Source of the DNA: a virus
Length of the DNA stretch: 64,000 nt
Direction: 5' to 3' (one strand)
Virus genome (UHGV): UHGV-1430915
Shown here: positions 1-64,000 of the stretch, in pieces
Layout of the letters: each line of letters begins with the position of its first letter
Numbering within the stretch: the stretch's first letter is position 1
Translations under genes and position numbers: made by a program
The notes under the pieces: generated by a model
What the model was told of the DNA's origin: nothing
What the model saw: the letters and a program-made list of their open reading frames with translations, nothing else
Database searches by the model: none

Positions 1-571
1 GGTTTTCTGCAGTGTTCCCAGAGAAAGCCATAGAGTATTGTAAAGTCTGGTTTCCAAAACCAACAACCCTACCTTTTGGCAAGTTCATATCCTTCAGCAG
101 GTCATTAAGCACAGAGTTCAGAGGTGTACCTTTCTGATAAGATCTTGTGCTTTGGCACTTAATGATGTTCTCAGTACCATCCCCAAAGATGAACTTAGTT
201 TTTCTGGTCGGACCTTCCCATCTGTCCTCAACAAACTCTACAGTTCCGGAGAATATCAACTGGTTCTCATTATCATAGCCAGCCTCAAACATAACTGCAA
301 GAGCATCAGCTTGATGCATATCTAGATAGTTAACTGTATCGTCAGACAGGTTGTAAACTGTCACATAGCCTTTGTTTGGCTCTTTGGTATTATCCTTTTG
401 TATGTCAAACTCTATATTGGCAGCACCAGTGTCCGAGCTAATCTCATAAACTCCGGAATCACTCTCTCCTTTCTTTTCAACAGATTTTGGGATGTTGGTT
501 TTTGATTTACCGCCATGCTCTACAGGACGACCAAATAACAATCGCCATGTTCTACGTCTGTATTCTGCCAT
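1..571 (-). CDS. putative baseplate/tail protein, partial (3-prime end lies beyond window start)
   Basis: Open frame on minus strand from ATG at 569-571 (TAATG overlap with upstream stop) to window edge with no stop; sits after tape measure and two tail genes; no motif recognised. Confidence 0.4.
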   Translation of the reverse strand, partial: MAEYRRRTWRLLFGRPVEHGGKSKTNIPKSVEKKGESDSGVYEISSDTGAANIEFDIQKDNTKEPNKGYVTVYNLSDDTVNYLDMHQADALAVMFEAGYDNENQLIFSGTVEFVEDRWEGPTRKTKFIFGDGTENIIKCQSTRSYQKGTPLNSVLNDLLKDMNLPKGRVVGFGNQTLQYSMAFSGNTAEN

Positions 572-951
572 TATTCTAACCCTTGCTGTTCCTTGTAAAG
601 ATCAACTGGGGTGCCGTATACAAGTTGTAGCTCAGATCTTGCTCCAAGGTTGTATCTTCCAACCCTGCCCCAATATTGATCATCTTTAAACGACAGCGCC
701 ATCAATCTACCTTTCGGTAAATCGTCTCTGTAATGCAGTCCGTCTAAGATATCTTGACAAGCTGTTACTTTTCTTGTTACTAAAGGGCTGTCACCTACCG
801 GACCAAGGGATAACCACCAAGACTCATCCCTCTCATTCCATTGCATACGCATTTCATACGTTTCATTGTCTAAAACAACACGCATGGTTTGATCAGGAAA
901 GCCGTCAATGTCCCACACAAAGGTGATTATGCACCAATCTTTAAGCTCCAT
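571..951 (-). CDS. hypothetical tail/baseplate protein
   Basis: 126-aa ORF in tail operon downstream of tape measure; function by position only. Confidence 0.4.
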   Translation of the reverse strand: MELKDWCIITFVWDIDGFPDQTMRVVLDNETYEMRMQWNERDESWWLSLGPVGDSPLVTRKVTACQDILDGLHYRDDLPKGRLMALSFKDDQYWGRVGRYNLGARSELQLVYGTPVDLYKEQQGLE

Positions 952-962
952 TGCACGCCCCC

Positions 963-1874
963 TTATTTTCCGTTAACTTTGTTGTAGTTTCCCTGCTCAG
1001 ATGGAACTATGGTAGAAGGTCTTCCATATTCCTGATAGTACCAATCCGCAGCAGATTGGGTGACACCGTTTTCATCTGTCCACATCATAGATTTGTATGG
1101 CTGCCACTCTTCTGCGGCATTTGTGGATGCAGTGTCTGCAAATGCTCCTGTGTCCCTTTTGTTACCCACGTTACTGCCATTCTTACAATCGTTGACAGCG
1201 CCTTTTTGCTGTGTCTTGCCTACTTTCTTAGGATTGCTGTATACAGTTGCATTAACAACCTTATTCAAGTAGAATGTGCGGAACTCTGTAAGCTCTACAT
1301 CAAACACCATTGCAGCGCCTTCACCAACAGACTTGTTGGCAGAAAGACTGGTTATGATGTAGTTCTCAAGAAGTCTCTCCTCGGTAACCAAAGAAACCAA
1401 CTGGCGCTTATTAATGATCTCAGTCAAAGCCTCCAGTGCAGCGCCTGGTCGCATAGATGCTGCAGGGTTTTTAGAGTCAGTATTCCTGTCAATGTAGTTT
1501 TGCTCATAAATTATATGTGGAGATGTATTTACCCTACCAGTAAAAGAAAATACACCATCTTTAATTACAGCGTGGTCTGACAGGGTAGATTTATCTTCTA
1601 CCGCAAACCCGGTCTTATCAACAGAATGTTTGAAAGAGTAGTTCTCAACCTGATCGAAGATAATGGCAAGATCGTTAGTAAAGTTTTTACCCTTCATCTC
1701 CGTATTGCGACCACCATAGTTAAGACCACTGACAAACATAGTGTACTTTACATCGCTTTCAGTTTGCTGCTCTGCCTTTTCAGCCTTTGGAGATTTAACC
1801 TCTTGAGGCTTGTACAGGTCTTTTTCATCAACTATATTGCTTGGCATAACCTCTCCAGGACACTCCGATACCAT
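963..1874 (-). CDS. putative tail/baseplate protein
   Basis: 303-aa ORF immediately downstream of tape measure gene; position only. Confidence 0.4.
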   Translation of the reverse strand: MVSECPGEVMPSNIVDEKDLYKPQEVKSPKAEKAEQQTESDVKYTMFVSGLNYGGRNTEMKGKNFTNDLAIIFDQVENYSFKHSVDKTGFAVEDKSTLSDHAVIKDGVFSFTGRVNTSPHIIYEQNYIDRNTDSKNPAASMRPGAALEALTEIINKRQLVSLVTEERLLENYIITSLSANKSVGEGAAMVFDVELTEFRTFYLNKVVNATVYSNPKKVGKTQQKGAVNDCKNGSNVGNKRDTGAFADTASTNAAEEWQPYKSMMWTDENGVTQSAADWYYQEYGRPSTIVPSEQGNYNKVNGK

Positions 1875-1910
1875 CTAGATATTGTATCATAAAATAGCCG
1901 TTTTTACAAC

Positions 1911-1940
1911 ACCGATAAAATAAAGGGGGCCGGAGCCCCC
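1911..1940 (-). terminator. candidate intrinsic terminator (minus strand)
   Basis: GGGGGC-cgga-GCCCCC hairpin followed on minus strand by a U-rich run, just after the tape measure stop. Confidence 0.4.
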
Positions 1941-1953
1941 TATGTGCCGTTTA

Positions 1954-4287
1954 TTACCAAAGATCTGTTGACATAAAGTTAATATCTTTGTTGTTCTCCC
2001 ACTCAAGTTTTGCATCAATTATTTTGTTAAACTCGCCCTCATTTATTGAAATAGTGATTTTCCCATCACTGATCTCTAAAGGTAGCATTTCCATAGTTCT
2101 TAATTGAGAAGCAAAACCAGGGCCACCTGGCAACGGAAGAGTACCGCCCGGTAAGGTGTCCAAAGGATCAACAAACCCGTTACCTCCAGATATAATATCT
2201 TTGCGAATCATATCGCTGATAGTATCCAGTTGCTGATTTCTTTCACTCAGCGGGTTGAAACGGTCATTAAATAACTCTCCGGCACTCAATATTGTGCCGA
2301 TAATGCCCAGCTTGCCAAGTATGCCAATTTTACCACCAGGTGTCTTGAGGCCACCTCCACCTTTTCCTGCCGCGCCGCCACCAGATCCTTCTGCAGTGGC
2401 TGCACCTGCTGCTCCAGCTGCACCTCTTAGAGAACTAAGGAATTTAAAGGTTTTTACAAGCATGGATGCCATGACAAAACCTTTTGTCAGGGCGTTGACG
2501 ACCAGCATGATGGCAGCAGCAAACCCTGCCCATTTAGCATAGCTAAAGGTGTCATGAAGCTCTTCAGAATATTCCTTCGTCTTAGCTGTTATGAATCCCC
2601 ATTTAATCCCCCATTCAAGGAAAAACATGCGGATCTTGACTATAGTGTTGTTCAGTTCACCAACTACCCAGTTAAGACCTCTCACAAACCCGCTAACAAA
2701 ATCACCAGAGGCATCCCACACAAATTGCAAAGTCTCACCAGTGCGGATCAGTGTATAATAGAACTCTGTTAGTTCGTCAGCCCAACGGGTGAACAGTTTC
2801 TGACGGGACAGTTCGATGAAGGTTTTCAGCCTGTTTTCTGCCAGCACGTTAGACTTCTGCATTCTCTCATAACCAGCTGCAGATGCCTCGTTCATGTACT
2901 TAGCCACATACTTCATGATCTTGGCTGTTTTAACCTCGCCTTTCTTCATCATGTCCATGAACTGATCCATGGAGAGCTCAGAAAGACCAAAAGCCTCTTT
3001 GGTGGCCTTGATAAAAGGTTCATATGCCCCAGGTAACGCTTCAGCAAGCTGTTGCTTAAGTTCTTCAGACATTACCTGTCCTTTACCAAGCATTTGCTGG
3101 ATTGCCATAATACCGCGCTGGTATTTTACCTCATCGGCACCATAAGCAGCAGCATACTGTGAGTATGCAGAGAATAGCTCATGGACCTCTTGGTTTGTCA
3201 TCTGATTTTTGGCGTTCACCGCCATCTGAGAATAACCCTGAAGACCAGATTTGAGATCAAAACCAAGACGCATAGCCTCCTGCTGGACAAACGCAACTTC
3301 ACTGTTGGCTTTGTTTGGATCTCCAGTAACAGCAGTAAGAGCAGCACTTGCCCCCTCCATCATGTGACCGGATCTGTTCACCGCAGCAAATCCAGAAAAA
3401 GCTGTATACGCAGCTGTTGCATTAATAACAGATCTACGTAAGTCTCTCAGGGCATCGCCTAGTGTAAGCGTTTGGCTGGTGGCGCTTTTAAACCCAGACT
3501 GCAGAGCTGACAGGTGGGCGTTAAAGGTTGACTTTTTCATCTCTCCGCGAGCAAACCTGGACTCTAACTCTGAGTATCCTGGCAAGCTTCCACGGAATCC
3601 AGCCCCATACTTGGCAGAAAGTCTTATCGCAGAGTTGTAGAGGTGGGTTCTTCTTGCCTCACGATCCGACATAAGCCTATTATCCATACCAGCTTTACTG
3701 TCCCTTCTTAGCTGCCTATGGTAACGGTTCATAGCCGCTGTCTGAGCTTTCACAAGATTAGGGTCGGAAGCCACACCACCCATGTTAGGGTTACCGGGGA
3801 TATATTTGAAAGATTTGGCATTAGCCAAAACTCTTGCCTTAGGTGCCTTATACCCGCCGTAAGACACTGGTGCAGATTTGGCAGCCTTTTTGGCCTCTTT
3901 AGCTTGCTGCTGGTAGAACTTACGCATCCTAGCCATTTCTGGATTTTTAGCGGTAAGATTACCCACAGCTTGTTTACGTCTCGCGTTCTCCCTACGTTCT
4001 ATTGCAGCCCTTACTGCAGCCTCTTTCTTGGCTTGTGTTACGCTCTCCCTGTGCAGTTTAGCATTTGCCTGAGATTGCTGCCTGGCAACCCGCTGCATTG
4101 TTTGCTGGGTTTTAACAGCCACTGCCTGCCATCTACTCATTGGGTTGGCTGAGTTAAAATCCTCGCCCAGTTTCCTGAACTCCCTCCCAATACTGCGAAT
4201 TTTCTCTACAGCTTTTTTGTAGGAGGAGTTCTCTATCTCAAAGCCAATCTTGTTGACTGTTGTGGCAACTATTTTGTTTGTAGCCAT
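1954..4287 (-). CDS. tail tape measure protein
   Basis: 777 aa, alpha-helical/coiled-coil composition, Gly-rich hydrophobic segment near C-terminus, located directly after chaperone pair. Confidence 0.7.
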   Translation of the reverse strand: MATNKIVATTVNKIGFEIENSSYKKAVEKIRSIGREFRKLGEDFNSANPMSRWQAVAVKTQQTMQRVARQQSQANAKLHRESVTQAKKEAAVRAAIERRENARRKQAVGNLTAKNPEMARMRKFYQQQAKEAKKAAKSAPVSYGGYKAPKARVLANAKSFKYIPGNPNMGGVASDPNLVKAQTAAMNRYHRQLRRDSKAGMDNRLMSDREARRTHLYNSAIRLSAKYGAGFRGSLPGYSELESRFARGEMKKSTFNAHLSALQSGFKSATSQTLTLGDALRDLRRSVINATAAYTAFSGFAAVNRSGHMMEGASAALTAVTGDPNKANSEVAFVQQEAMRLGFDLKSGLQGYSQMAVNAKNQMTNQEVHELFSAYSQYAAAYGADEVKYQRGIMAIQQMLGKGQVMSEELKQQLAEALPGAYEPFIKATKEAFGLSELSMDQFMDMMKKGEVKTAKIMKYVAKYMNEASAAGYERMQKSNVLAENRLKTFIELSRQKLFTRWADELTEFYYTLIRTGETLQFVWDASGDFVSGFVRGLNWVVGELNNTIVKIRMFFLEWGIKWGFITAKTKEYSEELHDTFSYAKWAGFAAAIMLVVNALTKGFVMASMLVKTFKFLSSLRGAAGAAGAATAEGSGGGAAGKGGGGLKTPGGKIGILGKLGIIGTILSAGELFNDRFNPLSERNQQLDTISDMIRKDIISGGNGFVDPLDTLPGGTLPLPGGPGFASQLRTMEMLPLEISDGKITISINEGEFNKIIDAKLEWENNKDINFMSTDLW

Positions 4288-4341
4288 GCTTTCCTCATAA
4301 TAAAAAGGGCCAGATCCCAGAAAAGGAATCCGGCCCTTAGA

Positions 4342-4716
4342 TTATCCTCTCCTGCGCTTAGCTTTCGCAGCAGCTGCGGCAGCCTTCTGCTCCCGCTCCA
4401 TTTCCCTGTTTTGGACGGTATCTAGGAATTCTTCGATATCAAGATACTCACAGAGTTTCAGGAAATACGCCATATCTGCAAGATTTAGCGATTCAAAATT
4501 TTCCCCTTTGAAATTCTTGAGCACCCTGCACCAAAGAAAGTCGAACCAGTTAAGTGAACTGTTCTTGGCTGCCCACTCACTGGCCCTCACAACAACCTTG
4601 CTTATTCCTGCTCTTCCGGAGCCTGATCCAGATTGTTCACCTGCTGGATCATACCCATCTGCTGTAACATCTCCAGAAGGCTTCCTAAACCGTCTTGTGT
4701 GAAAAAACAGCCGTAG
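4342..4716 (-). CDS. tail assembly chaperone -1 frameshift extension (G-T-like product)
   Basis: Frame open from 4716 to 4342 in the -1 frame relative to chaperone; overlaps chaperone 3-prime region containing slippery heptamer. Confidence 0.45.
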   Translation of the reverse strand, partial: LRLFFHTRRFRKPSGDVTADGYDPAGEQSGSGSGRAGISKVVVRASEWAAKNSSLNWFDFLWCRVLKNFKGENFESLNLADMAYFLKLCEYLDIEEFLDTVQNREMEREQKAAAAAAKAKRRRG

Positions 4717-5075
4717 TTAACCTCCAGAACCTTACCTGCCAGCTTAATCATCTCCAGCAGATGCCCTGCAAACACAACATCAGGGTTAAGCTTATCCACA
4801 CCATCCACGGTAATATCTTCGAACAAGATTTTAAATAACTCTTCAATAGAGTTATCATCAAGTTCTTGAAACAGGTAAGCCAGGGCTGTAGGAAGGACCT
4901 CTGCCATATTCTGACCACCTGAGAGAATAGATCCGCCGACAGCTCCTAGCGGGACAGCTACAATCTTACCGATTTTAGGCATGTTTTTCATTGCTTTCAT
5001 CGGTCCCCAGTGGGTGATCACAAAGTTGTGCCCTGCTAAATCAATCTCTGTTGTAGGTCTAAAGTTTATAGCCAT
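4602..5075 (-). CDS. tail assembly chaperone
   Basis: 157-aa acidic ORF between tube and tape measure genes; contains C-F-F codons TGT TTT TTC forming slippery site. Confidence 0.5.
   Translation of the reverse strand: MAINFRPTTEIDLAGHNFVITHWGPMKAMKNMPKIGKIVAVPLGAVGGSILSGGQNMAEVLPTALAYLFQELDDNSIEELFKILFEDITVDGVDKLNPDVVFAGHLLEMIKLAGKVLEVNYGCFFTQDGLGSLLEMLQQMGMIQQVNNLDQAPEEQE
4701..4707 (-). promoter_or_regulatory. candidate -1 programmed ribosomal frameshift slippery site T-TTT-TTC
   Basis: Minus-strand heptamer TTTTTTC in zero frame TGT-TTT-TTC of chaperone; -1 shift enters the ORF ending at 4342. Confidence 0.45.
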
Positions 5076-5194
5076 TTTATAGCATCCTTATTAGTCATGT
5101 TGTGCACCATATTTGTGTATTTTACCATGATTATGGTGCATTGTCAATTTAACCTTTCAAGCAATCCAAAAGAGTTTGTCAAAACCATAAAAGC

Positions 5195-5221
5195 AAAAAG
5201 CCCCACCCGAAGGTGAGGCTT
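5195..5221 (-). terminator. candidate intrinsic terminator/attenuator (minus strand) after tube gene
   Basis: GC stem-loop (gcctcacc-ttcg-ggtggggc) followed by UUUUU on minus strand. Confidence 0.4.
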
Positions 5222-5237
5222 ATACTAAAGTGTGCCC

Positions 5238-5711
5238 TTAGATAATACCTGCAAGACCTGCGAGGCCAGTGAGAGCACCAGTGATGTTGTCACGGTTGAG
5301 CCATGCATCCAGAATACCGATATCCCAGTCCAGCTGACCTACTTCGGTTCCGTAAGTGAGGTCAGGCTGTTTTTGGATCCAACCGATTGTAGCAATACCA
5401 GGACCCTGGCTACCTTCCAGCAGAACCGGGAAGAATACCAGACCAGTAATAGATGCCTGTTTCTGCCAGTCAGAAAGGTAAGCGTTCCATACAGAAGTGT
5501 TCTGCAAAGACACAGTCATAACACCAGATTGGTTACGAGACAGGGCTGCAGACATTTCGCCATCCACACCAACGTGAGGGTAGATGTTGTCTTCGTTTCT
5601 TGAAACAACGATCTTGGTGTCAGCAGCGAAGCCAGTGACACGCTGCTGCATCAGGTACAGTTTGACCTTTTTAGGGTCATAAGCATAAGGAGTTAAAATT
5701 TGAGTTTCCAT
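5238..5711 (-). CDS. tail tube protein
   Basis: 157-aa ORF immediately downstream of sheath gene, upstream of chaperone; canonical myovirus order. Confidence 0.55.
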   Translation of the reverse strand: METQILTPYAYDPKKVKLYLMQQRVTGFAADTKIVVSRNEDNIYPHVGVDGEMSAALSRNQSGVMTVSLQNTSVWNAYLSDWQKQASITGLVFFPVLLEGSQGPGIATIGWIQKQPDLTYGTEVGQLDWDIGILDAWLNRDNITGALTGLAGLAGII

Positions 5712-5721
5712 CTAGTCTTCC

Positions 5722-7098
5722 TTATTCAGTCATTGCAACAGCATTGGTGGATTTAGAACCAACTTTGTCCAGAAGGACGTTGATCCGGATACGAACGAAG
5801 TGCAGGGCGTTGTTATACACCAGTTCTACTTTCACACCTTCCAGAACACGAGCAGCCAACTGATTGGTTGGGATCTCTGCACGTTTAGGAACTGTGATGA
5901 TCGGGTCGTAGAACACATTGTTGTCTTCGTCAAAACCTGTCAGGATCGCGCCATTCTTAATGCCAGTATTGATCGGGTTGTTCATCAGAACAGATTTGAT
6001 AACCGGAAGATCATCATCAGACATCTTCATGCTTAAACCCATGTTGGAGCGGCGATGCATGTACCCAAACATGGATTCTTCAGATCTGAACTTGATCCAG
6101 TGTGCAAAACGAATAGCGTCTGCATACTGACCTGAAGCACACTTACCTTCCCAGAAAGCGCCAACACCGTTAATCATTCTGTAGAAGTTAACGTGGTTTT
6201 CCCAAATCGCCATACGCTGAGTTAAAGTCAGAGATGGTGCAATCACACCCGGCATCTGTTTTAAGTGCAAGCTGTCACCGTAGGACGGATCGTTGGATGC
6301 CATAGCACCTATGATACCACCCTCCGGGAAGTCCTTATCTGCACGAGGATCGTACATGCCAACACTGTCATATTGTGCAGCTTTCAGTTTGGTAGCGATG
6401 TTACTATCTTTGCCAGTCACATCTTCTGCAGTAGAGTAGACATGGAGCTTGTAGTTAGCCTGAGCCCACTTAGCACATGCTTCAATGTCGGTGTGGTCTT
6501 CATGGCACAGGAAGTACCAATTGTCACGCTCAGCATTGATCTTATCAACTACTGTAGAAGGTTTTTCAGTATTGGCGATATTTTTGATTGTATAGTTACC
6601 AGTATGATAACCAACAGTACAGTCACCAGTGATGGTGATAACACCTTCAGAAGCCTCCACAGTGATATCTTCCAAGTTATCATCTGCTTCGATTTTAGTC
6701 TTCATTGATTCTGCAATCTGAGTTGCAGCTGTTCCACCAGAGATAGGAACTATCAAAGAGGTATTGTAGCCACCTTTTGCAATAGTCATTACGACATCGG
6801 TATCGGCTGCGGCAGCAATACCCTTAAAGTCTACAGTGGTTTTTTCTTTGGCCTGTCTGCCGATCATAACATATTGTGGAGGGAATACACCACCAAAAGC
6901 TTTTGCTGCAAACTCATACGCTGCAGAGCCTTGTGCGAAACCATCTTCCACCATCTGATCCAGCTCCGCATATACGCGAGCTCGCTCAGTAAAGTTGTTG
7001 TGGATAGCGATGAACAGGGGAGTTTCGAAACCTACAGTGTCAATAGGTTGGGTTCCGAGGTTAACTGTAACATCTACCACTTTATCTAAATATGGCAT
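5722..7098 (-). CDS. tail sheath protein
   Basis: 458-aa ORF preceding tube gene in sheath-tube-chaperone-tape measure order. Confidence 0.6.
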   Translation of the reverse strand: MPYLDKVVDVTVNLGTQPIDTVGFETPLFIAIHNNFTERARVYAELDQMVEDGFAQGSAAYEFAAKAFGGVFPPQYVMIGRQAKEKTTVDFKGIAAAADTDVVMTIAKGGYNTSLIVPISGGTAATQIAESMKTKIEADDNLEDITVEASEGVITITGDCTVGYHTGNYTIKNIANTEKPSTVVDKINAERDNWYFLCHEDHTDIEACAKWAQANYKLHVYSTAEDVTGKDSNIATKLKAAQYDSVGMYDPRADKDFPEGGIIGAMASNDPSYGDSLHLKQMPGVIAPSLTLTQRMAIWENHVNFYRMINGVGAFWEGKCASGQYADAIRFAHWIKFRSEESMFGYMHRRSNMGLSMKMSDDDLPVIKSVLMNNPINTGIKNGAILTGFDEDNNVFYDPIITVPKRAEIPTNQLAARVLEGVKVELVYNNALHFVRIRINVLLDKVGSKSTNAVAMTE

Positions 7099-7170
7099 TT
7101 GTTTCCTCTTAATATCTGTGCACGGATATCAAACACGCAGTGTAATCATTACACTACACAATTATAACGA

Positions 7171-7722
7171 TTACTGACCACTGTCTGTAACCGCTTTACC
7201 AGAATTGGGTGAAGGGAAATGTGTGGTTATTTCAGCCTTAATTCCCTGAAGATCCTCAAAAGCCCCAATGTCTGTCTCAACAAACCTTACGTTAAATGTC
7301 AGCATTACGGTAGCTCTATTTTCATACGTCTGCTTATTCAACGGCACCCTTTGAGGTGAAATTGTTGAATTGTTAGAGTAGGCAAAGCACGATCCCAGAG
7401 GGAAATACTTGTCATAAAACATTGGAAGGTTTATTGCTTGCAATACTCTGCTAAGTGCAGCATATGCCCTGCCGCGATAAGCTGTTAACAGATAAGTAAC
7501 AGTATAACTGTGGGTGACGTAAGCATTACCCTCCGCATCTTGAAACTCATTATCTTCCCAAGTGGTGGGATTGATCGCCAGGGTTTGCAAAAGTACAAAC
7601 TCACCTTCCGGCTTCGGTATGGTAGAGCTTTCTGCCAGAACTACAGTTCTTCCTGTGGCAACCTTGACAAGCTTAGCGATGGTTGTTTCAAGATCAGAAA
7701 AAACTTTTTCGAAAGCTTCCAT
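7171..7722 (-). CDS. hypothetical neck/tail completion protein
   Basis: Position between head and sheath genes; ATGA overlap with upstream gene. Confidence 0.4.
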   Translation of the reverse strand: MEAFEKVFSDLETTIAKLVKVATGRTVVLAESSTIPKPEGEFVLLQTLAINPTTWEDNEFQDAEGNAYVTHSYTVTYLLTAYRGRAYAALSRVLQAINLPMFYDKYFPLGSCFAYSNNSTISPQRVPLNKQTYENRATVMLTFNVRFVETDIGAFEDLQGIKAEITTHFPSPNSGKAVTDSGQ

Positions 7723-8147
7723 CAGTTTTCTCCTTCAGGCTCTTCTACCACAAAAAATCTATATCTTCCACCACCAGACGTGACATAAGAATCGCATTTT
7801 AAAACGGTAAACCACTTCAGGTCACCACGGATGTCAGGCAGTTGAATTTGATCAGCCATTGCATATGTTCCTTCGTCTGGACTATACAACTTGGTTGAGG
7901 AGTAAACTGTAAAAGCCTCGTATTGTCTGTCACCTTCAGGATTTATCTGGGAGGAGTAATCTTTAGCTGCCCTTCCTGTCAACGGCTGCACAACACACTC
8001 TAAGACATCAAACTCTTCATACTCAAGTTCTAACCCCTCGTTAGCAAAAGGACCACCAACTGTTTTGTTATACACTCTGTGGCGACCTTTGAATGTTTTA
8101 CGAGGTATTAGCCTGTTCTTTCCTATCAGCTTATAACCTGCTGCCAC
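7722..8147 (-). CDS. hypothetical head-tail joining protein
   Basis: Position; translational coupling. Confidence 0.4.
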   Translation of the reverse strand: MAAGYKLIGKNRLIPRKTFKGRHRVYNKTVGGPFANEGLELEYEEFDVLECVVQPLTGRAAKDYSSQINPEGDRQYEAFTVYSSTKLYSPDEGTYAMADQIQLPDIRGDLKWFTVLKCDSYVTSGGGRYRFFVVEEPEGEN

Positions 8148-8163
8148 TCAACCCCCTTATTTT

Positions 8164-8622
8164 TTACTGTCCAATTTTAAAGGTTGCAGATTCAAGCAGC
8201 ACATCGTAATGCCGCATAGCCTCGTTGAAGCCCTTCTCTTGTGCCCACTGCTCACTAACAGTAGGGTTACTAAACTGACCAGCCTCAATAACAAACTGGA
8301 TAGCTTTGGCCCCTGTGTCCCCCATCTGCCTAAGAACAGCCTCTGCACTTGATCCTCTAGCCATAGCTCTCAACAATTTTTCTGTTAAGGTCTGCAGTTG
8401 CGTGCTGTGAAATGCAAAGGCCGTCTCCATGAAATTGCGAACAGGCAGCCCGTTCCAACCGAAGTTGTGAATAGCTGCCAATGTTGCCATATTTAAGCCT
8501 GACGGGTGAGGTTCATCATAAAAGCCGTAGGTTATTGTTTTGCTTTCAAGTTTCACAAGGTCTTTATAAAAGCGATCTAAACGCTTTAGGTTGAACCTTG
8601 TTTGACATTTAACCTTTAGCAT
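8164..8622 (-). CDS. hypothetical head-tail connector protein
   Basis: ORF with GAGGA RBS before ATG at 8620-8622; position. Confidence 0.4.
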   Translation of the reverse strand: MLKVKCQTRFNLKRLDRFYKDLVKLESKTITYGFYDEPHPSGLNMATLAAIHNFGWNGLPVRNFMETAFAFHSTQLQTLTEKLLRAMARGSSAEAVLRQMGDTGAKAIQFVIEAGQFSNPTVSEQWAQEKGFNEAMRHYDVLLESATFKIGQ

Positions 8623-8675
8623 TATATTCCTCACTAATGTATTTTACCACAAAGATACATCAAAAGCAACAATTT

Positions 8676-9296
8676 TTAAAAACTGCGTTTGCGTCTTGGG
8701 TGGCGAGGAGGTTGATTATTTAGACCACTAATAGGTGTAATCCCCTGAACATCGAACGGGCCGTTACTGTTTTCATTAAATTTAACCCGAATTCCTTCGT
8801 CTACACGAACACCGCCAATGATAATCATTCTGCTATAAGCATCTAGCTCAGAGTCTACATAATCTGGGTGTGCCAGCAGCCAATCAAGAAAATCTTTCCA
8901 CTGAGCGTAGGAAGATCCACCACGAATCTCTATGGTCTCATCACCTATTTTTTCCAGACGAGAAGTTATACTTGCATTACCGCTGGAAACTTCCTGCATC
9001 ATCAGCCACCGCACAAGCTGCACAAGCACATTGTACTTAAGCAGGGGTAGCTTATCAGGGTCTGCCGGATAATTTAGTTTCAGCTTCTCCATGTCAAGGA
9101 ATGTTTTAATTACCTCATCAGGGAGTGTTTCCTCATCAACATTGCCAAGCAATAACCTCATAATATCGATAAGAGGTTGGTCTGGATCAGGTTCCGGAGG
9201 CACAGGATCTTCTTTTGGTGGTTCTTCTGGGGTATCGACTACACCATCATGGTTAGGCGGTGACGGGATAATCTCTTCATCTTCATACCATGCCAT
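8676..9296 (-). CDS. hypothetical head/neck protein
   Basis: Start chosen at Met preceded by GAGGT RBS; very acidic N-terminus. Confidence 0.4.
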   Translation of the reverse strand: MAWYEDEEIIPSPPNHDGVVDTPEEPPKEDPVPPEPDPDQPLIDIMRLLLGNVDEETLPDEVIKTFLDMEKLKLNYPADPDKLPLLKYNVLVQLVRWLMMQEVSSGNASITSRLEKIGDETIEIRGGSSYAQWKDFLDWLLAHPDYVDSELDAYSRMIIIGGVRVDEGIRVKFNENSNGPFDVQGITPISGLNNQPPRHPRRKRSF

Positions 9297-9355
9297 TTGA
9301 AAATACCTCGTAAAAATAAAGCCCCATTCCTGATTTGGAAGGGGCCTTAACAAAA

Positions 9356-10210
9356 TTATGCCAGTGCAGCCTCAAAATCTTTCATCATATTTTGGAAAGT
9401 TTTTGCCTTACTTAAGGTAACACCGTGCTCTTTAGCGAAGGTTTGGAGTGCATCTTTCGAACCACTCTTGTCATCTTCGTTGTTAAGAGCTGCGGCTTGC
9501 TGCAGTATGGCATCAACATCGCCGTGAGAAGATCTTGATTCTTGTGCCTGTTCAGGATCCTGCTCAGTACCTTCCGTACCCTCCGGTGCGGTCGGACCTG
9601 GTGATTCCTCACTGCCACCACCAGGTTCAGTAGGGCCTACAGGTGGCTCCGGCTCTGGTTCAGGTTCTGGGGCTACTGTAGAAGTCAGCCCAAGATTTAC
9701 AACCTGAGAACGTTTCTTAGGCCACTCAATGGTGAAAGTCTGGGTATCTTCTGCATAAGCAACATCGCATTGCTCATCGTTTATGGTCACTTTTTTAGGC
9801 ATCCCTTCAGGGTCCCACAGATGGCCCTCTGCCACTGAAACTTTGAAAGCGGCATCTACCTCTTTAAACACTGACGGGGTGAGTGTGATATTGACATCAC
9901 CGCTTTGCAGTGTTAAAGTGCTTTCATCAAGGTTCTCTGTGAAGAACAGAAGAATAACACCCATACGGATAGTTGAAATACCAGTATCAATTGGCAGACC
10001 TGTGTGTTTTGCAATCTTCTCGAAGAAGTCTACAATCGTTCTGCATGGATAGTGAACACTGCCAATAACGAACTCTGTTGGTGGCAGCAGGGCTGATAAA
10101 CCAACATTGATTTCTGGATTGTATTGTGCTAAAAATTGATAAAAACTTAACTGATTGTTGAAAACTCTTAATAGAGGATCATACTCGACTGGATATACGG
10201 CTCTCTTCAC
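9356..10210 (-). CDS. hypothetical structural protein with PEPEPEPEP linker
   Basis: 284-aa ORF directly after major capsid gene; internal Pro/Glu-rich repeat linker. Confidence 0.4.
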   Translation of the reverse strand: MKRAVYPVEYDPLLRVFNNQLSFYQFLAQYNPEINVGLSALLPPTEFVIGSVHYPCRTIVDFFEKIAKHTGLPIDTGISTIRMGVILLFFTENLDESTLTLQSGDVNITLTPSVFKEVDAAFKVSVAEGHLWDPEGMPKKVTINDEQCDVAYAEDTQTFTIEWPKKRSQVVNLGLTSTVAPEPEPEPEPPVGPTEPGGGSEESPGPTAPEGTEGTEQDPEQAQESRSSHGDVDAILQQAAALNNEDDKSGSKDALQTFAKEHGVTLSKAKTFQNMMKDFEAALA

Positions 10211-10291
10211 GGGACACTCCTGTTAAACCCTAATAAATAAAAAGGGGAGGGGGAGAACCCCCTCCCCATATGGGATGAATCACCTTAGTGA

Positions 10292-11299
10292 TTAGTCACC
10301 TTTCAGAGTTGCTTTAACAACCAGCTCTGGGCGGGTGTTAACTGCCAGCATTGAAGTTTCAGATTCAATCTTCTCTTCACGCAGGTATGCAGAGTGTTTA
10401 TACCACATGTACAGTTCCTGTGCAGGGGTATTTGCTTCGTTAACATCATCTGCCGGAGCAAAGTGCAGCTGGAACATCTGATCAATACCCATCGGCAGGA
10501 TGCGAGCCTCTTTCTTAGGAATATTGCCAGAGATATCTTCGATAAAGGTGATACCTTTATGTTCAAACACACGGTATACGCTGTCTTGACCGCCAGCACC
10601 CAGACGGCGACGCAGAGGTTCCTGAGCAGAGCCGTAATAGGTGTATGCCAGTTCTACCAGTGGGTGATGGGTAATAGCACTGAAGAACTCCGGTGAGCAC
10701 AGAGCTACAATACGATAGCCAGCTGCGTTATCGCCAGCTTGCAGCGCGATGTGCAGACGAGCCTCTTCCAGAACCTCCATAGGATCCTGATCTGCTTTTG
10801 CAGGGTCAATCTCAACAGATTTCTGTTCAACACCCCACAGAGTGTAGTAGTCATACTGACAGGTGGTGTCACCAGGTGCATAGGATTTACCCAGAATAGC
10901 CTGGAACAGTGCTTTCTCACGCAGTGCTTCATGAGAAACACGGATACGGCGAACAACGCGGGTTACTACGTCCTGAACAGTTTTCGGAGCATCCGGGGTG
11001 AAGTAACGACGGAAGTTCTGAACATCTGCGGCAGTGATGCCTTTGTCCAGAGGGAAGAACGGGATGTTCAGGTTTTTAACCTGGGCACGTTCACTACCAA
11101 CGTAGTTACGCTCACCGCCACGACGGCGTGCCGGAATGTCGGTTACAACTTCATCAACACGCTCGATCTGAGCAATTGTTGAGGTGCCGAGACGGGTTTC
11201 GAACAGATCCATACCAGTAATCAGTCGGAATTGGCGCGGAACAAGTTCCAGAGTAGCACCTAAATCAACAATGCCAAATTCATCTTTACGAGTAATCAT
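10292..11299 (-). CDS. major capsid protein (lambda gpE-like)
   Basis: 335 aa, follows scaffold and decoration-like genes in lambda-like B-Nu3-D-E order; size and sequence character resemble lambda E family. Confidence 0.65.
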   Translation of the reverse strand: MITRKDEFGIVDLGATLELVPRQFRLITGMDLFETRLGTSTIAQIERVDEVVTDIPARRRGGERNYVGSERAQVKNLNIPFFPLDKGITAADVQNFRRYFTPDAPKTVQDVVTRVVRRIRVSHEALREKALFQAILGKSYAPGDTTCQYDYYTLWGVEQKSVEIDPAKADQDPMEVLEEARLHIALQAGDNAAGYRIVALCSPEFFSAITHHPLVELAYTYYGSAQEPLRRRLGAGGQDSVYRVFEHKGITFIEDISGNIPKKEARILPMGIDQMFQLHFAPADDVNEANTPAQELYMWYKHSAYLREEKIESETSMLAVNTRPELVVKATLKGD

Positions 11300-11346
11300 T
11301 TATTTCTCCAAAGTAAAACTTAAATATTTCCCGAACAATTTAGGGC

Positions 11347-11736
11347 TTACTCATCACCAAGGGTCTGGACTTGAACCTTGTTACCCAGAGCCTCAAGCTT
11401 GTCTAACACAGCCTGTGCTGCTTTAGCGCCACCAGTTGCCAGCAATTTATCCTTGGCAAAAGTAACACCACGCACAGCAACAACCAGTTTATATTTCTTT
11501 GTGCCAAGAGGTTCAGCGATATGCACTTTACCAGCGGAGTCTGGAATTAAAGCACGATCCACCAGAACGCCGTAAGCGTCTGAACCGTCCTGATTGGCAA
11601 TGCTACCATCTTTGGTCACAACCGTGCCAGCGTGGTGATGCTCTGTCAGTGTAATTTCCATCTCTTTAAAATTGTAGCCAGCATCGCTAGAATCAACTTT
11701 GCCGAGCACGATATCAGAATATTGAGTGGTAATCAT
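11347..11736 (-). CDS. putative head decoration protein
   Basis: 129-aa ORF between scaffold and capsid genes (lambda D position). Confidence 0.4.
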   Translation of the reverse strand: MITTQYSDIVLGKVDSSDAGYNFKEMEITLTEHHHAGTVVTKDGSIANQDGSDAYGVLVDRALIPDSAGKVHIAEPLGTKKYKLVVAVRGVTFAKDKLLATGGAKAAQAVLDKLEALGNKVQVQTLGDE

Positions 11737-11756
11737 TTATTTCCCCCGTTAATGTC

Positions 11757-12734
11757 TTATTTGGCAGATTCTGCACGTGCACGAGCAAGTGCTTTTGCAA
11801 CGTTTTCAGCAAGAACTTCTTCTGCGGATTTTGCAATATCATCCACAACAGGTTCGCCATCATTACCATGTTCAGTGGTGGCAAACTCTTCTTTGGTTTT
11901 ATGCACCTCTGCTTCCAGCTCTTTAATTTTGGCTTGAGCTTTCTCCAGCATAGCTACGATAGGTTCGTTAGCTTTTTCCAGCATGAAGTCAACCAGGGTT
12001 GCATGATCTTCTTCACCAACAAAGCTTAAAGCTTGAGCTTTAGCCAGCATTTTAGCTTTTTCAACTTCAACCTGGGCCTTGATGATTTCTTCAGCTTTAC
12101 TCTGGGTTGCTTTCAGCTCTTCTACTTGCTTCAGCAGATCCAGATACTCTTTAGTTTTGGTTACGTCCACCGGATTCTCCTCGGTATTTGCGGATTTTGC
12201 AACATCATCCACCTCGGTAGTTTTATCCACCTCAGCAGGTTCCTGTACCGCCTTGATCAGGTTCCCTTCTTTATCGAAGAGATCAGCGGTTACTTGTTCA
12301 AAAATCTGTTGTGTTTTTAACAGACTGTACTGATCTACCACGCTAAGCTGCTTGCCTTCTTTTGCAGCTTTATGAATGGTCACGTTATCACAACGCTCTT
12401 CCAGCCATGCAATGCAAGACTCTGCGTCAGCTTGCGCCCATTCCCAATCAGGATGCTCTTTAGCCCAAGCTTCCTCTTCAATCTCAAAACCAAGCATGTG
12501 TGCGAGTGCTTTGGCATCGTCATACCACATATCGAAGAAACGACGCAGGTATTCTTCAAAACTCAGCTCCACAGTAACTTGGCGAAGTGCCTTAACAATA
12601 TCGTCTGTTAACTGCTCAGGCTGGAGATCACTCTTCATCAAAAGAGATACAGGTCTGTTGTTAGCGCTATAGCCTTGCGCCTTATGGCACAGGGCAATCC
12701 CCTTCTCTTTAATAGTGATTGTTTTTTCAGACAT
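11757..12734 (-). CDS. scaffolding protein
   Basis: 325 aa, highly charged E/K/A-rich coiled-coil sequence between portal-side genes and capsid. Confidence 0.6.
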   Translation of the reverse strand: MSEKTITIKEKGIALCHKAQGYSANNRPVSLLMKSDLQPEQLTDDIVKALRQVTVELSFEEYLRRFFDMWYDDAKALAHMLGFEIEEEAWAKEHPDWEWAQADAESCIAWLEERCDNVTIHKAAKEGKQLSVVDQYSLLKTQQIFEQVTADLFDKEGNLIKAVQEPAEVDKTTEVDDVAKSANTEENPVDVTKTKEYLDLLKQVEELKATQSKAEEIIKAQVEVEKAKMLAKAQALSFVGEEDHATLVDFMLEKANEPIVAMLEKAQAKIKELEAEVHKTKEEFATTEHGNDGEPVVDDIAKSAEEVLAENVAKALARARAESAK

Positions 12735-13138
12735 TATTCATTGCCCTCTTCTACAACACTGATCCCGAAATTTACGTTGGTAATTTCGCCCGTCTCTTCA
12801 TCAACATTACCTGTTGCCTGAATGCTTAGGCCACCAACAATGCCAGCCTTCTTAGCTTCCCATAATTCAGGATTATTGTATTTAACTTTAGCAACCCAAG
12901 AGCCAGCCTTGATGACCTGCTCAGTACCAATTACTACAACATCAAACTCTTCTTGAATCCACGTCTTTTCAATGGTGAAAGCATCTGTGGAGGTCAAGTG
13001 GAAAAGGTTTTCAGAAACTAGGCCTGCGGCGTATGCTGCGTCCCAATTATCTTTAGCCTTTTTGATGGTGTCTTTACTCATCCACTCACCGTGAGCATCT
13101 TTAGTGTCAGGTTCGTAGATGATTTCGTAGGAAATCAT
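12734..13138 (-). CDS. hypothetical head morphogenesis protein
   Basis: ORF after portal; start placed at Met with AGGAAG RBS downstream of portal stop; no protease motif recognised. Confidence 0.35.
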   Translation of the reverse strand: MISYEIIYEPDTKDAHGEWMSKDTIKKAKDNWDAAYAAGLVSENLFHLTSTDAFTIEKTWIQEEFDVVVIGTEQVIKAGSWVAKVKYNNPELWEAKKAGIVGGLSIQATGNVDEETGEITNVNFGISVVEEGNE

Positions 13139-13220
13139 TTCTTCCTGTGGCATCTTATTCCCCATGTGGATTATTTTATCACGCCAAAGGAGGTTTTGCA
13201 ACCCCCTGTGTTGATAATTT

Positions 13221-14777
13221 TTAATTTTCCATGTTAGATATGGAATTATCTCTGGTCGATGACATCTTAGAAGTGCCGTTGCCAGTGGATCCTGCAGCCA
13301 TACCATCACCAGCCCTGCTGATGTCCTGGCCCAAGAGCTTCATCAGCTCTTCCTGATCCATGTCTTCGTCAAATCTTTCATCAAACCCGCCTACCTCAAG
13401 AATCTTATTAATTACTGCAGGAGTTTTTGGCAAGTAACCTACAGCACCGATCCTCTGGACAAACTTGGAGAAGCTCTCCATGTCCACTTCTTCAATCAGA
13501 CCAGGTTTCAGTTTAGGCATATCATCATCTTCAAGGATGATACCATTCAATGCCAGAAGCTGTGGAATAAGATCTTTATTGAAGGCCTCAGTGATAATAT
13601 CTATATCACGCTGAACAAAATGACCATGAATGGACTGTTTTGACTCAGACAGAGAGAAGGATCCGACGTTATCGTTACCGAGGTTAATAAATCCAGCACC
13701 GAAACGGTCAAGAATCGCCTTCTTACGGGCATCAATCAAATCTTTAGTAGAATACTGCTTACCCATACCATCAACCCCCTTCAGGGTCATGGAGTAAAGC
13801 TCTTTACCAGACTTATCTCTATCAGACGGAAGTATAAAGAAACTTTGCTCCCCACTATGGGCGTTTGCTGCGTCCAACATAAGATCTGCAACCATTCTCC
13901 CTTCCATCGAATTCGGGTCAATGCTGGCCTTGTTCAAAATATTGGAAGGAATTTTCAGCTCAAGCACACCACCAAGGTCTTTGGAGCAGCCAACAACCTC
14001 AAGGTTTTCAATCAAAACTTTCTCACGGAAAGATCTGTAGCAACCTATCATCGGTGACACACCTGCAGGATTAGATTCTGTTCCTGACAGAGTCATGAGC
14101 ATAAGCTTTTTAGCAGGGATGAAAATTTCAGGCTCATTAAAGCCTTTTGAAGGCATTGCAGCGAGAGGTCCAGCCCAGCGTGCATTCTGAGTGTTTAGAA
14201 ATGCATTAGGTGACTGATAAATACCTGTCAGTGTTCTGCTATTCTTGTCAAAGACAAACGGCTCTGATCTGGACAAACTGGCCTGTGGTCGGAATGCAAT
14301 TTTATCAATAAGAAGCATCCCGGCATATTTACCTTCTTTCTCTCTGCGGTATACTTTCTCAAACAGTGAAAAACCATACTCGTTAAAGGTAGCTGCGCTT
14401 CTTGCAATATCTCGAAGAGTTTGTTGGTTTGCCAAATTACGCAAAGAATACTCTATAAGCTCGGCGGCTTTCTTAGAGTCTTCACTTTTAACATTATAAA
14501 GGATCTTAAAATCATTGAATGCTTTCGTGATGAAAACATATTTTGTATCTAAGGCAGTAGCAACTGTGGAATCACATTTCATAGTCTCCACTGTGGCAAT
14601 CAGCTGAGGCCAACGCAATTCCTCAACCATCATAGATTGTGATTCTGCCATAATTTGGGAAAGTGCGCCAGAACCGATCTCACTCATACGAACATTATGA
14701 GTTGGTGCGCCTGCGTTCCCAGATTTATTCACAGTTTTGGCTGTGGCGTTGTGTTTCCTGCGGTTCTTTTTGGACAC
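13221..14777 (-). CDS. portal protein
   Basis: 518-aa ORF immediately downstream of terminase large subunit. Confidence 0.7.
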   Translation of the reverse strand: MSKKNRRKHNATAKTVNKSGNAGAPTHNVRMSEIGSGALSQIMAESQSMMVEELRWPQLIATVETMKCDSTVATALDTKYVFITKAFNDFKILYNVKSEDSKKAAELIEYSLRNLANQQTLRDIARSAATFNEYGFSLFEKVYRREKEGKYAGMLLIDKIAFRPQASLSRSEPFVFDKNSRTLTGIYQSPNAFLNTQNARWAGPLAAMPSKGFNEPEIFIPAKKLMLMTLSGTESNPAGVSPMIGCYRSFREKVLIENLEVVGCSKDLGGVLELKIPSNILNKASIDPNSMEGRMVADLMLDAANAHSGEQSFFILPSDRDKSGKELYSMTLKGVDGMGKQYSTKDLIDARKKAILDRFGAGFINLGNDNVGSFSLSESKQSIHGHFVQRDIDIITEAFNKDLIPQLLALNGIILEDDDMPKLKPGLIEEVDMESFSKFVQRIGAVGYLPKTPAVINKILEVGGFDERFDEDMDQEELMKLLGQDISRAGDGMAAGSTGNGTSKMSSTRDNSISNMEN

Positions 14778-14879
14778 AAGCTTTACCCCTCAAAACAGTA
14801 TAACAAAATAGCCCTCGTGTCAGAGGGCTAGTATCTCCGATTACTCTATTCTACCACATCTAATTAAGATTGGCAACAC

Positions 14880-16427
14880 TTAGATAAAACGCTTGAACAT
14901 AGAAGGTGATGAGATTGATGGAATCACACAAGGCAGCGCTACCTCCTCTTTCTCCAGGAAATTAATCGCAGAAGCTACACAGTCGGCCCAGTCGTCTTTT
15001 CTGTTAAATGTTGATCTTTCCCCGTTGAACTTTTCAAGTTCAGTCAGAAATGCTTCCAGAGTGTCAGGATGGAAACTGGATTTTACAATCCTCACCATTC
15101 CTTGTTGGGCAAGATTGGCAAAAGGTGAGAACCTTGTCAGTTTAGATTTGTTGGAAGGCATTGGATCTTCTTCAACCCTGAACCCTTCGGCGAGCAAGGA
15201 TCTGGACGAGGTTAAGAATTCACTCTTACCTGCCTGACCGGGGTCCACAGAAAATACGATTATGCAATCATCTCCATCAAACTGCGCCTGTTTCCTGATG
15301 ATCACATCTCGTTCCCCAGCCTTTTTACAGAACTTGCCTTCCAGACCTGTGGAATACCTACCGTCATCCACGTTCTCAGGACAATAATCCCCGGACAGGT
15401 AATAAAAGCCGTCGCTATCTTTACTTACCTTAACACTGGCGGTAAAGTCAGGAAATTTATTACCGGAAGTTCTCTCGGTTCCTGCCTTATCCCATGCCCT
15501 GCAAGATACTGATCCAAGAGGTACTCTATCGGCATCCCGAAGGAAAGATCTTTGGAAATAGTTTGCACCTTCAGGTTTGGCAAACCAGTTGCCATGAAGA
15601 AGCTGGGCTTTTTCAAGCTCGGGCAGACCTTCAAGGAAAGCAAGGTATTCTGGGTTGTCTCTCAAGCAGACAGGATTATCGAAAATTGTTGCGCCTATAA
15701 ACGAGAATGACAACGGTCTTGGCTTGATCTCCACACCCAGTCCGTTAACCGTGGTGTATTTCTCTATTAACTCCTCTTTAGAGTCTCCCCAGATAAACTC
15801 ACCGTCGCGTCGGATAAAATATCTTTTCTTACCACATTTCTCCGGGTCTGGATACCCTTCATCGTCCAACCACCACCTAACCAGTTTGGCAAGCATGTGT
15901 TCTGAGTCTGGGTTACAGCTGATAACCATTCTTGATGGATACTTTGACTGAGATCGCAGACGAGACATCAAATAGTCTATCTGCTCCCATTCGAATTGCG
16001 TGCCTTCATCGAAGCAAACCATGGTGTACTCAAGGCCTTGATGGTTAAGCTTATCTTGGACATACTCCATGTGGCAGTATTTTACAACGGCCCCTTTTTT
16101 GCTCCTGTCCCACTTGCCAGTGCTCGGATCAAACCGTGGAAAAATAAACTTATGATCCTTCTCTCTGAACTTTGGTTTAATGTTTTCAGGCAGATCACTG
16201 TAAATAGCTACTGCTTTAGGCCATAGACCACCCTCACCTTCCAACTGTGGAGTTGTTCTTCGGAACATAACCACAGAGCTGTGCGGGTCATCAATAATTT
16301 TAAGCGGCATTAGCTGCAAGAGGAACGACTTGCCAGACCCAGCTGCACCTCCGATCACCAAAATATCTGCATCGTTCTCTAGGATCATCTTCTGCTTTTC
16401 AGAACACGGTCCGTAAATCTTAGACAT
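14880..16427 (-). CDS. terminase large subunit
   Basis: Walker A motif VIGGAAGSGKSF near N-terminus, 515 aa, precedes portal. Confidence 0.85.
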   Translation of the reverse strand: MSKIYGPCSEKQKMILENDADILVIGGAAGSGKSFLLQLMPLKIIDDPHSSVVMFRRTTPQLEGEGGLWPKAVAIYSDLPENIKPKFREKDHKFIFPRFDPSTGKWDRSKKGAVVKYCHMEYVQDKLNHQGLEYTMVCFDEGTQFEWEQIDYLMSRLRSQSKYPSRMVISCNPDSEHMLAKLVRWWLDDEGYPDPEKCGKKRYFIRRDGEFIWGDSKEELIEKYTTVNGLGVEIKPRPLSFSFIGATIFDNPVCLRDNPEYLAFLEGLPELEKAQLLHGNWFAKPEGANYFQRSFLRDADRVPLGSVSCRAWDKAGTERTSGNKFPDFTASVKVSKDSDGFYYLSGDYCPENVDDGRYSTGLEGKFCKKAGERDVIIRKQAQFDGDDCIIVFSVDPGQAGKSEFLTSSRSLLAEGFRVEEDPMPSNKSKLTRFSPFANLAQQGMVRIVKSSFHPDTLEAFLTELEKFNGERSTFNRKDDWADCVASAINFLEKEEVALPCVIPSISSPSMFKRFI

Positions 16428-16714
16428 TAACCTCTCTCCTTTGGAAACAGTGTTCTTATATAGTCTTGCAAAATGATCAATTTAGCTCTATCATTACTAC
16501 AAGACAGGTTATTATCCCTCATAATGCCAGAATTCACCGCATCTGGCGCACCTTTCTTCAAAGGGATAGCTTTAGCAGGTGGTTTCATAGCACCCTCGGG
16601 AGGTTTAACAATCAACCTTCCTACATCCGGAGGGTCAATCTTGTATTCTCTCTCAACGCTGGTTGCACACCCACACAATAACAAGCACAAAACAACCAGT
16701 GCAGTAACTCTCAT
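16427..16714 (-). CDS. o-spanin (Rz1-like outer membrane lipoprotein)
   Basis: Signal peptide with lipobox-like LLLCGC, proline-rich mature region, overlaps i-spanin by 4 nt. Confidence 0.6.
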   Translation of the reverse strand: MRVTALVVLCLLLCGCATSVEREYKIDPPDVGRLIVKPPEGAMKPPAKAIPLKKGAPDAVNSGIMRDNNLSCSNDRAKLIILQDYIRTLFPKERG

Positions 16715-17109
16715 CGAACCTCCTGATTGATACTCTCATTATAAATATCTATTAGCTGATCAGGAAGTGTTGACTTCTTACCTTCAGGAGATTGGAGGTA
16801 GATAATCTGCTTTTCTTTACCTGCCTTCTCAGCCATATTTAATTTATCCTGTAGATCAGAAAGAGATTTTTCAAGGTTTTTAACCTCCTCTGCGTGGCCC
16901 ATTTTAATTTTGTCGGCCTGCTTTTGTTGTTGGTCAAGGATCCGTTCCCACTTTAACTCTGTTGCTGACACACCTTCTTGATAAGCATCATTGAGCTTAG
17001 AGTTAAACCAATACACGGCCCCAAGATAAGCCATGCCTATAGCCGCTGCAAAAACTAAACCTTTTATGATCCCTCTGTGTTTACTCATCAATGTTAAAAC
17101 TGAAATCAT
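16711..17109 (-). CDS. i-spanin (Rz-like)
   Basis: N-terminal transmembrane helix followed by charged coiled-coil; adjacent to lipoprotein partner. Confidence 0.6.
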   Translation of the reverse strand: MISVLTLMSKHRGIIKGLVFAAAIGMAYLGAVYWFNSKLNDAYQEGVSATELKWERILDQQQKQADKIKMGHAEEVKNLEKSLSDLQDKLNMAEKAGKEKQIIYLQSPEGKKSTLPDQLIDIYNESINQEVR

Positions 17110-17123
17110 TTTTAAGGCTCCAG

Positions 17124-17160
17124 AAACGAAAAAACCCCGCAGCTATACAGCTAACGGGGC
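17124..17160 (-). terminator. candidate intrinsic terminator (minus strand)
   Basis: CCCCG stem with palindromic loop followed by UUUUUU on minus strand. Confidence 0.45.
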
Positions 17161-17215
17161 GGGTTAAAATTGAGTAACCTAAATAGATCGAAACTAACTA
17201 AAAGGAGACTAATAC

Positions 17216-17485
17216 TTATCGAGGCACTCGGTGGATGATTCTGACAGTAACCGCATTCTCATTCATCAAGTAAGCATCCACATCTCTGTAAATATAAAAC
17301 TTCTGCTCGCTATCAACAACACAAGCTACTGCCCCTTCAGAGTTGTCTTCAAAGAAGACCACAACTGCATCGCAGCTTAGTTCATGATACGACTCTCGAA
17401 GATTTACAGCAAGAGGGTTAAAATCGTCACGAAGATCTAAAGTATGGGTTGGATTTACACGTTCTACAATTTTAAGTGTATACAT
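17216..17485 (-). CDS. hypothetical protein
   Basis: 89-aa ORF downstream of tRNA cluster. Confidence 0.4.
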   Translation of the reverse strand: MYTLKIVERVNPTHTLDLRDDFNPLAVNLRESYHELSCDAVVVFFEDNSEGAVACVVDSEQKFYIYRDVDAYLMNENAVTVRIIHRVPR

Positions 17486-17531
17486 TTTAAAGGTTCCTTT
17501 TGTGTGTATATATTTAAAGTATAACTAAAGG

Positions 17532-17608
17532 TGGTCTCCACGGAGTGATTCGAACACTCGACCTCCTGATCCCAAATCAGGCGCTCTACCAAGCTGAGCT
17601 ACGCGGAG
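17532..17608 (-). tRNA. tRNA-Pro (anticodon TGG)
   Basis: Cloverleaf by hand: acceptor stem paired, D-arm GCTC/GAGC, anticodon loop TTTGGGA, T-loop GTTCGAATC, encoded CCA. Confidence 0.8.
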
Positions 17609-17619
17609 TATTTATTATT

Positions 17620-17694
17620 TGGTGGCCCTGGGTGGAATTGAACCACCGTCTGGCGATTATGAGTCGCTTGCTTGAACCTTCCAGCTACAGGGCC
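17620..17694 (-). tRNA. tRNA-Met (anticodon CAT)
   Basis: Acceptor GGCCCTG/CAGGGCC, anticodon loop CTCATAA, T-loop GGTTCAATTCC, CCA encoded. Confidence 0.8.
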
Positions 17695-17695
17695 A

Positions 17696-17771
17696 TGGTG
17701 CTGATGGCAGGACTTGAACCTGCAACCTATTGATTACAAATCAATTGCACTGCCAATTGTGCTACATCAGC
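17696..17771 (-). tRNA. tRNA-Thr (anticodon TGT)
   Basis: Acceptor GCTGATG/CATCAGC, anticodon loop TTTGTAA, T-loop GGTTCAAGTCC, CCA encoded. Confidence 0.8.
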
Positions 17772-17775
17772 AAAA

Positions 17776-17878
17776 GGTGCTAGGTGATGGAATCGAACCA
17801 CCTATGTATTCAACGACTACCTCGTCTATTTTCAGGATTAAAAATCCTCGCCCTTGCCAAAGGGCTTACCTAGCGCAA
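17776..17878 (-). ncRNA. tRNA-like element (perfect acceptor and T-arm; Lys-TTT-like anticodon loop; about 30 extra nt before T-arm; no encoded CCA)
   Basis: Acceptor GCTAGGT pairs with ACCTAGC, T-loop GGTTCGATTCC present, but region between anticodon and T arms far exceeds any normal variable arm. Confidence 0.4.
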
Positions 17879-17880
17879 TA

Positions 17881-17972
17881 TGTTGACCATGTGGCTAGTC
17901 GGCGATGACGACTGTAACATTTGATAATCCGGTTCTGCTTCCGGCTTTCGCTTAATTACAAGGTCAACAATG
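17881..17972 (-). ncRNA. candidate small structured RNA within tRNA cluster
   Basis: 8-bp closing stem TGTTGACC/GGTCAACA enclosing two hairpins (AGTCG..CGACT and CCGG..CCGG); lacks T-loop signature. Confidence 0.3.
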
Positions 17973-18063
17973 TGGCGGAGAGTAATGGAATCGAACCATC
18001 ATCGAGTCATCCTCAACGGGACGGTTTTCAAGACCGCTTGAGCACCATTGCTCCCTACCCTCC
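17973..18063 (-). tRNA. tRNA-Ser (anticodon TGA)
   Basis: Anticodon loop CTTGAAA, long variable arm, T-loop GGTTCGATTCC, acceptor GGAGGGT/ACTCTCC, CCA encoded. Confidence 0.8.
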
Positions 18064-18177
18064 TTTATAAATTACACTGATAATGACACTGATTTTCGAG
18101 CAGTTAGTGACTAGTATAAACGACGATAAATATCAATGTCATTATCTGTATGATTTATGCATTTAAAAATATAAATT

Positions 18178-18264
18178 TGGTGGGGAGTGGTGGAGTCGAA
18201 CCACCCGAGTCGCAATGACAATAGATTTACAGTCTACACCGCTACCTCTACGGGATAACTCCCC
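18178..18264 (-). tRNA. tRNA-Tyr (anticodon GTA)
   Basis: Anticodon loop CTGTAAA, long variable arm, acceptor GGGGAGT/ACTCCCC, CCA encoded. Confidence 0.8.
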
Positions 18265-18268
18265 AATT

Positions 18269-18343
18269 TGGCACCCCGTACTGGACTCGAACCAGTGTCA
18301 ACGGCTTAGAAGGCCGCTGCTTTATCCACTAAGCTAACAGGGC
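18269..18343 (-). tRNA. tRNA-Arg (anticodon TCT)
   Basis: Anticodon loop CTTCTAA, D-arm GCTT/AAGC, acceptor with G-U pairs, CCA encoded. Confidence 0.75.
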
Positions 18344-18401
18344 ACTGGGTGGCTTTCTTTTACACCTGAGCCGCCAGAAAAGGTGGGAGACCATGTTTAT
18401 A

Positions 18402-18430
18402 ATATTACACTGTTAGGCAAAGTTTGTCAA
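18402..18430 (-). promoter_or_regulatory. sigma70-like promoter for tRNA cluster (minus strand)
   Basis: TTGACA-N17-TAATAT on minus strand about 50 nt upstream of tRNA-Arg. Confidence 0.45.
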
Positions 18431-18439
18431 GAAAATATT

Positions 18440-18778
18440 TTAACTATTGCCAACAGGCTGTATTTCTGTGGTAAATGGCATAAAAGGTGCTGGTTTTTCA
18501 GCCTCTTCTACTACCACCTCTTCCTCTTCACCAAACATCTCATCATATTCTTCCTGCATTCGGTCTGCCTTATCAAGAACATACTCTGCAATGCTTTGAC
18601 GAATATTTTGTTTGGTTTTCGGGTCCAACATCAGCTCTCTTAAAACTTTGTGAGCTTCTGGAACCATCGCTATAAAAGATTCCTTCATATCAAGAATGTT
18701 CTTCTCTAGCTGAATGGCGTTGGACTCCTCTTTCAGAGGTCTGCCTCTACGGCGACGCTTTTTAGTTGTATCCGCCAT
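18440..18778 (-). CDS. small DNA-binding-like protein (basic AT-hook-like N-terminus KKRRRRGRP, acidic C-terminus)
   Basis: ORF from ATG at 18776-18778 with GGAGGAAAC RBS; own promoter and operator palindrome upstream. Confidence 0.5.
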   Translation of the reverse strand: MADTTKKRRRRGRPLKEESNAIQLEKNILDMKESFIAMVPEAHKVLRELMLDPKTKQNIRQSIAEYVLDKADRMQEEYDEMFGEEEEVVVEEAEKPAPFMPFTTEIQPVGNS

Positions 18779-18789
18779 GTTTCCTCCAT

Positions 18790-18801
18790 TATCACGTGAT
18801 A
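18790..18801. promoter_or_regulatory. operator-like perfect palindrome TATCACGTGATA
   Basis: 12-bp perfect palindrome between -10 and RBS of gene 18440-18778; second half-site TATCACGG at 18811-18818. Confidence 0.45.
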
Positions 18802-18806
18802 GGTGG

Positions 18807-18835
18807 ATTTTATCACGGCAAATACTGATTGTCAA
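18807..18835 (-). promoter_or_regulatory. sigma70-like promoter (minus strand) TTGACA-N17-TAAAAT
   Basis: Consensus -35 and near-consensus -10 with 17-nt spacer upstream of 18440-18778. Confidence 0.5.
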
Positions 18836-19030
18836 GTTCGCCGCAGGGTGGTATTCCCTGCGACTTGCCCAGCGTCCTGGACCAGCAAGACCCAACAAGT
18901 GGGTTACCAGATACCCATTACCGCGCTCTGGCTCGACCTTATTACAGGTTGGCTGGGGTCACATCGTCATGTGCTGGCTGCCCCTACCATTTTAAGTGTG
19001 GTGCACTATCAAGCCCTCTAAGGGGAACTC
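18836..19030. repeat. GC-rich noncoding element, copy A
   Basis: GC-rich island in AT-rich genome; shares colinear blocks with copy B (ttgtcaagtt, gcgctctggctcgacc, gtgtggtgcactat..gccc); contains 7-bp perfect stem CGCAGGG-tggtatt-CCCTGCG. Confidence 0.4.
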
Positions 19031-19123
19031 AGACTTCTCCGAACCCTGTTTCAAAGCATCCGGAGATAAAGCCATCAAACTCATCTTTAAATTGGATATT
19101 CATCATGATACACGAAAACAACC

Positions 19124-19366
19124 TCATTGTAAAGCACAAATAAATAAAACATACTTAATTTGTTTGTTATCGGGCTCAGGGTAGAAGTAGAAGATCTTGC
19201 TATCACCAATCTGAACACCACCATCCCAACAACATAAACCATAACCAGTATTCATACAAGCTAAGTCGTTGGCAAAATCTATTGCATCATCTAGTGCACG
19301 AAATTCACCTTCATCTTCTAAATAATCCTCATTCATGGAACGGAAAACGAGCTTAACCTTAAACAT
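19124..19366 (-). CDS. hypothetical protein
   Basis: 80-aa ORF. Confidence 0.35.
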   Translation of the reverse strand: MFKVKLVFRSMNEDYLEDEGEFRALDDAIDFANDLACMNTGYGLCCWDGGVQIGDSKIFYFYPEPDNKQIKYVLFICALQ

Positions 19367-19442
19367 AGCATTACCTGTAGACCTCGTAAGTTAAAATTGT
19401 ATCACATCATATTGCAGATCTTATCAGGTAACATTATTTTTG

Positions 19443-19631
19443 TCAACAGATTCCGGCCTTATCCTTCCTGTCTGCGTATTCTTTAATCGCAACCTCACCT
19501 GCATTGGTAACCAGATCTTCAAAGTAATTCTCAAGCTCCTCGTCAATGTCCGGTGACCAGCTCTTTTTCCTGTCAGTGTGAATTGCAGACTTGTTGAACT
19601 TATTACAATTCTTTGCTACCGGATTGTTCAT
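19443..19631 (-). CDS. hypothetical protein
   Basis: 62-aa ORF. Confidence 0.3.
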   Translation of the reverse strand: MNNPVAKNCNKFNKSAIHTDRKKSWSPDIDEELENYFEDLVTNAGEVAIKEYADRKDKAGIC

Positions 19632-19641
19632 TAAGCTCTCC

Positions 19642-20220
19642 TCAACGTTCGTAGTAAATCTTATTCAACATTACCTCATCGTTTGCAGAAAGGATATCAA
19701 GATATGCATCACCAAATCTGCCTGCAACAACCTCTGCATGATACATCACTTCGTTAACATCGTCAAGAGTGATAACAGGATGACCATATCTTTCTGAATA
19801 TTGTCTCAGTGTGCGATGCAACGAGTCGTCATCATATGCAGACTTTTTAATATCACAAACACGACGAATGGCCTTGATGTCGAAAAAACCTGTGCGATAC
19901 CACCCAAGAAAAAAGTTCCGTGTAGTGTCAACATCTACATCAATACCATTAAGAACCTTATCTACAAGATAGCTGTCATCCTTTGGACTAGCGTCCTTAG
20001 TGCGAATGTAGTTGCCATCTTTTCCAGGTGATAGCTCCTTCTCATCACCAACCTGCATGCCATCATTTGGCGGTGTTAGCCACTTATCAGGATGCTTACG
20101 ATCACGAGCGTTAGAATGATTACGCTGGAAACCTGGCTTCCACTTGAAAGTTTTCTCCATCTGTTCTTCATTCTGATAACGTTTTGCAATCTTTTCGCTG
20201 GCATCTTTGCGTGAACTCAT
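19642..20220 (-). CDS. hypothetical protein
   Basis: 192-aa ORF with AGGAGG RBS. Confidence 0.5.
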   Translation of the reverse strand: MSSRKDASEKIAKRYQNEEQMEKTFKWKPGFQRNHSNARDRKHPDKWLTPPNDGMQVGDEKELSPGKDGNYIRTKDASPKDDSYLVDKVLNGIDVDVDTTRNFFLGWYRTGFFDIKAIRRVCDIKKSAYDDDSLHRTLRQYSERYGHPVITLDDVNEVMYHAEVVAGRFGDAYLDILSANDEVMLNKIYYER

Positions 20221-20344
20221 AGCAGCCTCCTCTTCAAGTTATAGAAAAACTCACTGTATCGCTTTGTAACGAGCTTTTCTATCAAACTGGTGCGATTGCC
20301 TTACTTGGTATAGTTTATATAGCTGTGGAGCGATTTAGGGGCCT

Positions 20345-20590
20345 TCTTGTCAGTTTCCACACATAACTTTATCCGAACTCGCGCGGGAGGCTCTCAACCG
20401 ACTCCTTCCGGCGCTGGCAAGCTTTCGTCGGTGGTCCACATTAGTGCTCGGCCTTTGGCCTGCGCTATCGCTTCGCTCCCACACATGTTAACAGTCCTGC
20501 ATGTATGCACTTCTGTTATTGTGTGCACTATGGAGGCCCGGCATCTCGCCCCCCCGTAGGCGAGTGCCAATGAAGGGCCGACACTACCCA
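20345..20590. repeat. GC-rich noncoding element, copy B
   Basis: Diverged duplicate of element A in same orientation; ORFs through it look spurious. Confidence 0.4.
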
Positions 20591-20723
20591 TAATAAGTAA
20601 TAAATTTAAAACATGGTACTTAGGATCTAGTATATTCTACATAAGTTAAGTATATGTACTTTAGTACCATAAGTACTAGATCTTTTATTTTTATTATTTA
20701 GTTATTTTAGTTATATTCTTTAT

Positions 20724-20806
20724 GTGTCCGTATCACGGACAGTTAGTGTCCGTATTACGGGCAGATGTGTCCGCGTGACGGACAGTAGTGTCCGTATCAC
20801 GGACAG
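20724..20806. repeat. iteron/operator array: four tandem palindromic units GTGTCCGT-ATC-ACGGACAG (period 21-22 bp)
   Basis: Four copies starting at 20724, 20746, 20767, 20788; units 1 and 4 identical; each has 7-bp inverted arms; adjacent AT-rich block with nested inverted repeats at about 20600-20700. Confidence 0.6.
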
Positions 20807-20880
20807 TTACTAACCTCTGTTCCAGAGTGAACATAAAACATACAAATCCTTATAGTACAGATGTTTAAGTTTTTACTGGT

Positions 20881-21231
20881 CTAACCAGTTGTTGACATTC
20901 GAATAACTTCTTCTGGTGGCAAAACTTTGGAAAATGTGCATCTTTTACCTCTCCCTTGTGTGGATATTTCAACCACTCCTGCACATTCTAAAGTTTTAAC
21001 GCACGCTGCTGCTTTTGTTTTCTTTATCCCAACATCTGCTGCAATTTTCCTTGTGCTTGGTGTGAAGCGTGAATTTTCTCCAAGCTTATACCAGTTGTGC
21101 AGGTAGCAGTATACGATCTTGTCATATAAGTCAAGAACAACAACCTCCCCAGTTGTGTCATTCAAAACTTTTGACATAGACAGTATTTCAAGGGGGACTT
21201 TAAGATATAGCAGCTTATCCCCATCTTTCAT
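20881..21231 (-). CDS. putative HTH DNA-binding protein
   Basis: 116-aa ORF ending just before iteron array; helix-turn-helix-like segment TRKIAADVGIKKTKAAACVKTLECAG. Confidence 0.4.
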   Translation of the reverse strand: MKDGDKLLYLKVPLEILSMSKVLNDTTGEVVVLDLYDKIVYCYLHNWYKLGENSRFTPSTRKIAADVGIKKTKAAACVKTLECAGVVEISTQGRGKRCTFSKVLPPEEVIRMSTTG

Positions 21232-21278
21232 ATCTCCTGATTCTCCTTGTGTGGCAATTTTCTTTAAAATAGCAGGGA

Positions 21279-21833
21279 TTACTCCCCGCTGTCAATAGCA
21301 AGACTCATTGCAATACGGTATGCCTCTTCTAATGGTAAGAGTCTCCCCCACACATCCCAACCGACATCAAACTGCCTGCCAAACAACTGCTGTGTGGTTC
21401 CGTGAGCATGACCGAACAGTTGGACTGATCCGTGAGGCTTTCTGTTCCACTTTGCAAACTGGTAATGGCTCATACAGATCAAATTCTTGTTGTGGCGAAG
21501 CTCGTAATAATCTACAACCTCATGACCGAACTCTTTCATAATTCTGACAGTCGTCCTTGTGTCATGGTTACCACGAACAAGAATAATATGTCCGTTCAAC
21601 ATATTTAGAACATCTGGAAGCAATTTGTTGATATTCTTATCATTAGTGCACGCAATATCCCCCAAGTGAAACACAGTGTCTGCAGGTGACACAACAGAGT
21701 TCCACTTGGTGATGATTCCCGCATTCATACTGTCAAGATTGTGATCATACTGAGATCTGTGTTTTTGACATGAGTCGAACTCCATTACCCGCTGGTGGAG
21801 AAAGTGTGTGTCGCTTGTTACAAAGTATTTCAT
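21279..21833 (-). CDS. calcineurin-like metallophosphoesterase (putative RNA 3-prime phosphatase / phosphoesterase)
   Basis: Motifs SDTHF, GDIA, GNHD, GHAH typical of binuclear metallophosphatases; start set at MKYFVTSDTHF. Confidence 0.65.
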   Translation of the reverse strand: MKYFVTSDTHFLHQRVMEFDSCQKHRSQYDHNLDSMNAGIITKWNSVVSPADTVFHLGDIACTNDKNINKLLPDVLNMLNGHIILVRGNHDTRTTVRIMKEFGHEVVDYYELRHNKNLICMSHYQFAKWNRKPHGSVQLFGHAHGTTQQLFGRQFDVGWDVWGRLLPLEEAYRIAMSLAIDSGE

Positions 21834-21840
21834 ACATTCC

Positions 21841-22251
21841 TCATTTAAGTTTAATGCAGTTTTTAAGCTGGCGTTCCATACGATCCACAACCCTGTCTGG
21901 AACATCATGAATGCTTTTATTACCATGGCGGTTTTCAACCACGATCACGGTATAACTATATCCATGACTGATCGCCATGTCAATATATTCTTGCACATAT
22001 TTTTCTTTTGTAAACGTATTACTTACCACGATACGGTCGTAGCCCATACGCATCATATCTTCTACGTTATCTTTGCACCATTTTGCTGCAAGTGTTACTT
22101 TACTTGCATCCCAATTGTAATTGCCGTCATCGTCGTACCAGAACATATCGTTCTCAAAATGTGGATACAGACCTTCTAAAGATAGCGCATTTGCCAGTGT
22201 TGATTTGCCAGACCCTGGTAGACCACGCACGATATATAGCATTTTAGACAT
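21841..22251 (-). CDS. polynucleotide 5-prime kinase (Pnk-like P-loop kinase)
   Basis: Walker A GLPGSGKST; C-terminal region resembles T4 Pnkp kinase domain (HG..SIHDVP..V..RM); start at MSKML with RBS. Confidence 0.65.
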   Translation of the reverse strand: MSKMLYIVRGLPGSGKSTLANALSLEGLYPHFENDMFWYDDDGNYNWDASKVTLAAKWCKDNVEDMMRMGYDRIVVSNTFTKEKYVQEYIDMAISHGYSYTVIVVENRHGNKSIHDVPDRVVDRMERQLKNCIKLK

Positions 22252-22279
22252 AGTAACTCTCCGTTTTAATTTTAATGAT

Positions 22280-22308
22280 AGTATACCTAACTGTTTTGTT
22301 AATTTCAA
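22280..22308 (-). promoter_or_regulatory. sigma70-like promoter (minus strand) TTGAAA-N17-TATACT
   Basis: Upstream of kinase-phosphatase operon, back to back with plus-strand TTGACA at 22312-22317. Confidence 0.45.
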
Positions 22309-22351
22309 GTGTTGACACCAAGTTATTTGTGTGGCAGGATAAAGGGACAAA

Positions 22352-23287
22352 ATGACAAATGAGGAATGTATAATGAAGTATTTTAATGCAGACGACCTAG
22401 TTGACAAAGGTCTTGTAACCAGCAGATATTACCCGGATCTTGGGTTAAAGATCTATAAATATGCCAGAAAAGTATTCTACAACAATTTATGGCATTTGTC
22501 TCCTCGTTTGCTGGAGTGCCGAGGCATTGTTGTCGGTAATGAAGGAAATGTTGTGGCATGGCCCTTCACAAAAGTGTTTAACTTGGGAGAAAATTCCACC
22601 AACCTGCCTGACAATAAACTTGTGACGGCGGTAGAGAAAAAGAACGGATTCCTTGGTGTGGTATCATCTCATAAAGGTGAACTATTGTTCTCAACAACCG
22701 GGTCTCTTGATTCTCCATATTGTAACCTTGCAAAGGAAACAATCCAGGAGCAATGTGGTAATTTAGATCTTATCAAGAGGGTTATGGGCCATGAAAACAT
22801 GACATTCATGTTTGAAATTTGTCACCCTTCAGATCCGCATATTGTTCAGGAAGATCATGGCGCATATTTGATAGGTTGCAGATATAATGATTCTGGAATA
22901 ATGCTACCAGAAGCAGCTTTAGATGGGATTGCCAAATACCTTGGTGCAAAACGTCCTCACACTGTGCGTGAAATTCCGTTCAGCTATGCAAAAGAATTAG
23001 CTGCAGAAACAAGAGGTGAAGGGTATATGATTCGTAAGCCTTACTACCCTTATGATCTGCAGCTGAAGATCAAGTCTCCATACTATTTGGCACGGAAGGC
23101 CGTAATGAGGGGTAAAGCTTGGAAGATTTGGGATGATGATATCTTTAAACGTGTTGACGAAGAGTTTTATGGCATGGTAAACTTCATTCGTAGCAATTAC
23201 ACAGAAGATGTGTGGAACTGCCTCCTGGAGCAAGAACGTCGTGAGATACTTGACTGCTATTTCCACAACGAGGACTATATGCAATGA
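22352..23287 (+). CDS. RNA ligase, Rnl1 (T4 RnlA) family
   Basis: Blocks LECRGI, KVFNLGEN, KKNGFLG, STTGSL align with T4 Rnl1 LECRGI, KFFNLNEN, KEDGSL, KSKGSI; motif I has Asn in place of Asp. Confidence 0.65.
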   Translation: MTNEECIMKYFNADDLVDKGLVTSRYYPDLGLKIYKYARKVFYNNLWHLSPRLLECRGIVVGNEGNVVAWPFTKVFNLGENSTNLPDNKLVTAVEKKNGFLGVVSSHKGELLFSTTGSLDSPYCNLAKETIQEQCGNLDLIKRVMGHENMTFMFEICHPSDPHIVQEDHGAYLIGCRYNDSGIMLPEAALDGIAKYLGAKRPHTVREIPFSYAKELAAETRGEGYMIRKPYYPYDLQLKIKSPYYLARKAVMRGKAWKIWDDDIFKRVDEEFYGMVNFIRSNYTEDVWNCLLEQERREILDCYFHNEDYMQ

Positions 23288-23634
23288 AGAAGTTGATTGT
23301 GTGGCTGGATGACTTGAGAGATCCGTCAAATTATGGGCTCCCAGATGCTCTTTGGCTAAAGAATTCCTCTGAGTTTATGGATTTTATTAACGATAAGGGA
23401 AAGCTCTACAGGCGCGTTTCTGAGTGGCACATGGACAACGATCTTGGAGAGGTATTTGAAGGGTACGATTGCCTATCTATGTTGGAGGAAAAATTTGTAT
23501 TTGGTAAGCCTCCTGTAGTTGACAACGTGAAGATTTTCGTGCATACTTCTAACCCATCAGCGGCTCGTAAATTCATGATTGCTGCTGACTCGTTTAAAAA
23601 GTTTGGAATAGAGATTAAACAAAACATCTACTGA
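23284..23634 (+). CDS. hypothetical protein, translationally coupled to RNA ligase (possible receiver-like fold)
   Basis: ATGA overlap with RNA ligase stop; N-terminal LIVWLDD acidic pair; no confident family assignment. Confidence 0.5.
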   Translation: MKKLIVWLDDLRDPSNYGLPDALWLKNSSEFMDFINDKGKLYRRVSEWHMDNDLGEVFEGYDCLSMLEEKFVFGKPPVVDNVKIFVHTSNPSAARKFMIAADSFKKFGIEIKQNIY

Positions 23635-23642
23635 GGACACTT

Positions 23643-24404
23643 ATGCGACGACTGATCATTATCTCCGGTGCTGGTTTGAGCGCTGAATCTGGTATCCCCA
23701 CTTTCCGATCTGGTGGCACTGCAATGTGGGAGAATTTCAGCATCGATGAGGTGTGTAACATCCACACCTTTGCCAAGAACTACTATAAGGTGCATGACTT
23801 TTACAATGCACGGCGTGTAGCTCTGGGCAGTGTTGATCCTAACCTTGCACATCTCCGGATCGCTGAGTGGTATTCACGCTGGTCTGGTCGTGTGATCAAC
23901 CTGACAACCAATGTAGATGATTTGCTGGAGCGTGCTGGTGTAAAACATGAAGATATTTTACATGTCCACGGATATTTGCCAGAAATAGTCTACGAGGATG
24001 ATGAAGGGAGTAACGTCATTAAAGACATTGGATACTCTGAGGTAGACGCAAGCAAGTATACTTGGGTTAAGCCTAATGTAGTGTTTTTCGGAGAAGTAGC
24101 TCCAAAGTATACAGACATGTATGACCTGTTGACTTCTCTGACGAGCAATGATATGGTTATCCTTGTAGGGTGCTCCAACACAGTTATCAATTTTAACTGG
24201 GAGCTATTCCCTGCCTGTAATAAGGGAACCAAACTGCTGATCGTTAACAAATACGACTCACAGCATTTAGGGGAGAATGGCATTTCACGTAGTGACATTT
24301 ACCAGTATGAGGATCGCGGCATCCCAGTTTGGTTTAACGGGGCGGTTGACGCTTTCTCTGATAAAACATTTATTGACATCGTAGAAAACTTTATGGAACT
24401 GTAA
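23643..24404 (+). CDS. Sir2-family NAD-dependent protein (sirtuin-like)
   Basis: Canonical sirtuin motifs GAGLSAESGIPTFRS, TTNVDDLLE, catalytic-His block LHVHG, VKPNVVFFGE, ILVGCSNTV; no zinc-ribbon Cys pairs. Confidence 0.8.
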   Translation: MRRLIIISGAGLSAESGIPTFRSGGTAMWENFSIDEVCNIHTFAKNYYKVHDFYNARRVALGSVDPNLAHLRIAEWYSRWSGRVINLTTNVDDLLERAGVKHEDILHVHGYLPEIVYEDDEGSNVIKDIGYSEVDASKYTWVKPNVVFFGEVAPKYTDMYDLLTSLTSNDMVILVGCSNTVINFNWELFPACNKGTKLLIVNKYDSQHLGENGISRSDIYQYEDRGIPVWFNGAVDAFSDKTFIDIVENFMEL

Positions 24405-24418
24405 GCGGAGGCCTTTTA

Positions 24419-25132
24419 ATGCTGAATACTAAACTGATCGACAACCTGGAAAAACTGTCTCAGCCTGAAAACTACCTTTGGTCTGCCAACTGGGTGGAAA
24501 ATTGGAACCGTGTAGCAGCTAAAGTGAAAAAATCATACACACCATTCGAACTTCAGCTGAGTTTCATTGAGGAAGAGTTCAATGAAGTTTTGGAAGAGTT
24601 GGAGAAAGGTGATGGTGGGGATCATCTCCTAAAAGAGGCCTGCGATCTTCACGTTGTCACAAGTTATGCCGCTTATCTTGTTAACGATAACCATGAAAAG
24701 TGGTCAAACCTGTTTGATAATCCGCGAGGTCTTAAGTTTAAGATCGGTGAATTTTATGATACACTGATCGCTGCGAAAAATACCTCTAAGCAAAGAGCGT
24801 CCGCTTACCGCTTAGCAGAGCTGTCAACGGCTTTACTGTTCCAGCTTCGCGGTGATGTGTGCGGGATGATGCGGAAGGTTCTAAAATCTAATGACAGCAA
24901 GTTTGCACGTGTCAACCATCTGCGGCATTCACACGGTGCCAGTGCAGATATGCCTGCTGAACAACTCATCGAGTTGGAGATTAAAGATCTTGAGCGACGC
25001 TTTGATGGTCGCTATGAAGGTTTTGTTGCTAAAGAAGAATTCTACAACGGAAATAAAGTTATCATATTCCTCGACAGTAAAGGTAAGATTATGAAGCCTT
25101 CAAGCTTCAAGGATGTAACAGAATATATTTAA
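24419..25132 (+). CDS. possible MazG-like nucleotide pyrophosphohydrolase
   Basis: Acidic helix IEEEFNEVLEELEKGD and EACDLHVV reminiscent of MazG/HisE all-alpha NTP pyrophosphatases; weak. Confidence 0.4.
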   Translation: MLNTKLIDNLEKLSQPENYLWSANWVENWNRVAAKVKKSYTPFELQLSFIEEEFNEVLEELEKGDGGDHLLKEACDLHVVTSYAAYLVNDNHEKWSNLFDNPRGLKFKIGEFYDTLIAAKNTSKQRASAYRLAELSTALLFQLRGDVCGMMRKVLKSNDSKFARVNHLRHSHGASADMPAEQLIELEIKDLERRFDGRYEGFVAKEEFYNGNKVIIFLDSKGKIMKPSSFKDVTEYI

Positions 25133-25196
25133 TAACATAGCCGGGGCGATCCCGGCTTTACTTGTTTCGGAAAGTATGCAAGTGAGGTAGAAAGTT

Positions 25197-25505
25197 ATGT
25201 ACAAGCACTCCAGAGATCTTGAAAACGATGATGTGTTTGGGGATCAGATGAAAGAATTGGTTAAACTTATAGGTAGGATAGAGGATAAGTTTGACACTAA
25301 GATCTACATCGACAGCAAAGTATTCAACCACAAAATATGGACAAATCTGTGTGTTGGACTGCATGGAGATAAAGATGTGGTAAATTTAGTTGTAATTAAG
25401 TTCATAGTGTGGCAGAATAAAACTATAAATTATTACGATCCACACCTACTTGTTTACCCGATAAAAGACCTATTAGAGAAGGAGGACTGCAATGCCGTTA
25501 TTTAA
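25197..25505 (+). CDS. hypothetical protein
   Basis: 102-aa ORF. Confidence 0.4.
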   Translation: MYKHSRDLENDDVFGDQMKELVKLIGRIEDKFDTKIYIDSKVFNHKIWTNLCVGLHGDKDVVNLVVIKFIVWQNKTINYYDPHLLVYPIKDLLEKEDCNAVI

Positions 25506-25761
25506 TCTTGCTAGACCTGTAGAAGCACACCAGTTTGACGGAAGCTCTTCATCAGTATCTGATCTGCAACGGTGGATTGATACAGGTGTGTTTACACCGT
25601 CACCTGTTCGGACCAGAGATATTCTTCGCATGTGTGAGCTTGTCGAGCCGTTTGGTAACCTGGTCTTGTACCAAGGGGATTGGTTAGTTGACTTTATGGG
25701 AGACTGGTTGGTAATGAGCAAAGAAGAGATGTTTAAAATTTTTAAGGAAGAGGCTGAGTAA
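25492..25761 (+). CDS. hypothetical protein
   Basis: 89-aa ORF, overlaps neighbours by a few nt. Confidence 0.4.
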   Translation: MPLFNLARPVEAHQFDGSSSSVSDLQRWIDTGVFTPSPVRTRDILRMCELVEPFGNLVLYQGDWLVDFMGDWLVMSKEEMFKIFKEEAE

Positions 25762-27044
25762 TGCATCAGATCAAAACAACACTGTACGCACTGAACAAAG
25801 ATGGCAGCTACCAACAGTGGAAAGTATTCACGGATGGTGATAAGGTTATCGTAGAGTTTGGCAAGCTTGATGGTAAACTGCAATACAAAGAGACGATCTG
25901 CACACCTAAGAACGTGGGTCGTGCCAATGAAACTACAGCTGAGCAACAGGCTGAGCTGGAAGCGATCAGTAAGTGGGAAAAACAAGTCCGTCTGGGGTAT
26001 GTTGAAAATATGGAAGATTGCGAGCAGGGTGTTGACCTTTTACCCATGTTGGTGCATGACTACCTGAAGCGTGGAAAGGCACTTAAATTACCTTGCTGGA
26101 TTTTGCGTAAGTTAGATGGCCTTCGTCTACTGGTTGTTTTCCAAAACGGTGAGCCTAAATTTATTTCCCGTGGTAATAAGTCCTACCCTATTCAAGGAAA
26201 GCTTCTGGAGCAACTTCGTTCTTTCCACTTCACCACCGGGATTAAACAGCTCGACGGAGAGATCTATATTCATGGTCTGCCTCTGCAGAAAATAGTGTCT
26301 CTTGCTAAACGTTGGCGCACACAGGAAGAGATTCAGGCCGAGATCGATAAAGACTACGAGGCAGATAAAAAACGCCGTCATGCCGCAATTAAGGCAGGCT
26401 TATCAACATACAAAAACTTCAATAAGGTAGATATTCCTGTTGATGTTGAGCCTGTTCGTGATGATTTGCGTTACGGAGGGTACTGTAGCTATGACTTAGA
26501 GTATCATATTTTCGACATCCCTAGTGACAAGGTATGGTGGGATCCAGAAACAGAATCTGGACGATGCAAGGATCTTATGGATGCAGAAGATACCATTACC
26601 ACCCTGATGCTTGACCATATCAAGGTTGTTGACGCAGAGCTTGCGTACACAGTTGATCATTGCGAAGAATCTGTTGGTGTATTCATGTCCGAAGGATATG
26701 AAGGTACTATCATGCGTAACTTCTGCGGTAAATATGAATATGGTCAGCGAACATCTGAAGCATTGAAATGGAAAAAGTTCAACGATGCTGAGGTGAAAGT
26801 TATTGACGTTGAGAAAGATAAGAATGATGAAGGTGTTCTTATCTGCGTTGACAAGGAAGGTATCGTTGTTAAAATGAAGATGAAAGGCACGCACGAGGAG
26901 CGTAGCTATGACAGGATGCAGGAAATGATCGGCAAGTTTGTCACCTTCAAATATCAAGCAAGGACAGAAGACAACAACTACCAATTCCCTGTCGGCATCT
27001 GCGTCCGAAATGTTAACCCTGACACTTGGGAGGTTCTGGAATGA
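25761..27044 (+). CDS. ATP-dependent DNA ligase
   Basis: Nucleotidyltransferase motif I KLDGLR, motif III-like EGYEGTIMRN, motif V LKWKKF; 427 aa. Confidence 0.7.
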   Translation: MHQIKTTLYALNKDGSYQQWKVFTDGDKVIVEFGKLDGKLQYKETICTPKNVGRANETTAEQQAELEAISKWEKQVRLGYVENMEDCEQGVDLLPMLVHDYLKRGKALKLPCWILRKLDGLRLLVVFQNGEPKFISRGNKSYPIQGKLLEQLRSFHFTTGIKQLDGEIYIHGLPLQKIVSLAKRWRTQEEIQAEIDKDYEADKKRRHAAIKAGLSTYKNFNKVDIPVDVEPVRDDLRYGGYCSYDLEYHIFDIPSDKVWWDPETESGRCKDLMDAEDTITTLMLDHIKVVDAELAYTVDHCEESVGVFMSEGYEGTIMRNFCGKYEYGQRTSEALKWKKFNDAEVKVIDVEKDKNDEGVLICVDKEGIVVKMKMKGTHEERSYDRMQEMIGKFVTFKYQARTEDNNYQFPVGICVRNVNPDTWEVLE

Positions 27045-27168
27045 TGTAGGAAGGTTTAGTAGGTAACGGTAGCCAATTGAATGATGGTTTTTCAATTGGC
27101 ACCTACATAACCACATTATGCAGTGTTGTTGATCGGGTTAGTTATGAGTAAATTGGAGAGTATGAAAA

Positions 27169-27639
27169 ATGAAACTTGATAAAAATGTTCAACGAAAAGC
27201 TTTCTTGGATATGATCGCATATTCAGAAGGTACAGATAATGGTAGACAACCTACCAAGGATCGGGGCTATGATGTCATAGTCGGTGGCAAGCTGTTTAGC
27301 GATTACAGTAAGCATCCAGGTGTGTACGTTAAGCTAAATGCTAAACTTACCTCCTCTGCTGCGGGGCGCTACCAAGTTTTGGAGAAGTTTGCTAAACACT
27401 ATATGAAACAGTTAGGATTACCAGATTTTGGCCCTGCCAGTCAGGATAAGATCGCACTACAATTGATCCGTGAGTGCAAGGCGCTCGATGATATTGATGA
27501 AGGTCGTATTCATCAGGCCATCCATCTTTGCAGATCCCGATGGGCAAGCCTTCCTGGTGCAGGGTATGGTCAGCACGAACAGAAGATCGAAAAGTTGATC
27601 GAGGTGTTTAAAAAGTCAGGCGGTGTTGTCCTAGATTAA
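27169..27639 (+). CDS. endolysin, lambda R-like lytic transglycosylase
   Basis: Near-colinear identity to lambda R across the protein (QRKAFLDM, SEGTDNGRQ, GYDVIVGG, AGRYQ, KQLGL, WASLPGAGYGQ). Confidence 0.85.
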   Translation: MKLDKNVQRKAFLDMIAYSEGTDNGRQPTKDRGYDVIVGGKLFSDYSKHPGVYVKLNAKLTSSAAGRYQVLEKFAKHYMKQLGLPDFGPASQDKIALQLIRECKALDDIDEGRIHQAIHLCRSRWASLPGAGYGQHEQKIEKLIEVFKKSGGVVLD

Positions 27640-27642
27640 TCA

Positions 27643-27671
27643 TTGACATGACCACACGGATGTGGTATTGT
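27643..27671 (+). promoter_or_regulatory. sigma70-like promoter TTGACA-N17-TATTGT with spacer hairpin CCACA-cgga-TGTGG
   Basis: Consensus -35, 17-nt spacer. Confidence 0.45.
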
Positions 27672-27702
27672 TACCCAGTAAAATGTTAAGGAGAGTTTAA
27701 CC

Positions 27703-27909
27703 ATGAAAGATTTTCTGTTGGCAATTTTATTCATGGCAGCATGCTTTGCCTGTGGTGTCGTGTTTGCAGGTGAAACAGCGTATCTTGTAGATGTATATCG
27801 GGACAATGGTAAACGTATTTGCCTTTATGAAACAAGCCAAGGTGAGCTCTACGAGCTTGTGAAACAAGGCGAGGCTGGATCTTGTCCTCGGACTCACTTC
27901 TTCGAATAA
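27703..27909 (+). CDS. small secreted/lipoprotein-like protein
   Basis: N-terminal hydrophobic segment with Cys (MAACFAC) then soluble domain; 68 aa. Confidence 0.4.
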   Translation: MKDFLLAILFMAACFACGVVFAGETAYLVDVYRDNGKRICLYETSQGELYELVKQGEAGSCPRTHFFE

Positions 27910-27919
27910 TGGTGGTAAT

Positions 27920-28138
27920 ATGGCTTTAGAAGGCACTGATTATATTCACGATTATCGTGGGAGTGCAGTGTATGTGGGAGATACTGTTGCAGTATACTAC
28001 GGTTATGGTTCCCTAGAAACAGCGAAGGTCATACAGATCAAGAATGACCGTGCTAAGCTTGAAGTTTATTACTCTAATGGCGAAAGATCGATTTCTAAGT
28101 GGAAAGATGGTCATTGTATGGTCAAATTGGAGGGCTGA
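27920..28138 (+). CDS. hypothetical protein
   Basis: 72-aa ORF. Confidence 0.4.
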   Translation: MALEGTDYIHDYRGSAVYVGDTVAVYYGYGSLETAKVIQIKNDRAKLEVYYSNGERSISKWKDGHCMVKLEG

Positions 28139-28602
28139 TGGAAGACGGACGTTTAATGAAGTCTGAACGCAGGCTTATTGTGCAACTGATCCCGGAAACA
28201 GCTTGGTATAATAACCTCAGAAACGCTGTGAAGAAGAGTGAGTGGGATAAGATCCGTAAGAAGTGCTACAGAGAAGCCAACTACACTTGTGAGGTGTGCG
28301 GTGGTAAAGGCAGCAAACATCCGGTGGAGTGTCATGAACTTTACACTTTCGAAGAGGGAGTGATCCGGCTTGTCGGACTGATAGCGTTGTGCCCAGATTG
28401 TCACACATCGGTGCATCCTGGTTTAGCAAATATCCGTGGAAAGTATGCTCAGGCAGTTAATCAGTTGGCTAAGGTGAATAAGATCACCAAGGGTATGGCA
28501 GAGGCGTATTACCGAGACTGCTTTGCAGAGTGGCGTGAGCTTAGTAAAGTTCCAGAATGGAAGACTGACTTTTCGTGGATAGAGGGTTACCTTGATGGCT
28601 AA
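28138..28602 (+). CDS. HNH-type endonuclease-like zinc-finger protein
   Basis: CEVCGG ... VECHEL ... LCPDCH arrangement typical of HNH nucleases; start at ATG overlapping upstream stop (TGATG). Confidence 0.5.
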   Translation: MEDGRLMKSERRLIVQLIPETAWYNNLRNAVKKSEWDKIRKKCYREANYTCEVCGGKGSKHPVECHELYTFEEGVIRLVGLIALCPDCHTSVHPGLANIRGKYAQAVNQLAKVNKITKGMAEAYYRDCFAEWRELSKVPEWKTDFSWIEGYLDG

Positions 28603-28885
28603 GAAACCTGTAAAAGAGAAATTCGATAAGACAGCTTTTGTATTTGATACGCCTCTGGACGACATTATCAGAGGTATGCAAGCACTGTATCGAAAGGCTG
28701 AATCTGAGCAGTTGTCTGAATCAGAACTTTACTGGCTTGGTTGGTGGGAGTTAAACCTGCCTAAAGCTGAAAGTTCTTGTCTGAGAACTGTTAAAACGTG
28801 CGCCCAAGAAAACGCCGCACTTGGAATCTACCACAAAAGGAAAAGACCAACAAAAAGCTCTCCAAGAAAGACTAAAAAGTCTTGA
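28592..28885 (+). CDS. hypothetical protein
   Basis: 97-aa ORF with basic C-terminus. Confidence 0.4.
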   Translation: MMAKKPVKEKFDKTAFVFDTPLDDIIRGMQALYRKAESEQLSESELYWLGWWELNLPKAESSCLRTVKTCAQENAALGIYHKRKRPTKSSPRKTKKS

Positions 28886-28911
28886 CAAAAGTGCTATTAA
28901 TCTGATATTAT
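28882..28911 (+). promoter_or_regulatory. sigma70-like promoter TTGACA-N18-TATTAT
   Basis: Consensus hexamers upstream of 28945 ORF. Confidence 0.45.
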
Positions 28912-28944
28912 CAGTCAGATATTTATAAACTAGGAGAACTAGAC

Positions 28945-29253
28945 ATGCTTAAAATTTTTATTGTTGAAGATAAAGATATTGTCCAGTTGTATGCAAACGA
29001 GAATCATAAAGGTATGATCCTGAAGAAGGCAAGCAACCTTCATGAAAACACCATTCAACCTGGCGATGTAATTAAGATCTGTGGCTATCTGATACCAGAC
29101 TCCTTGATGAAAATAACCCACCACTGGGGGTCTAATCCGTTCCTTTTTGAAAAATATTGGGATGTTGAGTCACTTATTGCAGAGAGTGATGATGCATTCC
29201 ATTACAGCATCCAACCATCTTGCAGAATAACTAACAGGAGGGTCTTTGAGTAG
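28945..29253 (+). CDS. hypothetical protein
   Basis: 102-aa ORF with AGGAGA RBS. Confidence 0.45.
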   Translation: MLKIFIVEDKDIVQLYANENHKGMILKKASNLHENTIQPGDVIKICGYLIPDSLMKITHHWGSNPFLFEKYWDVESLIAESDDAFHYSIQPSCRITNRRVFE

Positions 29254-30385
29254 AGAATATCCGCTTATTGAGTCCATAGATTGTCTAGCTGATCTTCTTG
29301 AACCTGACGCTATAGTTTATTATGACTTCGATCAGGTTGCATATCAAGCTGCAGCAAGTTGTGAAAAAAGGACAATTGAGGTAACACATAAAGCCTCAGG
29401 ACGTAAGAAGGTGTTTAAAACACGAACAGAGTTTTGGGGGAGACAGAAGAACGCAGTTGGTGGTTGGTTAAAGGCTGAGAACACCAACCGTGAAGCTGCA
29501 TGTAAAAAAGCTGGTAAGGAGTTTATTCCGTGGACACGAGAAGATTTCGATGTCTTGGATATCCAAACCCCTGATCCTGTAGAGAACTGCTTGCACACAA
29601 TTAAGTGTAAAGCTAATGCAGTCCTTAACTATCTCGGTATTCCTGAAGATCGGTGCGTAGGAGTGCTTGGGGGTACTGGTAATTTCAGACTAGATCTTCC
29701 CATGCCGGAACGATATAAAGCCAACCGTAACAATACTCTTCGACCACTGTTGCTTGAAGATGCAAGACAGTATCTCCAAAAGCAATATAACGCTCAAGTG
29801 ATCAACGGTATTGAAGCTGACGACTGGTTAGCTATCCAGCAATTTGAAGGTTGGAACCACTACCAGAAAACAGGCAAGTTCAACAAGTTTATTATCTCTA
29901 TAGATAAGGACCAGCGAACACTTCCTGGGCTTGTATTCGATCCGATGAGGAACGATAAAGGTGATTTTGTAAGAGAGACACCTATGCTCATTGATAACGG
30001 TATGGGTAACATATTCATGAAACCAAACGGCGATGTTGGTGGGTATGGAATGTTGTTCTTCGGTTATCAAATGCTATGTGGTGACTCAGCTGACAATATT
30101 AAGCCTTACCAAGGTCTTATTGGTAAAGGGAAGTTTGGAGATGCATCTGCATTCTCCTTGCTGTCCCAGTGCAGCACACCGAAAGAGATGTGGTTAACAA
30201 TCATTGATCAGTATAAAAAATGGTTTCCGAAAGGTGCTGTTAAGTATACCGATTTCAATGGTATCGACCGTAGGATTTCCGTAGGTCAGTGGATGAGTAT
30301 AATTTTTGACTGTTTGTATATGAAGCGAACATTCAATGATCAAACAAAACTTGTTAACGTTCTTAGAAATGTTGGAGCAATTTGA
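29246..30385 (+). CDS. 5-prime-3-prime exonuclease / flap endonuclease (FEN, RNase H-like)
   Basis: Motifs GIEADDWLA and LCGDSADNI characteristic of the Pol I 5-prime nuclease / T5 D15 family. Confidence 0.7.
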   Translation: MSREYPLIESIDCLADLLEPDAIVYYDFDQVAYQAAASCEKRTIEVTHKASGRKKVFKTRTEFWGRQKNAVGGWLKAENTNREAACKKAGKEFIPWTREDFDVLDIQTPDPVENCLHTIKCKANAVLNYLGIPEDRCVGVLGGTGNFRLDLPMPERYKANRNNTLRPLLLEDARQYLQKQYNAQVINGIEADDWLAIQQFEGWNHYQKTGKFNKFIISIDKDQRTLPGLVFDPMRNDKGDFVRETPMLIDNGMGNIFMKPNGDVGGYGMLFFGYQMLCGDSADNIKPYQGLIGKGKFGDASAFSLLSQCSTPKEMWLTIIDQYKKWFPKGAVKYTDFNGIDRRISVGQWMSIIFDCLYMKRTFNDQTKLVNVLRNVGAI

Positions 30386-30708
30386 TGACTAAAAATTCTG
30401 TAGATAATGCAATTATGGAAGCTGTTTTTGAGGATGATCATACAACAGGGAACCTTAAAACAAAAAATACATTTATTGTTGCTACAGGTATGTGGCGGTT
30501 GTATGAAGATGACACTATTGCATACATCTTGTATACTGATGATTACGCAGATGATCGTGTATGGTCTGCTGTTTTAAAAGAAGATTGTGAGCTGATTGAG
30601 GGCGAGCGGTTATGCATGTTTACCAGCGTGGAAACAGACGTTAAGCTTTGCTCTCTTGTGCTATTCAAAGACAAAGCTTATTCCCCAGATGAAGAGGAAA
30701 CAGCATGA
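30382..30708 (+). CDS. hypothetical protein
   Basis: 108-aa acidic ORF. Confidence 0.4.
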   Translation: MMTKNSVDNAIMEAVFEDDHTTGNLKTKNTFIVATGMWRLYEDDTIAYILYTDDYADDRVWSAVLKEDCELIEGERLCMFTSVETDVKLCSLVLFKDKAYSPDEEETA

Positions 30709-31334
30709 GAGAAAGACTGCTGTCTATAGACCAGTCTCTTACCCACACAGCCTGTGTTGTATGGGACGATGGTAGGCCTGTTCATAAGGTTGTGTTACGC
30801 ACCCAAAGCTCATCTGCAAAAGAGAAGAAACCAGGGACGGTTTCTTTTGCAACAGCGGCTGAGCGTATTGACTGGATCTGCAAACAGGTTAGATATTATA
30901 TCCACACGCACGGCGTTGACACCGTGGTTATGGAAGGGCTCTCCTTCGGATCGCGAGGAGATGCCACACGTGAACTGGCTGGGTTGTTTTACGGTCTTGA
31001 AGTTATGCTTTGGGATGCTTTAGCAGATTGTGAAAATGACGGCCTGTTTAAGGTTCACACAGTGACACCAACAACTGCCAAAAAGTTTGCTCGTAGTCAT
31101 CTTCCTGAAGAACTTGCTTTTGAGGAGAAGAAAAAGCTTGACAAAAGGACAGGTAAAGAGCATACTGTGAAGAAACCTGTTACGATGGATAAAAAGTTGA
31201 TGGTTAAGGCCTGCGAAGTATCTGAACCCGGGTTCCTGGATGGGATCAACTTGGTACAAGGTAAGGCCGATCTCGCAGATGCTTATTGGATAGGTAGGGC
31301 GCATCTGGAGGGATTATCGCAAAGCGTAAAATAA
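30705..31334 (+). CDS. RuvC-like Holliday junction resolvase
   Basis: N-terminal LSIDQS..ACVVWDD strand with Asp, VVMEGLSFG Glu block, C-terminal DAYWIGRAH resembling RuvC catalytic residues. Confidence 0.45.
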   Translation: MRERLLSIDQSLTHTACVVWDDGRPVHKVVLRTQSSSAKEKKPGTVSFATAAERIDWICKQVRYYIHTHGVDTVVMEGLSFGSRGDATRELAGLFYGLEVMLWDALADCENDGLFKVHTVTPTTAKKFARSHLPEELAFEEKKKLDKRTGKEHTVKKPVTMDKKLMVKACEVSEPGFLDGINLVQGKADLADAYWIGRAHLEGLSQSVK

Positions 31335-31411
31335 GAAAGAAAGCTGTCAAAGCCCCCGTCCATAGCGGGTGGCTAAAAGATTCTAAGGACATAGCCGACT
31401 TTCGGAAAGAA

Positions 31412-31891
31412 TTGTCAGAAGAGCAGGATGGTCTTGATCCAATCTTGTGCGAACCACTTCGTAAGCCTTGTTTAGATCATGATCATCTGACTGGTCGTTG
31501 CAGGGGTGTTTTGTCCCAATGCACTAATACCTTTGAGGGGTATGTGCTTAAATACTGGATGAAATACTGTAACGAGTATACAGATTGCAGTTTATCAGAG
31601 GCGTTACGCAGGATGGCTGACTATCTGGAGAAAGACTACAGCGACTTCCCGCTCCACAAAAACTACAGAGATGATATGACAAAGTTCTTGAGGAGATGCT
31701 CTAAAGCTACGATTATTGCACGTGCAGAATCAGATCTCGGTCTTGTCATTAATTCAGAGTATACCAAGCATGAGGCTATTGAGTCCTACATGCAGGAGTT
31801 TATAAAGAAAACTGAGGAGAGAGATTTCTATGGGGACGAAAAAGGTATTCAATCCTTGCGATTCAGTTCTGATCAGGATGAAATACCGTAA
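31412..31891 (+). CDS. endonuclease VII-like (T4 gp49 family) junction-resolving nuclease
   Basis: Signature C-x3-C-LDHDH-x-TG-x-C-RG-x-L-x-x-C-N matches EndoVII zinc/HNH core. Confidence 0.7.
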   Translation: MSEEQDGLDPILCEPLRKPCLDHDHLTGRCRGVLSQCTNTFEGYVLKYWMKYCNEYTDCSLSEALRRMADYLEKDYSDFPLHKNYRDDMTKFLRRCSKATIIARAESDLGLVINSEYTKHEAIESYMQEFIKKTEERDFYGDEKGIQSLRFSSDQDEIP

Positions 31892-32063
31892 CTGGAAAGG
31901 TGTTGTTGCAGATCGCTGCGTTACTGAGCCTAATTTATGGTTTGGCTCTACAGAGTATCATAAAGAAGAGCAGTGGTTGATGCATGCATTTGACGTAGAT
32001 AAGGGCGAATACCGTGACTTCGCTTTAAAAGACATTCTTCAGTTTTACTAAGGAATCTTAACG

Positions 32064-33047
32064 ATGATGACAAAGTTAACTCTTGAGCAAATTTTAACAC
32101 TAAAGCAACAGGGATACACTAATAGACAAATTGCTCGTGAATTTTTAGGGCGTGAGTCGCGTGAAAGCTGGATCCGACTACAGCTTAAACGTGCACAAGA
32201 GAATATGTCAGAGATTGTAGGAGAGGCAACGGAGCGCTTCCTTGAAGAACATAAAGGTGCTAAAGTTTGGGTGTATGACACAGAGACATCTCCAACAAAC
32301 GGCTGGTTCTTTGGGCATTATAAGACCAACATTCAAACCTGCGGTATTGAAATTATGCCCTATATGCTGACTTTCGCAGGTAAGTGGTTAGATAGCCCTA
32401 GCGTGGTTGACTGTGGTCTTCCTGATTACAAAATGTGGGACGAGGATATCCACAACGATCTTGAACTGATTCAAGATTTGTGGTATTATCTGGATAAATG
32501 TGATGTAGCAGTAGCGCACAACTCCGGTTTTGACTGTGGGTGGGCCAACCAACGATTTGCATTTCACGGTTTGCCGCCAACAAGTCCATACAAAGAGGTT
32601 GACACCCTCAAGATGATTAAAAAGGCATTCCGTTTGAATGCAAACACGTTAGAGTATGCATGTAAATACTTCCAACTGGCCCGACAGAAGCTGATTGACC
32701 ACACATTTGAAATGTGGATCAAGTGTGTTCATGGTGATCTTGAGGCGTTTAAACAGATGCGGGAGTATAATGTTGGGGACATCTTGTCTCTGGAAGGCCT
32801 GTATTTGCTGGCGCGTCCGTTTGCTAAGCAGCACCCCAACATGTCATTGTACTACCAAGATGAGGAGTCAAAAGTTCGTTGCCCACGTTGTGGTGGAGAA
32901 CACCTTCACGAGGAAGAAGCTTTGGCGTATACTCAGCTGAGTGCATTTAAAACATACCGCTGCGAAGGTTGTGGATCTGTTGTTCGTGATCGTAACAACA
33001 TCCGTACTAGGGAAGAGATGAAAAACACCCTTATTCAGATAATCTAA
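32064..33047 (+). CDS. DEDD-family 3-prime-5-prime exonuclease with N-terminal HTH and C-terminal zinc ribbon
   Basis: Exo I VWVYDTETS, Exo II HNSGFDCGW, Exo III YNVGD; HTH-like TNRQIAREF; CPRCG...CEGCG. Confidence 0.6.
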   Translation: MMTKLTLEQILTLKQQGYTNRQIAREFLGRESRESWIRLQLKRAQENMSEIVGEATERFLEEHKGAKVWVYDTETSPTNGWFFGHYKTNIQTCGIEIMPYMLTFAGKWLDSPSVVDCGLPDYKMWDEDIHNDLELIQDLWYYLDKCDVAVAHNSGFDCGWANQRFAFHGLPPTSPYKEVDTLKMIKKAFRLNANTLEYACKYFQLARQKLIDHTFEMWIKCVHGDLEAFKQMREYNVGDILSLEGLYLLARPFAKQHPNMSLYYQDEESKVRCPRCGGEHLHEEEALAYTQLSAFKTYRCEGCGSVVRDRNNIRTREEMKNTLIQII

Positions 33048-33062
33048 CAAATAGAGGGAGGC

Positions 33063-33899
33063 TTGCGCCTCCCTTTTCCTTTTGGAGGCACTTTGAGCAA
33101 GAAAGAGTCCAACGACAAATATTACACAGACCCCGAGTATGCAGAATATCTTGTTGGTAAAGTAAAAGGTAAGTATGGGAATTGTGCATACGTTGAGCCT
33201 TCTGCTGGAAAGGGTTCTTTTTCAAAACTATTTTCAGAGATACTGTCGTATGATTTGGTACCAGACCCTGAATTTGAAGGCCCAACCCCGTGTATTAAGG
33301 CAAACTTCTTAGAGGTGTATCCCAAGGCCGATGTATTCATAGGTAATCCTCCATTCGGCAAAAATTCGTCTTTAGCTTGCAAGTTCTTTAACCACTGTGC
33401 ATCATTGCTAGAGCCTGGTGGAGCTATAGCCTTCATCTTGCCACGGACTTTTGAAAAAATATTTTTTGCAAACAAACTGGACATGTCGATGCACCTTATT
33501 TACAGTGAAAGGTGCCCCAAGAACTCGTTTTTACTTAACGGCAAACCTTATGACGTGCCATGTGTTTTCCAAATTTGGGAGAAAAAGGTGTGCAGTAGGG
33601 ATCCTGTAGAGATCGGGGAGAATAAGTTATTTTCTTTTGGCACACCGAATGATTATGACTTCTGTATAAGACGTGTTGGGTATAATGCTGGGAAAGTATT
33701 GGGAGATGATGACCCAAAATCTGAAGAATCAACATATTTCATAAAATCTTTAGTTGATGGTATTGACAGAGTGTTTGTTGAGTGCTATTCTTCTTTTCAA
33801 GAAGAAGCAGGTAAGACTGCTGGAATGAAGAGTATAGGCAAGAAAGAACTACAATACATTTTGGAGACCAGGTATGATCAAAAGCATAGACTTGACTAA
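33063..33899 (+). CDS. N6-adenine DNA methyltransferase (NPPF motif)
   Basis: SAM-binding VEPSAGKGSF and catalytic IGNPPF motifs. Confidence 0.55.
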   Translation: MRLPFPFGGTLSKKESNDKYYTDPEYAEYLVGKVKGKYGNCAYVEPSAGKGSFSKLFSEILSYDLVPDPEFEGPTPCIKANFLEVYPKADVFIGNPPFGKNSSLACKFFNHCASLLEPGGAIAFILPRTFEKIFFANKLDMSMHLIYSERCPKNSFLLNGKPYDVPCVFQIWEKKVCSRDPVEIGENKLFSFGTPNDYDFCIRRVGYNAGKVLGDDDPKSEESTYFIKSLVDGIDRVFVECYSSFQEEAGKTAGMKSIGKKELQYILETRYDQKHRLD

Positions 33900-34332
33900 A
33901 GAGCTTTCCGATGCAAAAGCTTTTGGTGAGACAGCCGTGCAAAGGGGGCAGGCTATGGGGCTGGCACTACCTTTTGTCTTAAAAGAGCATTTTACAGATT
34001 TTCAGCTTATCCGGGGTGAAAAGGGTATGCTTATTCTGGAACATAAGCTGAGTAAGAAACGTTATAAAGTTGTTTTTAATTCTAAAGCTCCAACAAAACT
34101 TGGATTCAGAACTTACAATCTCAACCCTTCTTATACTAAGGGTGTTGGAAGAGTGGAGCAGCAGCATTTCAGTGCTAGAGCTTCTTTAGCACCTTTGATG
34201 GTAAATTTCTCAGGTGTGGCTTTAGGATACCTAGATAAGAAAAGAGTTCTTCATGTTCGTTTTACAGACTTTATAACGCTTTTAGCTAACAACGAAGTAG
34301 ATGAAAAGGGACGTGTAAAAACAAACTTCTAA
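33874..34332 (+). CDS. hypothetical protein
   Basis: 152-aa ORF overlapping end of methyltransferase gene. Confidence 0.4.
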   Translation: MIKSIDLTKELSDAKAFGETAVQRGQAMGLALPFVLKEHFTDFQLIRGEKGMLILEHKLSKKRYKVVFNSKAPTKLGFRTYNLNPSYTKGVGRVEQQHFSARASLAPLMVNFSGVALGYLDKKRVLHVRFTDFITLLANNEVDEKGRVKTNF

Positions 34333-34347
34333 TAACGTGCAGTATGA

Positions 34348-34551
34348 TTGGAGACCGCAATGACACCAGAGTTAACAATTCCAGACAGCTTTTCAGAAAG
34401 ATTTATCCCAGAAATGATGAAGAAGATGCGATCACTGCTTGATCAGATTGAGGAGGCTGTTTGGGAAGACGATGCTGTAGTAGCTAACGAGCTGGTAGAT
34501 AAGTGTAAAAGTATTATTGATGCAGTTGAAGAATACCACGGAGGTTTTTAA
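34348..34551 (+). CDS. hypothetical protein
   Basis: 67-aa acidic ORF. Confidence 0.35.
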   Translation: METAMTPELTIPDSFSERFIPEMMKKMRSLLDQIEEAVWEDDAVVANELVDKCKSIIDAVEEYHGGF

Positions 34552-35153
34552 TGGATATTATTGTTCTTAATGCTCCACCAAGTTCTGGAAAAGACCATAT
34601 CGCAGATCTTTTGTTGGAAGCCATTCCAAACTCGCATCACCGAGAGGTAAAGGAAATGCTATTCAGTGTGGCAATTAAGGCAGCTGGTATTTCACCGCAG
34701 TTGTGGAATGCACTCTATGATCGCCGCTACAAAGAAGAACCGTGCCCGTTCTTAATGATAGACGGCAAGCATGTTTCTCCGCGAGAATGGATGATCCATT
34801 GTAGTGAAAATCTGATTAAACCTATCTTTGGTGAAGACGCTTTCGGTAAGGCCGCAGTCGCATCCTTGAAGAAAGATTTCCCTGAAGGTAAAGGGGTTGT
34901 TGTTTACTCCGATGGTGGCTTCAAAGAGGAGCTGGCATGCCTTGGCGAGTACGCATACAGCACAGGTGGCGATCTTCTACTGTTCCGTATCCACCGTGCA
35001 GGATATGATTGGGGAAATGATTCCAGAACTTACCTTAGCCTAGAGAAGAACGGGATAAAAGGTATCGAGTTTGATGTTGTTAACCCTGAGGGGTCTCCTT
35101 GGGAGTGCGCATCTGAGATTGTGTGCAAGTATATTGATGCTAAAGAGGTCTGA
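34551..35153 (+). CDS. deoxynucleoside monophosphate kinase-like P-loop protein
   Basis: N-terminal P-loop LNAPPSSGKD resembling T4 gp1 dNMP kinase start. Confidence 0.5.
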   Translation: MDIIVLNAPPSSGKDHIADLLLEAIPNSHHREVKEMLFSVAIKAAGISPQLWNALYDRRYKEEPCPFLMIDGKHVSPREWMIHCSENLIKPIFGEDAFGKAAVASLKKDFPEGKGVVVYSDGGFKEELACLGEYAYSTGGDLLLFRIHRAGYDWGNDSRTYLSLEKNGIKGIEFDVVNPEGSPWECASEIVCKYIDAKEV

Positions 35154-35158
35154 GAACA

Positions 35159-35752
35159 ATGCTGATCGGAATTGATGTAGATTTAACACTGGTAGACTCA
35201 GGAACAGCATGGTGGGAGTGGCTAGAGCGTTTATATGGTCCAGCCAGCAAGACAGTCGCTAAACCTTCTAACGGACTGATGTATTACGATCTGTCAAAGT
35301 ATTGGCCTGATCGCCCCAAAGAAAACATCATAGGGCCTTTTGATTTCTGGAGTGACCCGTTCCTCTACGACTTTCTTAAGCCTGAAGAGGGGGCTATTGA
35401 GGTTATGAAAGATTTGGTGGCTCGTGGTCACAAGCTTGCATTTATCTCTGTATGCAAGAAAGGTCACCTTGCATCTAAATCAAGGTTCTTAAAGCGTTGG
35501 ACCAGCGATTTTATGGATCTTGACGATCACACCCAGGGCCACGGCTTCTATGCCACACATTTCAAAGGTAATGTGGCTGTAGATGTTATAATTGACGACA
35601 GGCATGAATACCTGAACCAATTCGCTTCACGCCCTGAAGTTATTAAAATCTTAAAAGACACTCCTTATGAGCAATTCGAGGAGTTGAAGGTCAGTGTTGA
35701 CTATACCACCAATAGTTGGTATAAAATAGGAAAGTTTTTAGAAGGTATTTGA
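35159..35752 (+). CDS. HAD-superfamily phosphatase (putative 5-prime deoxyribonucleotidase)
   Basis: HAD motif I IGIDVDLTL (DxDxT) at N-terminus. Confidence 0.5.
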   Translation: MLIGIDVDLTLVDSGTAWWEWLERLYGPASKTVAKPSNGLMYYDLSKYWPDRPKENIIGPFDFWSDPFLYDFLKPEEGAIEVMKDLVARGHKLAFISVCKKGHLASKSRFLKRWTSDFMDLDDHTQGHGFYATHFKGNVAVDVIIDDRHEYLNQFASRPEVIKILKDTPYEQFEELKVSVDYTTNSWYKIGKFLEGI

Positions 35753-35753
35753 A

Positions 35754-35954
35754 ATGGGCAGATGTTCTAAAGGTGGCGATCCTGTAGTCAGATACGGTGA
35801 CTGGCTAGAGGTATATGATCTTGGAGGTAAGCTAGTGTATGCCTCTAGGATCACCCAAGACATGTGCTCTGATATGTTTAACAGATACCTTGCATTTAAG
35901 GCCAACATAAACCCAGACGAAATTTCCAAAATTAAAACAAGGAGAGCTAAATAA
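35754..35954 (+). CDS. hypothetical protein
   Basis: 66-aa ORF. Confidence 0.35.
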   Translation: MGRCSKGGDPVVRYGDWLEVYDLGGKLVYASRITQDMCSDMFNRYLAFKANINPDEISKIKTRRAK

Positions 35955-36937
35955 TGCTAAAACTGTGCACTGCAAAGATTATTGCCGACAGTATTTCCGA
36001 GAAAGGTAAGCGTATCACCACTTTTGAGCTAGAGTATCCTCGAATTATTCACTCAGAGCTTATGACACATCGAGTGTTCAGCCGAAACGCCATGTCTTCT
36101 CGTGCAGTTCCTGTCGGTAAGATGCTGCAGCAGATCGTGGAGAATCCGGCAATGCCAGTTCGCTTCGGTGTAAATAAGCGAGGGATGGAAGATGGTGGGG
36201 AACACGATCAAAAGATCCGTGTAGAGTATACCGACATGGAGTTAACTCCTGAAGAGTTTTGGAAAGAAGCTGCAAAAAACGCCGCGTGGCATGCAGAGAA
36301 GTTCGCCCTTGCTGGTTACCATAAGCAGGTATGTAATCGCTTAGTGGAGCCGTTTCAGCGCATGAAAACAGTTGTAACAAGCACCGAGTGGAATAATTTT
36401 TTCCACCTGCGTTGCTGGCACGATGCTGATCCTACGATTCAGATGCTGGCTAATTGTATGTGGGATGCTCTTATGAATAGCACTCCTGAAACCCTTAAAC
36501 CGGGTCAATGGCACACCCCATATGTAGAGCACGTTTATTTGGACGGTGAGTTTAACTACGCTGTACGTGACACAGAAGGGAAGCTATGCATTCTCGATAC
36601 TAAAGAAGCCCTATCTATTAGTGCTAGTTGCTGTGCACAAGTATCTTATCGAAATATTGACAGCACGTTTGAAAAGGCAGACAGTGTGGCTAAAAAATTG
36701 ATTGGCGGGGATCGTATTCATGCAAGCCCTTACGAGCACCAGGCAACACCTATGGATCACGATAACGCAATGGAACGTTTAAACTACTACCTGTCTTCAT
36801 GTGAAATCACACAGGACAGCTGTGTTTGGCAGGAAGGTGTAACCCATCAAGACCGTGATGGTAAATTCTGGTCTGCCAACTTTTGTGGGTGGGTTCAGCA
36901 CAGACAGCTGCTTAATAACCACTTCATGAAAGGTTAA
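35954..36937 (+). CDS. thyX: flavin-dependent thymidylate synthase
   Basis: ThyX signature RHR-x7-S present as THRVFSRNAMSSR. Confidence 0.7.
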   Translation: MLKLCTAKIIADSISEKGKRITTFELEYPRIIHSELMTHRVFSRNAMSSRAVPVGKMLQQIVENPAMPVRFGVNKRGMEDGGEHDQKIRVEYTDMELTPEEFWKEAAKNAAWHAEKFALAGYHKQVCNRLVEPFQRMKTVVTSTEWNNFFHLRCWHDADPTIQMLANCMWDALMNSTPETLKPGQWHTPYVEHVYLDGEFNYAVRDTEGKLCILDTKEALSISASCCAQVSYRNIDSTFEKADSVAKKLIGGDRIHASPYEHQATPMDHDNAMERLNYYLSSCEITQDSCVWQEGVTHQDRDGKFWSANFCGWVQHRQLLNNHFMKG

Positions 36938-36966
36938 TCCTATCACAGCGATAGGTAACTTTTGTG

Positions 36967-36995
36967 TTGACTAATAGTATTAGATAATCTATAAT
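36967..36995 (+). promoter_or_regulatory. sigma70 consensus promoter TTGACT-N17-TATAAT
   Basis: Near-perfect consensus immediately upstream of 36997 ORF. Confidence 0.55.
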
Positions 36996-36996
36996 A

Positions 36997-37497
36997 ATGG
37001 CTCACTTTGTTGGTGAGCCAGAAATGGAGACAGGTATGAGTAATGTTATGATTCCTAAAAAGACATTTATTTCAGTTACTTTAGATTTCCTATCTACTGT
37101 TCCCGGATTTAACGTTCGCACACGAAACGGTCTCCGAGCTGCACTCTTTGCTGTAGGGTTTGATTTAAAAAATATTGATGTTCTTCGTGGAAAAAACGTT
37201 CGATGCAAAAATAAGCCAACACATTATAGAAAGGCAGATGTATTTGCTGGTGTCATGCGTGCAGACTTTAGATACCCGCAAATGTATAACGGTGTAGATA
37301 TTTTAGATGTAGATAAAGCACCCGATGAGGCAATGCTTGTTCAAGATCTTCCCTATGATATCCCTGTAGAAGATCGTGTTAATGTAAGAAAGTATACAAA
37401 ACAATCTGAAAAGGCTGAAGATATTCATATTGTTGATGAACCTTTCAATTTTGAAGATCTGCATCGCCTGGAAAAATTATTCGGTATTGAAAGCTAA
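36997..37497 (+). CDS. hypothetical protein
   Basis: 166-aa ORF. Confidence 0.4.
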   Translation: MAHFVGEPEMETGMSNVMIPKKTFISVTLDFLSTVPGFNVRTRNGLRAALFAVGFDLKNIDVLRGKNVRCKNKPTHYRKADVFAGVMRADFRYPQMYNGVDILDVDKAPDEAMLVQDLPYDIPVEDRVNVRKYTKQSEKAEDIHIVDEPFNFEDLHRLEKLFGIES

Positions 37498-37507
37498 GGT
37501 GGTGAAG

Positions 37508-37738
37508 ATGAGTCATAACTCCAAGTGGAAGGATCTTGGTTTTGCAAGTCGGGCAGAATATGTTGGTTGGCTTTGGTTCAACGGTCTGACAAACGATATT
37601 AAAATGTATGATGATGTTTACTATGACGAGTATACAGGTAAAATTATAAATATCTCTGTAGAAGAGGATACCTTTGTCCAGCAAGATACTGATACCTGCC
37701 TTGATAAATACGTTGATGAAGTGGAGGAAGCAAATTGA
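37508..37738 (+). CDS. hypothetical protein
   Basis: Start at MSHNSKW with GGTGG RBS; overlaps nrdA start. Confidence 0.35.
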   Translation: MSHNSKWKDLGFASRAEYVGWLWFNGLTNDIKMYDDVYYDEYTGKIINISVEEDTFVQQDTDTCLDKYVDEVEEAN

Positions 37739-40050
37739 TCACCAAGGTAATTAAAAGCAACGGATGTGAAGTGGCATTCGATCCAGAACGTTTAAATAAG
37801 GCGGCTATTTTCGGTGACGACGGTAACGGCAATTGGTCACATATTGCACTGGATGCATACAAGCGGCTGTATGATGGATGTACAACCAAAGAAGTTAACC
37901 AAGCTATTATAGACTCTTGTGTTAGCCGTAAAGACGAAGCACATTCCCGTATGGCTGGTCGTGTTCTTATTGGTCAGATTTATAAAGAGGCTTTTGGAGG
38001 GTTTACAAAGATCCCTTCCTTACCATCATTTTACAATACCATGGTTGAGAAAGGGTATTGGGAGGATATGGGTTATAGCTTTACCGAGCTAAACACTTTA
38101 GACGCTGTTATTGACCACAGTAAAGATCTCGGTTATGGCTATGCAGTCCTTAAACAGTTTCGAGACAAATACGGGATCAAGGATACTCTTAAAGACACCC
38201 TGTTCGAATCTCCACAGATGATGTTTATGGGGATAGCGATGGCTGTCATGAAAAATATGCCGAAAGAACGCCGTATTGACGATGTTGTAAAATTATACAC
38301 TTATCTGTCAGACTTAAAGATCAATGCCCCGACACCGTACTTAAACGGGCTGCGCACAGGCAAGACAGGGTATGCATCTTGTTGTGTAATAAAAGCTGAC
38401 GATACAGCAAAATCTATTGGTGTGGCACGTGAAGTTGCATACACAATGACGGTTAACCAAGCAGGTATTGGCTACTATTTATCATCAAGATCTGCAGGTG
38501 ATGGTGTTCGTGGTAACACTATTAAACATATGGGCAAGATTCCATATTATCGAGGTATTGATGCTGGGGTTAAGGAGAACAGACAACAATCACGTGGCGG
38601 TTCTGCAACAGTATCATTCCTTGCACTGGACCCGCAGATTGATGAGCTAATCCGTTTGAGAAACCCTATGACTGTTGCTTCAAAAAGAATCAACACCATG
38701 GACTACTCTATAGGTATTAATAGGTCGTTTATCAACCGTGTGGCTAAAAATTTAGATTGGATGCTTGTTTCTTATAAGCACGCGCCTCAACTGCATGAAG
38801 GTATCTTCACCATGTCTATGGAGGAGTTTGATGCCGAGGTTGATCGTATCGCTAAAGATGACAGTATTCCTAAAACATGGATCCGAGCTAGAGATCTTGC
38901 TGTTGAGCTGATCACGCAGCGCACCGAGGTTGGAAGGTTGTACGTATACTGGACAGATGAGATGAATAGACATACACCTTTTAAAGATGTGATCTATTCA
39001 AGTAACCTGTGTGCAGAAATAGCCCTCCCGACAAAAGGCTATTCAGATATGCGTAATATCTTCAAGTACGATGTTGATGATGGCGAAGTTGCATTGTGCT
39101 TCCTGTCATCTCTTGTAGCTGGAAGGGTTACCCCAGAGGAGTATGAGGATGTTGCATACTACACGGTGCTTATGATTGACAATGTTATGGAAATCATGAC
39201 ATATCCGTATGAAAATATGGAGAGCACTGTTAAAAAACGCAGATCCATCGGGGTTGGCCTTACCAATGTTGCACATTTTATTGCCAGCCACAAGGTTGCT
39301 TACGGGTCTCCTGAAAGTAAACAGCTTGTTCACGATCTTGCAGAGCTCCACAGCTACAGCTTGCATAAGGCAAGTTTACGATTGGCAAAAGAGCGGGGTG
39401 TCTGTGAGTGGATGCATAAAACAAAATACCCGGAGGGTTGGTTACCAATCGACACTTATAACAAAGAGGTCGATAGTGTGGTGAAAGATCCTTCTCTTAA
39501 GCAGGATTGGGAAGGGTTACGTAAAGAAATCATTGAAAATGGTGGGCTACGTAATAGCGTTCTTGAAGCATATATGCCTAATGAAAGCTCTTCGCTGGCA
39601 ACAAACACCACTAACGGGGTTTATCCTGTCCGTGAGCACATTATCTTTAAAAAGTCGCCACAAGGGCAGGTGCTGTTTATCGTTCCTGAATATGATGAAC
39701 TGAAAGAGTATTATACCTCTGCCTGGGACGTTGATACTAACGACATGATTGATATGTATGCTGTGATTCAAAAATTCACAGGACAGGCAATTAGTGCTGA
39801 CCTATATATTGATTACACCAAGTTGAAAGATGGTAAAATTTCAATGAAGGAGCAGCTGGGGTATCTTATCCGTGCTACTAAATTCGGGATGAAGACATGG
39901 TATTACTTAAACTCTCGGGTTGGTGCTGGTGACTCTTTGACAGAGGAGCTTCACGCGAAGAAACAGGCTGAAGATGAAACCAGAAAGAACTATCCTTTGA
40001 TTGCAGATAGTTCAGTTGAAGATCCATATTGCGAAAGTTGTGCACTGTAA
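37735..40050 (+). CDS. nrdA: ribonucleotide reductase class Ia large subunit
   Basis: 771 aa, N-terminal ATP-cone-like segment, followed by nrdB; typical phage nrd operon. Confidence 0.85.
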   Translation: MITKVIKSNGCEVAFDPERLNKAAIFGDDGNGNWSHIALDAYKRLYDGCTTKEVNQAIIDSCVSRKDEAHSRMAGRVLIGQIYKEAFGGFTKIPSLPSFYNTMVEKGYWEDMGYSFTELNTLDAVIDHSKDLGYGYAVLKQFRDKYGIKDTLKDTLFESPQMMFMGIAMAVMKNMPKERRIDDVVKLYTYLSDLKINAPTPYLNGLRTGKTGYASCCVIKADDTAKSIGVAREVAYTMTVNQAGIGYYLSSRSAGDGVRGNTIKHMGKIPYYRGIDAGVKENRQQSRGGSATVSFLALDPQIDELIRLRNPMTVASKRINTMDYSIGINRSFINRVAKNLDWMLVSYKHAPQLHEGIFTMSMEEFDAEVDRIAKDDSIPKTWIRARDLAVELITQRTEVGRLYVYWTDEMNRHTPFKDVIYSSNLCAEIALPTKGYSDMRNIFKYDVDDGEVALCFLSSLVAGRVTPEEYEDVAYYTVLMIDNVMEIMTYPYENMESTVKKRRSIGVGLTNVAHFIASHKVAYGSPESKQLVHDLAELHSYSLHKASLRLAKERGVCEWMHKTKYPEGWLPIDTYNKEVDSVVKDPSLKQDWEGLRKEIIENGGLRNSVLEAYMPNESSSLATNTTNGVYPVREHIIFKKSPQGQVLFIVPEYDELKEYYTSAWDVDTNDMIDMYAVIQKFTGQAISADLYIDYTKLKDGKISMKEQLGYLIRATKFGMKTWYYLNSRVGAGDSLTEELHAKKQAEDETRKNYPLIADSSVEDPYCESCAL

Positions 40051-40054
40051 TTTA

Positions 40055-40078
40055 AAAAGGGGCTTCGGCCCCATTTTA
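40055..40078 (+). terminator. candidate intrinsic terminator/attenuator
   Basis: GGGGC-ttcg-GCCCC hairpin followed by ATTTT between nrdA and nrdB. Confidence 0.45.
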
Positions 40079-40089
40079 GAGGTAGAATA

Positions 40090-41178
40090 ATGGCTGTATT
40101 TAATACTGAGAACACTGCTCATAAAACTGGTGATTATCCGCTGTTTTTAGGACAGCAGATGGGGATGTACGACTCTATTAACAAAAAGTACCCACAGCTG
40201 TTTGAACTATACAAAAAACAAAAAGAACAAGATTGGGCAGAGGACGAAGTAGATTTGTCACAGTCTATTTCGGATTTCGTAACATGCTCAAAGTCAACTT
40301 ACGATGTGATGGTGCAGACACTTATGTGGCAATGGGAGGCAGACAGTGTTGCAGCAAGATCTATCATTTGTCTGTTTTCACCATTTATCACCAATAGTGA
40401 ACTTTTCACCTTGTTGATGAAGCAGTCTGAGATTGAGGTTCTTCATGCATTAACTTACTCAGAGATTGTTAGACAATGCCTTCCTAATGCTCGTGAGATT
40501 ATAGAAGAGATTCAGGAAAACCAGAACGTGCTGAGCAGATCTGGAGTTATTGTCAAATATATGCAAGAGCTTGAGGTTATTGGTGCAAAATACCGACTGG
40601 ATCCTTCCAGTGTTGAAGAGGATGTTGTACGGAAATGTATCCTTAGAGCACTTTTTGCACTTTTAGCTCTAGAAAGTATTGAGTTTATTGCAAGTTTTGC
40701 ATGTACGTTCGCAGTAGCTGAGCAAGGTATTTTTGTTCAAGTTGCACAACTCGTTCAAAAAATTATGCTTGATGAAATGCTGCATTCGAAAGGCGATTTT
40801 GCTATCATCGATATCCTGCTTGATGATCCTGCATGGGAGCAAAGCTTTCTTGAGATTAAGGGTGAGTTAAAAGAAATTCTTGACGAAGTGCGAATCAAGG
40901 AGTACGGTTGGAGTGACTATATTTTCAGCGAAGGAAGAGCAATTATAGGTCTTAACTCACCATTACTTAAAGAATGGGTTGACTATAACTGCTCACCGAT
41001 TTATGATTACTACAACATCGACAAAGACTTTGTGCCGCCAACAAAGGACCCGTTACCGTTTATGCAGGTGTGGATGAAACCTTCACTGCAACAGACGGCT
41101 AACCAGGAAATGTCTAACACCGACTACCGCGTCAACACAACTGTTAATGACGCTGAAGAAGAAATTTGGGAGTTTTAA
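40090..41178 (+). CDS. nrdB: ribonucleotide reductase class Ia small subunit
   Basis: 362 aa, position after nrdA, helical protein with conserved acidic/His-containing helices. Confidence 0.75.
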   Translation: MAVFNTENTAHKTGDYPLFLGQQMGMYDSINKKYPQLFELYKKQKEQDWAEDEVDLSQSISDFVTCSKSTYDVMVQTLMWQWEADSVAARSIICLFSPFITNSELFTLLMKQSEIEVLHALTYSEIVRQCLPNAREIIEEIQENQNVLSRSGVIVKYMQELEVIGAKYRLDPSSVEEDVVRKCILRALFALLALESIEFIASFACTFAVAEQGIFVQVAQLVQKIMLDEMLHSKGDFAIIDILLDDPAWEQSFLEIKGELKEILDEVRIKEYGWSDYIFSEGRAIIGLNSPLLKEWVDYNCSPIYDYYNIDKDFVPPTKDPLPFMQVWMKPSLQQTANQEMSNTDYRVNTTVNDAEEEIWEF

Positions 41179-41181
41179 TAT

Positions 41182-41460
41182 ATGAGTTGTGAAAAATCTT
41201 TTTTCATTATCATCTACGGTAAGGATAACTGCCCACATTGTGTAAGAGCAAAAGAATTTGCAGTAAGCAAAGGTATACCTTTCGTATACAAGACGCTCGG
41301 TGAAGGATACACAAAAGAAGAGCTTATTGAGAAGTGTAGTCCATTTGTTCCCAGAACGTTGCCTCAGATCTTCTTGGAAAGCAACCTTGATAGTGTCCAC
41401 ATAGGTGGTGCTGACGATTTCATCTCTTTTGTTAAGAATGGTCTTGGAGAGAAAAAGTGA
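41182..41460 (+). CDS. glutaredoxin/thioredoxin-fold redoxin
   Basis: Active site CPHC at N-terminus of 92-aa protein in nrd operon. Confidence 0.7.
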   Translation: MSCEKSFFIIIYGKDNCPHCVRAKEFAVSKGIPFVYKTLGEGYTKEELIEKCSPFVPRTLPQIFLESNLDSVHIGGADDFISFVKNGLGEKK

Positions 41461-43580
41461 AAGTTGTAAAACGGGACGGCAGAGAAGAGGTCTATAACGG
41501 AGTTAAGGTAATCAAGGCGGCAGAGTCCGCCTTACTTGAGTCTGGGCATACTGAAGAAGAAGCTTACCGGATCGCTTGTGCGGTTAATGAAGTTGTTGCC
41601 AACAATCTACCAACCGACCAGTGCACGATCTCTGTAAAAAATATCCATATCCTTGTTGAAGATGCTCTTATGGATATGGGTTTAAAATGTGCAGCCAGAG
41701 AATATATCCAGTATAGACAGACAAGAGATAATAACAGAGAGGCAGGTGGAAAACTGCTTGCAGATATTAGTGGCTTCTTGGATCGAACTTGTGATGAATT
41801 TACAAAAGAAAACGCAAATAAGCCCACTAATCATGTACATACTCATCGTGACCTGCTTGCAGGTATCCTTAGCAAACACCTTGCATCAACACAGATACTG
41901 CCAGATCGTGTCTCCGAAGAGCACAACAAGGGATTCATCCATGTGCATGATCTTGACTATCTGATCAGTCCGTTAACAAACTGCTGTTTGGTGAATTATC
42001 CGGATATGCTGGAAAACGGATTCAACATTGGCAACGCCCATGTCAGTAAGCCGAAGTCAATAGGGGTTGCAACAACAATCCTCAGCCAAATCTCTAGTGC
42101 AGTAGCTAGTGCTCAATATGGTGGTCAGACCATGAGCCATATTGATCATTATCTGGCGCAGTATGCTGAAGCAACCTATGAGAAGAATCTTAAATTTTGT
42201 CAGGAACATTGGTTGCCGGATGCTGAGACTGTTGCAATGCAAATGACGGATAAAGACGTGTTTGATAGTATGCAAACTTTGCTATACCAAATCAATACGT
42301 TAACTTCTGTCAACGGGCAAACTCCATTCATCACATTAAGTTTAGGACTGGATACCTCAATCTTTGGTAGAATGATTACCAAAAACTACCTGAAAGTCCA
42401 CAAAATGGGTCTTGGTGAAGAACGTATCACACCTGTGTTCCCTAAGGTGTTGTTCTTCCTGGAGGAGGGTATCAACATGAACCCCGAGGATCCTAACTAT
42501 GATTTGAAACGATTAGCTCTGGAATGCTCTGCAGAGCGGATTTATCCTGACTTCGTATCTGTACCACTAAATAGAAAAGTGACAGGTTCAACAGAAGGTA
42601 ATGTCACAAGCATGGGTTGCCGGAGTTTTCTTAGCAAATACAATGACTTGGAAACAGGAGAGGAGAAATACCTTGGCAGATTTAACTTAGGTGTTGTTAG
42701 CCTTAACCTACCAATGATTGCAGCCAAAGCTAAAACGGAAGGTGTTGATTTCTTTGCAGTTCTTGACGAGTACTTGGATCTGGCCTACGAGGCTCACCTT
42801 GTAAGGGTTAACCGTCTAAAAGGAACAAAGGCAGGGCAGAACCCCATCATGTGGTGTGAAGGAGCCCTTGCTCGCCTGGATCCTGAAGAGAGTATTGATA
42901 AACTCTTCTATGACGGGTATGCTTCCATAAGTATTGGATATATTGGTGTGTATGAAACCTGCCAGATTTTAGGCAGAGAGGGAGACAAGTCCTTAGCTCT
43001 TGGGATCCTTCAGCACATGAAAGACGCTTGTGATCGGTACAAAAAAGAAAGTGGTCTGGCATTCAGCTTGTACGGCACTCCTTCAGAGAGCTTGTGCTAT
43101 AAGGCTGCAACATGTCTAGATCGTGAATATCCTGAAGTGTTGAAGCACGAGCACGAATACCTTACCAACAGTTTCCACCAGCCCGTGTGGATCAATAGTT
43201 CACCTTTTGACAAGTGGAAGTATGAGGAAGGTTTTGCTATGATCTCTTCTGGCGGCAACATTGGATACATAGAAACACCTAACCTGAAAAACAACCTGGA
43301 TGCTTTGGAAGCCCTTGTCGATTTCGGGTATAAACACATTATGTATTTTGGTATTAACCAACCTGTGGATAAATGCCTTAAGTGTGGATTCTCTGGTGAG
43401 TTCAGTGCAACAGCTAAAGGCTTTGTATGCCCAGAGTGTGGAAACCATGAAGAAGGAACGATCAGCGTGATTAGACGTGTATCTGGGTATTTGTCTAGTC
43501 CAAACTCCCGTCCTTACAACAAAGGTAAGCAAGCGGAAGTTATAGAACGGGTTAAGCACTACGGAAGTTGTGGTTGCTGA
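41457..43580 (+). CDS. nrdD: anaerobic ribonucleotide reductase class III
   Basis: 707 aa, C-terminal glycyl-radical motif RRVSGYL preceded by Cys zinc site CLKCG...CPECG; followed by nrdG. Confidence 0.85.
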   Translation: MKVVKRDGREEVYNGVKVIKAAESALLESGHTEEEAYRIACAVNEVVANNLPTDQCTISVKNIHILVEDALMDMGLKCAAREYIQYRQTRDNNREAGGKLLADISGFLDRTCDEFTKENANKPTNHVHTHRDLLAGILSKHLASTQILPDRVSEEHNKGFIHVHDLDYLISPLTNCCLVNYPDMLENGFNIGNAHVSKPKSIGVATTILSQISSAVASAQYGGQTMSHIDHYLAQYAEATYEKNLKFCQEHWLPDAETVAMQMTDKDVFDSMQTLLYQINTLTSVNGQTPFITLSLGLDTSIFGRMITKNYLKVHKMGLGEERITPVFPKVLFFLEEGINMNPEDPNYDLKRLALECSAERIYPDFVSVPLNRKVTGSTEGNVTSMGCRSFLSKYNDLETGEEKYLGRFNLGVVSLNLPMIAAKAKTEGVDFFAVLDEYLDLAYEAHLVRVNRLKGTKAGQNPIMWCEGALARLDPEESIDKLFYDGYASISIGYIGVYETCQILGREGDKSLALGILQHMKDACDRYKKESGLAFSLYGTPSESLCYKAATCLDREYPEVLKHEHEYLTNSFHQPVWINSSPFDKWKYEEGFAMISSGGNIGYIETPNLKNNLDALEALVDFGYKHIMYFGINQPVDKCLKCGFSGEFSATAKGFVCPECGNHEEGTISVIRRVSGYLSSPNSRPYNKGKQAEVIERVKHYGSCGC

Positions 43581-43583
43581 TAC

Positions 43584-43613
43584 TTGACAAAAGCCACAAG
43601 GATGTGGCATATT
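43584..43613 (+). promoter_or_regulatory. weak sigma70-like promoter with hairpin CCACA-agga-TGTGG
   Basis: TTGACA followed by hairpin and TATTGT-like element; weaker -10 spacing. Confidence 0.35.
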
Positions 43614-43643
43614 GTTATCACACAGTAAACTAGGAGGTGCAGT

Positions 43644-43760
43644 ATGTCTACAGGTATTTATAAAATTTGCAAGTGCGGTTGTCATTGCAATCTTCGTTGG
43701 TGTAAGGCACTGGACGATTTTATTTGGCATTGTCCTAAATGCGATGCGGAGTACTTATGA
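43644..43760 (+). CDS. small Cys-rich zinc-ribbon protein (38 aa)
   Basis: ATG after AGGAGG RBS; sequence MSTGIYKICKCGCHCNLRWC...HCPKCDAEYL; stop overlaps nrdG start (ATGA). Confidence 0.4.
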   Translation: MSTGIYKICKCGCHCNLRWCKALDDFIWHCPKCDAEYL

Positions 43761-44230
43761 ATATTGTCGGATACACAGAAATATCCTACACCGAAGGGCC
43801 GGGTCTCAGGACGGCCTTGTGGGTATCTGGGTGCCCACACGCTTGTCCTGGTTGCTTTAATCAAGCATTTTGGTCAAAAGATAAGGGAAGAGAATTCACC
43901 GAAGAAGATTTGCAGAGAATTTTGTCAGATTTAGACAATGAATCTATATGCGGTATTTCTTTGCTTGGTGGAGAACCTTTGGCTACGTATAATGAGCCCG
44001 GTATTATTAAACTTATGAGGAGAATTAAGGAAAAGTTTGGTGACAAGAAAACTATTCTTGTGTATACTGGGTTCACATTTGAGCATATCTCTAGTGATGT
44101 TCTTGAGCTGGCTGATATCATCATTGATGGCAAGTATGTAAAAGATTTACCAACAAAGAAACCATTCCGAGGCAGCGATAACCAAAGAATGTTTAAAAAG
44201 GTAGCAGGCGGTTGGGTTCAGGTTGACTAG
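43757..44230 (+). CDS. nrdG: anaerobic ribonucleotide reductase activating enzyme (radical SAM)
   Basis: N-terminal Cys cluster GCPHACPGC typical of NrdG; follows nrdD. Confidence 0.75.
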   Translation: MNIVGYTEISYTEGPGLRTALWVSGCPHACPGCFNQAFWSKDKGREFTEEDLQRILSDLDNESICGISLLGGEPLATYNEPGIIKLMRRIKEKFGDKKTILVYTGFTFEHISSDVLELADIIIDGKYVKDLPTKKPFRGSDNQRMFKKVAGGWVQVD

Positions 44231-44233
44231 TCG

Positions 44234-44263
44234 TTGACAAAGCTTTGGTAAGTTGGTTATAAT
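44234..44263 (+). promoter_or_regulatory. sigma70 consensus promoter TTGACA-N18-TATAAT
   Basis: Consensus hexamers downstream of nrdG. Confidence 0.5.
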
Positions 44264-44292
44264 TATCGTAATGAAAGCAGAGGAGGTGCCAA

Positions 44293-44406
44293 ATGGCTAA
44301 AAAAGCCTTGAAGAAGGCGTACAAGAAAGAGATTGCGCTTGAGCTTAAGAAAAAACACAAGCGTGAAAAGAAATGTCATGAAGATGAAGAGGGGGTGCAA
44401 CAGTGA
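44293..44406 (+). CDS. small highly basic peptide (37 aa)
   Basis: GGAGGT RBS, MAKKALKKAYKKEIALELKKKHKREKK...; stop overlaps GTG start of next ORF. Confidence 0.35.
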   Translation: MAKKALKKAYKKEIALELKKKHKREKKCHEDEEGVQQ

Positions 44407-44753
44407 CACAAGAGCGTATTGATTTAGCCAGTAAGTTTGTAGATCTCATTTTGCCACGGTTGGTTACTCAACATGCAGACGCTATTTCTACCAATCTTGA
44501 TGGCTTACGCCTAATGCTGAACCGAACAGATGATCCACGTATTCGGGCCGATTTAGAGGCCTCTGCCAACAAACTGGAAAAGTTCTTGCAAGTAGATACG
44601 CAAGAAGCCTTGCACAAGATTATGGTGGAAGGTTTCTCTAAAGAATTCACCGTTAAAGAGCTTAAGGAGCTGATCCGCCAAGAAGAGATGAATATCCGAG
44701 TTCAGGCTGTTGCAAGCAGCATGGAAGCGGCTATTGAAAAACTGTTGCAGTAG
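44403..44753 (+). CDS. hypothetical protein
   Basis: 116-aa helical ORF. Confidence 0.45.
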   Translation: MTQERIDLASKFVDLILPRLVTQHADAISTNLDGLRLMLNRTDDPRIRADLEASANKLEKFLQVDTQEALHKIMVEGFSKEFTVKELKELIRQEEMNIRVQAVASSMEAAIEKLLQ

Positions 44754-44791
44754 AAGTTCTTGACACATCTCAATCTGAAAGGAGTCCCAAC

Positions 44792-45580
44792 ATGGGTCGA
44801 GCTAAAGAAACAAAACGCATGCGTGATGAAGCCAAAGAGGCTCGCAAATCTGATCGTCTGCGTAAGGCTGCTGAGAAATTTGCTGACGAACGAGAGCACA
44901 CAGCTCCAGCTCTCAGACCAATGAACAAAAAGCAGCAAAAGTATCTTGATTATCTAGGATCGCGTAAGATTATTATTGTAAACGGTGTGTTTGGATCCGG
45001 TAAGACATTCATGGCATCCGCATATGCAGGTGATCTTTTGCGTAAGAACGAGATTGATAAGATCATTGTTGCACGCCCTTACGTTCAGACAGGAAAGACT
45101 TCAGGGTTTAAACCTGGAAACGCAATGCAGAAACTGTGGCCCTATCTCCGAAGCATGATGGACACGATTTGTCGTCGTGTTGGCAAAGGTGCTTTTGCCG
45201 CAATGCTGGGGGATGGTCAGAACAGTCGTATCGAGATCTGTGAAGTTGAAAGCATTCGTGGTCGTAGTTTCGATGAGCGGTGCTTTGTCCTAATTGACGA
45301 GGCACAGCAAACTAACCCTGAAGAAATGTTATCAATTATCACAAGGATCTCTGATCAGGCCACACTTGTAATCATGGGTGATAATAGCCAACGTGACATC
45401 CCTGGTAAGTCTGGGCTTGCATGGGTAACGGATTTCTTTACTCGTCATCCAGATCCTGAGGTTGGGATGATTAGCTTTGATAGTCCAGACGATGTCGTTC
45501 GTTCTGGGTTGGGTCGTCAGATCGCACTCAATCTTATTGAGGATCGTGCAAATCATATTTGGACCCCTGTTTCCGAGTAA
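44792..45580 (+). CDS. phoH: PhoH-like ATPase
   Basis: Walker A VNGVFGSGKTFMA and overall PhoH-family architecture, 262 aa. Confidence 0.8.
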   Translation: MGRAKETKRMRDEAKEARKSDRLRKAAEKFADEREHTAPALRPMNKKQQKYLDYLGSRKIIIVNGVFGSGKTFMASAYAGDLLRKNEIDKIIVARPYVQTGKTSGFKPGNAMQKLWPYLRSMMDTICRRVGKGAFAAMLGDGQNSRIEICEVESIRGRSFDERCFVLIDEAQQTNPEEMLSIITRISDQATLVIMGDNSQRDIPGKSGLAWVTDFFTRHPDPEVGMISFDSPDDVVRSGLGRQIALNLIEDRANHIWTPVSE

Positions 45581-45624
45581 TACAGAAGGGTGGTTATTCC
45601 ACCCTTAAATATCTAAAACAGTTG

Positions 45625-45653
45625 TTGACAAATAGGTAAGCTTTAGATATTAT
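45625..45653 (+). promoter_or_regulatory. sigma70-like promoter TTGACA-N17-TATTAT
   Basis: Consensus hexamers upstream of 45682 ORF. Confidence 0.5.
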
Positions 45654-45681
45654 TATCGGACAAAACAGAGAGAAGGACAGT

Positions 45682-45993
45682 ATGGCTACAATACAAGAGA
45701 AACTGAATAAAATATACTGCCTGTTTGTCTATAACGGCGAGACAATTTTGGCAAATAAGGGATCCAAGAATGTGTGGACCAAGGCCAGCGGTGGTAATAT
45801 AATTAACTTAGCGTTGCTACGTGAGCGCCGACACAGATTCTTTATCGAGTCTCGAATTATTGAAAGCAGCACTTGCTACAGAACAGGCGATAAAGTAATT
45901 GTTGACAATGATACGTGGTATGTGGTAGACTGGCAATCATTGAGCTGTGATGCTTCTGACAATCGTAAGTATTCCATAGTGATTGCTAAATAA
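45682..45993 (+). CDS. hypothetical protein
   Basis: 103-aa ORF. Confidence 0.45.
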   Translation: MATIQEKLNKIYCLFVYNGETILANKGSKNVWTKASGGNIINLALLRERRHRFFIESRIIESSTCYRTGDKVIVDNDTWYVVDWQSLSCDASDNRKYSIVIAK

Positions 45994-46053
45994 AGGTAAA
46001 TGTGAATCAGGTTTAAATAAATAGCTTTCAACTTCCAATATTAAGGATTTCTC

Positions 46054-47103
46054 ATGAATTTAACACCTCGCAGAACCATGGTACACGGCATGAAAGAAAA
46101 ACAGAACGGTTTCGAACCTATGAGTAATAAAATGTTTGGTATGCCGGGCGGTATCATGGAAACATACAGCTACCCAACACCTGTTGTTGACCACGTTCTT
46201 TATATCGACGATTTGGAAGACTTACAAGACCATATGTCTCGTCTGCAGACGATCCGTATGGCTCAGCCGGAAGAAAGCATTCGGGTGATCATCAATAGCC
46301 CTGGGGGTTGCGTGCACATTGCAATGGCTTATCTGCAGGCATTCCGAGAGTCTCAGGCAAGCGTTGTCGTACACGCTGAAGGGATGTGCTGCTCAGCAGG
46401 AACAATCTTATGGCTGGGTTGCAAAGAACGCACTGTGGCTCCGGACACAGAATTTATGTTCCACTACTATCAAGGTGGCACTTATGGTAACGGTGTGAAC
46501 ATGAATACTCAGGTCAGCTACTGGAAAAAACGTTTTGAACGCCTGATTGAAAAATACTACGGTGGGGTGCTGACAGAAGATGAGATCGCATCCATCACAG
46601 CTGGCGGTGAAGTGTGGTTGGATGGAGAAGAGCTGGCATCTAGAACTGGTGCTATCATCTTGGACGATGAAAACATTCAGCGCATTCAGAATGGACAGAA
46701 ACCGAAAAAGCTTTTGGCAAAAAGAGATGAAGAAGGTGTGTTAGGTGAGGCAGGCCTTCCAGAGATTCACCAATGCACATCTTTGGACGAGCTGGTTCAT
46801 GCTGTTGAGTCTGCAAAAGAAAATGGTATGAAAGGTGATGTTCACACTGTGTTCCTGAATCTACAGATGGAGAGTGGTGAGACCGTTAAGATTGCACTAG
46901 GTGAGATTACCTCGGAAGATCTGCAGCGATTCTCTGTGGTAGAGCTTCAGGACATTTTGTCCCAATTGAAAACTACCCTGAACGGAGGTGAAGAAGTTCA
47001 GGTGAAAGATAAGACTCGCAAGCGTCTGGTGGACAATATTATTAAAACAGCAAAAGAGCTTAATGAAAAAATCCTGGGCGCAGGAATTGTCGAAGAAGCT
47101 TAA
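46054..47103 (+). CDS. ClpP-family serine protease-like protein with C-terminal extension
   Basis: ClpP signature INSPGGCV, Ser block GMCCSAG, His block FMFHYY; true start may be an internal Met. Confidence 0.65.
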   Translation: MNLTPRRTMVHGMKEKQNGFEPMSNKMFGMPGGIMETYSYPTPVVDHVLYIDDLEDLQDHMSRLQTIRMAQPEESIRVIINSPGGCVHIAMAYLQAFRESQASVVVHAEGMCCSAGTILWLGCKERTVAPDTEFMFHYYQGGTYGNGVNMNTQVSYWKKRFERLIEKYYGGVLTEDEIASITAGGEVWLDGEELASRTGAIILDDENIQRIQNGQKPKKLLAKRDEEGVLGEAGLPEIHQCTSLDELVHAVESAKENGMKGDVHTVFLNLQMESGETVKIALGEITSEDLQRFSVVELQDILSQLKTTLNGGEEVQVKDKTRKRLVDNIIKTAKELNEKILGAGIVEEA

Positions 47104-47115
47104 ACATTAATTCTA

Positions 47116-47140
47116 AAGCCCTCTTCGGAGGGCTTTTATG
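47116..47140 (+). terminator. intrinsic terminator
   Basis: AGCCCTC-ttcg-GAGGGCT hairpin followed by TTTTAT. Confidence 0.55.
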
Positions 47141-47154
47141 ATCTGGAGATTTGC

Positions 47155-47688
47155 ATGACTTGTGCTAGAAAACCTGACGAACAACGTAACGCCTATGATG
47201 AATATGTGACACCAGAGTGGTGTGCAGAAGGGTTGTATGACCTCATTCCGTTCCCAGAAGATTGGACCTATTTGGAGCCTTGCAGGAATAGCGCCTCAGG
47301 TGTGTTCTACTCCCGTATGCCGTTAGGATCTGCATGGGGAGAAATCCAAGAAGGTGTTGACTATCTGAATACAGAATACAACCATGTTGACTGTATTATC
47401 ACCAACCCGCCGTACAGCCTGGCTCGTGAGTTTGTGGACAAGGCGTTGAAAGATGCCGACGTAGTTATTATGCTTTTGCGTCTTAATTTTCTGGAAAGCA
47501 AGGCCAGATTTGAATGGTGGCTTGATAATGCCCCTACCACTGTGATCACAATATCTAAGCGTCCATCATTCCAATCGAATGGCAGAACTGACGGGCAAGC
47601 ATATGCATATTTTGTGTGGGACAAGAAGAACCGTTTAGACCTACCGCCATTTATGTGGTTGGCACCTCCGGAGGCAGACTTGAAATGA
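47155..47688 (+). CDS. Dam-like N6-adenine DNA methyltransferase (NPPY)
   Basis: YVTPEW N-terminal block and IITNPPYS catalytic motif, 177 aa. Confidence 0.6.
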   Translation: MTCARKPDEQRNAYDEYVTPEWCAEGLYDLIPFPEDWTYLEPCRNSASGVFYSRMPLGSAWGEIQEGVDYLNTEYNHVDCIITNPPYSLAREFVDKALKDADVVIMLLRLNFLESKARFEWWLDNAPTTVITISKRPSFQSNGRTDGQAYAYFVWDKKNRLDLPPFMWLAPPEADLK

Positions 47689-47969
47689 AAATGAGTGCTA
47701 AGGACAAGTTGCACCAGTTAGCGCTAAAACGTCCTGTAACTCTCCCTGACGAGCTTAACTCCATTTATGATGCGATTGTAGGGGAGATACAAAATAAGGC
47801 GTTAGCAGGCTTTCTGGGATGCGGATTTTCGATAAATCTTCCATCACACCTCTCAGACTACTTACCACACATCGTTGGGGATTTGAGGGCAGGAGGTCTG
47901 CAGGTGGATGTTGTTGGCATCTCCCCGGAGAAAAATAACACAGTTGCCTACTTGACAGTGACCTGGTAG
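47685..47969 (+). CDS. hypothetical protein
   Basis: ATGA overlap with methyltransferase stop. Confidence 0.4.
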   Translation: MKMSAKDKLHQLALKRPVTLPDELNSIYDAIVGEIQNKALAGFLGCGFSINLPSHLSDYLPHIVGDLRAGGLQVDVVGISPEKNNTVAYLTVTW

Positions 47970-48004
47970 TAGTGTATTTTGTTTTCAACAAGAGGGGGTC
48001 ATCT

Positions 48005-48244
48005 ATGTATAAGTCATTTTCAATCTACTCAAGACAGACAAAACACTACACAGAGATTCTGATCACTCAGAAAAAATCTGTGGAAGGTGAGTGGGAATAT
48101 CATCATAAAATGTTGCGTCCAGACTGGGTTTTTGATAGGCTTATTGCTATGATCCCTCTTGGAGAAGTATACCCTCTGACAGGTCATAGGGATGCTTGGG
48201 ATTTAATTGACTATATAGATTCATTTAAGGAGCCTAGATTATGA
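48005..48244 (+). CDS. hypothetical protein
   Basis: GAGGGGG RBS before ATG. Confidence 0.4.
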   Translation: MYKSFSIYSRQTKHYTEILITQKKSVEGEWEYHHKMLRPDWVFDRLIAMIPLGEVYPLTGHRDAWDLIDYIDSFKEPRL

Positions 48245-48639
48245 AGATTGAGATTACTGAAGAAGGTAAGAAAGTCTCTGGTAACTATGCAACAGTTATC
48301 CGTGATGTAATGTTCGAAGTCACTAAGATTGGCACATCCAAGGTTGGTCAAACGGTGAGTGTGCAAGGTAATATCACCTCAGGAGAGAAGATATTCATCG
48401 TAATAAAAGGCCAGGACCCTGTAGAAGGGACAGTTGGACGTGGCGGATACCTGTGTATCTCTGAAGAGCCTCGCATGCTAGTTGCTGATAACTCTACAGG
48501 TAAAAAGCGGGTATGTAACACGGACGAGGTGATGATTATCTATCCAGTCAACCCGGATGATCCGGCAACATGGATTGTGGGAAATGAAATCTTCTCTTTA
48601 GAAGAGTTATCCTTCCCAGCTCCGCGATCTGTTCAGTAA
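48241..48639 (+). CDS. hypothetical protein
   Basis: 132-aa ORF, MKIEIT start. Confidence 0.45.
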   Translation: MKIEITEEGKKVSGNYATVIRDVMFEVTKIGTSKVGQTVSVQGNITSGEKIFIVIKGQDPVEGTVGRGGYLCISEEPRMLVADNSTGKKRVCNTDEVMIIYPVNPDDPATWIVGNEIFSLEELSFPAPRSVQ

Positions 48640-48678
48640 TAATTTATCTTACCAGGGACGGTAAAAGTAGGAGGTAGC

Positions 48679-48912
48679 ATGAAAGTTAAATTTCTTACAG
48701 ATTTAGGGTACCCTTCCTTGGTTGACTGTGTTGGTAAAATTGTGGAAGCAAAACGGCTATCTGCAAACGATAATGTTGTCATGGTTAAGGGAAAAGATTT
48801 ACTAGCTGCAGGTGCAGAGTCTGGCAGGATCTCTCCTGACTATACGTATTACCTGTCTTTAAGTAATCTACCAGAACGAGGCGGCAAAGGCCTTGAAGTT
48901 GTGGAGGAGTGA
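48679..48912 (+). CDS. small protein, MKVK paralog family
   Basis: Shares MKVK..D..Y.G....GK.....KG.DL.AAGA pattern with ORFs at 52236, 52453, 54590. Confidence 0.5.
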   Translation: MKVKFLTDLGYPSLVDCVGKIVEAKRLSANDNVVMVKGKDLLAAGAESGRISPDYTYYLSLSNLPERGGKGLEVVEE

Positions 48913-49454
48913 CAGGTATGCTTCTGATTAACTGGGAAGACCTCTATGGGGACAAAGACCCTGTTGCGTTTGTTGATCGTAGGTGGAGGTACACTGAAGA
49001 ACAACTGGCTGCAAAAAATTTAACTGCAAAACGCAGAAAGATCATCCAGTGCAAGTACAAATACGCACAGTTTGCTGCAAAAGTGTCTCCACAAATCGAG
49101 AGTTTTGTACTTAAATTGTATGACGAGTACCTCAAATTCAAATTGGATTTTGTACAGGTATACCGTGCACAGGTACGTCCAGATACCAACATCTGTAGAT
49201 GGAAGGTTGTTTGTGATGGTAAAGATTTGCCGCTCAGTTTGACAATTGAGTGGCGTTGGGGGTATCATGAGTGCGGTTTGTATGATATTTGGGATGTCAT
49301 TGTAGATCCTGCTAAGTACCTGAACACAGAGGAGCTGGAATATATCAATAAGGTTATTCTAGATATGTTTTTCAGCTACACCCATGAAAACTCTGAGAAA
49401 GAACGGGATAATTTTCTTGACACCCTCGGCAACCACCTGCAGTGTACAATTTAA
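48909..49454 (+). CDS. hypothetical protein
   Basis: 181-aa ORF. Confidence 0.45.
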   Translation: MTGMLLINWEDLYGDKDPVAFVDRRWRYTEEQLAAKNLTAKRRKIIQCKYKYAQFAAKVSPQIESFVLKLYDEYLKFKLDFVQVYRAQVRPDTNICRWKVVCDGKDLPLSLTIEWRWGYHECGLYDIWDVIVDPAKYLNTEELEYINKVILDMFFSYTHENSEKERDNFLDTLGNHLQCTI

Positions 49455-49472
49455 CCTACAAAGGAGGAGCCA

Positions 49473-49709
49473 ATGAGTATAGATGCTGTGCTGATAGGTT
49501 ACCTGGTAGTAGCTGTTATAACAGCAGTAATCTTGGCAGGTATATGCATCGTGTCTACCCGAAGGGTGAAGTTTGATGATTTTATCACCATCATCACTGC
49601 TGCGCCCTTTTGGCCTGTTGTTATCTTCATCGTAATAATGTGCCTAGTTGATTACCACAAGAATATCCGTAAGGAGAAAAAGGAGAGTAGGGATGGATAC
49701 CGCACCTAA
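49473..49709 (+). CDS. small two-transmembrane protein (holin-like)
   Basis: Two hydrophobic helices and charged C-terminal tail KNIRKEKKESRDGYRT; 78 aa. Confidence 0.35.
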   Translation: MSIDAVLIGYLVVAVITAVILAGICIVSTRRVKFDDFITIITAAPFWPVVIFIVIMCLVDYHKNIRKEKKESRDGYRT

Positions 49710-49928
49710 AACTGTTTATACTGTTCTTAAAGAGATTGCATTCTACGCAGATCTTAGCCGGGCACCTTTATGGGAAAAGAATATGTATTTAAAATGGTGC
49801 GTGAAATTAGGGGGGCCTTCTAATGTTTCAAGCCATGTTTATTGAAATGCTCTCTGGGGTATTACTGCTGGTAGCCATTTTAGGTGGCGCGGCGCTGATG
49901 TATAATTATCTTGAAAAAGGGGACAGTA

Positions 49929-50114
49929 ATGACAAAAAATAAATCCTTAGAACAGGCTGAAAACCTTCTCCACGAGCTGGTAAAGGAGTGGAAAGTTGAA
50001 TACTCAGATTTTAATGCAAGAGAGGGGGAAGATTATTGGCCTACGGAGCGCTCAGAGGGAGAGTGGTATCAAGATTTCATAGAATGGCTATATCAGACGT
50101 GCGATGAGGGGTGA
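49929..50114 (+). CDS. hypothetical protein
   Basis: Start at ATG MTKNK; acidic. Confidence 0.35.
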   Translation: MTKNKSLEQAENLLHELVKEWKVEYSDFNAREGEDYWPTERSEGEWYQDFIEWLYQTCDEG

Positions 50115-50572
50115 CGATGTTTGTTAAATATGTAAAAACGTGCCTCAACAACCTTGGTAGAGAGCATTGGTACACACTGCTTGAAAAAGGAGAAATTTTA
50201 ACAAAATCTGGAAAGATAACTTTGATACCTTTGGACGATAAAGACCCGTCACTACTTGTCATAGATGATTACGTTACAGGTGTGTCGTACGAGGTATCTG
50301 TGGAGAGGTTAATACGCAGATCTGGAGGTCCTTATGACCGAAGAGAGTATGTTTTCGATTCCGTTACAGAGAAGGAAGATCCGTCTCTAATGTTTAGGAT
50401 GGTAATCAGGGATATGAAATCATCTATAAATAGGATCGTAAAGGACATTAAGGAGCCTTTTAGGGTAAAAGTTAAGAAGTTTTTTGATTCTAAGATCAAC
50501 ATACTTGCAGTTGTGCTAGGCGTAATTCAACTTCTGTTAATTTTGCACTATTTTGAACTGTTGTTTAAGTAA
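50111..50572 (+). CDS. hypothetical protein with C-terminal hydrophobic helix
   Basis: 153-aa ORF. Confidence 0.4.
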   Translation: MTMFVKYVKTCLNNLGREHWYTLLEKGEILTKSGKITLIPLDDKDPSLLVIDDYVTGVSYEVSVERLIRRSGGPYDRREYVFDSVTEKEDPSLMFRMVIRDMKSSINRIVKDIKEPFRVKVKKFFDSKINILAVVLGVIQLLLILHYFELLFK

Positions 50573-50632
50573 TGTGCATTATGGCACAAAGGATGTGCCA
50601 TAACTAAATAAACTAAGAAAGAGGTAGAGAGA

Positions 50633-50980
50633 ATGTCAAAGATTAAATCGATATTAATGTGGGTGGCTGTTGTAGCTTTTGTAGGATACTGGACTTGGGA
50701 AACTGAATTAAAAGATATTGGGTATACCAGTCTTGAGAGTAAGGCGTGCATTGGCATAACCGATGCATTCAGGCAGAATGCTATGGATCACGAATGTGTC
50801 GATGCAGATATAGATGAGAAACTGTCTAAGGACAAAGATTTTTACCATGGTCATGCCTTGCTTGATAGTGGTGATACTGTAGAATTCTGGTCGTGGTTCC
50901 GTGAAGATGGGACAATAAAGACAGCAGTAAAGATTTCCAACAAAGAGTTGATGCTGTTGCAGCAGAAGGAGGTGCAATGA
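50633..50980 (+). CDS. hypothetical membrane-anchored protein
   Basis: N-terminal TM helix; RBS AAGAAAGAGG. Confidence 0.45.
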   Translation: MSKIKSILMWVAVVAFVGYWTWETELKDIGYTSLESKACIGITDAFRQNAMDHECVDADIDEKLSKDKDFYHGHALLDSGDTVEFWSWFREDGTIKTAVKISNKELMLLQQKEVQ

Positions 50981-51264
50981 TCTGGATATCCTACGCTGAT
51001 GGCACTATGCTGTATACTGCAGGTACTAGATATGAAGTTAAGGAGGACGATAAAAAATTTATCGTAAAAACATTTGACAAGGACGACAACCTTTTGCTAG
51101 AATTGACTTACAAGGTTGGGGATGTATCTAGCATCCAATTGGATTGCGGTCATAAAGATAACCCGCTCAAGAAACCTGGGGTAGGTAAAGCTTCAGAAGA
51201 ACGCCTGTCTCGTATTGCAGAAAGCGTTTCTGCACAAAAATCTAAAAAGGGGACTAGAAAATGA
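50977..51264 (+). CDS. hypothetical protein
   Basis: 95-aa ORF, overlapping start/stop. Confidence 0.4.
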   Translation: MIWISYADGTMLYTAGTRYEVKEDDKKFIVKTFDKDDNLLLELTYKVGDVSSIQLDCGHKDNPLKKPGVGKASEERLSRIAESVSAQKSKKGTRK

Positions 51265-51455
51265 AAAACTTACATTTTAACACTTATTACTACAACACTT
51301 TGAATGATTTGTATTATATTGTTCGAAGTAAAAATCCTGAAACAGTCCTATTCTGCCGCGAACCTTTCAAAGGAGAGGAAGTGGAGTCTGAGATGAATGT
51401 TAGCCAGATTACCTCTTTGTTGCTCTCAGGTGCAATGGAAGAAGCAATATTCTAA
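51261..51455 (+). CDS. hypothetical protein
   Basis: 64-aa ORF. Confidence 0.35.
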   Translation: MKNLHFNTYYYNTLNDLYYIVRSKNPETVLFCREPFKGEEVESEMNVSQITSLLLSGAMEEAIF

Positions 51456-51473
51456 ACCAGGCGGGAGGGTTTT

Positions 51474-51662
51474 ATGAAGCACTATTGTCTGTCTGGTAGG
51501 ATGGGGGTGGATTGTGATTGGGTTTTCTTAAAACTTGTCAGCGTTCGAGAGTCCATCCCAGAGGAAGAGCAAGAAAGCGAGCTGATGTCATGGATCAACC
51601 ATTACGGTAACACTTTTCGGCATGTTAAGGTAGAAGAGTTGCCAAGCGAGGCTGAATTATGA
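51474..51662 (+). CDS. hypothetical protein
   Basis: 62-aa ORF. Confidence 0.35.
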   Translation: MKHYCLSGRMGVDCDWVFLKLVSVRESIPEEEQESELMSWINHYGNTFRHVKVEELPSEAEL

Positions 51663-51955
51663 AACTTTTTGAGTGGTTTAAAAAGTTTAAATATAAAGCT
51701 GTAGCCATCGTGCCGTGGTCCATTCAGTGGGTTGATGAAGGTGGTCTACCGATACCTGGTGACAAAGATACTGGGTACTGGATTATGATGGAGAACGGGT
51801 TTGGAAAGCGAAAGTATACGTGCACAAACTCTACTCGATCTGCACTTAATAGAGTGCCTGGTTACAAACTTATGGTTGTGTGGAAAATGTCAGGCGTGCC
51901 TCCAGCCAATGCTCAATTTCTTACTGACAATCCGACCACGGTAGAGGGAGATTGA
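51659..51955 (+). CDS. hypothetical protein
   Basis: 98-aa ORF. Confidence 0.4.
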   Translation: MKLFEWFKKFKYKAVAIVPWSIQWVDEGGLPIPGDKDTGYWIMMENGFGKRKYTCTNSTRSALNRVPGYKLMVVWKMSGVPPANAQFLTDNPTTVEGD

Positions 51956-52239
51956 TAATGAAAAAGATTAACAGTAGTGAAGTAGAGTTTAAACTTGTCG
52001 GAAAAGGCACTTACTGGGAAGTTCGTCAAAAGGTATATTTGTTCGGTCTTATTCCCTACTGGTCTAAATTCTACTGGGGAGCTAACGAGTTGGGAAGATA
52101 CGCCACCAAATCAATGGCACTTATTGGTATAGCAGAGTACATTGCAGCCCGAGACAGGGTTGGAACCACTTATTACTACACTGCTGACGATATTCGTAAC
52201 AGTGTTTACGTCCCACAACCACCTGATGGAGACCGTTGA
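51952..52239 (+). CDS. hypothetical protein
   Basis: 95-aa ORF. Confidence 0.4.
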   Translation: MIMKKINSSEVEFKLVGKGTYWEVRQKVYLFGLIPYWSKFYWGANELGRYATKSMALIGIAEYIAARDRVGTTYYYTADDIRNSVYVPQPPDGDR

Positions 52240-52463
52240 TGAAAGTTAAAGTTTTAGATTCAAGCTTCTATATTGGTCAGGAGCCTTTAGTAGGAAAAGT
52301 GTTTACTGCTGTCCCTAACGAAGATTACCCTGACCTTTTAAAAATAAAAGGAGCAGATCTTATTGCCGCTGGTGCATCTCAGGAATGCTTTGACAGTCAG
52401 TGGACCTATAACTTTGCCCTAGGTGAGGATGTAGAGGTAGTGGAGGACGATCATGAAGGTTAA
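52236..52463 (+). CDS. small protein, MKVK paralog family
   Basis: Paralog of 48679, 52453, 54590. Confidence 0.5.
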   Translation: MMKVKVLDSSFYIGQEPLVGKVFTAVPNEDYPDLLKIKGADLIAAGASQECFDSQWTYNFALGEDVEVVEDDHEG

Positions 52464-52707
52464 AATTCTTGATTCTAACGTCTACTTGGGACAATCCTTC
52501 CTGAATGGAAAGGTCGTTCCTGCGGTATACTTTGAAGGGTTGCCGTGGGATGATCCTGTGCGGCAACATCACAGTTATGTAGGCCACAACGTGGTGTTTA
52601 TCTTGGGATCAGACCTGATCACCGCTGGTGCACCTGAATATTATTTCGGGGAAGAGTCCTACTATGCCTTTGGGGTAGGGTCAGATGCAGATATTGTAGA
52701 GCTGTGA
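52453..52707 (+). CDS. small protein, MKVK paralog family
   Basis: Paralog of 52236. Confidence 0.5.
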   Translation: MKVKILDSNVYLGQSFLNGKVVPAVYFEGLPWDDPVRQHHSYVGHNVVFILGSDLITAGAPEYYFGEESYYAFGVGSDADIVEL

Positions 52708-52719
52708 TGGGTAACCGTT

Positions 52720-53109
52720 GTGAAAAATAAACTGTTTAAAGTTACAATGAAAATTCGCGGAGCTTGGAGCGTAAAGCAAGGGCGCATCCCAGAGTTTGAG
52801 AAAGACTTCTACGTAGTCTCCACCTCTGAAGAGGCTGCATGCTGGCAGGCTGGATATGCCTATGCAAGAACCTGGTACGAAGGATACCAGACTGGAGGCT
52901 ATGACGGAGAAATTGTCAGCAAGGGTGTGGAAGAAATTAATGTGTTGACAAGTGAAAAAGTTTTTGTTATAGTGCATCCTGATTCTAGAGTGAAGCATTA
53001 CTGGAATGCCAGAACAAAAACCTGGACACCGTTTGCAGATTCTGCTACACCGCTTTTAAACCAGAAAGCTCTTGACTCTGCCCCAAGCTATGTGTTGAAG
53101 AAAAGATAA
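52720..53109 (+). CDS. hypothetical protein, paralog of 54922-55317
   Basis: Shares VHPDSRVKHYWNARTKTWTP versus MRHPHSNIAYYWDVLNNEWTP and other blocks with 54922 ORF. Confidence 0.5.
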   Translation: MKNKLFKVTMKIRGAWSVKQGRIPEFEKDFYVVSTSEEAACWQAGYAYARTWYEGYQTGGYDGEIVSKGVEEINVLTSEKVFVIVHPDSRVKHYWNARTKTWTPFADSATPLLNQKALDSAPSYVLKKR

Positions 53110-53193
53110 GCTGAAATAGTGGGGTACTTACATGATGGATTTAGTTTTGGACACTGATAACACCGAATCGTTTAAAAAGATGGTGTAATAAGC

Positions 53194-53421
53194 ATGGACC
53201 AACCCTGCCATGCCAAGATTGACTCAAAATGGACCTACAAGTTTGACGGTGAGATCTTCGCAAATGATGAGAAGGTCGTGGATGCTGTAGCCATTTTAAA
53301 CGCTTTAGGGTATGACCCTGTGAACTCATTGATCAAGGATCCTGTTGAGTTTGCAGAGTATGTTCGTAAAATGGCAGATCTTGCAGTAGATATTTTAAAA
53401 ACTATCGACGACAAGCTGTAA
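53194..53421 (+). CDS. hypothetical protein
   Basis: 75-aa ORF. Confidence 0.4.
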   Translation: MDQPCHAKIDSKWTYKFDGEIFANDEKVVDAVAILNALGYDPVNSLIKDPVEFAEYVRKMADLAVDILKTIDDKL

Positions 53422-53427
53422 AAACTG

Positions 53428-53456
53428 TTGACACAACACTTGATCTTTAGTATCAT
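53428..53456 (+). promoter_or_regulatory. sigma70-like promoter TTGACA-N17-TATCAT
   Basis: Upstream of HPF-like gene; followed by 5-prime UTR hairpin at 53465-53485. Confidence 0.5.
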
Positions 53457-53503
53457 TATTTTCAAAGAGGGTTTGGTTCCCTCTTCTTTAAAAGGAGCAC
53501 GTT

Positions 53504-53821
53504 ATGCAGATTGAAATCACTGGCAACGTAGATATCACTGAAGGTATGGTGTCTTTCATTTCCCACAAAATGTCCAAACTGGAGCGTTTGCACCCATCTG
53601 CCAACTATGCACGTGTGAGTGTAAAAGTTGAAAATGATCACCAGGAAGTTATGGCTTTTATTTTTGACAATTCTGGGAAAGAAGTTATCGCCAAAGCTAA
53701 AGGTAGCGATGCTTACGAGGCAACTGACCGTATGGTGGATGTTGCAGCACGCCAGTTGGCTAAATGCGGTGGAAAGAAAGGTAAGGGAAAAGGTAAAGTA
53801 AAGATTGACTTTTTAGATTAA
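53504..53821 (+). CDS. ribosome hibernation promoting factor / RaiA (YfiA) family homolog
   Basis: Colinear match to E. coli HPF: MQIEITGNVDITEGM...KLERL...VSVKVE...GKEVIAKAKGSDAYEATDRMVDVAARQLAK versus MQLNITGNNVEITEAL...KLEQY...VVLKVE...GGEIHASAEGQDMYAAIDGLIDKLARQLTK. Confidence 0.75.
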   Translation: MQIEITGNVDITEGMVSFISHKMSKLERLHPSANYARVSVKVENDHQEVMAFIFDNSGKEVIAKAKGSDAYEATDRMVDVAARQLAKCGGKKGKGKGKVKIDFLD

Positions 53822-53959
53822 GGTGCTACAATGGGCATGATTAAGAAATTAGTCCCAAATGTAGAGATTGCATGCTTTGAAATTATGTTTGCAATCGCAG
53901 TTGTAGTTAATGTGTTAGGTTACGGCTATTAATTATCAAATAATTGAGGAGACCTCTAA

Positions 53960-54229
53960 ATGAAAATTAAATTATTCAAAACTGAGCTGGCAGACAAAAA
54001 CTGCGGACTGGTTGAAGGCATGATCGTTGAAGCACAACCAGTTGACTACATGAAGGTGGTTCGTGATGCCCTGGGTGAAGGTTTTGATCTGATGGAGCCA
54101 GCTCTGCGAGAAGATGTCATCGAGATGGCTAAAAAGCACACACCGGAAGGTTTGGTAGTGTTTGTTGCACCAGGTAACGGGGAAGAGTTGATTGTAACTC
54201 CGGATGTGTATGAGGTTGTAGAAGAGTAA
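53960..54229 (+). CDS. hypothetical small acidic protein
   Basis: 89-aa ORF. Confidence 0.45.
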   Translation: MKIKLFKTELADKNCGLVEGMIVEAQPVDYMKVVRDALGEGFDLMEPALREDVIEMAKKHTPEGLVVFVAPGNGEELIVTPDVYEVVEE

Positions 54230-54321
54230 TCCTGCTTGGGTTGGAATACTTTCCTCGACAAGAAAGGTTTATAATTATTTGTGGGAAAGGAATCCCCATC
54301 TCTTACCAGAGGTGATACTAT

Positions 54322-54585
54322 ATGATTGTTTATTTTAAAACTTCAGGTGGATACCCTGATTCTCAAAGCTTGATTGGAAAAACGTGCACAGCATACTCCC
54401 CTCTTGATGAGGAGGTAAGTGGTATCCTACGAGATATGTATCGGATTGATCCACAAGAAGCTTTTGATCAAAACCTTGTATTTGTCAAGGGATCAGACAT
54501 AAAGTCTTTGGGGGCATTCCCTGAAGCAGATGATGATGCTGTTTATTCGTTTATGACACCTTTTGAAGCTATGGTTGTGGGGTAA
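54322..54585 (+). CDS. small protein, related to MKVK family
   Basis: VFVKGSDIKSLGAF resembles family core. Confidence 0.45.
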   Translation: MIVYFKTSGGYPDSQSLIGKTCTAYSPLDEEVSGILRDMYRIDPQEAFDQNLVFVKGSDIKSLGAFPEADDDAVYSFMTPFEAMVVG

Positions 54586-54589
54586 GAAT

Positions 54590-54922
54590 ATGAAAGTACG
54601 CTTTATTGGTGAAACAATTCCTGTGCATCTCCGGTCTCCTGAAGACTCTGCAGATCTTGCATCTCAAAAGGCGAGAGGGTATGATAAGAAAGTGATCTCA
54701 AGCAATGTAGAGCTTGAGGCCACCAGTCTGCCTGACCCAGCTGCATTCTTCAATCATTATGGCTACTATTTTAGCAATCTGATGAATATTGGTGAGCTTG
54801 TGTTTATTAGTGGTGGAGAGATAGTTAGCAAGCTTGGTGGAGATCCGGATATCTTTCATGAAACCTGTCCTTTTGCATTTGTGGTGGGTTCAGATGTGGA
54901 AGTTATTGAGGAGGTTCGGTAA
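54590..54922 (+). CDS. small protein, MKVK paralog family
   Basis: Start at MKVRFIG. Confidence 0.45.
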   Translation: MKVRFIGETIPVHLRSPEDSADLASQKARGYDKKVISSNVELEATSLPDPAAFFNHYGYYFSNLMNIGELVFISGGEIVSKLGGDPDIFHETCPFAFVVGSDVEVIEEVR

Positions 54923-55317
54923 TGGTAAGTCTATACCGTGTTGAGTATAGCTCGGATACTGTATACAACGTAAGAAGCAAAGATCGCAGTGATAGAGTGC
55001 AAGAAATGTATGTTCTTGCAGATAGTCCGTTATCTGCAGCGTTCAAGGCAGGAGCTCTTGCATCTCGTTGGAAATTTGAGGGTGGATCTTTCTATGAAGA
55101 AACCCTCGAAGATTCTGTTGTTATTTCTTCTGTAGAGGTTTCAACCGACTACGAAGGGAAAAAGTTCGTAATGCGGCACCCACACAGCAACATTGCGTAC
55201 TACTGGGATGTTCTGAACAATGAGTGGACCCCTGATCTTCAGAAGGCCACTGTTCTAACCCCATTCCTGGCAGATAAGTTCCCACCAGAAGGTAATTTAT
55301 CTGCACTGTTTCAGTAA
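54922..55317 (+). CDS. hypothetical protein, paralog of 52720-53109
   Basis: See 52720 entry. Confidence 0.5.
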   Translation: MVSLYRVEYSSDTVYNVRSKDRSDRVQEMYVLADSPLSAAFKAGALASRWKFEGGSFYEETLEDSVVISSVEVSTDYEGKKFVMRHPHSNIAYYWDVLNNEWTPDLQKATVLTPFLADKFPPEGNLSALFQ

Positions 55318-55335
55318 TTTTATGCCACACAGGTG

Positions 55336-55364
55336 TTGACAACACCAACCCTGTGTGCAATAAT
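55336..55364 (+). promoter_or_regulatory. sigma70-like promoter with flanking inverted repeat CACACAGG / CCTGTGTG
   Basis: TTGACA at 55336-55341; 8-bp perfect inverted repeat 55326-55333 and 55350-55357 brackets the -35. Confidence 0.4.
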
Positions 55365-55396
55365 ACCTTCATCTTAACAAGATAGGAGACCGATTG

Positions 55397-55654
55397 ATGA
55401 AGATTAAATTGAAAAACCTTGAAACGGCAGAGATTCAGGAAGGTGTTGATTTCCGTTCTAAAGATGGAGACATCCTAGAGGCGAATGTCCCGACATATAA
55501 GTTGATTAAAGGTTTTGGCAACGTTCCGGAGGAGGATATTACAGACATTCTTATGATGTTGATCCTTGACGGGACTGTGTTTGTAGGTGAAGGTGAGAAC
55601 GCTATTGCAATCCCGAGCCATTTTTATGAAGTAGTTGACGAAGAGGTGCTGTAA
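55397..55654 (+). CDS. hypothetical small acidic protein
   Basis: AGGAGA RBS; MKIKLKN start. Confidence 0.45.
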   Translation: MKIKLKNLETAEIQEGVDFRSKDGDILEANVPTYKLIKGFGNVPEEDITDILMMLILDGTVFVGEGENAIAIPSHFYEVVDEEVL

Positions 55655-56005
55655 ATGAAAGTAGAGATCACAGGTTTTGATATGAATGCGGTTCCGGAAG
55701 ATATTTTAGCTAAACTCCCGGAAGGTTTTGGTAACGGTGTTGTGGTTGATGCTGTTCCTCCTACCAAAGACATCCTGCTGCAGTATGGTGTGGCAGAGGA
55801 AGATGTTGATAAAGTTCTTACAATGATGGCAATCGACCGTGTTGTCGTTGTTAAAGGTCTTGAAGGTTTTGATAACGATCCTCTGATTATTCGTGGTGAT
55901 GACTATCGTATCATCGACAACGAAGGTCAGGGGTTCTACGAACCTTCTGCTGAAGATGTTCTTAACTTACTACTGGAAGCAGGTACCGTAGAGGAGGCAG
56001 AATAA
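55655..56005 (+). CDS. hypothetical small acidic protein
   Basis: 116-aa ORF. Confidence 0.45.
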   Translation: MKVEITGFDMNAVPEDILAKLPEGFGNGVVVDAVPPTKDILLQYGVAEEDVDKVLTMMAIDRVVVVKGLEGFDNDPLIIRGDDYRIIDNEGQGFYEPSAEDVLNLLLEAGTVEEAE

Positions 56006-56334
56006 TGAAAATTGATCCGTTACTGAAGGCTCGTGCAGAAAAAGCATACACTATTAAGCTGACCTCTCTGGTTCCTACTTGTCATCCAGATGTAGGTTGG
56101 CCTGAAGGTCTGGTAGAGGGGACTGTAACAGCCGCATATCTCCCTAACATCAAATACCTCATGGAGATCTTGGAGATGGATGAGGAAACGGCAGAACAGT
56201 TCCAGTTAGACATGAAGCAAAGTGGGACTCTGGTTATTCACGGGTGGTATAATACTAAAGATGCAGAAGATCCCCTGGTAACTTCTAATCTGGCATATGA
56301 GATCTTAGGGCCTTTGAACTTGGGGGAAGACTAA
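56005..56334 (+). CDS. hypothetical protein
   Basis: 109-aa ORF. Confidence 0.45.
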   Translation: MKIDPLLKARAEKAYTIKLTSLVPTCHPDVGWPEGLVEGTVTAAYLPNIKYLMEILEMDEETAEQFQLDMKQSGTLVIHGWYNTKDAEDPLVTSNLAYEILGPLNLGED

Positions 56335-56621
56335 TGAAAGATTTGGTTAAGATCAAGATTAAAGACACCAATGGAGAACTCAGCCATTTTGGAATTAACG
56401 ATGGTGACGAGCTGATCGCCCACCTGCCTACCAAGGAAGTTGTAAGCAAAGCGGTTGCCGGAGAAGAAGATGCAATGCAGGCTGCAGGTGTGGATGAAAA
56501 CTATGTAGCAATGTGTATGTGCCGAGATCAGGTTGTTCTGTATAAAGCGTATCGACCAAATGGAGCACCTGAGTGGCTTGTTTTCCGACCCGAAGGATAT
56601 GAAATTTTAGAGACGCTATGA
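56334..56621 (+). CDS. hypothetical protein
   Basis: 95-aa ORF. Confidence 0.45.
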   Translation: MKDLVKIKIKDTNGELSHFGINDGDELIAHLPTKEVVSKAVAGEEDAMQAAGVDENYVAMCMCRDQVVLYKAYRPNGAPEWLVFRPEGYEILETL

Positions 56622-56710
56622 TAAATCTTGCCAAGGTTGCAACGGCACTGTTAATTATTTGCTGGATAGTGACCTTGGCACTATGTCTTGTATTTCATTA
56701 AGGGGGCTGT

Positions 56711-56974
56711 ATGAACATCTTGGTGTGGGTTGTAGCAGTAGCGTTTGTTGCGTGCCTCTCTTGTTGGGTTGCTGTGAGGATTTCTATAGCCACTCTTCGG
56801 AAATTAGGGTTCTCAGAGTGGGATATTAATATCCTTTCTTTTCGCAATGAGACAATCTCAGCCGCCCTGCTGTGTAAGAAGTTTAAGTGGGAACCTTGTG
56901 AGGTCATGAACTATCTAAGAACAGGAGATATTCCTGAGAGATTTAAAAAAGTTCTTGACGGCAAAGACAAATGA
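56711..56974 (+). CDS. hypothetical membrane-anchored protein
   Basis: N-terminal hydrophobic helix. Confidence 0.4.
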   Translation: MNILVWVVAVAFVACLSCWVAVRISIATLRKLGFSEWDINILSFRNETISAALLCKKFKWEPCEVMNYLRTGDIPERFKKVLDGKDK

Positions 56975-57129
56975 TAGTATAGTGACTAACAAGAGGTGAG
57001 GAATGACTGATTTTACTGAAGCTTTAATGATGGCCTTATCTGTTTTAGCGCTATCGGTGTGTTTTGGGGCGTTATTCACATCTCTGGTTAAAGTTTTACA
57101 TACCATATTCTCACCCAAGGAGCACAGTA

Positions 57130-57381
57130 ATGACGAAGATTGACTTAAATGCTGGCGACCATGTTGTTGTCAAATGCATCGGGGATTATCTTGGATTCAC
57201 AATCGGCAATACTTACGAGGCAGTGGTGGCGAAGGTTTATCATGATAAAGTCCTTAGCCTTGTATTTGACTGTGATGATGACGGAGATGACCGCTACGTC
57301 TGTGAGGTGCTGGCACGTGACGATAGTGAAGACCAGAAATTCCTGGTTATCGAACTGAACGGTATTTTTGTAGAACGTTAA
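57130..57381 (+). CDS. hypothetical small acidic protein
   Basis: Start at MTKIDLN. Confidence 0.4.
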   Translation: MTKIDLNAGDHVVVKCIGDYLGFTIGNTYEAVVAKVYHDKVLSLVFDCDDDGDDRYVCEVLARDDSEDQKFLVIELNGIFVER

Positions 57382-57409
57382 TTTAAAACAATATAAGGAG
57401 ACTCTTACT

Positions 57410-57715
57410 ATGGCTAAATCTAAAGTTGAACTGTTCACCTCTCTGCCTTCTGACACTGCAGAGCGTGATCGCCTCCGTAAAACAATTGAAGAGCTGGTGG
57501 AACTTCAGCTTCAGATTAAAGATCTGAAAGACGCTATCAAGGATATTATTCTTGTAGAGAAACAGGATCACCTATATTCTCCTAAGTTTATCAAGTCATT
57601 GGTGGCTACCGAATTCGATATCCGCTATGAAGCTGAAAAACGTCGAGCTAAAATCGAAGAAGAGGTTGAGCACATGTCTGAAGCAGACATTCTGTTCAAA
57701 CGCTCTGCAGAATAA
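57410..57715 (+). CDS. hypothetical coiled-coil protein
   Basis: 101-aa ORF followed by terminator. Confidence 0.45.
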   Translation: MAKSKVELFTSLPSDTAERDRLRKTIEELVELQLQIKDLKDAIKDIILVEKQDHLYSPKFIKSLVATEFDIRYEAEKRRAKIEEEVEHMSEADILFKRSAE

Positions 57716-57720
57716 CAACG

Positions 57721-57746
57721 AAGAGGGGTCTTGGCCCCTCTTTTTT
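57721..57746 (+). terminator. intrinsic terminator
   Basis: AAGAGGGG-tcttgg-CCCCTCTT stem followed by TTTTAC. Confidence 0.55.
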
Positions 57747-57769
57747 ACTATCTATGAAGGAGATTAGAG

Positions 57770-58096
57770 ATGCTAATGCCGATTACTGTAAAAGAACTAA
57801 ATGAACGTGATGCAGGAGGCCTGTGGCCTGCACGGAAAATACGCTGCGTTTATATGAAAGAGAATCTTGAACACCTTGATCAACAGATTGCGGTTGGCGA
57901 TATTTTCGAAGTTCTCTATTCTAATCGTCGCAACTGGGAAACCATTCAACCTTCCGGTTTTGTTCTTGCCAGACTTGATACCGGAGAAGTGATTATCCCT
58001 GGGCTGGATATTGTCTTCGAAATTATCCAGGAGTGGGATCCTGATAAGATTAAATATGAAGAGTTATTCGGTGAAGGTATTATCAAGCCTGTATGA
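57770..58096 (+). CDS. hypothetical protein
   Basis: GGAG RBS, 108 aa. Confidence 0.45.
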   Translation: MLMPITVKELNERDAGGLWPARKIRCVYMKENLEHLDQQIAVGDIFEVLYSNRRNWETIQPSGFVLARLDTGEVIIPGLDIVFEIIQEWDPDKIKYEELFGEGIIKPV

Positions 58097-58404
58097 GGTG
58101 GATTATGTCTACAACGACAGCTAAATACTCCTATATGCCAGCAACCTCGGCAGAAATAGACTTCAGTTTTGATGTGTTTCCATTGTTTGAGGTGGTTCTG
58201 GCATACCCAACAATACTATCTACTCCTGAATCCCTTGTACCTGTTAAGTTGCAGAACGCTATGCATTCCATGCATTACAACAATAAATGTAGGCACAGAT
58301 GGTGTCAAGACGAGGAAAAAGATCTGGAGAGTTTGAAAGATTTTGACAGTCACCTTTTGACACCTTTTAGTTACTCAAACCTAGACAAGCCTTCATGGGT
58401 ATAG
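58093..58404 (+). CDS. hypothetical protein
   Basis: 103-aa ORF. Confidence 0.4.
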   Translation: MRWIMSTTTAKYSYMPATSAEIDFSFDVFPLFEVVLAYPTILSTPESLVPVKLQNAMHSMHYNNKCRHRWCQDEEKDLESLKDFDSHLLTPFSYSNLDKPSWV

Positions 58405-58429
58405 CAAAATATCAAATTTAAGGCACATA

Positions 58430-58455
58430 GGACGCTATGTGGCGTCCTTTTCTTT
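58430..58455 (+). terminator. intrinsic terminator
   Basis: GGACGC-tatgtg-GCGTCC stem followed by TTTTCTTT. Confidence 0.55.
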
Positions 58456-58563
58456 ATCTGGTGCACGATTCCATACCTTAAGCAGTTAATCTCATTACAG
58501 AGCGTTTAAAGGCGGCTTACAAGCAACTCTCTATTTCGAGCGTAGCGAGAACGCACGTCCGTT

Positions 58564-58977
58564 TTGACCCAAATCACCATACGCTCGGATTTTAACCAAA
58601 CCCTCGCGGCGTTTCTGTTGACACATTACCGCTCCAGTGATAATATCCACACATCATTTGGAGAATATGGGATACACAATGAAAACATTGTCAGAGGTTT
58701 TGGTGGTGATCCTGATGATCATTACGTCCATAGTGGCTGTTGCCGGAATACTCACGGGTGGAACATGATAAACACACATGCATCTGAAGAGACATCCAAA
58801 GGAGTGACTATATGTCCCTTGGCTGAGCCAGTGAAAGAGGAAAACTTAGATTCTGAAGATTCTCCATCTTCGCTCCAGGTAGATCCTGAGGCTGATGACC
58901 TAACGTGGGAAGACATCGTAGACATCTGGTTCTCCATTATGCCTGAGCACGAAGAGTTCAGAGGTGGCAGACTATGA
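58564..58977 (+). CDS. hypothetical protein
   Basis: 137-aa ORF. Confidence 0.35.
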   Translation: MTQITIRSDFNQTLAAFLLTHYRSSDNIHTSFGEYGIHNENIVRGFGGDPDDHYVHSGCCRNTHGWNMINTHASEETSKGVTICPLAEPVKEENLDSEDSPSSLQVDPEADDLTWEDIVDIWFSIMPEHEEFRGGRL

Positions 58978-59098
58978 AGCACCGAGCCCACACAGGTTCC
59001 TCATGCTAAAGCATGGCCTGAAGAGGCAAACGTGCATAATTCCTGTGCATTGGAACGTATAAAACCCTGTTCACACTCTCATTTCTAGAGGAGATTTC

Positions 59099-59314
59099 AT
59101 GAAGATAGAAATATTTGGTGGAGCTGACAACACTTGTGGCCTGATTTACCTCGAATTCGATGAATCGTACCTGCCAGAAGTGTTAAACATGGATTCTGTT
59201 GCTGAGGCTTTGGGAGTAAGTCCTAAAGATCTCTACTCTGGTGCTGAGATTGATGGTTGGGAGGAGACCATGAACATCGATTTCAGTGAAGTAGGTGATG
59301 AACCGCTGGACTGA
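59099..59314 (+). CDS. hypothetical small acidic protein
   Basis: 71-aa ORF with GGAGA RBS. Confidence 0.45.
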   Translation: MKIEIFGGADNTCGLIYLEFDESYLPEVLNMDSVAEALGVSPKDLYSGAEIDGWEETMNIDFSEVGDEPLD

Positions 59315-59439
59315 CACACAATTAGTTGCCCGGCTAAAGTGCTGGAAGCACCCATAACATCTTCCAACTAAATTTCCTACCAACACAGTTACTTACCCAC
59401 CACACATGACTGTTTGCTTGTTTAGTGAGCAGTCATCCC

Positions 59440-59467
59440 TTGACATTCTTGCCTATCTTGATAAAAT
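59440..59467 (+). promoter_or_regulatory. sigma70-like promoter TTGACA-N16-TAAAAT reading into ORF-free region
   Basis: Consensus -35; no ORF of 60 aa or more on either strand between 59314 and 60089. Confidence 0.4.
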
Positions 59468-59469
59468 TA

Positions 59470-61810
59470 AGTTCTTCTCTTTTCTTTTACCGAGTAATTC
59501 GGGTTTTCTGTTCTCTTCGGTTTGAAGGGGTATGGAGATACACCTGAGTGAACAGGGTGAACAACCGAACCTTTAGCTATGGCATTAGCATGGCGAAGCG
59601 GACGGGTGACGAAAGAGGGGCCGGAGGACACCAGTCACTGCCATATAGTATATGGGTGATAACCTGAAGAGTCTGAATAAGTGTTTAAGTACCAGTCAGA
59701 GGAAAAGGTGAATGGTAGCCGAAGGGGGAGGGGGGTTTCTTATATCTTTAATTTGTATACTTTATATACACTTGTAAACCAATTCAATTAGGATCTGTTT
59801 ACCACACAAAGTGGATGGAGACAAATATCACCTATTAAACTTGAATTATTTATAGAAAATACCACAACACTACTTAAGTCTTTGATTTTACACACAAATC
59901 CTACAGATATTCACCCTCCATATTTAACATACTTGTAACATATCCCATACTCTACCTGTCTGATCAATTTACCCAACTACATCCCCATATTTTTCCTGTC
60001 TGTACTACCCCTGCCCCGCCGGGAGTCTCGTCATATCTGGCTTCCCAGCAAATATCACACCCACAAATATCATTGCCTGAAGAGGGTTTCATCCCATAAT
60101 ACATGCCTTACCTGAAGAGGGTTTCATACACCACGTAAATTTTTTAATTGACCTCCCCTGCCCCGCCGGAGAGGTTGGCTTTTCCCACACAGACCTGAAG
60201 AGTCGGCCAGAAATATCTGAATAGGTCCAGTTCTGCCCTGTCATGAGCGGTAGCGACTGGAGTGCTGCCAGGCGGACGGAATGGGAATACTTCTCATTTT
60301 TATAATAATTCTCAAATATCGAGGCAGTGAGGCAAATTAATAGGTCAGGCCGTTCACACAGTGGCACAACATTTGCAATCTATCTTGTGGGAGTGAATGA
60401 GAATACCTATCATTGTGAGAATGGTTATCATTACGGGCAATTTAACATAATACCCATTATGCGCACCACTGGCGATACATACAGGGATTGATAACATGGG
60501 TTACTGTTTACGCACATAACAATTATATTTCTTACTATTTGTGCGGGATATAGTTAGCAACCAATAGATTAGATATTGACCTGCGGACTTCTGACCGTCC
60601 AGACGTCTAAACGCCCACACAATAAGGGTTATACATACATTCCTGAATGTAAACAGGGCCGCAAAAATGCTACCATACCAGTTTGTAAATTTTTCATGCA
60701 GCACTTGACAAAGAGGAGAAAAACTTGTCTGACACTTTTGCCACTTTTGACACAATATGACACAATAACGGCTGTTACTATTCCATATCTCACTGTTTAC
60801 GCATAGACTGTTTACGCCTGAATAGTTTACGCCCAAACTGTTTACACAGAGATGATAAGCCATGCCATTCGTTTGCATGAAAACAATTAACAAGATAACA
60901 ATTAACAAGTTAATAATCTTTCGCTGGCTATGCCAGGTGACTAGGTCACCCCTTCGGGCGTTTATATGACATAATATAAAAGCAGGGCAACTATTAGAAG
61001 ATCTATAGTTGCCTTACTTGTTATGTCATGATTAACTAAATACAAGGCAACTATGATCTGAGTAATAGATTGCAGAAAAACTATCACGGGGGTGATGGTT
61101 ACTGCTTTTATATTATGTCGCGACTCCGTCGCGCCATGCCATTCGTTTGCATAGTTGCCTTATTGTTACAGGTAAAATAATTACATTATTAATTATTTCT
61201 TATCTTTCTCTTAGTCATCTAATGATTCCAGTCAGTATAGTAATGTACAGTAAACATTAGACGACTAAAGATTTCTCTGTTTATGATAACTCATCGTGAT
61301 AATTTCGGGCTGTTTACGAAAAATGTTGACACCTGAGCTGATTTATGTTATGCAGTTTACACGAATAATTATTTTATGCAGGTATTAACTATTCCGTTAT
61401 TCTGTGGTTGGAATAAATACTTTGCAGGCTATAGAATGGCGTGCGTACGTGAATTCTGAGATCTGGCGGCTATAGTTATACTCGATTTTTCGCGTAGAAC
61501 ACGCTTTAGATGCTGTGTAAGTGTATGACTTATAAAGATTTTTAGTTGTTGACAAGATATTGGAGATGTGCATCAGGTTAAAATTTGTGCAATAGCGGCA
61601 TTACGTGCACTTTTGGGAGAGAAAACGGGTAAAAATGGACTTGCTACCACACAATGAAAAATTATGCAATAGTTATTTTCCATGTATATTTGTACAGTAT
61701 GTGGGATTGATGGCTAGTCAATTATTCCACTTGCCAGGTAGGGCCGTTTATGGTAGGAGAAGAGCAGACAAAAAGAAAGGGGCCTAAGCCCCTTGATAAT
61801 TCAGTTAAAA
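59470..61810. repeat. repeat-rich region without convincing ORFs (candidate origin / packaging / regulatory / sRNA locus)
   Basis: Multiple direct and inverted repeat families (see findings); sits between convergent gene blocks. Confidence 0.5.
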
Positions 61811-61812
61811 AA

Positions 61813-62232
61813 TTATAATGATTCGTATATTTCAAAAATCCGATTTGCCAGGTCGTTACGGTAGCTGAATTTTTCCTCACGTTTGATCATAAGATCTTTA
61901 TAGCCGTACTCTTTAAGCACTTCATTAACTTTATGGCGGCATACTTTCATATTATCCTGCGCGTCACCAATAAATCTGTTGCTATGGTGCATGGCTTTAA
62001 TTTCTTCTTCCAGGACCAGGGCAACTATGCGGACCGGATCAAGCTGATAGGCGGTAACATCCATGCGGCATTGTAAACGGCTTTTTACGTCTGCCACCGG
62101 ATATACTGCAACCTCTTCCCCGTCAACATTGACAATAATTAGTTTACCATCGATTTCGAATCCTTTCGCCGCCGGACCGTGACAAAAAGCGTTATCAAAG
62201 CTATATGCCGGATTATTAGATTTAATGTTCAT
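61813..62232 (-). CDS. hypothetical protein
   Basis: 139-aa ORF, last gene of leftward operon. Confidence 0.45.
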   Translation of the reverse strand: MNIKSNNPAYSFDNAFCHGPAAKGFEIDGKLIIVNVDGEEVAVYPVADVKSRLQCRMDVTAYQLDPVRIVALVLEEEIKAMHHSNRFIGDAQDNMKVCRHKVNEVLKEYGYKDLMIKREEKFSYRNDLANRIFEIYESL

Positions 62233-62376
62233 GGTGTTTTTACCTCTTAGTTAATTTTCTTACAACTTCCCTTCAAAAAAGAATATAGCAAAACTGCCGA
62301 TCCCTGTCAACCAGGGATAGCATAATTTTTATGTGATCAAGGGGCTTTATTGCCCCTGACCATGTAACTTGTTGTA

Positions 62377-62640
62377 TTATTTGTTGCTCATCCAGTTTTC
62401 CCAAGCTGCCTGATAATCTGCCTCACTACGGCGGATCTCTTCTTGCTCTTCAAGGCGGATCTCTTCTTCCAGGTACCCCAAGATGTCAGCCTTTTTAGTC
62501 TGGCGTAGCATCCAGTCATCTTTTTTGCGAGTGAAGATCTTATAAGCTTTCTCGCAAACCTCTTTTTTGCTACCTTTCTGGACTTCAAGAACACGATAAG
62601 CCATATATTGAACTAATTTGAGCTGATCAAGACGTTTCAT
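62377..62640 (-). CDS. hypothetical protein
   Basis: 87-aa charged ORF. Confidence 0.4.
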   Translation of the reverse strand: MKRLDQLKLVQYMAYRVLEVQKGSKKEVCEKAYKIFTRKKDDWMLRQTKKADILGYLEEEIRLEEQEEIRRSEADYQAAWENWMSNK

Positions 62641-62700
62641 GATGTTTACCTCTTTGTGCGGTTCTGATTAGTGGGCCTTTTGGCCCGTGTCATTATCTTA

Positions 62701-62973
62701 TTACTTATGGCGGCAGAATTCAAGCGTTTTTAATTGATAATCTTCCTCAGCTTGGAGTACGACCGCCTCGATCATTTCGTTGGCATTGTTAAAGCCATAA
62801 CCTTTAGCGAACTCATCCGCGCCACCTTCGTGATCATGTTCTGCGTTCATCGCTTCCACAAAATGGAATTCCAAATTGTTGAGGTAGGGGCTTGATGTTC
62901 CGTCCTCTTTTTCGATGAGATCCCAAATAGCATTAAAACGTGATTCGACTTCTTGATTAATCCAGCTTGACAT
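62701..62973 (-). CDS. hypothetical acidic protein
   Basis: 90-aa ORF. Confidence 0.4.
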   Translation of the reverse strand: MSSWINQEVESRFNAIWDLIEKEDGTSSPYLNNLEFHFVEAMNAEHDHEGGADEFAKGYGFNNANEMIEAVVLQAEEDYQLKTLEFCRHK

Positions 62974-63190
62974 AGTGTTTTCCTCTCTCCTGGTTGTTGT
63001 GTGGGCACTTTTGCCCCTTCAAGATAAATGTTACCTCACCCCATGGCAGATGTCAACGGTTTTTATAGTTCTTATATGACAGGCAGGCCCGGTGATTGTC
63101 TCCCCCTGTTCCCAAGTGCCGCCCGTTTAATAAGAATAGCAAAAGGGGCCGAACAAGTCAACCCCAAAATCAGTACCAAAACACTTTTAT

Positions 63191-63502
63191 TTATACGGTC
63201 CGATCATTGGCCTTTGTCCAGGACCTGGCGATCCGTTTCCCGGTCACCTGGAACGGAGGCTGCATTGTGTGTAATGAGTCCAGAGTAAGGGAGGACCGTT
63301 TACGGCGTATCTTCAGGATCGCTAACGTATTGTCCATCTCACGGCCAGGTCCTGGGCGGTATGGTGTGCCTCCAGCGTTAAGGTTGATGATCTCATGTAT
63401 TGAGATCCGGCGTTGTTTTGCTTCCGCATCTTTGAAGATAGCCAGCGGAGGCGCTATGCGTTGCCGATACCAATCTAAAACGGTTGGCGTAATAGCGATC
63501 AT
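63191..63502 (-). CDS. hypothetical protein
   Basis: 103-aa ORF, ATGA-coupled to upstream gene. Confidence 0.4.
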   Translation of the reverse strand: MIAITPTVLDWYRQRIAPPLAIFKDAEAKQRRISIHEIINLNAGGTPYRPGPGREMDNTLAILKIRRKRSSLTLDSLHTMQPPFQVTGKRIARSWTKANDRTV

Positions 63503-63690
63503 ATTTTACCCCCTATGTAGTCCGGTCGGTTTTTCTCTGTCATACGCTTAAGCAATTCTTGCATGTTGCTTATGGCTTGTAGTGTATCCTCTTCAAGGGA
63601 TGAATCAAGATAATCAGGATCATTCTTCACCTTGCAATGATTATGATAACGCAGCACCGCCAGTACTTTTTTAACTTCTTCCGCTGTCAT
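63499..63690 (-). CDS. hypothetical protein
   Basis: 63-aa ORF. Confidence 0.4.
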   Translation of the reverse strand: MTAEEVKKVLAVLRYHNHCKVKNDPDYLDSSLEEDTLQAISNMQELLKRMTEKNRPDYIGGKI

Positions 63691-63835
63691 TATCGCGCCT
63701 AAAACAATGAGTTAATATATAACACCAGATCGCTGACTACCAGGACAACATTAATCAGCACATACCTAACCATAAAGGGAAAGATCGCCAACATTGCCTC
63801 CACGATCCCCATGGTAATAATTATCTTTCTCATGG

Positions 63836-64000
63836 TTAACGGTTCACGTAAGTTTTCCCGTTTACGGTTATCGGCAGATCCTCCAGGTCTGGATCTTCTT
63901 TAAGGTCGTGAGCAAGTTCACCGCACCGAACGCCCTCGAATCCGTAGTACTCTGTCGTGCCATCCTGGAAAGTTTTAGCGGCAAGGCATAGGCGATAAGT
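63836..64000 (-). CDS. hypothetical protein, partial (start beyond window end)
   Basis: Open minus-strand frame ending in TAA at 63836-63838 and running to window edge. Confidence 0.3.
   Translation of the reverse strand, partial: TYRLCLAAKTFQDGTTEYYGFEGVRCGELAHDLKEDPDLEDLPITVNGKTYVNR

Follow-up and report, generated by a model that had tools for sequence, protein, structure and literature searches.

The tRNA cluster on the minus strand of a Vequintavirus (rV5-like) coliphage genome encodes two structured RNAs, here called elements 1 and 2, whose pairing has been kept through compensatory changes among homologues in other phages. This genome is the window, the 64,000-nt stretch of DNA that was analyzed. 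Both elements lie between two tRNA genes on the same strand as the tRNAs, as the first-pass annotation had reported. With moderate confidence, we regard them as functional, selectively maintained noncoding RNA genes that would be cotranscribed with the tRNAs and released as small stable RNAs, element 1 as a tRNA look-alike and element 2 as a trans-acting module. Judged from sequence comparison, the nonrandomness of both elements rests on their homologues and not on fold energies. Phage-encoded tRNAs are now being reinterpreted as counter-defense tools, and we know of no function found in 50 years for the odd stable RNAs of phage tRNA clusters (species 1 and 2 of T4). For two RNAs of this kind, the present comparison demonstrates clear structural selection.

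Genomic Setting

The segment is bounded upstream by tRNA-Ser(UGA) (17973..18063, minus strand), which was called by ARAGORN. Its CCA end falls at 17973, and 3 nt separate it from the closing stem of element 2 (17881..17969, minus strand). A 6-nt spacer, UAUUGC (17875..17880, minus strand), connects element 2 to element 1 (17776..17874, minus strand, from G17874 to C17776), which is followed by tRNA-Thr. Upstream of tRNA-Ser, a consensus scan alone picked out a sigma-70-like promoter (ATGACA, 18-nt spacer, TATACT; 18113..18142, minus strand), from which Ser–element 2–element 1–Thr–Met–Pro may be transcribed as a unit. A "distant" blastn search of the phage collection with the 197-nt two-element query gave 114 records with at least 80% of the query covered, and 117 of the 152 matching records were at least 95% identical. 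Neither element is listed in the rV5 genome paper.

Element 1 Is a tRNA-Shaped RNA with a Conserved Extra Arm

The acceptor, T, and D arms of element 1 form an elbow that is an intact tRNA body. On the minus strand, GCUAGGU (17874-17868) pairs with ACCUAGC (17785-17779) in a 7-bp acceptor stem, A8 and A9 directly precede a D arm GCCCUU-UGGC-AAGGGC (17850..17865) with the potential for a 6-bp stem and a 4-nt loop, and the T arm GGUGG-UUCGAUU-CCAUC (17786..17802) is identified by the Rfam match and by covariation. This stem and both arms had been described from the sequence before and were seen again. The anticodon-like arm AGGA-UUUUUAA-UCCU (17834..17848), also covered by the Rfam model match, has a stem limited to 4 pairs, with a G on either side. 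Its loop, UUUUUAA, is Lys-like with UUU at 17842-17840, in agreement with the earlier remark that it is compatible with Lys-TTT. The variable region (17803..17833) measures 31 nt, close to the roughly 30 nt first estimated between the anticodon and T arms. It consists of GAAAAUA, the hairpin GACGA-GGUAG-UCGUU (17826-17812), and then GAAUACAUA, and the single-stranded flanks of the hairpin are 6 nt and 9 nt. The 3' end carries the discriminator A73 and CC (17776..17778), the next base being U. Contrary to the initial reading that no CCA is encoded, two-thirds of it is present, and only the final A is not encoded.

Predictors recognized this body without resolving it into a standard tRNA. ARAGORN returned "tRNA-??? 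(atcc)"; the fold behind this four-base anticodon needs an all-A/U stem and finds no support in the family alignment, so we rejected it. The Rfam tRNA model (RF00005) matched element 1 over its full length with a 26-nt insertion, scoring 35.5 bits against a gathering score of 29. The minimum-free-energy fold is a cloverleaf plus the extra arm (z = -3.0). The first-pass annotation had proposed such predictors as a check on its fold, and neither program called a normal tRNA in this segment.

Homologues of element 1 occur across the Vequintavirinae, with members in Vequinta-, Avuna-, Seuna-, Mydo-, and Henunavirus, and in one N4-like phage. Each of the 23 pairs tested was paired in 100% of the 13 distinct members (299 cells). 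Compensatory changes were found in 11 of these pairs, including one tertiary pair between the D-loop and the T-loop, and the covariation score was reached by none of 500 shuffles. Covariation was seen in three of the six D-arm pairs and also between the third base of the D-loop and position 56 of the T-loop, which are G:C in 10 members and U:A in 3. The anticodon-like stem covaries as well, and its loop varies among genera. The extra-arm hairpin was present in all 11 members tested; its sequences and lengths differ, and its location is nearly constant. RNAfold placed the start of the stem 5 bases into the folded segment and its end 3 bases before the end of that segment in nine of these members, Erwinia and PVP-SE1 being the two slight exceptions. 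The flanks of the extra arm are near-invariant and constitute the best-conserved part of the family, while the anticodon loop is the least conserved part, a pattern that went unremarked in the initial reading.

Loops of the decoding type are not general in the family. A 7-nt loop with U33 and a purine at position 37 is present in the window, rV5-like, and Av-05 copies, and the loops of the other genera are mostly 6 nt long (CAUCCA, CAGCCA, CCUCAA) or carry A33 (CAUCAAA). The combination of UUU and A73 is restricted to the rV5-like clade; position 73 is U in every other member, and CCA follows it in most of them. Because the 6-nt or A33 loops of most members cannot decode, the conserved function of the family is probably not translation, and the lysine reading may over-interpret a single clade.

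That reading, in which element 1 is an unusual tRNA-Lys(UUU) that decodes AAA/AAG in the ordinary way and carries its extra arm as neutral baggage, is possible, and we hold it doubtful. It draws on the Rfam score above the tRNA gathering threshold, the retained elbow tertiary pair, the tRNA-Lys label in several GenBank records, and the combination of a 7-nt UUUUUAA loop (U33, UUU, A37) with A73, which we regard as the set of lysine identity elements in E. coli. A decoder would be expected to show the reverse of the observed conservation, however, with the anticodon loop kept best and the flanks of the extra arm least. The loops of the relatives and the inability of ARAGORN to assign an anticodon also speak against it. 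Codon supply would be a weak motive, given that tRNA-Lys(UUU) is abundant in E. coli.

Element 1 was also compared with other tRNA classes. It resembles canonical and class II tRNAs, among them the phage tRNA-Lys variants that evade PARIS or PrrC-type nucleases, in its four-arm cloverleaf, the T-loop UUCGAUU, the GG of the D-loop, the covarying 19:56 pair, and, in the window copy, the UUUUUAA loop with A73. Its 31-nt variable region fits neither class I (4-5 nt) nor class II (13-22-nt arm with 1-2-nt flanks). It further departs from an ordinary tRNA in having A8/U14 instead of U/A, a D stem of up to 6 bp, a 4-bp anticodon stem, and a loop that varies within the family. A variable region of this length and with such flanks may be hard for LysRS, EF-Tu, or the ribosome to accommodate. 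The family shares with tRNA-Sec (RF01852) the 6-bp D stem, the 4-nt loop, and the long extra arm, and the CAUCAAA loop of some members contains a UCA triplet. Several homologues had tRNA-Sec as their best sub-threshold clan match, at 29-39 bits against a gathering score of 47. We rejected a tRNA-Sec identity on these scores, on the 7/5 instead of 8/5 acceptor/T arrangement, on the UUU instead of UCA of the window, and on an A or U instead of G discriminator.

Element 2 Is a Three-Way Junction Shared among Coliphages

Element 2 was identified as a three-way-junction RNA module by its fold, the RNAalifold consensus, and a covariance model (R1, 91.7 bits, E = 1e-17). On the minus strand, the 5' strand of the closing stem P1, UGUUGACCUUGU (17958..17969), pairs with ACAUGGUCAACA (17892-17881) over 12 positions with one U-U mismatch. 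The first-pass annotation had correctly seen a closing stem around two hairpins and the lack of a T-loop; its stem length of 8 bp was too short, and its term "three-hairpin" gives way to a three-way junction. The first junction strand, J12 (17945..17957), consists of the invariant AAUUAAGCGA and a 3-nt variable linker, AAG. It leads into the near-invariant P2 hairpin CCGG[AAGCAGAA]CCGG (17929..17944). J23, AU-uAu-CAAAUG-UUAC (17914..17928), has 1 nt deleted relative to the lambda copy; like J12, it was delimited from alignments A3 and A4. The P3 hairpin AGUCG[UCAUCGC]CGACU (17897..17913) shows covariation in two pairs, and J31 (AGCC) then joins the 3' strand of P1 (17881..17896 together). RNAalifold predicts that G17918-C17894 and U17917-G17895 lengthen P3. 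GCGA in J12 and UCGC in the P3 loop are complementary and both invariant, and they may form a pseudoknot. The fold has z = -2.4.

Relatives of element 2 were found well beyond the rV5-like phages, which had not been recognized in the initial reading. The module is carried by more than 110 rV5-like genomes, by lambda in its late leader, by P7-like phage-plasmids (167 plasmid records), and by a Salmonella siphovirus (ST1UNAM). Its 65-nt core is near-invariant, with 85-89% identity in lambda, P7, and ST1UNAM. P1 behaves differently: at least six unrelated sequence versions exist, and every one is paired, G-U wobbles included. Compensatory changes were counted in 10 of 11 P1 pairs, with the observed score reached by 0 of 500 shuffles, in a model-guided alignment that is fitted to the model and leans towards it. 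This alignment was used because MAFFT alone placed P1 of the rV5-like rows out of register. Manual pairing and RNAalifold agree with it, and RNAalifold recovers P1, P2, and P3 independently. One relative (L126) has the core of the window except for the 3-nt linker and a completely different P1.

Within the core, P3 has one covarying pair that is U-A in the window and G-C in lambda, and an outer pair that occurs as A-U, G-U, G-C, or A.C. Among 31 distinct sequences, P2 showed one pair change (L152) and one loop-base change (ST1UNAM). Its pairs are near-invariant and so yield no covariation information, and the same holds for the loops and the proposed pseudoknot, which therefore have no covariation support. 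Substitutions concentrate in three short linkers, and the loops and junctions are almost invariant. Inspection of alignments A3 and A4 revealed no covariation among these three linkers. The high identity of element 2 could partly come from recent horizontal transfer instead of constraint.

The family is narrow and confined to enterobacterial phages. A scan of species-representative genomes gave 22 matches, most resembling lambda DNA contamination, and no distant homologues. The suspected contaminants comprise three low-coverage contigs of about 48.4-48.5 kb, with most of the others being short contigs from taxa unrelated to enterobacteria; one of the 22 matches is an Enterobacter chromosome. 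A pattern search that allowed a non-G at the covarying P3 position found two rV5-like contigs and nothing else.

Element 2 corresponds to no described RNA among those compared. Against Rfam (4227 models), the window and P7 copies had no plausible match at E <= 10, the sole overlap being antisense snoR114 (E = 7.7). The lambda and ST1UNAM copies had no match at E <= 1, and no gathering-level match covered the element in 14 loci. The papers and annotations searched contain no description of it, and a full-text search for core strings found no paper. Candidate identities were rejected one by one. STnc100 (RF02076) matches only a segment 3' of element 2 in P7 (L004 2587-2702, 43 bits), and AgvB and AsxR (RF02702, RF02703) gave no matches. 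The M3 RNA of phi80, an RNase P substrate, is given in the phi80 record as the oop homologue and maps close to cII, a long way from the late leader. Translation of a short peptide from the invariant AUG, which opens the one AUG-initiated short ORF of the element, was discarded because a 1-nt indel after this AUG changes the frame between the window and lambda. A 7-nt match of the P2 loop to UGCUUCC of what we presume to be the RyhB sequence is at chance level.

Genomic Contexts of Element 2

The copies of element 2 are always in the sense orientation of transcription and beside processing signals. In lambda, the copy occupies 44855-44943 of the late leader, about 75 nt after tR'. It begins 5 nt after the target of the LPR2 probe (44816-44850), and it is adjacent to LPR2, from which it differs in sequence as well as in structure. 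In lambda, element 2 adjoins a long hairpin whose apical part accumulates as the 63-nt LPR2, as detected by northern blots (bioRxiv 10.1101/2024.10.31.621285). In the lambda minimum-free-energy fold, the 5' strand of P1 is sequestered in the LPR2 hairpin. In P7 and ST1UNAM, element 2 sits in the same kind of long-stem holder that bears LPR2 in lambda. P7-like phage-plasmids carry it directly 3' of a tRNA-Ser, which in P7 is unannotated and about 90% identical to the tRNA-Ser(UGA) of the window. At another locus (L062), it comes after a trio of tRNAs. The ST1UNAM copy lies in a noncoding insert of about 700 nt, antisense to tail genes, with a consensus-like promoter and a terminator-like hairpin that was read by eye; this unit has no ARAGORN-recognized tRNA and no downstream mRNA.

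Two groups of known small RNAs share these settings. The lambda copy lies in the same leader as the lambdoid late-leader or "moron" sRNAs (LPR2, 6S RNA, StxS, AgvB/AsxR), and element 2 lacks the intrinsic terminator and U tail typical of Hfq sRNAs. Regulatory RNAs derived from tRNA spacers in E. coli, such as the 3'ETS-leuZ sponge (10.1101/2021.04.25.441314), are functional RNAs freed from a tRNA precursor by its processing, as we propose for element 2. Such sponges are short, largely unstructured, and Hfq-bound, whereas element 2 is a compact three-way junction that also occurs outside tRNA operons.

These contexts bear on whether element 2 acts only in cis, as a folding insulator or as a processing or stability element, either for tRNA maturation or as a protective 5' structure of the lambda late mRNA. 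In favor of this idea, every copy adjoins a processing site, whether this is the 3' end of a tRNA, an RNase P site, or a long hairpin of the RNase III type, and the lambda copy lies in the late mRNA leader shortly after tR'. A mere spacer or stabilizer needs helices, though, and not some 45 invariant unpaired nucleotides, and the separate noncoding unit of ST1UNAM offers neither a recognized tRNA nor an mRNA to protect. We consider a purely cis-acting role unlikely.

By analogy with the HDV-like "theta" ribozymes, which sit 3' of tRNAs in gut phages, element 2 might be a small ribozyme of a new kind whose self-cleavage trims the transcript next to tRNAs. The compact core of about 65 nt, the invariant junction nucleotides, the possible pseudoknot, and a closing stem whose sequence is arbitrary are what such a molecule might look like, and its position is similar, immediately after tRNA-Ser in two phage types and behind the tRNA trio in L062. 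No hammerhead, twister, pistol, hatchet, twister-sister, or HDV match was obtained (E <= 10 for the window and P7; E <= 1 for lambda and ST1UNAM), however, and the topology, an outer stem around two simple hairpins, does not match that of HDV, making this possibility very unlikely in our estimate.

Slightly less credible still is the idea that element 2 is conserved as DNA, namely as a site of recombination or mobility common to these phages. In one chimera (L036), the crossover falls inside the core, with a 5' flank of the P7 type and a 3' flank of the lambda type, and element 2 sits at known mosaic or "moron" junctions (PMC4104026). Against a DNA site stand the consistent orientation relative to transcription, the linker-versus-core pattern of variation, and the maintenance of P1 through G-U wobbles, which pair in RNA only.

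Proposed Processing and Function

From these observations, we infer for both RNAs a processing route, accumulation, molecular partners, and functions, and for element 1 aminoacylation. The specificity of RNase P for tRNA-shaped substrates is established, and the host tRNA-processing machinery would excise both elements from the phage tRNA transcript. RNase P would make two cuts, one at G17874, which would give element 2 its 3' end, and one at the 5' end of tRNA-Thr. With 3' trimming behind tRNA-Ser, the release of both would be complete.

After such tRNA-like processing, the end of element 1 would most likely be completed by the CCA-adding enzyme, and the RNA would then be recognized by LysRS. 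In the rV5-like clade, element 1 has gained the lysine identity set, the 7-nt loop and A73, and it would then take part in a conflict between phage and host over tRNA-Lys(UUU), serving as a surrogate unseen by host anticodon nucleases or as a decoy for them. Phage tRNA-Lys variants are reported to neutralize tRNA-Lys-cleaving defenses (PMC11464382; PMC10264068).

Element 2 would be an autonomous three-way-junction module of about 90 nt that is horizontally exchanged among coliphages and always placed where processing will excise it, in tRNA arrays, within a long RNase III-type hairpin, or beside one. The near-invariant junctions and loops most likely serve in trans as the binding site for a factor of the host or the phage. 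The closing stem would need only to pair. A bolder reading joins the two RNAs: element 2 would be the first of a class of undescribed compact phage RNA effectors, an inhibitor or decoy of some host factor or a new self-cleaving ribozyme core, traded as a cassette by lambda, P1/P7-like, and rV5-like coliphages and cut from a tRNA or late-leader precursor, with a tRNA-directed defense nuclease or an RNA-processing enzyme as candidate targets. Element 1 would be its companion tRNA mimic, with an interchangeable loop tuned to the tRNA that the defenses of the local host target. We rate this combined proposal as quite improbable.

The T4 RNAs species 1 (rnaC, 139 nt) and species 2 (rnaD, 119 nt), which are known to accumulate, offer the closest setting: they likewise lie in a phage tRNA cluster, on the tRNA strand and adjoining tRNAs. 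Like element 1, rnaC has a 3' tRNA-like T arm (CCGGG-UUCGAAU-CCCGG) and an acceptor-like stem. The architectures of rnaC and rnaD differ from those of elements 1 and 2, and no T4-like phage appeared among the organism counts or the rows shown of the blastn "distant" search with the two elements. We therefore rejected homology on the folds and the matches listed and retain only the common genomic setting.

The first-pass annotation had offered a pseudo-tRNA, a processed stable RNA of the T4 kind, and a decoy or regulatory RNA; the evidence favors the latter two. That both elements are functionless remnants in decay, one a pseudo-tRNA and the other a spacer whose hairpins are fortuitous, would agree with their lack of standard annotation and only moderate z-scores, but this idea, the least probable of all, is largely refuted by covariation, given the fully kept and compensated pairs of element 1 across five genera, the near-invariant core of element 2 in unrelated phage types with a fully recoded yet pairing P1, and the many near-identical records.

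Element 2 is absent from Rfam, and its structure and function can be tested directly through lambda genetics. In the element 1 family, the extra module stays constant and the anticodon-like loop varies, a natural experiment in tRNA mimicry versus decoding. Relatives of element 1 are annotated as tRNA-Lys, tRNA-OTHER, or tRNA-TERM, or not at all, and our results account for these conflicting labels as well as for the "tRNA-???" call in the window.

The tRNA Cluster and Its Two Noncanonical Elements

Across this region, the window is identical (100%) to Escherichia phages vB_EcoM-ECP32 and EduardKellenberger (Bas59; Vequintavirinae, Vequintavirus). Every tRNA gene of the cluster is on the minus strand. 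In order of transcription, these are tRNA-Arg(UCU) (18343-18269), tRNA-Tyr(GUA) (18264-18178), tRNA-Ser(UGA) (18063-17973), element 2 (a three-way-junction RNA, 17969-17881), element 1 (a tRNA-shaped RNA, 17874-17776), tRNA-Thr(UGU) (17771-17696), a CAU-anticodon tRNA (17694-17620), and tRNA-Pro(UGG) (17608-17532). tRNA-Ser(UGA) was not above threshold in the Rfam tRNA model and was detected only by ARAGORN and by a sub-threshold tRNA-Sec match. Sigma-70-like promoter matches, by consensus only, lie on the minus strand upstream of tRNA-Arg (TTGACA-17-TAATAT, 18402-18430) and of tRNA-Ser (ATGACA-18-TATACT, 18113-18142). An AT-rich gap of 114 nt separates tRNA-Tyr from tRNA-Ser and may mark the boundary between two transcription units.

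Both elements are present on the minus strand, as the first-pass annotation had it. They are real, and their conservation and structure exceed what that reading could know. Neither has been described previously; the rV5 genome paper gives six tRNAs, and both elements are missing from its list (PMC3606486). Single-sequence folding yields both structures with modest z scores (-3.0 for element 1, -2.4 for element 2). Of known systems, T4 rnaC and rnaD come closest in setting: both are stable RNAs whose function is unknown, and they are encoded next to tRNA-Arg. In rnaC, the T arm and the acceptor stem are also tRNA-like. T4-like phages were absent from the organism counts and displayed rows of a distant blastn search with both elements. 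In kind, the two elements belong with tRNA mimics and with the small stable RNAs of phage tRNA clusters.

Element 1 Has a Conserved tRNA Body

Element 1 folds as a cloverleaf when read from the minus strand. The acceptor stem has seven perfect pairs, the T arm is GGUGG-UUCGAUU-CCAUC, GG is present in the D loop, and the anticodon-like loop UUUUUAA is closed by an AGGA/UCCU stem. The D arm could form six pairs with a four-base loop, and the usual U8-A14 is inverted, with A at position 8 and U at position 14. The sequence bears out the perfect acceptor stem and Lys-UUU-compatible loop claimed earlier, and the reported gap of about 30 nt between anticodon and T arms is a variable region of 31 nt with a 5-bp hairpin inside. 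The CCA described as not encoded is partly there: CC follows A73, and the terminal A is missing. A normal tRNA call, which the first-pass annotation had named as the sign of a wrong fold, was not made by the predictors. ARAGORN returned "tRNA-???" with a four-base anticodon, and the Rfam tRNA model scored 35.5 bits (threshold 29) with a 26-nt insertion and the anticodon UUU. Labels in GenBank relatives are tRNA-Lys, tRNA-OTHER, tRNA-TERM, "tRNA-???(atcc)", or blank. Element 1 thus passes the tRNA threshold but has an atypical variable region, outside both class I and class II definitions. Assignment to tRNA-Sec was rejected because of the 7/5 helices and sub-threshold scores.

Homologues were found in Avunavirus Av-05, the Seunaviruses NINP13076, PVP-SE1, GAP31, 4MG, and Csp-D17, the Mydoviruses KB57 and Mydo, the Henunavirus Erwinia phage pEp_SNUABM_01, N4-like Salmonella phage UTK0002, and uncultivated contigs. 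In an alignment of 13 distinct members, all 23 proposed pairs were standard in every sequence, and 11 of them had changed on both sides. None of 500 shuffles matched the covariation score, and sliding the pairing partners by 1-3 columns left only 35-48% pairing. One of the covarying pairs is tertiary and joins T-loop position 56 to the third base of the D loop, as G:C in 10 members and U:A in 3. Element 1 therefore very probably adopts the tRNA-like L fold with an intact elbow. The earlier suggestion of a pseudo-tRNA fails in the sense of a dead pseudogene, which covariation excludes.

The extra-arm hairpin was present in all 11 members tested. These hairpins vary in sequence and length (5-8 pairs), start and end at nearly the same place, and have nearly invariant flanks, 5' GAAAAUA(G) and 3' (U)GAAUACAUA. 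The least conserved part is the "anticodon" loop. The rV5-like phages have UUUUUAA, and Av-05 has UUUAUAA. The loop CAUCAAA, which places A at position 33, occurs in three contigs, UTK0002, and the Erwinia phage, whereas Seuna- and Mydoviruses have six-base loops (CAUCCA, CAGCCA, or CCUCAA). The 3' end is U73-CCA in most members; A73 and UUU occur only in the rV5-like clade.

Seuna- and Avunaviruses carry a further unannotated element of ~170-190 nt 3' of the element 1 homologue (L128 ~1600-1790, L127 ~1310-1480, and loci L138 and L139). It has a tRNA-like start, GUGCAUUAGCUCAG... or GUGUAUUAGCUUAU..., and a complementary end, ...CCAUGCA or ...CCAUACAC, and matched no Rfam family.

Element 1 May Stand in for tRNA-Lys

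The identity elements of E. coli LysRS are U34, U35, U36, and A73, and the host tRNA-Lys loop is CUUUUAA. With UUU and A73, the rV5-like copy has therefore acquired every lysine identity element in this set. The missing terminal A is not disqualifying, because T4 tRNAs without encoded CCA are finished by host enzymes. To LysRS and any reader of the tRNA-Lys anticodon loop, element 1 of this phage would look like tRNA-Lys. The main rival explanation is that it is a plain decoding tRNA-Lys. Most relatives cannot decode, so the role shared by the whole family probably lies in the tRNA body and extra-arm module, not in codon reading. tRNA-Lys(UUU) is a substrate of E. coli PrrC and PARIS AriB, and PARIS is neutralized by a T5 variant tRNA-Lys (PMC11464382). 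Altered anticodon arms let phage tRNAs evade such nucleases (PMC10264068). On these grounds, we favor the view that element 1 acts as a surrogate for tRNA-Lys or as a decoy of it.

Element 2 Is a New Structured RNA Family

Element 2 consists of a closing stem (P1) and two enclosed hairpins (P2 and P3), as first proposed; the stem has 12 positions with one U-U mismatch instead of the 8 bp given earlier. A blastn search with both elements matched its interior at 85-89% identity in four other settings: phage lambda (44866-44934), other lambdoid phages, phage P7, and Salmonella siphovirus ST1UNAM. A pattern scan of viral contigs added more than 100 copies, chiefly in lambdoid prophages and P1-like elements. 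The core is almost invariant, with substitutions mostly within three short linkers. Its successive segments are AAUUAAGCGA-nnn, CCGG[AAGCAGAA]CCGG, AU-nAn-CAAAUG-yGUAC, (A/G)G(G/U)CG[UCAUCGC]CG(C/A)C(C/U), and AGC (n, variable).

P1 is built from unrelated sequences across settings and pairs in all of those compared. The window has the strands UGUUGACCuUGU / ACAuGGUCAACA, lambda has GUUGUGCUG / CAGCACAAC, other lambdoid prophages have GUUGUGGUG / CACCACAC, P7 has UUUGGCU / AGCCAAG, and ST1UNAM has AUUUAGCU / AGCUGAGU. In L126, a divergent rV5-like contig whose core differs from the window's in one 3-nt linker, they are GAGGAUCA / UGAUCCUU. A structure-based covariance model found exactly one copy per matching locus in 33 of the 45 sources searched, with zero copies in other Vequintavirinae genera. 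In the alignment of 31 distinct sequences fitted to this model, compensatory changes occurred at 10 of 11 pairs in P1 and 2 of 5 in P3; P2 was nearly invariant, its outer pair broken in one sequence. The covariation score was matched by 0 of 500 shuffles. RNAalifold independently yielded P1, P2, and P3, the last extended by two pairs, G-C and Y-G. A four-base pseudoknot is possible between the P1-P2 junction (GCGA) and the P3 loop (UCGC), both of them invariant.

Against Rfam, the window and P7 copies overlapped only antisense snoR114 at E <= 10 (E = 7.7, biologically implausible), and the lambda and ST1UNAM copies gave no plausible family at E <= 1. RefSeq and GenBank annotate no feature at the locus, and core strings gave no paper in a full-text literature search. 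The tests available here all point to a new family for element 2. A conserved peptide was ruled out by a one-base indel after the invariant AUG.

Element 2 Occupies Accessory Loci of Unrelated Phages

In this phage, element 2 lies 3 nt past the tRNA-Ser CCA and 6 nt ahead of element 1. In P7 and 167 plasmid records, it lies behind an unannotated tRNA-Ser within the C1-controlled tRNA-ban operon; 164 of the 167 are non-mobilizable, and those among the matches listed are ~90 kb, like P1-type phage-plasmids. The window tRNA-Ser (17973-18063, minus strand) and that of P7 (L004 2391-2477) are ~90% identical with element 2 behind both, so tRNA-Ser and element 2 seem to have passed as a block between phages of the rV5-like and P1-like groups. 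In lambda, element 2 sits in the late leader, ~75 nt past the tR' terminator of 6S RNA. In ST1UNAM, it sits in a ~700-nt non-coding insert antisense to tail genes, where a consensus-like promoter and a terminator-like hairpin were seen by eye. Among prophages, L062 (14031-14253) has it directly behind three tRNAs, and L121 has a Sib antitoxin RNA (10464-10612; RF00113, 111 bits) ~230 nt upstream. These neighbors mark the site as a hot spot for non-coding RNA cargo. The copy in L036 (4069-4157) is a chimera, with the 5' flank and P1 strand of P7 type and the 3' strand of lambda type. The crossover falls inside the core, P1 is broken, and P3 has a G.A mismatch, all pointing to recombination inside this conserved stretch.

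The family is narrow in distribution. It occurs in 426 of 5426 complete E. coli genomes. Species-representative genomes gave 22 matches (L142-L163). One is on an Enterobacter chromosome, and most belong to lineages unrelated to enterobacteria, including Pseudomonas, Shewanella, and relatives of Bacillus. Three of these contigs are low-coverage and about 48.4-48.5 kb, and most others are short. Nearly all of these matches look like lambda DNA contamination of assemblies.

A Long Stem Holds Element 2 or a Small RNA

In P7 and ST1UNAM, P1 is prolonged into a stem that is at least 20 bp long, (G)GUAAGAGCA / UGCUCUUUCC. In lambda, the same long hairpin lies directly upstream of element 2 with a different apical insert (L003 1118-1200; lambda ~44783-44865). 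Lambdoid prophages carry the hairpin, GGUAAGAGCA / UGCUCUUUCC, between tR' and element 2 with a hypervariable apical insert (equivalent position in L010-L122); ST1UNAM carries a tandem pair of these modules. The lambda insert is the late-leader sRNA LPR2, whose published northern probe is perfectly complementary to lambda 44816-44850. LPR2 is a 63-nt species accumulating in lytic growth (bioRxiv 10.1101/2024.10.31.621285). The long stem therefore looks like a cassette holder from which small RNAs are cut. Element 2 occupies this holder in P7 and ST1UNAM, which supports, by analogy, its excision as a discrete RNA. The long stem's part would be played by the tRNA array in the rV5-like phages. 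In the lambda minimum-free-energy fold, the P1 5' strand pairs with the LPR2 hairpin instead, and the lower holder stem competes with P1 for the GUUGUG strand. At other lambdoid loci, P1 forms, and a GCUG-to-GGUG change is compensated on the downstream strand only.

Element 2 is always sense to transcription, in accessory loci of unrelated phages beside tRNAs and sRNAs. Together with a stem of arbitrary sequence around a core whose unpaired nucleotides hardly vary, this matches the expectation for a trans-acting structured RNA, whose junctions and loops would contact a protein or RNA. Three other explanations have some support and fit the whole pattern less well than a trans-acting RNA: a cis-acting element for processing or stability, a new kind of ribozyme, and a recombination site acting at the DNA level.

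Other Observations on the Cluster

The CAU tRNA (17620-17694) is labeled tRNA-Met in most relatives and tRNA-Ile (AUA, implying lysidine) in BASEL-collection records. Some close relatives, including Escherichia phages VB-EcoM-WM (L165 279-620) and YP-6, have a 113-aa ORF at the position of the window's tRNA-Pro, and VB-EcoM-WM has no tRNA-Pro annotated there. This may be a mobile ORF that targets the tRNA cluster. About 19 GenBank "Campylobacter phage" records (MG0656xx) are 97-98% identical to rV5-like coliphages across this region, and one record, CJLB-4, is lambda-like. Either the host labels seem to be incorrect or the isolates were contaminated.

Follow-up and report, generated by a model that had tools for sequence, protein, structure and literature searches.

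We identified two different, non-homologous noncoding elements, A and B, in the genome of a Vequintavirus (rV5/FV3-like coliphage), which share one strand at a distance of 1.3 kb within the stretch of 64,000 nucleotides analyzed here (UHGV virus genome UHGV-1430915; hereafter, the window). Element A (18836..19028, minus strand) is a structured noncoding RNA region of ~190 nt delineated by a GC peak, conservation, and indels, and contains a 41-nt three-way junction whose stems P1, P2, and P3 are all supported by covariation. Element B (20345..20590, minus strand), recognized by its GC peak, distribution, and noncoding character, is a GC-rich structured element unrelated to A and is probably linked to a replication origin. 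Whether both elements function through the folded nucleic acid, A as a stable tRNA-associated small RNA and B as an origin-linked module, is in our estimate an evenly balanced question.

Composition and coding status

The GC content peaks at 0.53 in A and 0.565 in B when measured over 200 nt, and at 0.60 and 0.587, respectively, over 150 nt, compared to 0.43 (standard deviation 0.045) for the window as a whole. The preliminary description of this DNA, made from the sequence alone, had noted the striking GC-richness of both stretches, their lack of credible open reading frames (ORFs), and their position upstream of minus-strand genes (18443-18781 for A and 19645-20220 for B), and all three observations hold. 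Several GenBank records annotate ORFs of 30-57 codons here, for example, rV5 ORF78 and bas59_0201/0202. We give almost no credence to these stretches being small protein genes: relatives of A and B are separated by indels of 1 nt, 3 nt, and 18 nt, frame-breaking indels are seen even among close relatives, start and stop codons vary, and no Pfam or PHROG family was matched by ORF translations from the two regions. The 1-nt indels fall within A, which is therefore noncoding, and in the longest ORF of B, 4 of the 4 substitutions are non-synonymous and restore a hairpin. Calls of small ORFs in either region should accordingly cease.

Elements A and B are not copies of one element

The preliminary description interpreted the two stretches as diverged copies of a single element with colinear similarity of roughly 60%, and proposed pairwise alignment as the check. 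The similarity turned out to be at the level of chance: the local alignment score of 19 compares to 17.0 ± 2.2 for dinucleotide shuffles (z = 0.9), with 68 of the 300 shuffles scoring equally well or better, and the global alignment yields z = 1.06, again against dinucleotide shuffles. Two covariance models of the A core (R1 and R2) detect a single copy in the 64-kb window, at 18909-18956, and nothing in 20345-20590, even with filters off. Given the alignment z of ~1 and the core model that matches only A, we judge the two elements to be non-homologous. A second, weak model match at 26587-26633 (minus strand, 20.6 bits) lies antisense within a 427-aa ORF and was taken as chance. Among the blocks reported as shared, ‘ttgtcaagtt’ in A is the reverse complement of a sigma-70 promoter −35 hexamer, and the 13-mer gtgtggtgcactat varies in the relatives of B, where it reads CUUUGGUGCAC or CAUAGACCGC. 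The replicon sets differ as well, with A present in T4-like, KIL-like, and other phages, and B in Vequintavirus and 13.5-kb plasmids. Thus, although A and B are both GC-rich and noncoding, lie close together on one strand, and each have a hairpin followed by ..AUAGUGCAC(C)ACAC, we consider it very unlikely that they are diverged copies, ~60% identical, of one GC-rich element, whether through duplication of an RNA gene or as what is left of a mobile element.

Among the roles suggested earlier, that of a structured RNA is well supported for A, in which three stems covary across many phage lineages, and plausible for B, in which compensatory changes distinguish phage and plasmids. Regulatory DNA is an apt description only of the promoter that borders A on its 3′ side and, perhaps, of the origin-like surroundings of B, whereas a host-derived remnant finds no support, with A lacking matches in Escherichia coli genomes and B on E. 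coli chromosomes. The suggested Rfam search matched neither A nor B to any Rfam 15 family.

Architecture of element A

Element A is located between a small ORF ending at 19029 and the promoter of gene 18443-18781, just upstream of a tRNA cluster. Seven tRNAs were identified at 17532-18343 using ARAGORN and Rfam, the tRNA-Arg gene starting on the same strand ~570 nt downstream of the 3′ end of the core; no tRNA or tRNA-like cloverleaf was detected in A or B themselves (ARAGORN, Rfam RF00005). Conservation of the element is 95-100% across 119 Vequintavirus records and 75-81% in a sister genus, where the stems show compensatory changes.

Read from 5′ to 3′ on the minus strand, A begins with the hairpin CCCC-UUAG-AGGG (19014..19025), recognized from the sequence and from two sister-genus loci (L032 and L216) in which a dedicated TTGACA-17-TATACT promoter lies immediately upstream, so that RNA synthesis in the sister genus would start ~10 nt upstream of this hairpin. 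A 31-nt block, CUUGAUAGUGCACCACACUUAAAAUGGUAGG (18983..19013), follows and is nearly invariant between the two genera in an alignment of 12 sequences. The next part consists of the stem GGGG/CCCC around the hairpin CACAU-GACG-AUGUG (18955..18984), and both stems are replaced in a compensatory manner, by GGAAC/GUUCC and CUACG-GACG-CGUAG in the sister genus and by GGGAA/UUCCC and CCUCAU..AUGAGG in T4. The 41-nt core (18913..18953), defined by the covariance model, covariation, and identity to T4-like sequences, is followed by a 3′ domain (18864..18903) comprising the hairpin CCCA-CUUGU-UGGG and the stem CUUG/CAAG that encloses UCCAG-GACG-CUGGG, the second hairpin of A with a GACG loop. Within the genus, pairs of this domain change from U.G to U-A or C-G, from C-G to U-A, and from C-G to U.G; in the sister genus, another stem, also with GACG in its loop, takes this place.

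The terminal hairpin CGCAGGG-AAUACCA-CCCUGCG (18842..18862), apparent from the sequence and restricted to Vequintavirus, is the perfect 7-bp stem that had been pointed out in the preliminary description. It lacks the U tract of an intrinsic terminator, the sequence that follows being GCGAACUUGAC, and no terminator-like sites were found on the minus strand in 18300-21300. Immediately beyond lies the sigma-70 promoter TTGACA-17-TAAAAT of gene 18443-18781 (18807..18835, minus strand; 11/12 consensus matches and an extended −10 TG), at the same place as promoter P74 in the rV5 annotation. This promoter holds the ‘ttgtcaa’ block and is outside the RNA element.

The core of element A is a covarying three-way junction

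In the window, P1 of the core is formed by GCCA and U(G)GGU with a bulged G, P2 by ACCU-GUAAUA-AGGU, and P3 by GC-CAGAGC-GC. The strand between P2 and P3 is CGA (C-R-A across phages), and the strand between P3 and P1 is GGUAA. The window core matches the covariance model with 66.6-67.4 bits (E ~1e-18 to 1e-20). The three inner P1 pairs (5-43, 6-42, and 7-40) are canonical in all 61 distinct sequences, each occurring as 3-5 pair types; 46 of these sequences have C-G as the second P3 pair (26-33), 11 have U-A, 2 have G-C, and 2 have G.U; and P2 contributes 2 compensatory cases. The covariation score for 29 sequences is 0.380, compared to 0.086 ± 0.018 for shuffles, of which 0/500 scored as high, and 89% of the cells are paired, compared to 25-46% in slid registers. 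Frequent G.U pairs and rare A.C pairs suggest that the functional strand is the tRNA-sense one. In two alignments (A2 and A6), C22, A24 (nearly), G25, G35-G36-U37-A38-A39, and the G41 bulge are invariant or nearly so, although the invariance of the junction is in part imposed by the search patterns used to collect the sequences.

Several other models were considered and rejected. The first P3 model (22-35, 23-34, 25-32, and 26-31), used for R1, is contradicted by loci L171, L198, L176, and L189 and was replaced by 25-34, 26-33, and 27-32, and a contiguous P1 register, CCA/UGG, was abandoned because L029, L032, L040, and L046 fit only the register with the bulged G41. A peptide read from the core (ending in TCNKVEPKCGNG or beginning with MRDSRQPVIRSS) has no start codon in the window, lineage-variable frames, and non-synonymous changes. 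Likenesses noticed by eye, to the RNase P J11/12 region, 16S h44-h45, the tRNA T-arm, the tRNA-Tyr anticodon loop, and the hammerhead, failed against the covarying pairs or Rfam.

Distribution and genomic context of the core

The A core is matched by 682 phage records, ~560 of these from T4-like phages with 91-95% identity over the core. In T4 itself, the core is located in the unannotated, ~95-nt denV-regB spacer, which is the only match to A in that genome, tRNA region included. The core is present also in other Vequintavirinae, Pseudomonas KIL phages (KIL1), relatives of 46-kb Klebsiella siphophages, a 360-kb contig, and other phages, the loci having been collected by pattern-seeded searches. 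A metagenome scan yielded ~20 true members among the at least 120 matches listed, mostly from lineages already seen. No true copy was found in 185,579 bacterial and archaeal species represented by one genome each; the 119 genome matches all lacked the ACCUGU..AAGGUC context and are chance matches in GC-rich genomes, so a bacterial or host origin of the core was rejected.

Searches against Rfam 15 detected only tRNAs in the whole window, and in 18700-20900 only a spurious match to rli43 (22.5 bits, compared to a gathering score of 100). The T-even loci had no Rfam match, and 16 other loci had only tRNAs, plus group I introns elsewhere. A literature search on the motif, an RNA from the T4 denV-regB spacer, and Vequintavirus RNA data retrieved nothing relevant.

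All 119 tRNA genes that lie within ~2 kb of the core, in 34 loci, are on the motif strand. The T-even copies are the exception, with no tRNA nearby. The distance from the core to the nearest tRNA is variable, from 40 to 600 nt, and an intrinsic terminator 48-215 nt downstream of the core is found in several lineages, only about a third showing one. The core of T-even phages forms part of the 5′ leader of a P-loop gene (phrog_1488), with which it occurs as a pair, so that for these copies a cis-acting role fits better than a free small RNA. A general link between the core and the P-loop gene was considered and rejected: the gene is confined to modules of the T-even type and is lacking both in the window and at the loci of the other lineages.

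Possible roles of element A

The transcription, stability, and binding partners of A proposed here are our reading of the structures, conservation, and genomic contexts described above. Our best guess is that A is a stable small RNA, the invariant junction of which docks a conserved factor. Under this scenario, A would be transcribed in the same sense as the genes and tRNAs, giving a structured RNA of ~190 nt that heads the phage tRNA cluster and is produced along with the phage tRNAs, either by processing of a longer transcript or, as in the sister genus, by initiation at a dedicated promoter. The 41-nt junction of P1, P2, and P3 would be the functional heart of this RNA and could provide a docking surface for a factor that these infections share, most likely an RNA-binding protein or an enzyme of the host; such docking would freeze sequence plus structure across phage families. 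The junction is kept almost letter for letter in unrelated phages that carry tRNAs.

Alternatively, the core could be a cis-acting RNA module, for example, one that governs transcript processing or stability, one that determines how RNA polymerase reads through untranslated tRNA operons, or a riboswitch-like, ligand-sensing aptamer that controls the downstream features, a possibility that we consider rather unlikely. The core always has the orientation of the tRNAs, within whose operons it lies, and its invariant junction nucleotides are typical of ligand pockets. In the T-even and Av-05-like phages, where the core belongs to the 5′ leader of phrog_1488, another conserved hairpin, GCCA-NGGAA-UGGC, adjoins the ribosome-binding site, and the gene downstream stays the same whereas those upstream differ; in loci L210 and L033, a terminator within ~50 nt resembles riboswitch expression platforms. 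However, what lies downstream differs among loci and includes tRNAs, terminators, a promoter, structural genes, and the P-loop gene, and the constant placement in leaders of related genes that is expected of a riboswitch is seen in the T-even subgroup only. The variable distance to the tRNAs and, in the window, the strong promoter between A and the next gene also argue against this interpretation, and no conserved alternative pairing was found.

A small self-cleaving ribozyme that cuts the transcripts of phage tRNA operons appears highly doubtful. The size of 41 nt, the three-way junction with many invariant unpaired nucleotides, and the association with phage tRNA arrays would all be compatible with such an activity. 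In the HDV-like fold, however, which is a nested double pseudoknot, a P1 strand of 6-7 nt separates two hairpins and J4/2 carries a catalytic C, whereas in the A core, a simple three-way junction, just 3 nt (C-R-A) link P2 to P3; the junction strands of the core (0 nt, CRA, and GGUAA) fit the textbook descriptions of neither the hammerhead core nor the HDV double pseudoknot. The spacing to the upstream tRNA is variable, and no Rfam ribozyme was matched, even at E ≤ 10. A precedent for RNA-processing modules in tRNA arrays does exist in the HDV-like theta ribozymes, small conserved RNA folds beside viral tRNA genes (PMC10879173).

Returning to the stable small RNA that we favor, the closest comparison is with RNAC and RNAD of T4, small stable RNAs that are encoded alongside the phage tRNA genes, are made together with the tRNAs, and are not known outside the T-even phages; A, too, is a structured RNA other than a tRNA at such a cluster, but is unrelated to them in sequence, and its core spans phage families. 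ROOL and GOLLD are also orphan structured RNAs that are often phage-borne and often found beside tRNA genes, but these are 500-800 nt long, come mainly from Firmicutes and other hosts, and are represented in Rfam, in contrast to the 41-nt core within a ~190-nt RNA in A; no Rfam match to either was detected in the window. The T4 pair has been described as ‘RNAs of yet unknown functions’ (PMC9697503), and the large, ornate ROOL and GOLLD RNAs are discussed in PMC12286853.

Structure and distribution of element B

Relatives of B were found only in 119 Vequintavirus records and in small (13.5-kb) phage-like plasmids of E. coli; scans of viral sequences for such relatives yielded one contig only, and Rfam gave no credible match to the plasmid B locus. 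Comparison of the phage, locus L171, and the plasmids reveals compensatory changes in four stems of B, in which a 5′ and a 3′ module can be distinguished. The 5′ module (20535..20579, minus strand) is formed by the nested stems GGCCC/GGGCC, GGCA/UGCC, and CUCGCC/GGCGAG, the latter two of which change in a compensatory manner to GUCA/UGAC and CUCUCC/GGAGAG in plasmid NZ_CP020521.1. The 3′ module (20381..20485, minus strand), delineated by compensatory changes and folding, contains the closing helix GUGUGGGAG/CUCCCGCGC, seen in the minimum-free-energy fold, and, within this helix, the hairpin GUGGACCAC, which becomes GCGGGCCGC in L171, and the stem CCGAC/GUCGG, which encloses the invariant 24-mer GAAAGCUUGCCAGCGCCGGAAGGA (20426-20403). 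Between phage and plasmid, ACCGAC/GUCGGU is replaced by GCUGCC/GGCAGC, that is, by three compensatory pairs. The 5′ module is missing from plasmid NZ_CP043822.1, which shows that B is modular; the 3′ module is kept in both plasmid variants.

Element B and the putative replication origin

Next to B, a repeat finder revealed four iterons of 21-22 bp (20724-20809) that all contain the palindrome TGTCCGTnnnACGGACA, and the GC profile showed an AT-rich stretch (20600-20720); the two together span 20600..20809, and the GC content of 20600-20799 is 0.325. The iterons are spaced at 21-22 bp, are helically phased, and have dyad symmetry. The adjacent minus-strand gene (20884..21231) encodes a 116-aa HTH_36 protein assigned to the PHROG family ‘replication initiation protein’ (phrog_12838, 2.4e-79); its Pfam scores are 24.8 bits for PF13730 HTH_36, just under the cut-off of 25, and 28.5 bits for DUF6945. 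The layout of four phased repeats, an AT-rich region, and a Rep-like gene is that of an iteron origin, and we infer from the iterons, the AT-richness, and the PHROG name that the phage region beside B is a probable replication origin.

Both in the phage and in the plasmids, iterons and an AT-rich region immediately precede B, which is therefore probably linked to the origin. The iterons themselves differ between phage and plasmid, and no homology was found between the proteins flanking B in the phage and those in the plasmids, among the flanking proteins tested. Element B might work together with the origin, either as a structure of the priming or single-strand-initiation type or as an origin-proximal RNA; judged from sequence and context, the active molecule could be RNA or single-stranded DNA.

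The combination of a Rep-like HTH gene, iterons, an AT-rich stretch, and a GC-rich hairpin module resembles RSF1010 oriV with ssiA/ssiB, the G4-type and primosome-assembly ssi signals, and ori-lambda. The ssi signals are portable, with stems rather than flanks conserved, and the B module likewise is reused by a replicon with different iterons. Unlike these signals, B is longer, at 105-245 nt, and contains an invariant internal segment of 24 nt; the likeness is one of layout and hairpins.

A competing interpretation, which seems to us somewhat improbable, is that B is a structured 5′ leader or cis-regulatory RNA of the downstream operon with no direct role at the origin. In the phage, this operon consists of a gene for 192 aa and the genes behind it; in the plasmids, it is the rep operon. 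In both replicons, B is directly upstream of same-strand genes, its G.U-containing variants fit the sense strand, and the rV5 annotation places no promoter between ORF79 and ORF77, so that B would be co-transcribed with them. On the other hand, the downstream genes are unrelated between the replicons, the plasmid has strong promoters between B and the genes, and the layout of iterons and AT-rich stretch is the only context that is shared.

Implications for phage RNA biology

It is possible, and we propose this tentatively, that the A core represents a new and widespread class of phage RNA, catalytic or ligand-binding or acting as a protein decoy, that has been missed even in T4, is exchanged among unrelated tRNA-carrying phages of Gammaproteobacteria, and acts on the host tRNA and RNA-processing machinery or on anti-phage defenses that target tRNAs, and that B represents a second new class, a portable origin-adjacent module of a 137-kb myophage and 13.5-kb phage-like plasmids. 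The absence of the core from bacterial genomes and its strict tie to tRNA-carrying phages suggest a role in the takeover of host RNA metabolism or in the evasion of tRNA-directed defenses. If the A core is what it seems to be, T4-like, rV5-like, KIL-like, Klebsiella sipho-, and jumbo phages would have in common a compact, near-frozen RNA fold without an Rfam family, and the tractable T4 would offer a testable handle on the role of non-tRNA RNAs at phage tRNA clusters. Element B, as a noncoding module common to a phage and very small phage-like plasmids, could mark the probable origin of replication in Vequintavirus, a genus whose phages are considered for therapy and biocontrol.

Two further observations concern the sequence and folding of the elements. 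A boxA/boxC-like antitermination signal in B (CUGUUAACA-UGUGUGGG) was considered and set aside, the boxA-like part being UUCAC in L171 and L231. Counting against the proposed roles, the folding energies of both elements are only mildly better than those of shuffled sequences, with z values on the sense strand of −1.3 for A and −1.5 for B, and of −2.8 for the antisense strand of B.

Gene order at the locus

Region 18300-20900 of the window matches 118 records from Vequintavirus (rV5, FV3 and their relatives) at 96-99.5% identity, and all genes around elements A and B are on the minus strand. In transcription order, the locus begins with a 116-aa HTH gene of the "replication initiation" type (20884-21231, minus strand; HTH_36 and PHROG 'replication initiation protein'), followed by four 21-22-bp palindromic iterons, each containing the palindrome TGTCCGTnnnACGGACA, and an AT-rich stretch with inverted repeats (20600-20809). 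Next come element B (20345-20590, minus strand), genes of 192, 62 and 80 aa and a 36-codon ORF, then element A (18836-19028, minus strand), a strong promoter, a gene of 113 aa, a second promoter and, finally, seven tRNA genes (17532-18343, minus strand). The 36-codon ORF (19029-19139, minus strand) overlaps the end of the 80-aa gene, with its stop exactly at the start of element A, and may encode a real micro-protein because a ..KDEFDGF motif is kept in the sister genus of Vequintavirus. Ahead of the 192-aa gene, the 5' untranslated region (20221-20330, minus strand) has hardly changed between the window and an 83%-diverged relative, L171, and is conserved above the level of the coding sequence; it may be another cis-regulatory RNA. 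A tRNA-like gene of 99 nt (17776-17874, minus strand) has about 26 extra nt inserted downstream of its anticodon arm; ARAGORN gives it a 4-base anticodon without assigning an amino acid, and GenBank records list it as tRNA-Lys or 'OTHER'. When the phage collection was compared with window 18300-20900, 18 GenBank records titled 'Campylobacter phage' proved 96-99% identical to the rV5-like coliphage region; these are probably contaminant or mislabelled assemblies.

Elements A and B are dissimilar noncoding regions

The preliminary description presented A and B as two diverged copies, about 60% similar, of a GC-rich noncoding element. The composition was borne out: in 150-nt windows, GC content peaks at 0.60 in A and 0.587 in B versus a window mean of 0.43 (sd 0.045), among the highest values in the 64 kb. 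Further peaks of 0.57-0.60 occur at 9465-9747, 2259-2456 and 63193-63398, the first of which is probably coding because it lies inside a 284-aa ORF. The noncoding nature of A and B is likewise upheld by indels of 1, 3 and 18 nt between close relatives. ORF translations from the two regions matched nothing in Pfam or PHROG; in the longest ORF of B, all four substitutions between L171 and the window are non-synonymous, and the same four turn the hairpin GUGGACCAC into GCGGGCCGC.

The proposed copy relationship did not survive alignment, with a local score of 19 for A versus B compared to 17.0 +/- 2.2 for dinucleotide shuffles and a global z of 1.06. The first of the supposedly shared blocks, ttgtcaagtt in A, turned out to be the -35 box of a promoter (TTGACA-17-TAAAAT) annotated in rV5 as P74, and the last block is variable among relatives of B. 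The 7-bp hairpin noted in A exists; it is specific to the genus and does not form a terminator. Our conclusion is that A and B are distinct elements. The suggested role of structured RNA was right in kind. Folding-energy z-scores are unremarkable for both.

A three-way junction in element A

The 41-nt core of element A (18913-18953, minus strand) folds into a three-way junction of stems P1, P2 and P3. P1 comprises four pairs and a bulged G, P2 reads ACCU-GURNNA-AGGU, and P2 and P3 are connected by a C-R-A linker; P3 is a hairpin opening with G-C and N-N, and GGUAA joins P3 to P1. In a set of 61 distinct sequences, the inner three P1 pairs are canonical throughout and draw on 3-5 pair types apiece; the second P3 pair occurs as C-G, U-A, G-C or G.U, with no mismatches, and P2 shows two compensatory cases. 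For 29 sequences, the covariation score is 0.380 versus 0.086 +/- 0.018 for shuffles, none of 500 reaching it, and paired cells amount to 89% in the core model versus 25-46% with slid partners. On the tRNA-sense strand, wobble pairs are common and A.C pairs rare, which identifies this strand as the folded one. The first P3 and P1 registers were replaced after variants from compared loci (L171, L176, L189, L198, L029, L032, L040 and L046). The sequence invariance of the core is partly imposed by the search patterns; under a relaxed pattern, P3 was free to vary and the junction was not.

Outside the core, the 5' hairpin and a 31-nt block of A are almost invariant relative to the sister genus, in which the stem around the first hairpin changes in a compensatory manner from GGGG/CCCC to GGAAC/GUUCC, and the first hairpin stem from CACAU/AUGUG to CUACG/CGUAG with the GACG loop kept. 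In the 3' domain, a second GACG-loop hairpin covaries within and between genera. Additionally, the sister genus has a promoter, TTGACA-17-TATACT, about 10 nt upstream of the 5' hairpin.

Distribution of the core among phages

A sensitive BLAST search with the A spacer yielded 119 full-length Vequintavirus matches, and about 560 T4-like phages matched over 45 nt only, at 91-95% identity, in unannotated DNA. The T4 copy lies within the 144-bp denV-regB spacer; in other T-even phages, the element is 5' of the P-loop gene phrog_1488 and has an additional conserved hairpin close to the ribosome-binding site. Scanning viral contigs with core patterns gave further copies in the sister genus (L032, L216, L222 and L226, with gene order unchanged), Pseudomonas phage KIL1, relatives of Klebsiella siphophages of 46 kb, a contig of 360 kb and several more. 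Three viral contigs of 116-121 kb (L022, L009 and L018), a size typical of Vequintavirinae genomes, carry the T-even type element together with the phrog_1488 gene, which indicates that this RNA-plus-gene module was exchanged between phage families. The core occurs once in the window, and a tandem second copy, about 90-110 nt away, is found in two lineages (L193, 830-877 and 916-962; L036, 5203-5250 and 5092-5137).

In bacterial genomes, 119 pattern matches were rejected as chance matches because the flanking motif is absent from all of them, and a search of E. coli genomes for A returned no match. Rfam holds no family for the motif in the window, the T-even loci or 16 other loci, and searches of literature text for core sequence strings found nothing. 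We rate the core as a new family among orphan phage structured RNAs, a known kind; an RNA motif common with T4, lacking an Rfam family and absent from the literature searched is more than the preliminary description stated.

Association of element A with tRNA genes

Across 34 loci, 119 tRNA genes lie within about 2 kb of the core, and every one of them is on the motif's strand; the nearest can end as little as 40-45 nt upstream (L210 and L176), and an intrinsic terminator follows 48-215 nt downstream in about one-third of the non-T-even lineages. The best-supported reading is that A is a structured RNA made together with phage tRNAs, in which case some factor common to infections by core-carrying phages would recognise the invariant three-way junction. 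A serious rival is a cis-acting role, whether in processing, stability, read-through or ligand sensing, given that the T-even copies are located in a gene leader. The RNAs that come closest to A in function would be T4 RNAC and RNAD, whose function is still unknown (PMC9697503), and the small ribozymes beside phage tRNAs (PMC10879173); A is a member of neither group.

Element B and a probable replication origin

The core motif of A is absent from B. BLAST relatives of B are confined to Vequintavirus, save for partial matches on small E. coli "plasmids". The plasmid copy differs by compensatory changes (GGCA/UGCC to GUCA/UGAC, CUCGCC/GGCGAG to CUCUCC/GGAGAG and ACCGAC/GUCGGU to GCUGCC/GGCAGC), and a 24-nt segment, GAAAGCUUGCCAGCGCCGGAAGGA, is invariant between phage and plasmid. 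A second plasmid variant has the 3' module alone, and B is thus modular. Rfam searches with B of the phage and of the plasmid found nothing.

The B-bearing "plasmids" are 13.2-13.7-kb units (L354, NZ_CP020521.1; L355, NZ_CP043822.1), and one record of 39.6 kb consists of three such units joined head to tail. The units carry iterons as well as genes for a major capsid protein, a tape measure, a baseplate protein and a Rep-like HTH protein, and they resemble phage-like episomes of very small size. Among the proteins tested, those flanking B in phage and plasmid have no homology; the layout around B is common to both replicons. Seven 19-nt iterons and three AT-rich inverted repeats lie ahead of B in the plasmid, and in the phage, the four iterons and AT-rich stretch do so, beside the PHROG "replication initiation protein" gene. 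Window segments 20600-20809 and 20884-21231 together form a probable iteron-type replication origin, to which B points. B might be a simple leader RNA; its place beside a probable origin in two unrelated replicons suggests a structured module linked to replication, and such a module could act as a priming (ssi-type) site or, alternatively, as an origin-proximal RNA. Beside the origin-like region, at 21279-24404, genes for a phosphoesterase, a polynucleotide-kinase-like NTPase, an RNA ligase and a Sir2-family protein form a cluster that resembles an RNA (tRNA) repair module.

Follow-up and report, generated by a model that had tools for sequence, protein, structure and literature searches.

A candidate iteron-type replication origin downstream of an initiator-like gene in rV5-like phages

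The origin of phage lambda contains four 19-bp imperfect inverted-repeat iterons adjoining an AT-rich tract, and its iteron 1, TCCCTC-AAAAC-GAGGGA, has a 6-5-6 geometry (PMC7466680). Initiators of the RepA_N type, among them PLE RepA and pSK41/pTZ2162 RepA, bind as dimers to semi-palindromic iterons arranged as direct repeats (PMC7145576). For RepA of PLE, a satellite of Vibrio cholerae, EMSA and deletion analysis have demonstrated the binding of semi-palindromic iterons at the PLE origin (PMC7145576). In the rV5 genome paper, by comparison, skew analysis gave only transcription switches and the origin could not be defined.

The window analysed here is a stretch of 64,000 nt from the virus genome UHGV-1430915. 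Over about 1 kb around the repeat array described below, the window shares 97-99% identity with more than 100 Vequintavirus genomes, each of about 137 kb and among them rV5, FV3 and ECP2303. The window is that of an E. coli myophage of the rV5-like genus Vequintavirus. An rV5 coordinate is converted into a window coordinate by subtracting 44,427; whole-genome scans were run on the complete rV5 genome of 137,947 bp, taken as three pieces. On the minus strand a T4-like RNA-repair pair (AAA_33 kinase and metallophosphoesterase) precedes the gene for a 116-aa protein. This gene is followed by a 660-bp gap without credible ORFs, by ORF77-ORF74 and then by a tRNA cluster, the spanin genes and the large terminase gene. 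The replication genes of rV5 include a gp4-like primase-helicase (gp225) and a T7-like polymerase (gp223). The cumulative GC-skew minimum lies near 21-22 kb, about 1 kb from the array. Since this minimum coincides with the switch of gene orientation (divergent genes at 22.3 kb), it is uninformative on the origin, and GC skew was dropped as origin evidence.

The sequence-only reading of the window had pointed to a palindromic repeat array in the gap downstream of the 116-aa gene as a candidate origin or operator array. The array and the spacer that separates it from the gene consist of the following elements.

20725..20741, no strand assigned: iteron next to the AT-rich block, TGTCCGTATCACGGACA, found by repeat finder and core scan
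20747..20763, no strand assigned: iteron, TGTCCGTATTACGGGCA, one half-site with a tolerated R/Y change
20768..20784, no strand assigned: iteron, TGTCCGCGTGACGGACA, found by repeat finder and core scan
20789..20805, no strand assigned: iteron closest to the gene, TGTCCGTATCACGGACA on the plus strand
20811..20880, no strand assigned: spacer from stop codon to array, the most variable intergenic stretch (18 of 70 columns vary among six phages)

The repeat finder returned one 22-nt family with copies at 20724, 20746, 20767 and 20788 (spacing 22, 21 and 21), in agreement with the earlier description of four tandem copies about two helical turns apart. The identities of the units are, in order, 100, 82, 77 and 100%; units 1 and 4 are thus identical, as had been noticed. 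When the 17-bp core TGTCCGTATCACGGACA was searched with up to three mismatches, the four array sites and one unrelated site were found in the 64 kb, with 0.10 matches expected by chance from shuffled sequences. Each unit is a palindrome TGTCCG-N5-CGGACA, the cores starting at 20725, 20747, 20768 and 20789. The units had rightly been called inverted repeats, but the proposed 7-bp arms around a 3-bp centre have to be replaced by 6-bp arms around a variable 5-bp centre, as seen from the units themselves and from 14 phages. In the complete rV5 genome the motif with at most one mismatch occurs at four sites, all of them in the array; neither in the 64-kb window nor in the complete rV5 genome was a copy found at the promoter of the 116-aa protein or elsewhere. 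The gene lies on the minus strand, and 71 bp separate its stop codon from the start of the array, so that the array indeed adjoins the 3' end of the gene.

The absence or poor conservation of the repeats in related phages had been named as an observation that would speak against a function of the array. In 14 related Vequintavirus loci the four units, their spacing and their half-sites are all kept, barring contigs that end in the array. The changes found in these loci affect either the central 5 bp or one symmetric position of the half-sites (T or C on the left, A or G on the right). The consensus conserved across units and phages is therefore TGYCCG-N5-CGGRCA, with the arms TGYCCG and CGGRCA. 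Among six aligned phages only 2 of 48 half-site positions vary, compared with 4 of 20 central positions, 9 of 132 columns (6.8%) in the AT-rich block and 25.7% of the columns in the spacer between stop codon and array.

On its other side the array is flanked by a stretch of low duplex stability.

20592..20723, no strand assigned: AT-rich block, candidate DNA-unwinding element, 132 bp, 81% AT, two GATC sites

This stretch is larger than the range of about 20600-20700 given in the sequence-only reading. Duplex stability was computed by a nearest-neighbour scan. At scan lengths of 40, 60, 100 and 120 bp no duplex in the window is less stable than this block (z 4.3-5.2). In the whole rV5 genome it is the least stable at 40, 100 and 120 bp (z 4.7, 5.6 and 5.75, respectively), the runner-up reaching a z of about 4. 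The block contains inverted words that had been described as nested. The words are present, CATGGTACT (20612-20620) and AGTACCAT (20663-20670) forming one pair and GATCTAGTA (20624-20632) and TACTAGATC (20674-20682) the other. Their order, however, is interleaved (a1, b1, a2, b2) and not nested, so that a single cruciform cannot hold both pairs. One stretch, GATCTTTTATTTT at 20679-20691, matches exactly GATCTnTTnTTTT, the consensus of the E. coli oriC 13-mers. One match on its own counts for little, and the number of GATCTnTTnTTTT matches with at most one mismatch in the window is no higher than chance. The sequence of the block is conserved (7% variable) beyond what meltability alone would need, and it may therefore hold specific sites; judged from this conservation, the block may carry sequence information beyond meltability, for example a phage-type promoter. 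The same conservation is the main opening for reading the region as an operator or promoter.

The gene next to the array was characterized by sequence and fold comparison.

20881..21231, minus strand: initiator-like gene, 116 aa, rV5 gp075/ORF79, with matches in PHROG, Pfam, PDB sequence and fold searches

The best PHROG match of the protein is family 12838, 'replication initiation protein' (E 2e-79). Weaker matches are phrog_8102, phrog_428 (E 0.002) and phrog_270 (E 0.004), the latter two also named 'replication initiation protein'. The Pfam matches are borderline, with DUF6945 at 28.5 bits (cut-off 28) and HTH_36 at 24.8 bits (cut-off 25); neither RepA_N (PF06970) nor Phage_rep_O was matched in this search. 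In the PDB sequence search 4RO3 was the sole significant match, with E 1e-5 for the single sequence (phmmer) and 3.8e-6 for the profile, covering residues 10-93. This structure is the N-terminal domain of RepA of PLE, a RepA_N-type initiator (PMC7145576).

AlphaFold with five close homologues alone gave a pLDDT of 40, and a good model needed remote homologues; with these added, the AF2 model reached a pLDDT of 83.8 and a pTM of 0.78. The predicted fold is a winged helix after a short helix and a beta-hairpin, and according to AF2 and Foldseek it corresponds to an N-terminal winged helix with an N-terminal beta extension, the DnaD-NTD-like fold. The top Foldseek match in the PDB was again 4RO3 (E 2e-6, TM 0.67). 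It was followed by 4PQL, 4PT7, 5KBJ and 4PTA, which are staphylococcal RepA_N N-terminal domains aligned over 107-113 of the 116 residues; 5KBJ is a complex of Rep with iteron DNA. Ordinary wHTH regulators (CadC, CodY and ArsR-type) aligned over 66-88 columns with TM below 0.45. The best matches among viral models were DUF6945 and 'replication protein/initiator' entries, several of them of 100-136 aa. The protein ends at residue 116 and has no further domain. Fold and sequence thus match the N-terminal domains end to end, pointing to an initiator-type iteron-binding domain without its C-terminal partner domain. By sequence and predicted structure the 116-aa protein is related to the N-terminal iteron-binding domains of replication initiators, and we propose it, on the same grounds, as the protein that would bind the iterons.

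The HTH-like protein expected from the sequence-only reading is therefore present and groups, in PHROG, PDB and Foldseek comparisons, with iteron-binding initiator domains. The second binder considered there, the protein encoded at 18440-18778, gave no DNA-binding signature in Pfam and PHROG searches. Close relatives of the 116-aa protein are confined to Vequintavirus (at least 85% identity). Word-indexed protein searches, single and profile, yielded relatives with at least 85% identity plus one other protein, a protein-based locus search in IMG/VR yielded no relatives, and an exhaustive HMMER search yielded a handful of weak HTH_36 proteins. RefSeq uses the name 'replication initiation protein' (via PHROGs), whereas the GenBank submitters chose 'putative transcriptional regulator'.

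Transcription signals around the gene and the array were scanned as well.

21266..21295, minus strand: sigma-70-like promoter, TTGACA, 18-nt spacer, TATTTT, with TG, found by consensus scan

This promoter is situated just upstream of the 116-aa gene; the RefSeq record of rV5 lists the same site as promoter P76. Neither sigma-70 promoters nor intrinsic terminators were found in the interval from the gene to ORF77. Because there is no terminator between gene and array, transcription of the 116-aa gene can run into the iterons and the AT-rich block.

The array could be purely an operator or an upstream activating array, with the 116-aa protein acting as repressor or activator and having no role in replication. 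It would then control a promoter in the AT-rich block for the structured RNA described below, ORF77-74 and the tRNA cluster, or it would roadblock the read-through. The position of the array between a regulator gene and the next transcription unit and the label given by the GenBank submitters would fit such a role, and the AT-rich block, conserved in sequence and not only in composition, could hide a promoter that is invisible to a sigma-70 scan. In addition, the palindromes of the plasmid-like elements and of Mydovirus lie upstream of genes, a position from which Rep-type proteins commonly regulate their own expression. On the other hand, no sigma-70-like promoter overlaps or adjoins the array on either strand in the consensus scan, phage-specific promoters being outside its reach, and an operator array would not be expected to be missing from the protein's own promoter and from the rest of the genome. 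The full-length fold is closer to the N-terminal domains of replication initiators than to regulators, and four in-phase sites adjoining the least stable DNA of the genome have the architecture of an origin. Together with the arrays inside O-like genes reported below, these points weaken the operator alternative raised in the sequence-only reading, and we regard a role in regulation alone as rather unlikely. An operator role could, however, coexist with an origin, as regulation and initiation are not mutually exclusive.

We consider that the array and the AT-rich block probably form a replication origin of the iteron type, either the only one of the phage or one of several. The computational tests run here all favour this reading, whose probability we put at roughly 0.6. 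The early, sigma-70-driven gene at 20881-21231 would supply the 116-aa winged-helix protein, which would bind each 17-bp palindrome TGYCCG-N5-CGGRCA as a dimer. The centres of the half-sites are 11 bp apart and thus both lie on one face of the helix; the sites follow each other every 21-22 bp, that is, every two helical turns, so that four dimers would align on the same face. The four aligned dimers would form a nucleoprotein complex like the lambda 'O-some'. This complex, aided by read-through from the gene's own promoter, would melt the 132-bp AT-rich block, and the gp4-like primase-helicase and the T7-like polymerase of the phage itself could then assemble at the opened block.

Several points count against an origin at this place. 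The protein is predicted to be a DNA-binding domain alone, without a helicase- or primase-recruiting part, and therefore the agent that would load the replisome is not evident. DnaA boxes are lacking in the intergenic region: no TTATCCACA-like site with at most one mismatch occurs between 20221 and 20880, and the nearest ones fall within the gene 20881-21231. In T4, T7 and other large virulent phages, replication often initiates from transcripts or recombination and not from iterons. Moreover, the window contains a second repeat-rich non-coding region of 2.6 kb at 59.6-62.2 kb, which could be the origin or a second one. Finally, literature searches returned no experimental work on the origin region or the 116-aa protein, and searches for a Vequintavirus origin, transcriptome or satellite returned nothing relevant. 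In the literature searched there is no prior description of the iterons, the unwinding block or the origin; the name of the protein is already in RefSeq.

If the origin reading is true, a lambda- or RepA_N-style iteron origin can work in a large virulent phage whose replisome is of the T7 type, and an initiator reduced to its DNA-binding domain can serve such an origin. The rV5-like phages are widely isolated and are in use for E. coli O157 biocontrol and in therapy cocktails; with a defined origin and initiator, their replication timing and host dependence could be tested directly, as could their engineering through origin-based amplification or conditional replication.

The same palindrome was searched for in other phages by an exact scan of IMG/VR with CTGTCCG-N5-CGGACAC, a scan using the DNA motif alone and no protein query. 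It returned 120 loci, nine of which have tandem palindrome arrays of 3-7 copies with a period of 20-23 bp (27 bp once). In L015, L054/L084 and L093 an ORF matching both HTH_36 and 'replication initiation O-like' PHROGs contains the array, either internally or in its 3' part; the array-bearing ORF of L094 matches the O-like PHROGs and not HTH_36. This arrangement is that of lambda, whose origin is part of gene O. One of the array-bearing O-like ORFs has only 133 aa. When in frame, the iteron encodes the peptide CPxxGQ/H, and a similar peptide is repeated in P0013, a remote homologue from the protein search. From the position of these arrays inside O-like initiator genes, the TGTCCG/CGGACA iteron appears as a recurrent partner of this initiator class, and by these sequence matches it recurs with the class in at least three unrelated phage lineages. 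Inside initiator coding sequences an operator role is unlikely, which also argues against regulation as the sole function of the array in rV5-like phages. The shared TGTCCG-N5-CGGACA iteron thereby offers a simple signature for locating origins in uncultivated phage genomes. In the sister genus Mydovirus, Klebsiella phage NDO71 encodes a protein of 122 aa whose HTH_36 and profile similarity is weak. Three palindromes of the form TATTCC-N6-GGAATA adjoin its gene, as does AT-rich DNA in which GATCT occurs three times. This module would fit, if only weakly, an initiator and sites that change together.

Directly downstream of the AT-rich block follows a G+C-rich element.

20325..20590, minus strand: conserved structured RNA element rich in G+C, with a near-invariant core and compensatory pairs

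The G+C-rich block is nearly invariant across the genus; the window differs from all its relatives by a 1-nt indel, and rV5 lacks 18 nt. A coding role was rejected because of these length changes, the 1-nt indel falling inside the only long ORF, and because of the compensatory pairs. Between the phage version and the versions on E. coli plasmid-like elements there are five compensatory base pairs in two helices, two in the 5' hairpin of the RNA and three in a helix of 6 bp that pairs in each of the eight sequences. The covariation of the 6-bp helix is 0.55, compared with 0.25 for shuffles and at most 0.12 for slid controls. One of its three compensatory pairs is a G-U pair, compatible only with an RNA of the minus (gene-sense) strand. 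Single-sequence folding gave z values of -1.2 for the minus strand and -2.8 for the plus strand, which is not decisive. The plasmid versions of the RNA have UNCG tetraloops. Rfam searches, covering the entire window at gathering thresholds and 20150-20950 with E values of up to 10, returned no family for the block, only tRNAs and noise. In exact scans the invariant 25-nt loop of the RNA was absent from the GTDB species genomes and was found in IMG/VR in one Vequintavirus contig.

Four small 'plasmids' from E. coli (13-40 kb) contain matches of about 85% to the RNA block. On NZ_CP020521.1 (13.7 kb) palindromic iterons of the CGGTAAATATTTACCG type with a 23-bp period are followed by an AT-rich stretch and then by the RNA block. 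The other plasmids have their own iterons 150-250 bp upstream of the RNA block. On p190 an AT-rich stretch comes after the palindromic iterons, and in all the 13-kb plasmid-like replicons the RNA block follows the iterons. The rV5 iteron motif is absent from these elements. By analogy, we count replicons with the same order of iterons and RNA as support for the origin reading, and the RNA element would then belong to the origin module. A plasmid encodes homologues of rV5 gp048 (50% identity), of the neck protein gp056 (45%) and of the tape measure protein (26%), and in addition a capsid protein and a Rep-like winged-helix protein. On this basis we hypothesize that the plasmid-like elements are candidate satellites of rV5-like phages and that the G+C-rich block is an undescribed structured RNA tied to iteron regions.

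A more far-reaching version would make the iterons, the unwinding block and the RNA of about 270 nt one module, in which the RNA replaces the C-terminal domain of the initiator for priming or replisome recruitment; the plasmids would be a new family of Vequintavirus satellites that copy the RNA for the replisome of the helper. We offer this as a speculation and think it rather unlikely. An RNA common to the phage and to plasmids with rV5-type tail genes nevertheless points to an undescribed RNA family and possibly to a helper-satellite system. The RNA and the satellite link may matter more than the origin, and interest would rise if the link holds.

The plasmid-like elements also bear on two further explanations of the array. 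First, it could be the pac site of a headful-packaging phage, with the winged-helix protein as its small terminase. rV5 is circularly permuted, its pac site and small terminase are still to be assigned, and small terminases carry HTH domains at the N-terminus. The large terminase gene follows about 4.3 kb downstream of the array and is transcribed in the same direction. In L015 a large terminase gene comes only 1.5 kb downstream of the homologous gene and array, a position that also counts against an origin. Three contigs from metagenomes break off within the array or at its edge, but such breaks at 81% AT and repeats are ordinary assembly failures. The matches of the protein in Pfam, PHROG and Foldseek are replication initiators and include no terminase family or structure, and the spanin genes, the tRNA cluster and four ORFs (about 4.4 kb) separate the gene from the large terminase gene. 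Candidate satellites, furthermore, would need the pac site of their helper, yet these plasmids are without the rV5 motif. We therefore think it very improbable that the array is a pac site.

Second, the sites could serve another kind of DNA organisation, such as handcuffing or pairing, a partition-like centromere or satellite competition, and not the start of replication. N-terminal domains of RepA_N proteins can reportedly bridge iteron DNAs, as is said of staphylococcal RepA, and both the missing recruiting domain and the existence of plasmid-like elements related to the phage would be in keeping with such a function. However, neither a partition ATPase nor a second array was found, the satellites have different iterons, and the association with the most meltable DNA of the genome would be left unexplained. 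This explanation, too, seems to us very unlikely.

The origin reading can finally be set against the known systems. With the lambda origin the locus has in common four inverted-repeat iterons of 17-19 bp with a 6-5-6 geometry, here TGTCCG-N5-CGGACA, and an AT-rich tract on one side, downstream along initiator transcription. A winged-helix iteron-binding domain in the initiator and possible transcription through the origin are further common features. However, the lambda origin is situated within gene O and not, as here, 71 bp past a stop codon, and the C-terminal domain of O recruits P-DnaB, whereas the 116-aa protein is predicted to be the DNA-binding domain alone. Moreover, we deal here with a 137-kb virulent myophage that has its own primase-helicase and polymerase, and the protein has no Pfam Phage_rep_O match. 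The lambda-type origin suggested by the sequence-only reading is thus borne out with respect to the repeats, the AT-rich block and the initiator-like fold, but not with respect to the placement of the origin and the recruiting domain.

No other proteins match the entire 116-aa protein as well in sequence and structure as the RepA_N proteins (4RO3; 4PQL, 4PT7 and 5KBJ), and directly repeated, semi-palindromic sites are present here as well. RepA_N proteins carry a C-terminal host-specific domain, which the 116-aa protein does not have, and the RepA_N family of Pfam is itself unmatched, DUF6945 alone being matched at threshold. RepA_N iterons usually lie inside the rep gene; those of PLE lie in a separate non-coding region. 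The O-like genes of L015, L054/L084, L093 and L094 have the same half-sites, TGTCCG and CGGACA, with a 5-bp centre, in 3-7 copies at 20-23 bp, and they encode HTH_36 or O-like proteins. Their arrays are placed in the 3' part or the linker of the gene, whereas the rV5-like array is placed past the stop codon, and their proteins share no more than 15-24% identity with that of the window. The iteron plasmids (RK2 oriV, pSC101, P1 and F) share the iteron period of about 22 bp beside an AT-rich unwinding element, and RK2-type origins have a further G+C-rich segment past the AT-rich region. They mostly use asymmetric direct repeats, Rep monomers and DnaA boxes, in contrast to the palindromes without a DnaA box found here. 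Strict membership of the lambda or the RepA_N class fails because the origin lies outside the gene, the C-terminal domain is missing and neither Phage_rep_O nor RepA_N is matched in Pfam; functionally, the locus resembles both ori-lambda and the RepA_N/PLE origins.

The candidate origin in the window is directly followed, downstream of its AT-rich block, by a conserved element of different composition.

Window 20325-20590, minus strand: conserved G+C-rich element of about 270 nt (probable RNA block)

No Rfam family is matched by this element. Between the phage versions and the versions on E. coli plasmids five compensatory base pairs are found, one G-U pair is strand-specific, and a 25-nt loop (GAAAGCTTGCCAGCGCCGNAAGGAG) is invariant within the element. 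The RNA block is probably a structured RNA which has so far not been described.

The plasmid versions are found on small circular E. coli records deposited as plasmids, namely NZ_CP020521.1 (L137; 13,689 bp, the entire record) and the further records L138, L139, L141, and L142. The PLSDB typing, as listed, gives no replicon type for them. These plasmid-like elements carry the same RNA block as the phage together with palindromic iterons of their own; in addition they have a capsid gene and encode proteins homologous to rV5 gp048, the neck protein gp056, and the tape measure protein. The elements may be satellites of rV5-like phages that form a new family. A second, shorter element is common to the linker region of the Rep-like gene of L137 and to a noncoding region of the phage.

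Window 60919-60967 (rV5 105688-105736) and L137 10886-10934: 49-nt element with three small hairpins, one of them with a UUCG loop
Window 59586-62191 (rV5 104013-106618): 2.6-kb stretch free of annotated genes in rV5, boxed as 'non-coding' in the rV5 paper

The rV5 annotation places no gene in the 2.6-kb stretch, the open reading frames of the window are short there (at most 139 aa), and two transcription units converge on it. The stretch is rich in repeats: GTTTAC(GC) occurs four times with a period of 15 bp (60795-60845), AGGGCAACTAT is present in either orientation, a 20-nt exact repeat has its copies at 60859 and 61133, and an 18-nt perfect inverted repeat is situated at 60968 and 61102. 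It also includes the second-least-stable DNA of the window. This region could be a second origin, a pac region, or a terminus.

Three independently assembled Logan metagenome contigs (L006, L012, and L013) end within or just past the iteron array of the candidate origin. Failure of the assembly at the repeats or at the 81% AT block is the likely cause of these contig ends; it is possible that they represent physical DNA ends instead. DnaA-box-like 9-mers (TTATCCACA, at most one mismatch) number 37 in the whole window, compared with 19 expected, and are spread over it without any cluster.

On one side the candidate origin is flanked by a T4-like RNA repair set (window 21279-23287) consisting of an AAA_33 kinase, a metallophosphoesterase, and an Rnl1-type RNA ligase, which is also close to the tRNA cluster. 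The set and its position suggest a tRNA-repair counter-defence module.

Window 17776-17874, minus strand: tRNA-like gene of 99 nt, called by ARAGORN with a four-base anticodon (atcc)

Rfam matches this gene to tRNA with 35.5 bits; the rV5 and FV3 records carry no annotation of it.

Eighteen GenBank records of 'Campylobacter phage' (MG0656xx; D1, C15, A116, and others) share 97-99% identity with E. coli Vequintavirus in the candidate-origin region. The 'E. coli plasmid' CP057073.1 appears to be a Vequintavirus genome, judging from its size of 137.6 kb and from its match, in two pieces, with the RNA-block region. All these records are probably mislabelled.

A possible counterpart of the locus is found in the sister genus Mydovirus, in Klebsiella phage NDO71 (L144).

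L144 1945-2130: palindromes with a weak homologue (122 aa) of the initiator-like protein

Three TATTCC-N6-GGAATA palindromes adjoin the gene of this weak homologue, as does an AT-rich stretch in which the motif GATCT occurs three times, and both are situated in a divergent intergenic region.
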